DNA of 52,445 bases, the filler included, from Bipalium vagum (lineage: Eukaryota), in the NCBI GenBank assembly GCA_037834085.1. It is 3 parts of 3 records of this genome, joined end to end, with 100 filler letters (N's around TTAATTAATTAA, not from the genome) between each part and the next. Parts side by side here need not be neighbours in the genome. Positions count along the whole stretch, not along the records: positions 31,979 to 52,445 come from JBBMKC010252636.1; 2 more parts are not named here. The stretch is one strand, 5' to 3'. Each line of letters begins with the position of its first letter. Positions within the stretch are counted from its first letter, which is position 1. The position numbers and the translations under genes are program-made. A model generated the notes under the pieces. It saw only the letters and a list, made by a program, of their open reading frames with translations. It had not been told where the DNA came from and searched no databases. This document shows positions 1-52,445 of this stretch, in pieces.

Positions 1-31
1 TGAATACATTTTAATAAATAATTTATTTATG

Positions 32-32
<1 letters not shown>

Positions 33-79
<47 letters not shown>

Positions 80-112
80 TATTATTGTTATTATTATATT
101 CATTATAATTAT
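33..112. repeat. (TAT)n microsatellite, imperfect toward its 3' end
   Basis: Direct reading of the tattattattat run. Confidence 0.9.
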
Positions 113-3100
113 ATTATATATTAGAATTATTTTTTATATCATTTATTTTTTAATCTGAGTATCATTTATTATTTAAATTTATTTTTATACTAATTATGCA
201 TATTATTTATGAGGAGATTATTTTTTCTTATACTCATCCCTGAGATGAAAGTAATTTAATTATCTCTATCATTCTATTTATATTTAGTAAATACAGTCAC
301 ATAATTTTATATGTCAGCCTAATTAGTTTTGATAATTTATTTTTAATAATTAAAAATATATAAATAATTTCATTTATAAAAGTCTTGATAAAATTACTAA
401 TGTGAATATTTAAACATATTTTGAAGTTTTAAATTTTATAAATTGCCCAATATTTAAAAGATTTTTTTAAAAAATAAGGAAGACACGTTATATTAATTTA
501 TTGAATTTGTGAAATTTGTTTAAATATTATTACTTTTATTTGAATCAATATTTCTTGAAAAAGTTATATCTGAGATTATTAACAACCAAAAATGTTAATT
601 GTTTAATACTTAATTGAATTCATAATAAAAATGTATTTATTTTATATTATTTATTGTAAAAAATATTCTTTAATGAATCGCAGATTAAGATAATTTAAAT
701 AATTTAAATTAAAATCTTTTTCAATAATACTTTTATTTACTAACAATTTATTTTATTACATACATGAATTTTCGTGATTAATTAATTAATTGACAATTAA
801 GAGTTTCAATTAAATAAATTATAGAACAATGCGAAAAAAATTATTAAAGTTTATTTCAGATTTCCGTGCAAACATTTTTGATATTTTCAATAGAATACTT
901 TAGAAATTTATTTAAATGAAATTTTTCCGAAATGATTTTTATTTTTTATTAATATTTTCCTTTATTCGTGATATTAAAAAATGAAAATAAACCATTAAAA
1001 AAAACTTACCATTCATATAAACAAAAATTAAAAATTATGTTATATTTTATATTTTTAATTAATTTTTAAAATAAATACTAATTTAAATCTTTCAGTCTTT
1101 ATCGACTGAAAATAAAAACTATTTCGGCGATTTCACAATTTTAATGAAATAAAATTGAAGTGTACAATTTATTTTTCTCTTTAGAATTCCAAAAAACGTA
1201 AATCGTTTTGGAAATGATAAAAATCATTAGTCGAATCAGTCATCAAATTTGTCACTTTATAATTTCATGTCATCATCACTGTCAAGACATGTAGAGCCCG
1301 CAGAAATATACAACTGAAATCCCCCATTTTCTGTGAAGACAGTGAGAGTGTACGGCTGGAGGTCTATTGATTTCAAAAATAGAGTTTCGCGCCTTGTTAA
1401 GATAAAAGGGAAGTAAAAATAAAGATAACAATATTTTTATCACGTATAAAAAAATAATTAATACTTTTAACTGAAATATTCTATTTTAAGAAAATAAAAG
1501 AAATAGTTTTATTGAGGGTATTTCTGTAACTTAAGGCCATCTGACAGATAGTTGATGAATTCCATCTCGGAAAAGTTTACTTGTCATTTTGTAATGACAT
1601 TCACTGTTTGGACTGAGTATTATGTGAGTCTTGATGTATAGAATGTTTCAACAAAACAGTATATTTTTACAAATTCTGAAATATTCCAAAAAAAGAATAA
1701 ACAATAGCAGAATAGATAATGAAATATGTAATGAATATACTTACATAAATTTGAATTGAATATAAATAAAATAATAAATTTTTATTTTAATAAAACAAAA
1801 CTATTTAATTATTGGACATAAAAATCAGGGCGGGTTCAGAATTTTTTCCCCCACTGTATTTAATTCTTCAAATTTTGTGCTAACTTTACTTTGTACATAT
1901 ATACAAACGCAGACAGTAGATATAATCTCCATGCTTCTTGATTATCTCAAAAAGGTGACTTTTCATGTGTTCAAAATCTGTGTGCAGATTTAATTTTTTA
2001 CTTTTATTTTTCATGAAATTTGCTAGATATGCCGAGAGAGAATTAATACTTAAAAATTGTCAAATTCCATAGCTTTGAACATAAACCTGGTCATTTTGGA
2101 AATCACTACAAAAAATGCAGGCAACGATTATATGAAACTTCATGCCTGATATTGTTCTGTTGGTAACTGTTGGCCTGTAACTATCTATCTCTACCAGTGT
2201 AAATTATCTTATCAAGAAGGTAAAGAATCATGGTACATCCATTTTTGTCAACGGTCACAGCATGATTGTTCAGATTTCTGAGCAAATTTTGTGATTTTCG
2301 GTTATTTGATGAGGAAAACTCATCTTGCATAAACGCACTGAACTAATGTAGAGATTAGTAAAAGCAGATATTTATCTAATAGCACATCTGAAACACCAGT
2401 TATTCTACTGAATATTTTTACTTTTCAGAAAATTTGTAAAAGCGCTGTTTTTTTAGACACCTTATATTAATAGAGATAGTTAATATCAATTGAAACACTC
2501 CTATAAATGCGCAAGATACTTGAAGACGTTACAATTGAAATCCAATAATATACATTTTTGAAATGACCCTGTAAGATAGATAATTATTGAAATTGAGGAT
2601 TTTTACAAAGTTTTGTGCATGTATCCTGAATGTCAAATTTCAGTGAGTAGTAATAATTTCATCTTTTTCATTACATAAAATAATATCAGATTAAAAAGCA
2701 TTTATAGCACCACTTCAAAATCACTGAGCAAATATGTTTTATATTTACTTTGCTCAATAAATATCAAAAATTCTTTTCTGAAAAATACACTGTTAGTTCT
2801 AGTCTGGACCAAAAAATTTTAATCTGGTAACTGAGAAACGTTTTGTAAAAAATTTAAGGATAATCATCTGAGAGACAAAGATTACAGAAATCATAACTCC
2901 TAATTTGTCTATCTCAGTATTAAAGTCACATGTGAAGGTTTAATGGATAAATGACAACGTAATAATACCTTCCTTTTAGAAATCATTCTTTTCCCGCCAA
3001 TCTAATCTGATTCACATTGACTATCTTTGTCTTTCCGTATTCCTTCAACATTGCTTATTAGAGAAGATCTCATCCTTTGACAGATCAAAGCGAAATCGTT

Positions 3101-3959
3101 GTCTTCTCTTTGTATAATGAAATGTCAATTTTGTACGTACATCGATCTGAGGTATGCAGTAAGCGGATATGTATTATTAAAAATCATTTAATCTTTGTTC
3201 GACTATTTACACTATATTAGAATAATATTTTTTTGTTTTATTGAGAAATCTTTTTGGATTATCGAAGATGGCGATGGCTCATTGAAATTTTGATCATTTA
3301 TGGGTTTCAATATTAAATTATGGGACAGCTATTGGAGCTTGTTTGAGATATACGATTTGATTCATTTTACTAAGTTTAATTCTCCACTTCTGCTTTTAAA
3401 TCCTATGTAAATGATTAACATTTCTCGAAGAAATCTACCATTCAACAGTAAAAGATCTTGTTAAACAGTTTGGGGTATTTATTACAAAAGTGATCCTTTT
3501 GAAATTCTCTTATAGAAATTTGAACATTTAAGTACATTTTTTAAAAAACCCATCACAAAAGATCTACATTATGTCAGTTACACAATTATATACAGATACA
3601 TAAATATATTACAGAAAGATTTCATTAAAACAAAAATTTCTAAATTGATAATTATTACAAATTCATAATTAATATCAATCAAACAAACTTCCTCCGCTCT
3701 TGTTGAGAACATCCAAACATGATCGCGATTACAAACGGCAATTGGTTACATAAACGATTAGGCTCACTGAGATTGATTTTTGTTGCACGAGATTTTCCAG
3801 TCTGTTGATAAACTTAACTTGTTGTAAATATATTGATCTTCTTTCTTAGAGATAATAATGAATCAGGCTAAACCTCTTTAAAAGTCAATAAACTACAGTC
3901 GTTAATGTAACAGATTTCACCTTACAATTACTTTAAAACCAAATGTCATTGGAAAAGGT

Positions 3960-4371
3960 ATTGTTAAGTGTTTCGCTGTCCGATAGGGACATTATGCATT
4001 TCGGGCTATTACAATCATGTGAAACAATTACAGCGGGTGCACATTGCACTAATATGAAGAGATGATGCCTAAGCTGGAGAAACCTGTGAATGCTGTAGAT
4101 TTTTTTATCTCTAGTTCAGTTAGCTTTTGTAAATTATATTTACATACATATGGTTGTGCATTGCCATGTAGCAGAACTATCCTTTTCCTGTTAACCACTG
4201 AATGTAGCCTAACGCTTAATTTTTGGTGCATTATTTCTAGATTGGTTCAGTACTTGTCTGTTATGAGAGTCTCTTCAGGATCTAGCAGTTAAAATATTTA
4301 ATTACATATTTTGTGTTATTTTGATTGGTTAAAATTTTCCGTAATAAATAAAACCTCATGTGTCGACCTAA
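3960..4371 (-). mobile_element. Decayed mariner (DD34D) transposase fragment with a TIR remnant
   Basis: Minus translation NRKRIVLLHGNAQPYV..KLTELEI resembles mariner NRKGVILLHDNARPH; ends in the TIR-like tcgacctaa+TA. Confidence 0.7.
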
Positions 4372-4373
4372 TA

Positions 4374-4967
4374 CAGGGTCTTCCAAAAGAAGCTTTACTA
4401 CTTTAAGTCGCTATTTCTCGTTACATTAAAATTAAAAAACCAAGTAATTCTATTTATACCTTTATTTAAACACAGATATTACAAAAAATTATATTTTAAA
4501 TATGTCATTAAAATGACAGCCTCTGGCAGCCTTACAAGTCTATCTTTATGGAATTTTGCATAACTTTTTGGCATAAATCAATTGAGATCATAGCGATTTA
4601 TTCCGAAATGTTGTCTTAGAGTTGTATAATAGTTTTTGGTTGATTAATATAAACTTTATCTTTTAGATATCTCCATAAGAAATAGTCTGGGGCCGTCAAA
4701 TCGGGAGATCTGGGAGGCCAATCAATATTACCGAAACTTGAGATCACGCCAGATGGAAAAGTTTCGTGTAATAATGCAATTGTTTTCCTATTTGTATGGG
4801 ATATGGCACCATCTTGCTGAAAGTAAATATTCTCCACATTAAAATCATTCAGATAAGGCTTAAGGAATGTTTCTATCATGTGTCGACATCTTTCTCCCAT
4901 TACTGTAACTGTTTTACCTGCAGCATTTTCGAAAAAGTATGGACCAAGCTTCTTTTGAAAGACTCTG
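4374..4967 (-). mobile_element. Internally deleted rosa-type (DD41D) Tc1/mariner element
   Basis: TIRs CAGGGTCTTCCAAAAGAAGCT / AGCTTCTTTTGAAAGACTCTG, each flanked by TA. ORF 4616-4900 has YFQQDGA...WPPRSPDLTAPDYFLW with 41 residues between the two Asp, and GPYFFEN upstream. Confidence 0.9.
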
Positions 4968-7900
4968 TATAAAGATAGTCAATGATATACTTTTGCGTAT
5001 AGTATTCAGAACTTGTTGAAAACTATCCTGGGTTTTAGTGGAGAACCCTTTGTGGAGAACTATAAATTAATATAATCAATCGATTTTAGGTTGAAGAAAT
5101 AATGTAAAATGATAAAAATCGTTTTGTTTTTTAATTTTAAGGATATGTCAATCACTGTTAAAAATACCGATAATTTTAATGTTAATGTTCTTTAAATACG
5201 ATATCTGATTCTGTCAATTAAATTTATAGTAGAAAAAACTAACGGTGGTTATTTGTTTCTCGATAGGTAACCAAGATGACAACATAAAAATTAAAAGATT
5301 ATCTCATTGTCTTATCTAGATTAAAAAAAAGTACCATCTCCAACAGAAAAGTGATAAAACCATAAAAATAACTTATTTTCCTTTTATTTTCCAGGATAAG
5401 TGTATATATAAAATGAATTGATTATATTTTTTATTTTTTATTTATTTATAAATATGACAATGTACTTCTAGAAAAACAATAATATTATTAATGTTAGTTG
5501 TGGCTAAAAAATCATTACATTCCATAATAATGTATTAATTCAAACCGTTTTCTGTTTTGTGCAATTTACTATTTTAAAAAAAGAAATTATAATACTTTTC
5601 ACATATAAAATTTTCCCATTTAATTCGAATATATTGAGCATTAAAATTTATGCTAGATTTTATTAAAAATTTAATTTATACCTTTATTTAATTATTAAAA
5701 TCTTTTAGCTCAATATACTGCAAATTAAATTAAAAAATTAAATATGTTACTCAGATATTTTAGCTTCTCAAAATTATTAATAATAATGATTGTTATTATT
5801 TATTTTGATTATTTTTTTCGGACGATTTCTAAAATAATTGATCATCTTAATTTCAGCTGCATTACCAGAAAGAGTCGTACAACAAAGAAATTCCGCCCAT
5901 TCTCGAAATACATGGAGTCATCTCAGTGTCATTCTTGTGATCCTGTTTATTTTTTGTGGATAATGATAAATTCCAAGTTTCTAGTCCCACTTTGTCCATA
6001 TCAAATCACAGAAATAGAAGATTCGATACAATTCGATCATTTTAAATAATATGAATTTCCTTTAAATCCTATTTTAAAGTATGATTCTTCTTTGAGTTTA
6101 ATATTTTCATTAAAAACAAACCGTCCAGACATTCTTGTGTCTAATCAAAATGTTAATTAATAAAAAATGGCGATAAAAGTTTGTTTGAAACAGAAATCCT
6201 CGAAAAGGGATCTGACATATTCTGTAAAAATAAAAATTGTGGAATAGTTGTTTTTTTTTGTTATTTTGCACAATAAATTTTTGTCGATTCATTGATGTAA
6301 AAAATGAGATATTCTAAGAAAAGCGTCTGATTATAATTTGATTTAAAGAGCGTTAAAATTTTGCCAAAAATATTTTTTGACAGATCAAGTTGATAAAAAA
6401 TATCGAATGATAGAATGATTGATCGCTTTGCACGATTTGAAGAGGCTCAATCTCCGACATTTACACCTTTGCATCAACCCGCGTTCAACATCTGATTGGC
6501 TGCACTTCGTGTTTGCCTCCTTAATAAACTATTTGGAACTTTTGCAAATGTGAAAAAATTTTACGATTGTATTCGTAAAAAATTACAATAACAAGATTTG
6601 TGGAAATAGTTTTCTTATTTGTGAATTATCAAAATAAAAAGTTGTTCGAATTATGTAAAAATTTTATATATTTTGCATCGAGAAGCAAAAATAAAAAATT
6701 GTGTATTTTCTGGGTATTTATATATTTATTTTAACACATTATCTGTATTTTAATTGGTTGAAAAATAGTCTGGTATCTTTAATTAAATAAATAAAGAAAA
6801 ATAATATCTTTAAATGAATTGATTTTAATTATGAAAAAATAAAATAAAAAAATCTCGGAAATGTAATTGATTGGGTGATATTTTATCAAATTCGCCATTA
6901 GAGTAAATAATTTATGAATTCTAAAATGAAATAAAAATTATAAGAATAATTTTAAAAATTAAGTAATTCTCCATATTTTTTCCTGATCATTAACTATTGA
7001 TATTTACCTCATTGCTAAATTATCGATAAATTCTCAAAAACTAAATCATTTATATTTACTTAATCTTCTCGATTCACACAATTCTTCTGATGACCACATA
7101 ACATAAATGCCATCTTTTTGTTGATCTATCAAGGTTTAATAAAACTATACTTTTCTGTTTCTCGCTGATATTCAATTGGAATCATTCTTTTATTATAATT
7201 CTTCTTTAAAATTAAATTTAAAGTTAAATTTAGTTTTACTATTAACTATTCTGAAAAATATCTAAATTATTAATTTAATTTTTAATTTATTTTATTTAAT
7301 TTATATTATTGATATTATTATTGGTCTTTATGTTATTATTTACATCTTTTATCGATGATGTTTATTAATTTTATTGAATTTTTTAATGAAAAATTATATT
7401 TATAGTCATTTAATATTATTGATTGTAATGTGTAAATTTTATTTAAAATAAGAAAAGAACTTTTCAAACAATTCTTAATTAATATTGCTTTCGTTTCCAA
7501 AATAAATAAGAATATTAAACAAGTTCTGTAATTTTAAATACGAAGAAGAAAAGTCCTGAAGATTTCTTTTTATCATTTTACTATTCTTTAACTTTGTTAG
7601 AGATTTTTATGTGCACCTATTTTGGATAACAGTTAGAGATAAAATGGAGATCTTATTGGAGATCAAGCAATCCATGACCAATTTTGATGGTCTGGAAAGA
7701 ATAATTCTAATTATTACAATGGAGATAATTATAATTTTTATTATAATAATAAAGTAAAATTAATTAATTATAGATAAAAAATAAGAAAAATAAATCATAT
7801 CCACAAAATCCAAAAATATTTACCTAAAGATCAGAATATCGGTCTGAGAAAATTTTGTTAAATTTAATTTTGAAAACCCAATAACTAATTACTCTGGAAG

Positions 7901-9149
7901 GTATATTTCATGAATAAATTTTAATAGTCCTCTTTTTCGTCATCGTTGTAATTAAGTCATCGGATTAGTCGGATTACTAATAAAAAATTTATATAAAAGA
8001 AGCTCCTAAAATCAGTAGGTTGACCAATAAACGTATTAGTTCTTGAAAATTGACAAGCTATTGTATATTGCCATTATAATAACATATTTAATTGTTGACG
8101 TAACCATGAAGGTTGAAAGAGAAACGGAAAAGAATGCACTCGCTCTTCTGTCCAGTAGTCCTCTGGTAAAAATGGTTTTCTACTCTAAAAAAAAATTTTG
8201 AAGTGAAAGAATATAAAATTTAAAAATTTACTTAATTTATGCAAGAGTCACGGTATTTTGTTAATTTAACTAAGATTCAAAGTTTGAATGAGTCTAAAAT
8301 TCACCGTTGCCTTGAAAAACTGTTAAAATAAAAACTATTTATTAATGCGCAAAGTTTTGTAATGATTTACTTTCAAATTATTAAACTCTTTTTGCAACAA
8401 AATTTGGTTTCAACTTCTTGCACAAATCTTTAATTAATATTCTTCAATAAAATGACAATTTTTCTGTAATCTTTTTGCTCTTATTTAACTTTTTTAAACA
8501 GTTTTCTTTAGAAATAATTGGTTATCTTTTTAACTCTCCACGAGATTTATGATTCTGGCTCATATAGTCAATTGCTGTGAATTTCAATCACTAATCAAAA
8601 CCAACTGCCATAATCGAGGTTATACTAAATAATTATTCAGAATTGGGTCTTGGAATGTGCCATTAAAAATATTTTTGTTGTTGTATTATTATATTTTTAT
8701 TTATTTCTTATTCCTTATAAAGAAAGGCAAGAAAACAGATATTCCAATGAAAATGAATGTTGTGTAGTAATGAACAACTTTGATTATGACGTAGAGCGCA
8801 AAATATGTAAATCATTACAAATTAAAAAATTGAATTCAGAAATTAATTCACAAAATGGAGAAAGCAGAAATCAATGGATGATTAATGTTTCTTTAATTAA
8901 TATTCTGAAAAACAATTTCCTATTTTAATTTTAAATTTTTCGAAAATTCTTAGAACTAAAATAGTTTTTTTAGTTTTTTACAATATATTTTGCAAAAAAA
9001 CAAAATAAAATAATCGTGGTGTTTTGTGATCAGAAGCAATTTTGAATCAATCGAAAACCATATGAAAGATATTTAAGTTAGCTGCTTGAGTTTCGCACTG
9101 AACAGGTGAGGTTTCTTCACCTGACAGGTGAGAATTGCATTCAAAAAAA

Positions 9150-9801
9150 AAGTGAGTGCTGCTCTCCAGAATATAAATCGTTTCATTTTTGATGGCCTCA
9201 ACCCAAGATGAAAAATGGTTTCTGTATGCCAATAACAAAAAAGATATACAATGGCGACACTTTAATGAAACACCACTACTAACTGTCAAATGTGTTTAAC
9301 GAACTAAAATTTGTTATTGAATCTTTGATATAACATCCATGGGATTGTGTATTAGGATCTATTAGATGAGAATTGCACTATTAATGCCGAAATGCATTCT
9401 CAACAATTTTGTAGTTTATGTCAAAATAATAGGCCGTCTCTGATTATTAAAACAGATATGATCTTGCAACAAGACAATTTTATGCTGTATATAACTGGTT
9501 TGTCTCAAAAGAAAATTTAAAAGCTTGGATGGAAAGTCTTACCATCTCTACCATGTTTCCCTGGCATCTCACCATCAGATTAATATTTATTTTGACCCCT
9601 TCAAAATTATTTGATGGAGAGAAATTCCAAAAAAGCAGTCTTATAAAAGCAGTTTTATTTCAAAGGTGTTGATGCTTTAGCACAAAGATGGACTCAAGCT
9701 GTCCAATCCAATAGAGAATATATCGTTGATTGAAATTCAAAAATTTTATATTATTAATTTAAATGTTATTTAAAAATGCAATTACTTATTTCTAGACCTG
9801 A
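9150..9801 (+). mobile_element. Decayed mariner, 3' two-thirds with right TIR
   Basis: TQDEKWFLY, ILQQDN and GWKVLPSLPCFPGISPSD (about PYSPDLAPSD). Right TIR attacttatttctagacctga+TA. Confidence 0.8.
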
Positions 9802-9989
9802 TAGTATCGTTTCTTTAGTTACTTTTAGAGATCCAATTTAATTGTGAACCCTTTATATTGCAAAACGTAAACGTTTTATTTTAATAAAATCTATTTGAAA
9901 TTCTTGTTAAAATTTGTTATATTTGATTGAATAATACCATTTATGTATCACATTAAAATTTAGATAATAGTTTGATATTTCTTATTTAA

Positions 9990-10290
9990 ACCATAAAGGA
10001 AAAAGGTATTTAGCATGATAAAAATGGCAAAAGAATTTAAGAGAAATATGTTATGAAATTTTGTCACACCCACCATCCATCCCAGACATCGCAGATACAG
10101 ATCTTCTGTTCTGCTAAATGGTTTCTTTCTTAAAGGAAATTTTTTTTTTAAAAACTTGAATGATATTAGAAATGACTTACAAACGTGTTTTTATGAAAAA
10201 AAACTACTGAATTTTATTCCGATGACATTCATCCTTTGGTAGATAGATTGCAAAGACACTGATATAGAATATTAAATCAATTAATGATTG
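9990..10290 (+). mobile_element. Mariner transposase C-terminal fragment
   Basis: YEILSHPPSIPDIADTD resembles WEVLPHPPYSPDLAPSD; followed by IHPLVDRLQR (about I..L..RW). Confidence 0.6.
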
Positions 10291-12239
10291 TATGTTAATA
10301 ATAAAATCTATTATGAAAATTTGTTGATTAGGAGCTCATAATTAAATTGGATCATTAAAATAAAATATTATTTTTTAATTTTGTTTCTAATTTAAATATT
10401 ATAATTAAAAAATGATATTATATATTATTGTTATTATAGTTAAATTTGCTACCAAGCAATCTTTAAGTAAATATTTTATTATATTCATTATTATTATTTA
10501 TAATTATAGAAAAGAAAGATTATTATGATAGAATCACTTCCTGAGATATTAAATAATAATAATCACATAAACTGACACTAAATAAACACGCATAACTACG
10601 ATGAAATAACACATGAAAACAATTGTATGAGATATAGTATTTTGTTTGACATCATCGGAATAAATCTTTAGTAATAAGAGCTTCAATGATGTTAATAAAG
10701 TTTTGCTAAAACATTAGAATCAAACTCAAAAATTAAAAGTTTTAAAAAATAAGAATTGAGCTGCATGCTTGAAGCTTATAAACGAATTTAGCTTATCCGA
10801 TTTCTGAGTTTATCAAGATCAAAAGTAGTTTTTCGCCCTAAACAGATCTGTGTAGTTCCTGTTATTCTCAAAATAGAGTATTTAAAAAATAAATGTTGAA
10901 ATATGGAAACTTTATGAAATAACTTTAAACGTTTAATAAAATAAAGTTTAAAATGTCTTATTTGTGACTTGTGTACCTTTAAGGTACTTATAGAATTTAA
11001 AATATTCAGTATCAAGAAGCCCTTTGAAATTTCGATTAATTATAATTGTAATATTTCGTTCCCTGATAATTGTAACTGAAATTTATTATCTTTGATCAAG
11101 ATGTTGTGAAACCAGGTAGAACTGGTTTCAATGATAAGAAATAACGAAAAACTAACATGTTAAATCAATTTCAAAAGTATTTAAGTTGGATTTAATTGGG
11201 GACTTTGAAGTTCATTCACATTAGACGATTTTCTATATTACACGCATTCATATTAGGTGAACTGTACTGTATTTGTTTTATAATTGAACGAATAAATAAT
11301 AAAAATAATAAACATGAAAAATTTTAATATTTTTATTAAGAAATTTATTAATTATTCTTTTCATTAGATCATTCATCCCATTTACAAAATTCTAATCCTA
11401 TCAACCTTCAGGAATATTGAAAATATATTTTTTATATAACATTTCGTAAAATACATTAAATGATTCAATTGGCTGAAAAATCTTTTAAAAAAGAACATAC
11501 CCAATATCTAAACTAGCAAATAAGAAAAAATAAGAAAAAATAAAGAATCTTAAATAAAAATGCCCAGTGAAATATTTTAAATAAATTTATATAAAATAAT
11601 TTTGAAATTAAGAATTTAAACAAAAAAAATCTTCAAATTATAACTATTAATTAATTAATTAATTAATTAATATTTGTATTACTTATTGATCTATGCATTT
11701 TAGACAATGCTTCCTAATGTCTTTTTATGTTATTTTTATTTGTTTAATTTTTCGTTACGACAAAACTATATTTTATTGAATAACTCTTCCAAATATAAAA
11801 TTGGGTTCCATACCAAAAATTTTAAATTAATTTAATAATATAAAATCATGAAAATATTTCCGAGAAAATTTATAATAAAAAAATATATAAGACTAAGTAA
11901 CATTTGAAATAATATTTTAACAATTTTACATTTCAATTCCATTACAAATTTTCACAGTCAATATTAGCATAACTGTTAATTAAAACAAAATGTGGAAAAA
12001 ACTAAAGTTTTTTTATGAATACGAACATTTGCTATTCAGCCAAATGAATTTTGTTTTAATAAGTGTCGTATTGCCATTTATCAAGCATGATTACAGAAGA
12101 GTAAAGTTTTTTTTTTCAAACGAGAAAAAATAATCAAACTGATCCCATTGGAATGCAGCGTAATGATGAATAACTAATAGAATTATGAAATATGCTTGGT
12201 TTATTTATTTGGTGCAACAAGTTTTAAATTAGAATTATT

Positions 12240-12792
12240 ATTGCTGAGAAAATTTATTGAAAGATAATGCCAGAAAATAATAAGAGCTTGAAGAGAATCC
12301 ATATAGAATTGGTCGCTTTTGAAAAATGGATACTTGACGCATTGGCGGGAGTCTTCCAATCTCTCTGACTTCCGATAAAACCCTGAGAAATATTTTCAAT
12401 CCAAAGACAACATTTCGTCATCAATAACATCTTAAGCGATTGTGTCATTTTTGATTACCTCACCAAGAAACAAAAACCATTGTAAATCGGTTGGAGTTAC
12501 CCATTATTGATGAATTATTATTGTCTGTATCATATTATTATTTGAAGTTTTCTTTTTATTTTATATATTGCTCTTTGGTTAGCATTAATAGAATTTTATA
12601 AATAAGTGCTCATTAGGAAATTCTAAAAAGACTCATTCGACTTTAGAAAATAATAAAATTATAATTATAAATTAAATCTATTAACAAATTATAAATATAT
12701 ATTTTTTATTAATAAACAGTTTTTTTTTATGGTGACTGGTCGACTTTTGATTTTTGCGATGAAAAACCGACAAGACTTTTCCCTCAACCAAA
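12240..12792 (-). mobile_element. Decayed mariner 5' fragment with TIR
   Basis: TIR-like aagactttttccctcaaccaaa+TA at the right end; degenerate transposase-like minus translation (DVIDDEMLSL.IE, SVKYP). Confidence 0.55.
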
Positions 12793-14189
12793 TATTATTA
12801 TTATGAAAATCGTGTCATCAGAATGAAAAAGAATTATGTTTTCATCCTTTAACAATATCGGCATTAATTAACGGGGAGTTTAATTTATTTTAAGTTTCGT
12901 TATGTATAAATGGAAAATGAGAAATAGTGTCCAAATTTCATATGAATTTAATCTAGAGGTAAATTAGAGAATTTTGACTTAAATTAACAAGAATTATGTG
13001 GATAACTTGCCTGTCTATTAGTAGAAAGTCAATAATTCAATGAATAAATTATTGACTATCTCTGTCATCTATATCTATTTTATTGATTACTTATTACAAA
13101 AAATCTGTTAAAAGATCATTTTTCCAATTTATTAATATTACTATTCTCTCTCTCTCTAATAATTTAATGATGAAAAAATATTCTTTAAATAAAAAATACT
13201 TTTTCTTTAAATAAAAAATACTTTTTCTTTTGTTACGGTTAATTTTAGATTTTCTTCTAAAGTTTTTGTAGAAAATATTAACACAAGATATTTTTGAATT
13301 TTTACGTTGTTTTTGTTAGGTGTACATGTTTCTTTTTATTTTATATATGTTGTAAATAAAATAAATAAATAATGTAATAAAATAATATTTTACTGACAAG
13401 ATTAAAAGTTTATGAAAATAATTTTTCTAAAATTTTTGTTATCTCATTCTTGTCACTGATTTTATTAATTATGATTTTATTTTCAACATCATAAACCTTT
13501 GATAATCATAATTTTTGCTTGTAGATTTTGAACTTTACTAGAAAAAAAATTGTAAACAAGAGCAATAATTAAATACATTTAAATGTCTTTTTAGATTCAA
13601 ATAAATACAAAAGATGAAAATTTATTTTATGTCACATTTTTGTCTGACTTCGTTAATACTTTTTATATTTCATTGTTTTTATATCTTCAATTTAACATAT
13701 GACACCATTCTTCAACATTCTTCAGTCATCATTCTTCATCTGTGCCCAGCATACATTCCTCGTCATTCATAGTTAGCATTCTGGTAACCATTTCTGCTTA
13801 TCATACGTACAAGCAGAGATATGCTCAACAGCAAAACCAAAGAAAGATATCTCGGTTTCAATTTATTAAACCTTTTTTGTGAGGTTGTATTTATTCCGTA
13901 AGTTATGAATATGATATATAAATAAGGAGGGAAACGGATTTGAATATTAATTATTTTCTGAAACATGTAAGGCGGTTTAATTAATTTAAAATATTTTTAA
14001 GTTTAAAACATAAAAAACAATTATTTTTAAATGAATAGAAAATCACTAAAATCTAAATCAGCTTTAAAAAAGATTGGTGTTGGAAAGAGAAAATGGTTTT
14101 TATTTCATAAAATCAATAATTTTCCTTTACTATATATTTTTTTTACTTTTAGATAGATTAGGAATTAGTTTAGTCACACAATGTGTACC

Positions 14190-26021: not shown

Positions 26022-28814
26022 TATTTATTTACCTAAATAACAAAATATATTTGTAAATATCTGATGTCTAATGAAATGTTAATGATACCAATGTAGTTCA
26101 TACCGATTTTAATTGAAACATTTCAATGAAGTGAAAGTGAATAGAAAATTTTATCGTTATAATTTGTTCCAGAGATTATATTAATTTAAGAGAAAAAAAT
26201 TTTTCACTAAATAAGCCGAAAAAAAGGTTTTTTTATTAAAATTTATAAAATGATTTTTTCCTAAAATCCAAATGGAACGGAGAAAAATGTTTGTATAATT
26301 CCACTTATTGAATTAAAAATCCTATAAATCAATCGCAAAATTCCGAATTATGTTCAGCAGCCAAAGCCTACTTCATTTTTGTGAGTGTTGTATAAATGTT
26401 CAATTTTTTCTACAGTTTTAATTCTTAAAAGAAAAACAATTTTTATTTATTCGTTTTTATATTTGTTCCTTGGTAGAAGTATCAGTGAGCGCAGATGTAA
26501 ATTTGGGTATTAGGAAACCGTACTTTATAATACCTTTTTAATCCAAACATTTAAAATATATCATTACCATAACAATAGTAATATTTTTAAATTATTTATT
26601 GAATTTTCCTGGGGAAATAAGTTTAAATTTGTCCAAACTAAAACTCCTGAAAGTCGAAACTTGAAAAAAAATCTCTAGTAAATGTCCAATCCATATAACA
26701 ATGCTGTGATAAAACAGCGGTTGTTAATTGAAGAAAACACTAAACCTTTAAGACAATATATTTAATATTAGGTGTGCTAGTATGATTCCGGCTTTAAAAA
26801 ATGAATGAAAATTTGTGATAAGATTATATATTGAGTTGTTCGGAAAATCACTTTGCTTTTTTATACCTAAGTTAAATCATTTCAAAAGTTGGGATATTCC
26901 AATTGCCTGGTCTATGGCAGAAGGTCTTGGAACAGAAATGAAATATACATCATTGATTAAAATATTTATTACTAATAAAACCTTTAGTTTTACTTTTTCC
27001 TAAAAAATGCGAAGTGACTCTCCAAACAACCCAATATTAATGATTCAATAAAAGAAATCAATAACCTCTTTTAAGTAGATATTGTTTAAATAAGAAAGAA
27101 ATGCAAAATGACCAAATTGGTTCAAAATAAATGTCATTTGCTGGAATTAATGTTGCGTTACTTTTTTGCAAAGAAAACCTGTGAAGAAACACACCTCCTG
27201 TTGGTAGAAATGTAAGATGTTTTAATATGAAATATATTTAGTGCCTGAATCAGCATATTGTCTTGAAGCCCCTCCTTCATTTCAATTAGCTTAATAAACA
27301 ATATTAGAAGACATTTTAAAATACATTGGATATGTTAGAAAACTTAAGAAAGATATTCTCAATAACGATAACAGTAAAACCTTCATTTTTGTTAATGTTT
27401 CCTGCCAAATCGCTTTATCGAGAATAATAGAATTAAATGTAGGCCGATCTCCTAATAACATAGGCTGGTCTTGATCATATATCATAAGTATCAAATGATT
27501 CCTGTCTGATTAAGTATTTTTATTAAGTATTGAAATAAATAAATCCAGAAGAAATTAATTTCTCTCCGTACACAGAAATAAATTAAATTAAAATTTAATT
27601 TTAATTAACACATCTCAAGAAAAAATGGAAAATTTTCGATTATATCTTTTACAGAATTTTTCCTAAGTATAATCTTCTCCTGCCCTATTCAGGTGAGTAT
27701 AGAATTAATGTAAATTATCAACAAATAGATAATGCATTTATTTAATTAAATTATTTAAATAAATTAATTACTCACTTCAATCATTTAAATTAAGTTCAAG
27801 TGACACAAAGGAAGGCTTGTTTTTAATTATTTTAATTTATGATTTTTAAATCATATTATTTATTTAATTATAATTGTAAAATTTTAATTATTGTTATTAT
27901 TATAAGATTTTAATTTTAATTATAGTAATTAATAATAATCATAATACTAATTATAATAACTCAATTATAATTTTTAATTTAACGTTATTTTAAAAGATTT
28001 CTCATTTTATCAAATTTTTTTCTAAATCCTTATATTTATTTGTAATTTATTCGTCCTTTGAATGAAAATGGGTGTAACTGTAAATCATTTCATTATACGG
28101 AATACATTAAATGAGACTTTGGGTTAGCTGGGACCATAATTCCTTGGATGATAAATAAAATGGAATCAAGACCATAAATATCCAAATGGTTAATTGAATA
28201 AATGTGGAATGATGAGAATTAAATTAATAAATTGTCTAAATTTAGGCTTCATAATAAATAAAATAATAATAAAATCCGAAAGCAAATTAATTAAACCATT
28301 CCTAATTTGGAATGGAAATAAGATAAACAACGATAAAGATTTTATTCCAAATTCAATGAAAACGTTTTTGAAGATCATATCTCCTATCTTTGATCTACAC
28401 TGGATCTACATTGGATATATATTAATCAGATCAGATTTATATTTTAGTAAAGATTTGAAAGATTTAAAGACCAAGTACTTATTTTACTGGCTATTGCTCA
28501 TATCTGGGATTTCCGAATTAAAATTTATTTCATTTTCTAGATCTTTAGCTTTTATAGTCTTTAATAAAGTTTTGAAGATAATTTTGTTTCTGTAGTTTCA
28601 CTGTTTATATATACTTTAAAAATTTACTGCAACGACAAAACCATCTCTATTTTCAACTACAGTGCTAATCATAATTCACCCACCACTTCAAATATTCCTT
28701 TAATACTACTGAACAGTACATATATATTTTTATATTTGCTGCATCATATTTAATGTTTTTTTGTTTTAATTGATTAAAATATTGCTAATTTGCAATACAA
28801 TAATAAAATAAGTG

Positions 28815-30733
28815 GATTCCACGTGAAATAAAAACCAGGTGGTTTGAGGTTGCATCCTCACACATTTTGCGCAATAATAATGATCATTAATGATTGTGAA
28901 TACTGATGAAAAGGAAATACTTTACCACAGTCGAATGCGGTCAGTTCAAGAATTTGATCATGAACAGGCCCCACAAAATTTTGCAAAGCCAAAGTTACAC
29001 TAAAAGAAACTGACGGTGACTTGTGTCCAGTTTAGTTCATCACACCTTCTTGAATCCCGGAAAAATTTACTATCAAAAAATTGAAGAAATGCACCTCAAC
29101 TTCAACAACATTATCCAGCATTAGTAAAAAAAGACCAATTCTACTTCACGACAACACTCAGCCATATATTGCACAAATAACCCTAAGAAAAATTGAACAG
29201 TTTTGACTACGAAATCCTTTTACATTCAGCAAATTCACCACACTTTTCGACAACTGACTATCATTTCTTAAAACATTTTGACCACATCTTAAGAGTAAAT
29301 ATTTTCAGAAACCATGAAGACATCAGAAATACCTCTAATGATTTCTTCGTTTCCAGAACTACAGAATTTTACGTTAGTGGCATAGGAAAATCTTGTTTCT
29401 TGTTGGACAAAATATATTTAATATAATGGTTAATATTTTGCTTAATAAAGTTTTGTACTTGAAATATTAGGTTGTTTAAAAAATAATATCGGTTTTCATG
29501 AAGCCATTTATTTAACGTTAATTTAACATTTTTTCTTTTGTTTTACTACTTAAATTATATGTCATTTTAAAGCGCAGATTTCAATCTACATTCTGGTAGT
29601 ATTAATGTTTTATATAAAGTTAAAATAATATATTTAATTAACATAGAACGTAAAATTGAAAAAAATCAATTATGACCGATTGTTTTTATGAATATAAACT
29701 GGGCCATAATGCAGCAGAAGCCAGTCGTAATATTAACAATGCATTCGGCGAAGGAACAGCTAACGAGCGGATGCTTCAACGCTGTTTCAAAAAATTTCTT
29801 GGTTGTGACGAGACGCTTGAAGATGATGAGGGTCGTGGACGCAAGACGGTGATTGAAAACGATAAACTGAAGACTTTGTTGGAGGCAAATCCTTGTACAA
29901 CAGCTCAAGAACTTACTCAAGAAATGAGTGTTTCTGTTGGAACCATTTGGAATCACTTGCGGGAAATTGGTAAATCTAAAAAGCTTGACAAATGGGTTCC
30001 ATACGAATTCAATGAAAAACAGAAAAATCATCGATTTGAAGTGGCCTCTTCTCTACTTTTGCGAAACAATATTGATCCCTTTCTCTACCGTATCGTAACA
30101 TGCGACGTGAAGTGGATTATGTATGATAACCGGCGTCGTTCGGCTTAATGGTTAGATTATGATCAAGCTCCACAACACTTTCCTAAACCAAAATTTTATC
30201 AAAAGAAGGTTATGGTGACTTTTTGGTGGTCACTAGCCGGTCTCATCTATCACAGTTTCTTCAACAAATCGATGAGATGCACTTGAAACTCCAGAAAAGA
30301 CAGCCTGTGTTAGTCAATAGAAAGGGAGTGGTTTTTTTTGCACAACGCTCGACCGCATGTTGCACAAAAATTAAACCAGTTTTGATACGAAACCCTGCCT
30401 CATCAAGCTTATTCACTAGACCTTTCGCCCATGGATTATCACTTTTTTAAACATCTGCAGAATTTTTGAAGGATAAATGTTTCAGAAATCAAGACAATGC
30501 CAAACAGGCCTTCAATAATTTCATCGCTACTTTTATGCAAATGGCATAAATAAACTTGTGACTTGTTGGCGAAAGTGTATTGATTCAAATGGATCTTATT
30601 TTGATTAGCTATTTTTTTTTAAATATATGCTTTCAAAGTCCGATATTAAAAAACGACATTATTTTTTGAACAACCTAATATTTACATTAAAAGCTTAAGG
30701 TCAAAAACCGACATCCATTTTCAGATAACCTAA
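28815..30733 (+). mobile_element. Older cecropia-type mariner (5'-truncated), split by the nested mariner at 29467-30678
   Basis: FEVASS..LRNNND, TDEK, ILLHDNTQP, HSANSPHFSTTDYHFLKHFD. The 3' UTR resumes after 30680 and ends in TIR ccgacatccattttcagataacctaa+TA. Confidence 0.8.
29467..30678 (+). mobile_element. Near full-length cecropia-subfamily mariner (Hsmar1-like), inactivated
   Basis: TA+TTAGGTTGTTTAAAAAATAATATCG ... CGACATTATTTTTTGAACAACCTAA+TA. Transposase YKLGHNAAEASRNINNAFGEGTANER, WVPYEF, TCDVKW, HNARPH, YSLDLSPMDYH, with an in-frame stop at 30148 and deletions. Confidence 0.95.
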
Positions 30734-31752
30734 TAATAATTCATAATTAAAAAATTTTCTAAATTTTTTAAAATTCTTCTGTAAAATACTTTAATTATTT
30801 ATGTTTACTTTTAAGATTCTAATCAATTCTTGACATTTGTTTTAATTTTCAGGAAATTATATCTAAACTTTAATTTAAAAAGAAATAAATATAATATATA
30901 ACGATTATAAAAATTTCTAATTATCATAAGGAGTAAATATAATTTCAAAAACTCAAAGAAATGGTTAAAAAAATAAATTAGAAATTTATAATTTAAAAAT
31001 AATATTATTTTTTATTTGTTTTAACTCTGAAAATCGCAATTATGAATATTTAATTATATAATTTAAATAAATTAAATTTTAATTAAATTTAATATTAATA
31101 GAATTTTAATAAAAGTAACAGTTTTAATAATAATAATAAAACAATTCAGAAATTTCACTTTCGCTTACTTCTGAATTGCCAGTACTAAACTAATAAGAGG
31201 ACCATTTGACGATCTACAATGATTAAAGATAATTTTATCAGATAAAAGATCTTTGGAAATCATAAATATTTTATTATTTCACATAAAAATCATTGTAAAA
31301 AAACTGTGGAACTTCTTTAATGATGACGAGAAATAAAAACCGCAGGAAAAGTCGAAATTCTGAATCCTGAAAATTTTAATGAATATTTTTTTTTCTTTTC
31401 TTCCTAAAATGGTCTGATTTTTGACCATAATTATGCAGTATCAGGTTTGTATACTGTTTTAACGTATTATTTGCTGTGTACAAATAAGATCTGGTTAATT
31501 AACTTGGGTAATTTAGAAATTAATAAGACCGAGACGATATATCTCCCGAACGCCCTAGAAGTTTCTAATTGCTTGTCTGGATCCCTTCAAACAATATTAA
31601 GAGTGATAACTGTAAATAAGTAAAACATTTCTTTCACTAATAATGTTTATTTTAAAAATATATTTAAACATTAAATTTTTGAGTTCAAGAACCCTGGTTT
31701 AATTATTTTTTACAAATGGGAAAAAATCAAATTTTTTATTTTTTCTTTTATT

Positions 31753-31878
31753 AGGTGTACAAGTTGAAAATGACGTTTTTTAAGACTGTAAAAAAGTTTT
31801 TTTTTTTACAAGAATAAACAAAATTTTTTATACAAGATAATTTCCATCACAATCTACAACATTGGCCCATTTTTGTGG
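31753..31878 (-). mobile_element. Mariner terminal fragment running into the gap
   Basis: TA+TTAGGTGTACAAGTTGAAAATGACGTTTT TIR; minus translation PQKWANVVDCDGNYLV*. Confidence 0.7.
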
Positions 31879-31978
31879 NNNNNNNNNNNNNNNNNNNNNN
31901 NNNNNNNNNNNNNNNNNNNNNNTTAATTAATTAANNNNNNNNNNNNNNNNNNNNNNNNNNNNNNNNNNNNNNNNNNNN
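31879..31978. other. Artificial assembly gap linker
   Basis: N44-TTAATTAATTAA-N44, identical to 15620-15719. Confidence 0.97.
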
Positions 31979-33189
31979 ATAAATAATTCAACTTGTGCCT
32001 TATTTTTAACATATTTTTTAAAAAATTGCTAATATTTTGGACGGCACTGTATATAAATATTAATAACTTTGATAGTTTCTAAACACAAAAAATATGCATT
32101 TTCTTAGTGCGGCAATAATTAGTAATATATAATACTATATATATAATATACTATATATACACATACATATCACAAGTGAATAAAAAAATTGTAAAGTGAA
32201 ATTAAAATATTAATATATTCTTTAAAGAAAAATATGAATAATATTAAAATCTTATATTTTATAAGGCTGGTACATTTTTTTGTTATTTTGAATAATATAT
32301 ATAAGTAATAAAACATTTTATAAATAGTAATTAAATCTGAATTGATTATGTTTTAGTAATATCTGTTATTACTTAATATCTTCTTCCATCTTTCCACCAG
32401 TTTGTCTTAGCCTGTATTCCAGAAATCGCTAGATCTACTCAGAAAAAAATTGATTAATCACTTTTAAGGGACACCTAAAGCAGCTAGTGGAACTAAAAAA
32501 ATCTATTTGTACAAGGTCTGGAGAAAAAAAGGTGTAAAAGAAACTACCAATTGTGTTTTTGAAGGGTGTTTTTGCTTTGACGATATTTGGTTTTGTAGTT
32601 TCGCATTATCATGGAGAAGAATGATGATCATTACTTGACATAATTAATTCATGTAGTGTTTTCATTAACTGCCTGGTTTATATGAATTATTTCCCATTGC
32701 ATAAGACCGTCTCAATTCCATTTAATAGAGATCATGATTTTTTTTTATCCAAATCTTGTATAATTCTGGACCTTGCTTTATTTATCCAAACGTGGAAGGA
32801 TCAGATAACTTAGATAAACTTGGTCTATCAGATACGGATGAAAGAAGCCAAAATGAGTGTTAGTTAAAATTGGATTTGTTAGCTGGGAAATTTTTGTGCT
32901 TTGTTTTTAAATAAAATCTTTTGTTTATAAAATTTAAATGAAATGAAATGACAAAAAACTGACTTTTCAGAAAAAGGTCTTTTAAATAAATGTTTTTGGT
33001 ATTAAATTATATGATAAAAGTATAACAAACCACAAAATAATTAAATCATGAAGTATTACAGGGATTTTTTAAAATAGAAATTTTTCAGAATAGATAATTA
33101 ATTTTTTCAGTATTTAATTGATTTTTAAAAAATATTTCATTACTTTTTAAAAAAAAACAAAGGTTCAACATTTCTTTTTATTCAAAAAA

Positions 33190-33883
33190 TTTTCATGAGC
33201 AACGGCTTTTATTAAAAATGTATTTATATGGCGAAAATAATTTTGATAGTGTTCAGGTTTGATTTTATCCGATATCATTAGAATTGTTGTCAGCAGCTTT
33301 TTCAGAATTCAATATTTGCAAGAGATTTCCTAAATAATTTTCAAAACGTTTACCATTATAACCACCTTTGATTTCACATTTGTCGTTTTTACAGGCAGCC
33401 CAAACAGAAAGTTTCGACTTCTTACTGTAGTTACTTTTTTTTGCTGTTTCACCGATAACACAGCAACCGTATCGTTTTCCCATCGAACAATTCACTCCAA
33501 ACTCATCAACAAATATCAACCTGTTAACAGGTATCTTGTATAGTTAAATCGAGCTTCAATGCTATTGATAGAGTTTCTTTGGATTGGTTCTATAATTAAA
33601 ACTATAATGAAAACTTTGTATGCATTGATGAATTGATGCTATAAATATGTTTTGATTCATATTTGTTGCTGTTTCCTGATTGATTTTTCTAAGTGTGATG
33701 GAACAACTTTGGTTTTAATAAGATCTTTGATTTCTTCAATTATCTCACATTTTTTTCCTGCTAACGAATATTCCGGTTGTTCTGAATTTCCGGATTATTG
33801 ATTGAGTCGTGCTTTAATTAAGACGCAAAGCGTTAGAAATTTGAGCAATCGAGTTGTCTAGCTCGTGTTTTTTGATTACTCAT
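33190..33883 (-). mobile_element. IS630/Tc1-like transposase pseudogene
   Basis: LIFVDEFGVNCSMGKRYG..VIGETA resembles FIDESGFN....R.YG.S..G; an HTH-like region (SITLRKINQE) lies upstream. Confidence 0.75.
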
Positions 33884-34760
33884 TCCCAAATTGCATTCTT
33901 GAAATTTCTATAAGGCTAAAATAATCATCTATTTTAAAAAAATAAATGAAGTATTATGAAAACAAACAATTATAATACTGAAAAACCATGTTTATTGCAA
34001 TGTAATGAAAATTTAAAGCATATGTTACAATAAATAATTAAATATTTTTAAAGTTACCCATATGGGATGCATATTTTATCAAAATATCTATTATTCAAAA
34101 TTCGTAGCTGAATACTTAGAGAAAACTCTTATCTTGATGATGTTGTTATTCTCAATTTTGTGCTTGTTAAGGAAATTATGGGAAAAAGGAATATTAGTCT
34201 ATGAAAATTGAAATTTATTGAAGTTTCAGTATTTTAATATGTGCACAATTTCTTAAAGTAATTTGAAGAAATCATAATTGTGTTCACATTGAATTTGATT
34301 AGGTGATATGATAAATCTAATGAAAACGAAAAACTATCCACTGAAGAGTTGCGAAAATAAATTCCAGCATTCTATACTTCCGATGGAATATTGAGGTGTC
34401 TTTATGTCTTAAATGCTGAGCAATTAATATATCCAAAGTGCGTTTATCAGAAAAGATGTCCTCTAATACGATATCGATAGTATATACGAGTTTCATAACT
34501 TGATGAAAGAAGATTGGAGGCTTAAGTGATTACTATTTTATCAAATTTAATTTCTTCTGGGTTTTATTGATAAAACTGATATTACTTTAGGCAAGCAAAA
34601 TTAATAATATCAAATATTAGTCTTATTTAAGTTTTGATATTAAGTTAACTAGCTAACTAGTTACAATTTGTTTTTCCATACATTAATTTTCAACGATATA
34701 AGTATTGTATTTATTTTTTTAATATTAATTATAAGTGTGAGATAAATTGAAAATTAGTCG

Positions 34761-34819
34761 GGGGATGTAGCTCAGCGGTCAGAGCAGTGCATTCGCATGT
34801 TCGAATCCCGGTATCTCCG
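34761..34819 (+). pseudogene. tRNA-Ala(CGC)-derived pseudogene with an internal deletion
   Basis: GGGGATG...TATCTCC acceptor stem with G3:U70 (the Ala identity pair); D arm TAGCTCAGCGGTCAGAGC; loop TT-CGC-AT; then directly GTTCGAATCCCGG. About 13-15 nt are missing (anticodon-stem 3' end, variable loop, 5' T-stem). Confidence 0.85.
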
Positions 34820-34876
34820 ATTAATTTTCACTAACAATAAGATTTCACATTTATTTTAAAAACTGTTTAATTATTA

Positions 34877-35513
34877 CAGGTTTATGCAGAAATATATAGA
34901 AAATTATTCAGAAATATATAGAAAATTATTCAGAAATATATAGAAAATCATTTAGAAATATATAGAAAAAAATTCGATTTTTTCTATTTAATTTGATCAC
35001 ATTGTAGTCAGCCAAAAATATCAGCTGCACGGTTGCTATTAAAATTTCAGGTTTCATTGTTTTGTCATGTTTTTTATTATATCAAATTTACAAACATTTT
35101 ATGCTTCGAAATCAAAGACGGATCTTTCAATGGACTTTATTAGTGACAAGGTATGCAGGTATTGTATTGGTGATGGACAATTGCAGGTTCCATCACCGCA
35201 TAGATGTTATTAAGTTGCTGACAGAACGAGGTATTGCTTACAGATTTCTGCCACCATATTCGCATCAGCTACAATTCGCAAATACTGTATCATCATTTAT
35301 TAGAACCATTATACATCGAGACGATTGATTACTCAAGTACTCTTGTATTAAAGTGAATATTTTCGCAAGATGAGGCGGTTTATAGAAAAACCTTGGAGAG
35401 ACAATAATTTATTTTGTGTATATTTCCATTATATATCTGAATATTTTTCTATATATTTTGAATATTTTTCTATTTATTTTGAATATTTTTCTATATATTT
35501 CTGCGTAACCCTG
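34877..35513 (+). mobile_element. Non-autonomous IS630/Tc1-like element with ~100-bp TIRs built from tandem 21-22-bp units
   Basis: TA+CAGGTTTATGCAGAAATATATAGAAAA ... TTTTCTATATATTTCTGCGTAACCCTG+TA; internal VLVMDNCRFHH..LL..RGIAYRFLPPYS. Confidence 0.9.
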
Positions 35514-37598
35514 TAACTGTCTTATTTTAAAACTTAAATGTCATAAAATTGTTTTAATGTATTATTTTCGTCATATTTTAAGATATCGCTATATAATAAA
35601 AATTGTATTCAGTAATTGAATGGAAATCATGGGTAAAAATAAACTAACTTTACTCAATATTACGAATTTAAAGCAAAATCAAAAAATTTTGATACTTTTA
35701 TCATTCCAATATAATATGCTGTACTATTAATAATCAAGTTTATAACAAATATTTTTAGTAATTGAATCTATAAAAGATCCCACGTTTGTTGGAAAGATTG
35801 GTAGTGTTTTCTAATTTGTTCGTCAAGAATTATTATTGAAAATCAACCTAAATTTTCTTAGAGCAATTGTATTTTATTTATTTTGTTATAATACAAAAAA
35901 TTTAATTTTAATTGTTTTTATGGTTTTCGTTGTTTCAAAATTGATTTTCAGCTGATTTCTATTCAATTAAGGATTTTATCAGAAGATGTTGCACTTATCA
36001 CAAAGAATTGAGGCCAGATGTCTTTCAGTTATGTAATGATGATTATTTAAAGCCAAAGGCTCAGCTCAAGTAATAGTGAATATATTTTTTTGATTTATAA
36101 CAATAATTGATTATTAATCAATACATTAGACACAACATCGATGTGACAGTGCTACCTGGTCCATCAACCAGTTCTGTGTCCATGCCTCCCCATTCAACCC
36201 AGTCATCACAAATCACCAGTTCCAATCATTTCTAAATGGTTTATTATTTCTTGATTCATCATATACTGAACTCAATTCCTTCCAATGCCACCCTTTTTCC
36301 GTTCTCTGATATATGTGATATATATATATATATATTATATATAATATAAATTGATGTGAATTGTCAGATCGATATATGGTCAATAATAGCAAGACTTTGG
36401 TCTTGACAAAATATTGACATTCAATTATCACTTTAATAATACATACACAAAATAATATCGGTTTTTATCGATCAACAAGAAATTAATAAATAATTATGTG
36501 CTGATAAATATATAATAGAAGTGTTGGAGAAAAAGAGGATGAGAAGAACAATTTTTTTGTAGACCGTGATGAGAAGGTTATCGATTTTAAAAAGTATATT
36601 GATTTTCTGTTACCATTTTGTTTCCATCCATTTGAAAAAGGTCATCAACAAAGAAATGATTTGTTCTAAGACGAGGTTTTAAGATTTATATATTTGATAT
36701 GGGTTCATGGAAAAATATCCGTTTTCTGATAGATTCCGGATACGATTGTGCAACTGTACAGTTTTGTTGGTATTTTGATGCATATTATATATCTAGAGTT
36801 GAGGATTGGGATTTTCGTTATTTTATTAATGAATTCTTGAAAAATAACTTAGTTATTGTAATATTAATTTATCATTAATCAATATTAGGAGATTTAAAAA
36901 AATTAATGAAATAAATTAAAATACTTTATTAACTGAAAAAAATTATATTTAACTAATTGGAGTACTCAGTAATATTTCTGAGTGATATGTCATTATAATA
37001 ATGAAAATCTTTCAAACAAATACAAAATTATTGAAAAGTGATAGGTATCGTGTGAATAATGATGCGCAAAAATAACAATGTAAATGACAAATTTTTTACA
37101 TAATTATCAGTTATAAATAGAAAAATTTTATTACTCTCTTAAATGAACATGTATTTATTAATAGTAACTAAGAGGTTAAATTGATAATTTATTCAAAATA
37201 AAATATATAAATTTTAAAAATACTAAAATTAAAGTGCTTTAATAGATAGAAGAGACAGTAGTCATTAAATATTTCTTTTGTTACATGCATAACAAATTTA
37301 TTGTACATTTAGGTATTATATTTGAGTGCGTCTTTATCGATTGTTGTTTTGAACGTTAATACATGTAAGCGAAAAATATACTATTGTGTGCTTAATGTTT
37401 ATTTATAAATAGAACTACCATATTTTGACGCATTTTAGTTTCTTGATTCTGTTTATATTTAAATAAGCCTTCTAGTGCTTTCGCGGATTCGTGTTGTCAG
37501 TTGCTACAAACTATAGGAATAACTCAAATTTAATTAACTGTAAGTTTATTGGGTTTTTTAATTTCGGGTTTTAAAATATTCACATGAATAAGGACTTA

Positions 37599-38093
37599 CG
37601 GTAGATACTCGAATATAAGTTGACCTCGTGTATAAGTCGTGGGGGGAAAATGGGAAATTCTGTGAAAAACCGTATGACTCTTATATAAGTCGATGTAAAA
37701 ATATATGTCTGGATAGTTTCCTCTTTCGTACATTTGGAAAATAAAAAGGAAAAAATCTCAATCTTTTGATACTTTTTTGCAAAATATTTGTGATAATATT
37801 TACATATTTTATTTACAAACATGGCATCATAGGTAAAATTTATTCAGTTTGATTGAAGAAGTTGCAATGCCTGCTCGTTTGTCATATGGTCTGAATAGAA
37901 GTCATCATCATCAAATTTTATAGAAAACACCTCGATTTATATTCGAGTATCTACGGTATGAACACAACGTGATACATTGCATAAATACAGCCATTACATT
38001 GGTTAAAACTGATATGACTCTTATATAAGTCGACCCCATTTTTTCATCAGATTTTATAGAAAAAAACCTCGACTTATATTCGAGTATCTACGG
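37599..38093. mobile_element. pogo/Tigger-type MITE with one left end and two right ends
   Basis: TA+CGGTAGATACTCGAATATAAG at the left; TTATATTCGAGTATCTACGG+TA ending at 37956 and again at 38093. Confidence 0.85.
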
Positions 38094-38409
38094 TATTAGG
38101 AAACTATTTGATATAAAATTGGCTACAATTAATACTTATTTAAAACAAGATTACATAATTAACTAATAAAATTTACTAAATTAAAAATAATATTTACCAA
38201 TTATATATTTATAAGTTAAAATTATATTTTTTCCGAGTGAAAAAGATTATTTTCAAATTTAAAAAATTAATTTTTAATAATTAAGAAGGGTAAGTGAAAA
38301 ATATTTTTTTAATGGTAATACAGTAAGAAAGATTTTTGTTACAATAATTATTTGAATGATTATAAAAATAAAATCACCTTAAAAGAAGCTAAATAATGTT
38401 ATCAAAATT

Positions 38410-39900
38410 TTATTCAACTCAATAATTGCTTTTCTTATTTTGGTTAGCAGAAAACATTTTTTCTTTACCACAATTGTTACACATTTAGCTTCTAATGGTG
38501 ACTTAACGTATTTTAAACGGATAGCCATACTAAATGTTTACATTGCATCTTTTTAAAGAATCTCGGTAAATTACATGTACCATAAATCCATTTTCTTGAA
38601 CATCTTTCGGTAATTCAACCGCCAATATAGTAAACGCATTTAGTAAACCACAACATCATCTGCAAAGTCTTCAAAAGTTCTCCAACTTTCTGATTTTGAA
38701 CTTTAACCTAATGTTCACTATTCAGTATATCAAATTTAGACCTGACTCCAACTCTTAGGTGGTGCAAGTAATAACAATCAGTAAAGCAACAATTGTATTT
38801 ATATCACACAATCACAAAAGTACAGAAAGATAATCAAAAATCTGGGATCACAATTAATGTCCGAAATGTTTCACAAACCTTCCACTATCTTAGCAAAACA
38901 CTTTACAACCCAATAACAATAATTATAAAGAATGAATTAAATGTAATGTCTCAGCAATAATGTCTAATCAATTATAATTAAAGTTCAATTAAAACAAAAT
39001 ATTACTTGTACACTAAATTAATAATTACTTTACAAAAAATATAAAGTTAAAAGAAAATAGAAAGTTCTTACAATTTATCTTCTGTTAAAACTCCCGAGTT
39101 ATCGTCTGACCCCTAACGGTTGTTCACCGGTAACTCACTGATGGAGAATTTTAAGCATAGTCCTATAAAAATCTGAAAATACTTGAATATTAACAGCCAA
39201 TATCTTGGTCTTCTCGAACAAATACCTTTATCATCTCGATCAAATAATATCTTCCTCGAACAAATTTCGTTATCTTCTCGATCAAAAACCTTTATCTTCT
39301 TTAACAAAAATCTTAATATTATTTTGTACGTTCTCTGATGGGTGAAAATATGCTAGAATTCCTCTGCTTATATACTTTTTAGAACTGATCTTCATCTGGA
39401 GATTATTCTTGAAATAATCTCAAAATCATACTTACAAATCTAAAAAATTTATTAAAATTCTAAAATTCTATAAAAATTTTTTTCTGATGATCATTAATAT
39501 TTACTAAATACCTCTTTTGGACTTCTTTAAAAATATAAATTACTTTTGGAGGGTTGTTTTATTTCCTAGGTATTTTCAAAATAAAAATATCTGGGAATTT
39601 TTAATTGTTTTTCAAGTTTTAATTAAATTAAGTTATTAATATTATTATTATCATTAACAACTATACCCTTTTTATGATTTTCCTTGGTTATATTTCCCCA
39701 GGAGGGTGTCTTTGGTAAACCCATCACTAATATATAATTAGGGCTTACTAGGACATAATTTTAAATTGATCCAGAGTTATTCATTTTCGAGTTGTATGCT
39801 CATCTTTGATAACACAACGCATTGCTTCCATCGCATTATTAGTACTTGGGGCACACATCGCAGTACCATCGTATCAACTGTGATTTTTTTATTCATTCAT
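38410..39900 (-). mobile_element. Mutator-like (MULE) transposase C-terminal part with SWIM zinc finger, interrupted by an insertion
   Basis: Minus translation APSTNNAMEAMRCVIKDEHTTRK near 39790-39860, and WIYGTCNLPRFFKKMQCKHL..AIRLKYVKSPLEAK..RKAII near 38420-38590. Confidence 0.8.
38712..39659. mobile_element. Solo-LTR-like insertion (TGTT...AACA) inside the MULE
   Basis: Begins TGTTCAC and ends TTAACA; flanks cctaa/actat are only a partial TSD match. Internal ~20-bp tandem repeats at 39210-39310. The first ~250 bp recur at 40948-41190. Confidence 0.55.
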
Positions 39901-40675
39901 TTTTGAAATATCTGATGAAAATTGATTGTGACAAGCATTTATCTACAAACAGATTACATACTCTTTCAAATATTGATTCTGAATTACATAATTGTAGCAG
40001 GACAACAGTTATATCTCCAGCATATCCCGAATCTCAAAAAAATTCTTTGGCTGGATATGCTGTAGATATAAAATAAATTTTAAAAAAATGAAAAAAAGTA
40101 AAAAAAAATTTTAAAAAATAAGTAAGAAAATAGGAAAAATATATTAAAAAATAAGTAAAAAAATACGAAGCTTCGTGCAGTGAAAGTGCTAGAGCTGAAG
40201 GCTCGCTTCTTAAGAAACAGAGTCTCTAAATAAAAATCAAATTTTCTCTTCAATGGAGTGCAAATATTTAGACATTGAATGTCACCATGATTAAGCCATT
40301 CAAAAGCTTGATCGAGTGTAACTCTGTCAAAAAGACCAGAATTTGAGGCAGCACCAATTAAAGAAGAGATTGCAGTATCTTTGGAGTATACATGTACTTA
40401 ATGGAAGAATGACTTCCAAGACCAAGTATACTTCTCAAAAGACGTCGAATATTTGTTCCAATTTCATTGACTCCTTGCGTCATCTCATTGAACGTTATGT
40501 AATTATTCCGAAAAGCAAAAATCATTCGCGAATGAATAAAAGTGTGATAAGCATTCAACTTTTGCCATGGGTAAAGAATGCATTCGTAGCTGTTCGATAA
40601 TAACGATCGAGGTGGTGAATGAAGATTTTCACAAAAGTCATTGTTGACATGTGCATGGACTGCTCTGATCGCTGA

Positions 40676-40802
40676 GTTATGGACCTCCAAAGAACATGTT
40701 ATTAAAGCAATGAAACCTAATCGAAGAGCTTTGCGTAGTGGTAACGGTGGAAATGCAGAATTTGAAACAAAACTACACCGATGGGTCTTTAAGGAAAAAT
40801 AG
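40676..40802 (+). mobile_element. Short pogo-type CENP-B HTH fragment
   Basis: MKPNRRALRSGNGGNAEFETKLHRWVFKEK resembles RRA.RG.....PELE..L..WV.E.R. Confidence 0.55.
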
Positions 40803-40947
40803 CTTTAGTATCCCATCAAAAATGAAAAGAATATTTAAATAAAATACAATTAATTAATAATCAAATAATTTTATTTGACGAAGTACCTCAAAATTCAACT
40901 ATATAGAAATATAGAAATTTAAATAATATAAAATTTATTCATACTGC

Positions 40948-41190
40948 TGTTTACTATTTAGTGTATCAAATTTAGACCTGACTCCAACTCTTAGATAGTG
41001 CAAATAATAACAACCAGTAAAGCAACAATTGTATTTATATCACACAAACACAAAAATGCGAAAGATAATCAAGAGTCTGGAATCACAATTAATGTCTGAA
41101 ATGTTACACAAACATTATACTATCTTACACAAAATACACCACAACAATAATTATGAAGAATGAATTAAACGCAATTTCTAATCAAATACG
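40948..41190. repeat. Truncated second copy of the LTR-like sequence starting at 38712
   Basis: Shares TATCAAATTTAGACCTGACTCCAACTCTTAG and CAGTAAAGCAACAATTGTATTTATATCACACAA in direct orientation. Confidence 0.85.
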
Positions 41191-41987
41191 AATTTGATTA
41201 TTTATTATGTAGGAATATGAATATATTTTCAAATGATAATAAAAATAAAAATTATCCATGAATGAAATGTTCAAATTCATATAAATCAATTAATTTATTT
41301 AAAATAAAGAAAAATCATATATTGACTTTATTATAAAAAAAATAAATACATTTGTGATAAGACATTAGAAAATGTGAGAAATAGATAAAATATAAAAATA
41401 TGTACTAGTATAAATGAGTTTGAAAATCAAGCATCAATTTACTGAACATACAACCATTCATATGAAAAAGAACTATATAAAATTTGACAAGTTTAATATT
41501 TCTAAATAATCACATTCTGCTATCAAGTCTTGATGATAATAATAATTTTTATCCAATTTTAATGTCATCATTTTTCTATTAGAAAAATAACATTAAAAAT
41601 GTGGAAGGTGGAGTCTTCACTGTCAAATTTAAAACAACTTCAAAATTTAATTTTAATTCAATTAAAGCAATTATTTCACAAAAGTTGACATGATTGAAAA
41701 AATACTAGTATCAATGAAGCCAGAACAAATAGAACGGAATAAATTTCAACAAGAAAAAATATTTTTGAAGAATTACGCAAAAAACTAGTCTCTAAAAAAA
41801 TGGAATTATTTTATTGTCTTGTATGAAATTGCTACTAAAAATAAATCTCTTTATCGATCGACCATTATTATTGGCTAATAGACATTAATCTGTCCCAAAT
41901 CAATTATTAAGTCCCAATTTGGGCTGTTCTTATGAAAAATATTGTGCTTAAATGATCAAAATAGTTTGATTTTTGGTATTTATGCAG

Positions 41988-44900
41988 AACAAGGAAATAT
42001 TTCAGATGTTGTTGGACGGTGGACAGTCTACAGCGATCCCAGAACAAGTAACTATGTATATATTGAGAAACTATTGAAATCGTGTATTTAGAAAAGTGCA
42101 CGCAATTTAGCTATTCTGCATGGAAATTGTATGGAAAGTATAATTGAGAGAGATGTGTCAAAGATATCAATCTTTCAACAGAACAATGGAAATAAGATAT
42201 CAAATAAGAGACCAACAGAACCGAAAGGACATCCAGGTAAAGTCGATCAACAGTTTTCTTCAATAATATTTCCGAACTCAGGCAATTTACGGAATGTTGG
42301 GCACATGTTTTTTTCGGGACAATATTTCCAAATCCTTTTTGACAGTATTTTATTTTGTCAACAAAATTTTTCTTTTATGATTGGAATATTTTTTAATCAT
42401 GTCACCTTTGCCAGAGATCACAGCATGGTTACACTGATGGGTTAATCTCAAATGTTTCCGTATAATTCATAATTAAGATTGTAGATTTTATTGAACAGAA
42501 ATATTTTCCGTCAGTGGAAACCAATTTGAAATTCAAATTGACCCCGGTGTTTATCATTGTCATGGTTTTCGTGTTGTTTATATTCGGCTTTTTGAGTGGA
42601 CTCCTCATTTCATGGGAAGGAGGACTGACTGCAGCTTTAACAATATTATTTATCGTATTTTTTGGCATATGTAATTGGAAATCAATTTAATTTTTCTATT
42701 TATGTGATCAGAAATATTTTATTTTCAACAGTGTTCATATTGATTGGAACTTATTGTCATGATTGGAAAATTGCACAGAAAGCAGGATTTTCTCTTTCTA
42801 AGTCAATAGTAACTTTTCAGTTATGGTTAAAATTACTATTTCTTAATCCTTCTCAGAGTAGTGAGAAAAATATTGGTCAACCAAAGTACTTGAAATACTA
42901 TATCGATATTTAGTTTCGTATTAACTATTTTTCAGATTTTTATCAACTCATTTAATATTAAATGATTATTCAAGTAGTACTTATACTGGAGCTAAATTAA
43001 TAGAAAATATATGGAAATCTGTTGAAAAACATTACAGCTCATTTTTCATTCGCTATCATAAAGCCTTATTAAATCAAGGTGAAAATGTTAATTTGTTTGT
43101 TTTAATAAGTCAATAATTCAGATTATGGAAAAGGAAAATTCAAAAGAATTTGTTGCTTACCATTATTTGTTTATTTTATTGTGGCATTGATCTGTTTATT
43201 GATCATTTTAATAATATTAAAAATTCATCAATTAAGAATTTTAGCAGTCTTCGAAAATAAATCTACTCTAATTGGATTTTGTTTCTTTCTTATTATTTTT
43301 TTATTTTGTATCCTTATTTTCCTCTACGTTTTACTGAAGCCTATTCGTTCTGCAATCCGCAGTCCTTCATATGAAATAAAAGAATTCTTAAAGTCTTGCC
43401 ATGTCTTTGATCATATTTCAACCCAAACATTCATCATGTCCGAACTTAATAATGTTCTTCACTTTTTGTCAACAGTGGACAATTATGAAAGTATTCATGG
43501 GCGATGTGTTGTTGTTTTTGTTGATGTAACCCAGGTAACTGATCTCTGTGTTTTGATTGAATTTTGCTCATTTTATCAAATTTTCATCAAAAACAAAAAC
43601 GAAGTTCAGATTTGTTTCCTTTTCTTTATTGATCATCAATTATATGAGAGGATTAAATTAACCGAAGATATGAAGAGCTTTATTAAGTTCTCTAAATTGT
43701 TTTCATTCTGTTTATATTTTAATGAGTCCGGCGACTTTGGAGACTTTCATACAAAAGTTTGGTTGTTTTCCTATTAGTGTTCGTTCAATACTTTACTAAA
43801 GGTTATAAATCCATACGATATTCGTTATAGTAGGAACAATGCTGATGGTACAATACTGGCTTTTGATCTAAGGACCACGAAGAATATAGAAAACAAAATT
43901 GAGAAAAAAGATGATTTTCAAGAGATAACTATTCAAACAATATCGGAATTTTTACTCACAAAATCCAATCTGAGTGAGTTTAATCAACCGTGTGTCAACG
44001 ATCTGATTATAGCATCAGTTTTTTCATGTAAGTTTGAATAACCATAATTTATAAATTGATTGAAAATATTTTCAAAATTAATCGATATATTTTGAAGGTT
44101 AAATAATGGTTCAATATACAGTGTTCTTCAGATAAATAAATCTTTTCTTAAGGCAAATCGGATGTCATTCGAGACATCTGTGTTTTTTGTTATAAATGAT
44201 TAATTTAATCTCAACCTAATATTAATTTTTAGCTGTACTTTTGTAGCTATATAGTGTTTAATTTCAACGAAAGTGGTCGCTTTGCTAATTTAAAAACCAC
44301 TCTGAGACTGGATTCTAAAAAAAATTTATAGCATAAGAAATATTAAATTAATCTTGACAAGAGATCAGCAGTGATATCAAAGTTCAACAGAAAAATCATT
44401 TCATATTTGAACTATTAGAAAAATTAAATAAAAGAAATTTCATAATATTATAATCATAGTAGATAATTTCACAATTCTTTTTCTCCTCTACTCAATCCTA
44501 TTGACATATTTTCTAAATGGATAAACATTATTAAATCATGCAAACCAAATACTGTTATTGAACTGGAAAATTCTATAAACAATGCTCATACCAAAATAAC
44601 GAAGGATGATTGTGTAGGGTATTTTACCTATAGAAGAGAAATCGTACTCGAGGTAGTTAGACGAGAAGATTTTTAACTGATTGTATTACGTCGTCTCATA
44701 AGTCTTTATGGAAAAGATGTATAGAACAAAAATTAATTTTATGAAAACACAAGAATATTTTTATTCGATAATATAATGCATACCGTTATTAATTATTTTG
44801 TCAAACGTTCAGCAAAAGTTTAATGCCATGCTTTAAGAACTTCTGGTCCTTTACGGTGAAATGCACAATAATGGCAATTTTGACAGCTCATTTACTATTG

Positions 44901-47900
44901 AATTCTTTTCTCTTTAAGAAGGGGTGTAATGAACAAAAAAAATAATCTTTTGGACCCATATCTGGACTTATATGGTGGTGAGGAAGAATGCACCAGCCAA
45001 ACTCTTTTAGTTTCTCCCTGATAATTTTTTATATGTACGGTTTTGTATTATCTTGATGAAGATAAACAGCAGAGATGGTCTGGTAAGTTTCAATTTATCA
45101 CGAAGTTCACTTAATGCCAACAGTAGACCTCACTAGTGATGGTTTCACCCATATTCAGGAGCTCCATATTTATTATTCCCTTCATATCCAACCACACATG
45201 GAGAACTTTTTTCGGATGAAGACCTGGTTTAGACGTTAAGATTGGTTCTTCACCAGAACCAAACCACTGCTTTTTACGCTCACCCATTTTTCATCACAGC
45301 ATACAACACTTTCCAGAAATAGGTCTAGATCATGGCTAGTGAGCAAAGACATGCAAACTGTCACCCGATTCAAAAGTTGCTGTTCATCTAGAGCATTTGA
45401 AATTCATTTTCCGCATTTAAAAGTTTTCCCATTTGAATTTGACAGTTCAATTCATTGAATGCTATTAAAACGTGAATATTATCAGTGAATAATTTTTCAG
45501 TTGTCCGACCGAAGGAGAAAGGTAATTCAAAAAAAAATAACACGCTTAATAGGTGTTAAGTGTTTTGTACTTGTCACTGAGAACTTGTTTGACAAACTCC
45601 GGCAGACTTTCCGAATGACCTGATATCATATATTTTTAAAATTAAAGTTATAAAGATTCGCTGATATTCTACCAACTTCCGCTTTCCTCCTGCAAGGGTT
45701 TCGTTTTTAGTATTATGTTACATAAAATTCAGAAGTAAAAATATTTTGAATAAAATTTAGCGCATTAATTTAAAAATAAAATATGTGACAGATTTTTTGA
45801 GAATTTCGTTTAGATATTTTGAATTTTTTCCAATGTGTTTTTATTAATATTTTCCAAATTATTTACATAAAAAATCAATATTGAAATCAAATGTCATTTC
45901 AGTCATATACACATTTTTATAAAAACTTTTTTTAGTCATTTCCATTTTGTAATTCTATTTAACTCATACATTTTTCAAATAAAGTGGAATTTTGAGACAC
46001 TCTTTGACAAAGGAATAATATATATGTATGTACTATTACTTATTTTTATCACTGCCATTTAAAATTCTTCAAATATTAAAGACGATATAAGACGGATCAC
46101 ACGATTAATCTATCACTGCGATCTTTTACAGTTTAGTGTCATTTAAACAAAATAAATTCTGTAGTTAAATGCTTAATTATGAAATATCGTGATAATCCAT
46201 ATCACAATTATTTTCAGCACATCACAATTTTATTAATCGCGCTTATCTTTTTAAATTGGTACTGTTACAAAATTATATTTAATTAACTTATGATAAAAAA
46301 TTATTCAGTTATTTCAAATTAATTTGAATTCGATCTTTAATGGAAAGATTAAAAAGGTTTCTTGAAAGGCAGAATTATTTTTGTTATGGAAGTTCCAAGA
46401 GAAGTTAAAAATAATGCAACCGATACAAATGTTTGAATATTCAAAGGAACGTGTTATAAAACAGGGGACATTTATTCAAAAATCCTCGTCTTTAGAAAAA
46501 TAAATTTTCTAAATTGAATATGTAGCGAAGATTTTCAAAATCAATCGATTTGGCATCTGTAATTTTACTCAAATCTTTCTCTATATCATAATTGAGATTA
46601 TTTTTAGAATAAATTCCACCAAAAGTGGTTTTGTTTAAAATATCTATTTTAATCATTATAAATAAACGAATATACAAAAATTTATAATTTTTAAAAAACT
46701 TTTATAAAAATTCGTTAATTAGTAAGAACTCTAATAATTTTTATATTATAAAAATGATTTATTTAATGTGATGATTCCAAAATTATATATATATATATAC
46801 CATTAAATATATATACCAGTTGAATCAACTTGTCAATCGTGCAAGATCAAAATGAATCTTCAGTTAAATCAAATGAGATTTAGATGTGGTCGTAAATCTT
46901 GCAGTAATCAAAACAAATAAAAAATATACCTTTTTCGATAACCACAACATTAAATTTCATGAAATCCTATACATTGCATACCTATGGCTTACAAAAGCCC
47001 CAATATCATCAATAATGACAATCACTGGCTGCAGCACTGCAATGTACGCTTATAAAAATGTTTCGAGTAATCTTTCATTTCATGATATAATCGGAGCTTA
47101 AAATATCATCGTGGAAATTGATGAGGCGAAACTGAGTTATCATCGTGGTCATGTTGTAGATGGAGCTTTGGTTATTGGTGGAATCGAACGTACTGACGAA
47201 AAGAAATTATTGATTATAGAAATAAAAGACCGTTCTGCTAATACGTTATCCAAAATCATCTCAGATCATGTTAAACCAGGCTCAATAATATATACAGACA
47301 TGGGAAAAGGTTACAACAATTTAAAAACTATAGGATATCAACAAGGTACAGTAAATCATCATAAAGAATTCATAAATGAAATAACGGGAGTCTTTACTAA
47401 CACAACAGAAGGTACCTGGAATGGCCTCAAAGTTCAAATAAAGCAAGAAATAGGACCAAAGACATAATACAAGACCATCTCTCAGAATTTATATGGAGAC
47501 GAATAAATAAAAAACACATTTGAGAGTCATTTCTTATTGCTATAGGATCCACAAATGCTAATGTTGTTTAATAAATATTATTATATCATTCTTTGATTTA
47601 TTATTAATTGTACAATCATTATATTCGGCCATAAAGAGGGCCACTTAATGTATAATATAAGAATATAATATAATATAATTAAATAAAAATGATATATTTA
47701 AGCAAAACTACCTGACCTATAGTGGCATTTATACTAAAAATTAACCAATAATTGATATTTACTTTTCCAACATTAATATCACACCATTGGATTTTTAATT
47801 CTATTTCTTAATATATCTGATTTGATTTAATTGACCTTCACAAAACCCATGGTATCCACTAAGAAAACCAATCTAAAACCCACAAATGATCCAATAGCAT

Positions 47901-49171
47901 GAGTTTTTTGAGACCGATGATGAGTCTCCTAAAGTCACAGCAGATGGTCATCAATAGTATATGTGTATAAGAAGGTGTCGTTAGTCTTATATTTATCTGA
48001 TAATAAATAATATTGTTATATGGGTGAAAGTAATATTTAATAATACAATAATCTTTCTGAACAAAAGATATTAAAATCGAATTATAATTATGCAGTATGT
48101 AATATAATTATAACTATAAGTAATATTACAAAAAAATATTAAATTATTTATAATTAATATTTTAAAATTAATTTTAATTTTAAAATTGTAAGATTTAAAA
48201 GTGATTTTTTGTTTTAACTTACTAAAAATAAAGAAGTATGTTTACAATAATTATTTATTGTAACCAAAATAAGTACTTTTAATGATTTTGAACAAAATAA
48301 GTTAACTAAATTAATAACGTACTATCGCTTGTTACTAAATTTATTTGGTTTTTATAATTAGAAAGAATCAGTTAAAAAAGAAGTTTTAAAATTAGTGAGA
48401 AATTATTTTAACCAATCAGAATGTTCAATTCGTGAAATTTGATAGTGCGATTTAAGTTTAATTTTTTTTACTAACGACCTCAAGTGAATACGTTTGATAA
48501 TAATTGAGCTTTTAAGAGCAGTTTCAGAGTGACAATAAAGTACACAAGTTTTAAATACCATAACAAATTTCTTTCTATTTTGAGTAATTAATTAATACAA
48601 AATATCCTGAAACATTTTCTAATTATTTAATATTAATCACTGTCGAAGATTCTTAAGATTTTTAAAATTAGTAGCTATTAAATTATATTCAAAAACCTTA
48701 AAACGTGACCAAAGTCACATTATTTCATTAGTTTAATTTAATATTAACTGTGCTCTATTATCGATATTAAGAAGTATAAATTATTGTCTTGATGAATTAT
48801 TGTTTTAGATAACTTGTCAAAATTGAACGAAATTGCAGATATCTTTTTATTAATGGATTTGGTAGCATTCTTTTACCACTGGCCTTTCCTTTCAACATGG
48901 GTAACTTTATTCCTACTGAAAAATATGCTCTCTTTTGAAACATCTTTGACTTTACTAAACTTTTACGAAGACATTATGGAAGAATTAGTGCAAACGAAAA
49001 ACATTACACAAGAACGAATGTTTTTAGAATTATCACAATGTGATTTAGACGTCTGCATTTTAAAATCTTTGTTGATTAACAATGGTATTGGGCGATTGAA
49101 AATTGAAAAGTTTCTTGTCTTAAGTCAATATTATCATTTGCAAAACGTTCCAGTACAGCATTTTCTAAGAG
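41988..49171 (+). CDS. kidins220-like: Kidins220/ARMS-like KAP-family P-loop domain protein with 4 TM helices. Exons: 41988-42047, 42092-42440, 42485-42670, 42732-42885, 42936-43078, 43122-43756, 43802-44027, 48809-49171 (5' and 3' ends unresolved)
   Basis: All seven introns are GT-AG (44, 44, 61, 50, 43, 45, 4781 bp) and join into one stop-free frame of 2116 nt. Colinear motif matches to recalled Kidins220: LWLKLLFLNP~LLLKLMFVNP; GKGKFKRICCLPLFV~GKKKWKKTCCLPSFV; TVDNYESIHGRCVVVFVD~TIDSFTQNQTRLVVIID; HWPFLSTWVTLFL~QWPYRTSWLILYL; TLLNFYEDI~TLKTIYERI. Confidence 0.85.
43122..43756 (+). CDS. Largest exon of the Kidins220-like gene (TM3-TM4 and Walker B region)
   Basis: Acceptor aattcag|AT and donor AAA|gtttgg; overlaps most of ORF-track 43181-43777. 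Confidence 0.85.
44300..44680 (+). mobile_element. IS630/Tc1-like transposase 3' fragment (intronic)
   Basis: IIIVDNF..; SPLLNPID.FSKW (about SP.LNPIE..FSKW); ITKDDCVGYF. Confidence 0.7.
44686..45623 (-). mobile_element. Decayed mariner (intronic)
   Basis: Minus translation FLESVVCCDEK.., RKKQWFGSGE, VLHVWLDMKGII..ELL..GETI, PPY. TIR actttccgaatgacctga+TA. Confidence 0.75.
46800..47570 (+). mobile_element. Merlin (IS1016/IS1595-related) transposase pseudogene (intronic)
   Basis: VEIDEAK..YHRGH.VDG.LVIGGIER, DRSANTL, VKPGSIIYTD.GKGY, VNH..EF, TNTTEGTW, HLSEFIWRR; has a stop and frameshifts. Confidence 0.9.
48809..49171 (+). CDS. Distal exon of the Kidins220-like gene (post-NTPase helical region)
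   Basis: Phase-1 acceptor tgttttag|AT matches the phase-1 donor T|gtaagt at 44027/44028; putative donor G|gtaata at 49172. Otherwise it reads through to the stop at 49248. Confidence 0.8.
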
Positions 49172-50059
49172 GTAATATAGTTTCACCACACCAGCCTTAC
49201 ATATTCACCATCGAATTACAGATTTGGGCTCAACAAATAATATTTTGAAACGTTAGTTCCATTAATCAATGGTAAAGGGATTTTTTGATTGCTATTTATA
49301 ACGGTTAATGGCAATAACTAAATTTCAATTGGTTATATATTTTTATGAAAGTGAAAGTTGAGTTAAAGAATGATTTCATATTTTTACGCTCATTTATTTT
49401 GTTTTAATAATTATAAAAATCTTACGATAATGAGGGTACGGTCGTGATTTTAAATTTTAATCAAAAAATCTAAATCCAGAAATTCGATTTTCAAAGGGTT
49501 ATTCTTTCATTATTGATGAAAGTTCTTTTAAAATGACTTATGATTGATTAAACCCAAGATTCAAAAAACGACATTTCATATTGAACAACCAATTAATTTG
49601 GAAGAATAATTTGAATCAATAACACAAAATCCGATTTTTTAATGATATTTGTTTTAGAAATTTTATTTAAAAATGAGAAAAAATATAAACAGAAACAAAA
49701 TTTAAATATTTTATAATTCGACGACAGTTTTGTATCTTGAGTTATTTTGCTGAATCCTTAAATTTTGGTTTAATTATTTGCTCTCCAATTTTTAAGTTAC
49801 TGGATTTATAAGGCGCCCACATTTTAATCTATTCAATTGAACTAAACAAATAATATCACTTGAATTAATGTCATTTTTATTTAGAAATAACTTTAATTTA
49901 GAAAATATGTAGACAAGCTTTTTGCAAAACTGATTTTGATTTTAATTTTGCCTATTTTGTTTCAATACATTTGACAAGTATCAAAGTATGTGACCTTTTA
50001 AACTAGATGAAATGATACAAGACAGAATCCATAAATCATCATCATCATCCAAATTTACA

Positions 50060-50800
50060 CTTATGAATTGAACATAGTATTGTTGGAGTTTTAAGAGATT
50101 ATGTTCCTTACTAATTAGCTTGTTATTTAAATCTAATTGAAAGGTAACAAAAGATGAACGGGTGGGTGCTACACCAGTTGAGTGAAAAACAAAGAAATCA
50201 CCGTTTTGAAGTTGCATCTTCATTGCTTTTAAGCAACAGCAGTGATCTATTTCTCCACCGAATTCTGGGTGGATGAGAAATGGATTCTATAGGACAATTG
50301 ATGGGGTTCGACACAGTGGTTGGACCATGACGAAGTTCCTAGGCACTATAAAAAATCAATTTTGCACCAAAATATGTTATGTTATAGCTTAGTAATTATA
50401 ATAAGAAAGTTATGCTTTATATTTGGTGGGATATAGAAGGTCTTGTGTACCAGGAACTTTTGAAACCGATAGAAACGGTTTTGGTGGAGCGATATCAACA
50501 TCAGCTAAAAAGATTAACTGATAAATTTATTAAAACAAGATCTGGCAATTAATATAAAGTCGTTCTTTTGTATTAAAAAGCATTTGTATTTCAAGACATG
50601 ACTCAAACAGATTTTTATCTATTCATGCCAATCGCATATTCTCTGGAAGGTTTGCGATTCAATTCATACTAAGATGTTCAAAATATGGTGCCAAATTGGA
50701 TTCATTCCATTGAAAAATCATTTTATGATTGTGTTATATCCATGTTACCAGGTTTATTGGAGAAAATAATTTTTTTAATGATGGAAAATACTTTGATTGT
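50060..50800 (+). mobile_element. Two adjacent mariner fragments (cecropia-like, then mauritiana-like)
   Basis: WVLHQLSEKQRNHRFEVASSLLL...DEKWIL, then KVMLYIWWDIEGLVYQELLKPIETV..ERYQHQL. Confidence 0.75.
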
Positions 50801-50924
50801 AATGCGTCTATTTGTCATAAAATAAATATTCAAAGTTATTTAAAAATTTTAAATTAATGCACCCTTTTAATAAATATTTACAAAACCGGTGATATTCATT
50901 TTTCTGTTTTTTTTACTTTTATTA

Positions 50925-52442
50925 CCGTATTTGTCGGACTAAGCCGCACCACAAAAGCAGAAATGTATTATAATTTAGGTGTTGCGACTAATAGTCCGAT
51001 GCGGCCTATACATTGATGGTAAAAATTCTTAAAATTTTCTGACTCCAATAAAAAATAAATATGTTTGTTTAAGTAGTCTTTAAGCATCTCATTTAAAATG
51101 TCTAATATACAATTATAATCATTTACGTTTTTTACGATGTAACAAATTATTTGTGATATGTTTATATTTAAACATCAAATTTACGTTATAATAAATGTTT
51201 TAAATTTTTATCCATGAAACGATCATCATATAGCGCAGAATAAAAATTAAAAGCGATTGAATTAGCTAAAGAAAGTGAAAATCGGAAAGCTGTAGAACTT
51301 AATGAGTCAATAATCAGAAGATGGAGGAAGCAAGAAGATGAGCTGAGACTGGCCAAAAGTCTTGTAAAAGCTTTCATGGAAACACTCCACGATGGCCAAA
51401 GCTCAAGAAGATGATCTTAAACATTTGGTCCTTGAAATGCGGTCACTCGGTAAAAGCATCTCAAGAGTCTCTATGCAGCTCAAAGCCAATACATTAGCTA
51501 AAGAAATGGGAATTATGAATTTCACAGGAACACAATCTTGAATCAGAATTCTCCAGATTCATGAAACGAAATAATCTTTCGATTCGGTGCAAAACTACTT
51601 TAGCCCAATGTCTTCCTGCCAATTTTAAAGAAAAGGCAAGTATATTCCGTGAATTTTGTCAAAAGAAAAATTAATTTTTTTTAAGAGAAAAACATTGCAT
51701 AAAGGTAAATTCCATGACGGAGTTGTGGTGAAGGCGAATGAAAAAGAATGGATGAACAAGGAATTAATGCGAGTTTGGTTAAATGAAGTTTTTATTAAAA
51801 GACCAAGTGGGTTTTCCCACACGTCATCCTCAATGCATGTCTGTGATTCAATACGTGTCCATCTTACCGAAGCTGTAAAGTCATTAGTAAAACGAGCCAA
51901 TACGTTTTAACGGTTATCCCAGGTGGATTAACTAAGATTCTTCAACCTCTTGATATTTCAGTCAATAGATCATTTAAAGCCAAATTAAGAAAAACTTGGG
52001 AACAGTGGATGACATCAGGAGATCATACTTTTACTAGAACAGATAGACAGCGAAGAGTTGATTATGTGATAATTGAATGGATTTTTGAAGCTTGGAACAT
52101 TATCTCAACATCAACAATTAATAATGGCTTTGTTAAAGCAGGCATAATTAATAGTTTTGACGTACAAAGAAAAGTACAAACAGAAAATTCCGCTGTGAAT
52201 TCAGATAAAACTTTTGATTATGATGAAACTTTTGAATTCTTACAAAACTAATAAAATAATTTGGTAAATATATTATTTAGTGTTACTAGTCGATTTCTGT
52301 TAAACTGATTTATTTGAAATGTGTCTAAACTCCTCACACTTCGTATTTTAATAACGCGGCTTATAGTCCGATGCGGCTTATACGTTAATTTTGTATTCTG
52401 TGCAAAACTTTCAGAGTGCGGTTTATAGTCCGACAAATACGG
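50925..52442 (+). mobile_element. pogo-superfamily (Passer/POGK-like, DD35D) element with both TIRs; transposase inactivated
   Basis: TA+CCGTATTTGTCGGACTA ... TAGTCCGACAAATACGG+TA. Coding remnant 51214-52251: MKRSSYSAE*KLKAIELA (Brinker-like DBD), CENP-B HTH, and D-SIRVH...IPGGLTKILQPL-D with 35 residues between the Asp after restoring one frameshift. Confidence 0.92.
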
Positions 52443-52445
52443 TAC

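Follow-up and report, generated by a model that had tools for sequence, protein, structure and literature searches.

Kidins220/ARMS (PF07693, PF23307) is an animal scaffold that combines ankyrin repeats, a KAP NTPase domain and a SAM domain. Pseudo-enzymes are common in P-loop families, and NKPD1 is a vertebrate KAP-domain protein with transmembrane (TM) helices and no ankyrin array; among the papers that a literature search on NKPD1 listed, none concerns its structure, judged by titles. In bacteria, KAP and YobI-type NTPases (PifA, Tmn) form a P-loop lineage with membrane helices, and Tmn defence requires Walker A, being abolished by G66A/K67A (10.64898/2026.03.01.708804). For human Kidins220, a 2026 preprint speaks of a 'potential' NTPase domain and holds that the protein acts purely as a scaffold, whereas the motif xxWG[ST]GKS is carried by 110 of 120 canonical Kidins220 proteins. 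Here we describe a gene of the triclad planarian Bipalium vagum that we judge to be a new pseudo-NTPase variant of this known scaffold. It shares membrane helices with the bacterial P-loop lineage, and unlike Tmn it belongs to an animal, contains introns and is without Walker A.

The window, that is the whole stretch of 52,445 nucleotides analysed, contains on its plus strand, which carries all features given below, a predicted gene model at 41988-49171. Its eight exons join into 2116 nt, or 705 codons with no stop, and all seven introns (44, 44, 61, 50, 43, 45 and 4781 nt) have GT-AG borders, which reproduces the eight in-phase exons and ~705 stop-free codons of the original prediction. Exon 1 (41988..42047) is the 20-codon end of a degenerate ankyrin repeat, has a weak sequence signal and stops at a canonical phase-0 intron (L010 position 397). 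Exon 2 (42092..42440) comprises an ankyrin remnant, a linker, KAP strand 1 and the erased Walker A, and ends at a canonical phase-1 intron after the Walker A helix (L010 position 511); a possible in-frame intron of 45 nt lies inside it (42237-42281). TM1 and most of TM2 are encoded by exon 3 (42485..42670; canonical phase-1 intron, 572), and the end of TM2 and a juxtamembrane helix by exon 4 (42732..42885), which is followed by a phase-2 intron (canonical 629, mapped to 627 or 624 in two alignments). Exon 5 (42936..43078; phase-1 intron, canonical 679-681) supplies a KAP strand-2/helix segment, and exon 6 (43122..43756) supplies TM3, TM4, a long helix, the Walker B strand and the remaining alpha/beta core. 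Exon 7 (43802..44027; phase-1 intron, canonical 1024) holds a linker and the start of the post-NTPase helical region, which continues in exon 8 (48809..49171; donor at 49172), where HWPFLSTW aligns with the canonical QWPYRTSW. If the donor at 49172 is unused, a read-through tail of 25 codons (49172..49248) would run to a stop at 49246-49248. Intron 7 (44028..48808) contains broken mariner and ISXO2/IS1595-type transposase remnants, and remnants of transposons also flank the gene.

That the gene is intact, as originally described, is unproven at both ends, because searches of the window recovered neither its start nor an ankyrin array nor a SAM/PDZ tail. The open frame of exon 1 begins at 41970, after an in-frame stop (41967-41969) that leaves no more than 26 of the 33 codons of the ancestral ankyrin exon, and a candidate in-frame ATG (41982..41984) overlaps the acceptor chosen previously. 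The ankyrin trace is a remnant in exons 1-2 only; upstream scans, whose sensitivity was too low to give even exon 1 a significant score, turned up no ankyrin exon. We found no significant fragment of a SAM-like domain or PDZ-binding tail in the window, which stops 3.3 kb past exon 8. Unlike Kidins220, the locus is without a recognised ankyrin array, SAM domain or long C-terminal tail in the window.

With a hidden Markov model (HMM) built from 44 canonical proteins, the joined model scored 106 bits (E 7.8e-35); of 900 shuffles run against the same profile, 884 gave a score, and none exceeded 21 bits. A smaller HMM of 9 references had missed the joined model (-22.8 bits) because of composition bias, and we used the 44-row profile in its place. 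In BLASTP the model reached 54-56 bits with two references and 37.6 bits with another, and in each case none of 900 shuffles scored as high. It matched 116 of the 120 canonical proteins at E<1e-3, with ~20% identity. When 2909 six-frame fragments of the window were scored against the Kidins220 profile with no gene model, the top four were the open reading frames of exons 6, 4, 8 and 3 (E 1.5e-11, 5.5e-6, 0.0055 and 0.0092), and the exon 5 fragment ranked next, level with noise. Furthermore, five or six of the seven introns, depending on the alignment, sit at a recurrent canonical position and phase, and random placement reached five matches in 0 of 200,000 trials; intron 6 sits in an unalignable linker. 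Collectively, the profile score and the shared introns bear out the predicted Kidins220/KAP ancestry, and descent from Kidins220/ARMS is solid. The introns and the ankyrin remnant tie the gene to Kidins220 itself.

The order of parts is also that of Kidins220: ankyrin end, strand 1, TM1-2, cytoplasmic segment, CCxP, TM3-4, Walker B strand, then a WPY-type helical region. Decay of the sequence has been uneven. The profile match spans from just past the Walker A helix to just ahead of the Walker B Asp, and exon 6 reaches an hhalign probability of 97.2%. Unlike Kidins220, the gene has no Walker A, has lost DGLD and has a post-Walker-B core that is unrecognisable against canonical proteins, its score lying at shuffle level (reached by 25 of 60 shuffles).

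We placed the Walker A position at 42377..42421 (MIGIFFNHVTFARDH) from the best strand-1 placement and the intron anchor. Counting back from the conserved intron, A-R-D (42410-42418) falls at G-K-S, with low confidence in the residue-level register. The identification of the site leans on the intron anchor because sequence alignment there is weak: hhalign of the region against canonical proteins gave a probability of 2.5% and a score of 19.3, compared with a shuffle maximum of 18.1 (n=60). The pattern [AGS]xxxxGK[ST] was absent from every plus-strand frame between 40301 and 52445. Both the loss of Walker A and its position stand as originally proposed. A different candidate, IFGIYAEQGNISD, read in another frame over exon 1, came third among the 36,782 14-mers of the window, with two unrelated sequences ahead of it; it is without GK[ST], its frame aligns worse, and we rejected it. 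At Walker B (43508..43534), VVVFVDVTQ keeps the first Asp and has DVTQ where all 120 canonical proteins have DGLD, which confirms the loss of the second acidic residue. With both Walker motifs lost, ATP binding and hydrolysis have likely gone.

For the membrane module, hydropathy gave four strong hydrophobic segments, at model residues 160-178, 186-204, 312-330 and 347-365, and at a threshold of 1.8 a fifth, which is the Walker B strand. Together with profile alignment, hydropathy puts all four TM helices in the interval from Walker A to Walker B, in agreement with the four helices predicted within the domain; the human KIDINS220 TM map used for comparison was that of PMC11408833. AlphaFold2 models of exon 6 with a beta-alpha-beta unit had a pLDDT of 63 and 52, the latter, from the two planarian-type rows alone, showing two long helices plus beta-alpha-beta at low confidence. 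Foldseek and VIA-align found no significant match for the exon 6 model, only helical hairpins; PDB sequence searches gave no match for exon 6 or the canonical KAP region, and the ESM Atlas gave no usable match. The solved KIDINS220 structure covers the ankyrin part only (PDB 9jxq).

A relative of exon 6 was found on an ENA contig (P0001), and the comparison covers this exon only. The two are 46% identical over 201 gapless residues; within exon 6, 91 of 189 residues are identical with no gaps or stops, and agreement is best in the post-Walker-B core (40/73). The Walker B of P0001 reads IVTFVDATG, so DGLD is absent as in the window gene and FVDxT is common to both. The P0001 reading frame runs out just past K-V, as exon 6 does, which suggests that both end at the same intron. 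At the distance of P0001, none of 1000 neutral simulations stayed free of stops. This indicates purifying selection on exon 6 and agrees with the claim of a conserved coding gene; at the level of sequence, the open frame at this distance shows long selection, present-day function being a separate matter. Searching a word index for longer exon 6 relatives gave 622 candidates, none of which was retained, and a metagenome scan for an orthologous locus yielded 125 pattern matches, none confirmed. A further apparent relative, P0002, was a repetitive false match.

Taken together, we favour, with a probability of roughly 0.6, a Kidins220-descended planarian gene that has lost its P-loop and likely encodes an ATP-independent membrane scaffold. 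The gene, presumably transcribed, has kept the four-helix membrane module and the post-NTPase helical region and has lost both Walker motifs. The alpha/beta core, whose own new consensus is conserved between the two species, would still fold in a structural role, and the protein, probably no longer binding or hydrolysing ATP, would escort or hold partner membrane proteins. Our best candidate partner, as a guess, is XPR1, because one KIDINS220 TM helix contacts XPR1 in a human structure and Schmidtea mediterranea keeps XPR1 as a reciprocal match (PMC7117911 Figure 7 source data). In the human protein, however, XPR1 is contacted mainly through ankyrin repeats 6-10, which were not found in the window gene.

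It is improbable that the locus is a pseudogene or decaying gene whose 5′ part was lost among transposons and whose remainder has yet to gather stops. The upstream ankyrin exons that were not found, the in-frame stop within ancestral exon 1 and the transposon remnants around the gene and in intron 7 would fit such decay, but 705 codons are open, every splice site is intact, the neutral simulations speak against it, and the bluntness of the ankyrin scans weakens the argument from missing exons. Just as improbable is that a nucleotide or phosphate ligand is still bound by a remodelled loop, with Arg in place of Lys and the first acidic residue of Walker B retained. In the exon 6 alignment, all seven rows share the Asp of Walker B and a second one past the next strand, the intron-anchored register puts Arg at the Lys position, and GKG or GKC is tolerated in canonical-type proteins from mites and from a crinoid. 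Nevertheless, the loop has lost both glycines, carries Asp instead of Ser/Thr and is filled with bulky residues, changes that on established P-loop chemistry remove the phosphate cradle.

The strongest rival is a dead-enzyme paralogue that shares its genome with a P-loop-intact Kidins220 and regulates or co-assembles with that copy, a reading we consider unlikely though well short of negligible. In a quick tree that does not fix placement on the saturated branch, the shared stem of P0001 and the window gene carries ~10 changes per column, an extreme rate against well under 2 on most canonical branches and one that may be common after duplication. Mixed oligomers are conceivable, as the bacterial relative Tmn is oligomeric (10.64898/2026.03.01.708804). 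Three S. mediterranea transcripts weakly match KIDINS220 (36-40% over ~70 aa; PMC7117911 Figure 7 source data) and may be copies that have diverged less and carry a P-loop. In the same table, which represents one transcriptome from a species other than that of the window, the best TBLASTX match of human KIDINS220 is an ANK3 orthologue (31%), that is an ankyrin. Canonical spiralian Kidins220s have best ungapped matches of 51-63% to zebrafish, and no match of that grade occurs in the S. mediterranea table, so that a paralogue regulating canonical Kidins220, as originally put forward, is not borne out. As a weaker point, no named flatworm was among the best 120 of 191 Kidins220 matches. The name KIDINS220 was absent from the searched supplements of PMC6453901, PMC7117911 and PMC8028764, from the readable supplement files of PMC11410931 and from 12 of the 29 supplement files of PMC12660999; in the supplement of PMC6109357 the XPR1 control was absent too, which makes it uninformative. 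Literature searches for Kidins220 with planarian, and for the ids of the three S. mediterranea transcripts (dd_Smed_v6_11743, 15438 and 9630), found no paper, and a Kidins220 term was absent from all papers listed in two broader searches (15 of 3,300 and 40 of 3,867).

We therefore consider a fast-evolved stand-in for canonical Kidins220 somewhat likelier than a regulator of one. A bolder version is tentative and on balance doubtful: triclads would have no canonical Kidins220, having replaced it with a form that has neither a P-loop nor the bulk of the ankyrin array, and would have retained XPR1. Were it true, the NTPase site conserved in other animals would be dispensable across a whole lineage, and the four-helix membrane module would be the core of Kidins220 function. 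A selected P-loop-less form, in a group that includes the standard RNAi model S. mediterranea, offers a natural test of why animals conserve the P-loop. It also allows one to ask if phosphate export by XPR1 can be served by the TM module on its own.

Routine annotation misses the gene: its ungapped BLAST match to zebrafish has E 8, and no Pfam KAP domain was detected in single-exon open reading frames or in P0001. Some planarian genes regarded as 'lost' may, by the same token, be merely diverged.

The Kidins220-like model represents a genuine gene that descends from Kidins220 and has long been under selection. Its eight exons (41988-49171, + strand) join into 705 stop-free codons, as the original prediction had claimed, with every intron GT-AG and six of the introns 43-61 nt long. 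Hydropathy finds the four strong hydrophobic segments likewise claimed, and both motifs quoted for the protein are present at their positions in the window. Both ends of the model are open: on the 5′ side the reading frame has a stop at 41967-41969 and an ATG at 41982, and exon 8 (48809-49171) either ends at a donor at 49172 or reads through for 25 codons to a stop. Within exon 2 (42092-42440), positions 42237-42281 may be an in-frame 45-nt intron, the acceptor of which, judged by eye, falls near the end of canonical phase-1 intron 456; the same sequence aligns as coding too.

KAP was absent from the Pfam matches of single exons taken separately, and searching 1.84 billion representatives with exon 6 (43122-43756) returned one true relative, the contig sequence P0001. 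A scan of metagenome contigs for Walker A in its canonical form, made to obtain references, found 37 loci, among them long Kidins220 ORFs for which Pfam confirms PF07693. BLASTP of the model against three references gave 54.2, 55.9 and 37.6 bits, reached by none of 900 shuffles; an HMM built from 9 references did not recover the model (-22.8 bits). A further Kidins220 protein set comprised the best 120 of 191 listed, and a 44-row profile, made of 43 listed proteins and the canonical reference locus L010 with no window sequence included, scored the model at 106 bits, against at most 21 for shuffles (884 of 900 scored). Run on 2909 raw window fragments, this profile ranked the ORFs of exons 6, 4, 8 and 3 at the top. 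Profile-profile comparison of exon 6 gave 97.2%. A quick tree, with a stem of about 10 changes per column, was unable to place the gene.

We found that gene structure also points to this descent. Canonical introns were called automatically, some calls being wrong, and we used the recurrent ones alone, which in genomic loci lie at L010 positions 397 (phase 0), 456 (1), 511 (1), 572 (1), 629 (2), 679-681 (1) and 1024 (1). In two alignments built without intron information, window introns 1-5 and 7 map to 397, 509, 572, 627, 678 and 1024, or to 397, 509, 572, 624, 681 and 1025, with identical phases. Depending on the alignment, 6 or 5 of the 7 window introns lie within 3 residues of a canonical one, and none of 200,000 random placements reached 5 matches. 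This agreement in position and phase speaks for the junctions as predicted and identifies exon 2 as the exon of Walker A.

Whatever the register, the model has no P-loop. The best placement of strand 1 is FMIGIF and, counted backwards from the conserved intron, A-R-D occupies the place of the canonical G-K-S, but at residue level the register is uncertain: hhalign gave 2.5% for the N-terminal part, yet more than any of 60 shuffles, and MAFFT placed the gaps of the loop differently. The pattern [AGS]x4GK[ST] occurs nowhere on the + strand of 40301-52445, excluding within that span the alternative exon restoring GxxxxGKS that the original prediction had named as a refutation. A Walker A look-alike in another frame over exon 1 was at chance level and was rejected. 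Among the canonical proteins (best 120 of 191 listed), 110 carry the motif, 3 end it in GKC or GKG, and the pattern detected no site in 7, several of which are short, while DGLD is kept in all 120; DVTQ replaces it in the window gene and DATG in P0001. Two mite proteins (P0121, P0130) and a crinoid protein (P0098), otherwise canonical Kidins220, have a Walker A ending in GKG or GKC, which on sequence grounds is partial P-loop decay in other animals. A GC-rich contig (L032:39-1292) encodes a protein that combines ankyrin and KAP NTPase parts and has a Walker A like that of Kidins220; its layout differs, and it is probably not of animal origin.

Exon 6 and P0001 share 91 of 189 residues without gaps (25/62 in TM3-4, 26/54 in the linker and 40/73 in the core from Walker B onward); neutral simulations to the same distance accumulated a mean of 11 stops and were stop-free in 0 of 1000. 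Compared with canonical proteins this core scores no better than shuffles, yet it is the best-preserved part between the two planarian-type sequences; it therefore has a consensus of its own and is not merely decaying. AlphaFold2 models exon 6 as two long helices followed by beta-alpha-beta (pLDDT 63 with canonical rows, 52 without); fold searches with this model were uninformative.

We do not class the protein as an active KAP NTPase because both Walker tests fail, nor as canonical Kidins220 because neither the ankyrin array nor the SAM domain was found. Like Kidins220, it probably serves as a scaffold; base editing is reported to point to a scaffold with no relevant enzyme activity (10.64898/2026.08.25.747159). 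Because the membrane module is its best-kept part, the planarian protein would be an ATP-independent scaffold, acting via the TM helices and adjacent surfaces. XPR1, a reciprocal match between S. mediterranea and human in the table of Forsthoefel et al. (PMC7117911), may be considered no more than a candidate partner, and the lack of an ankyrin array speaks against it.

The same table, a TBLASTX comparison of 28,069 S. mediterranea transcripts with human, bears on whether the gene is a paralogue regulating canonical Kidins220, as originally proposed. It gives dd_3523, the ANK3 orthologue, as the best match of human KIDINS220 (31%), and three transcripts that match KIDINS220 weakly, at 36-40% over some 70 residues. 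Canonical proteins of molluscs, bryozoans, rotifers and mites reach 51-63% in their best ungapped matches to zebrafish, a method by which the window model is undetectable. Canonical-grade Kidins220 is thus not seen in that transcriptome, from another species than the window's, which weakens the regulator reading. Literature searches that reached few subscription papers, and not the first paper on the KAP family, found no prior description of the gene.

The window is AT-rich (20-32% GC) and abundant in transposon remnants. A neuropeptide Y/F receptor, a GPCR, is represented at 20078-20956 (-) by a large 3′ exon that shares 66% identity with S. mediterranea NPYR-6 and at most 38% with its other 43 matches, which makes some triclad planarian besides S. 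mediterranea the most likely host; tblastn found no 5′ exon of the receptor in the window. A 189-codon ORF at 22580-23149 (+), with no Pfam match, adjoins a GC-richer stretch upstream of this exon. Intron 7 (44028-48808) contains a broken ISXO2/IS1595-type transposase at 46877-47467 (+; PF12762, E 1e-14), a type known in eukaryotes as Merlin, and a frameshifted transposase remnant at ~44950-45400 (-), presumably mariner-like by its motif. Mutually related mariner (Mos1-type) remnants lie at 29660-30148, ~28830-29180 and ~50120-50450, and DDE_3 (Tc1-type) remnants at 4616-4978, 33265-33543 and 35008-35328. A pogo-type DDE_1 element at 50923-52444 is bounded by perfect 19-nt terminal inverted repeats, its transposase being broken, and upstream of the Kidins220-like gene a non-coding repeat is present in two copies about 2.2 kb apart (~38710-38960 and ~40950-41185).
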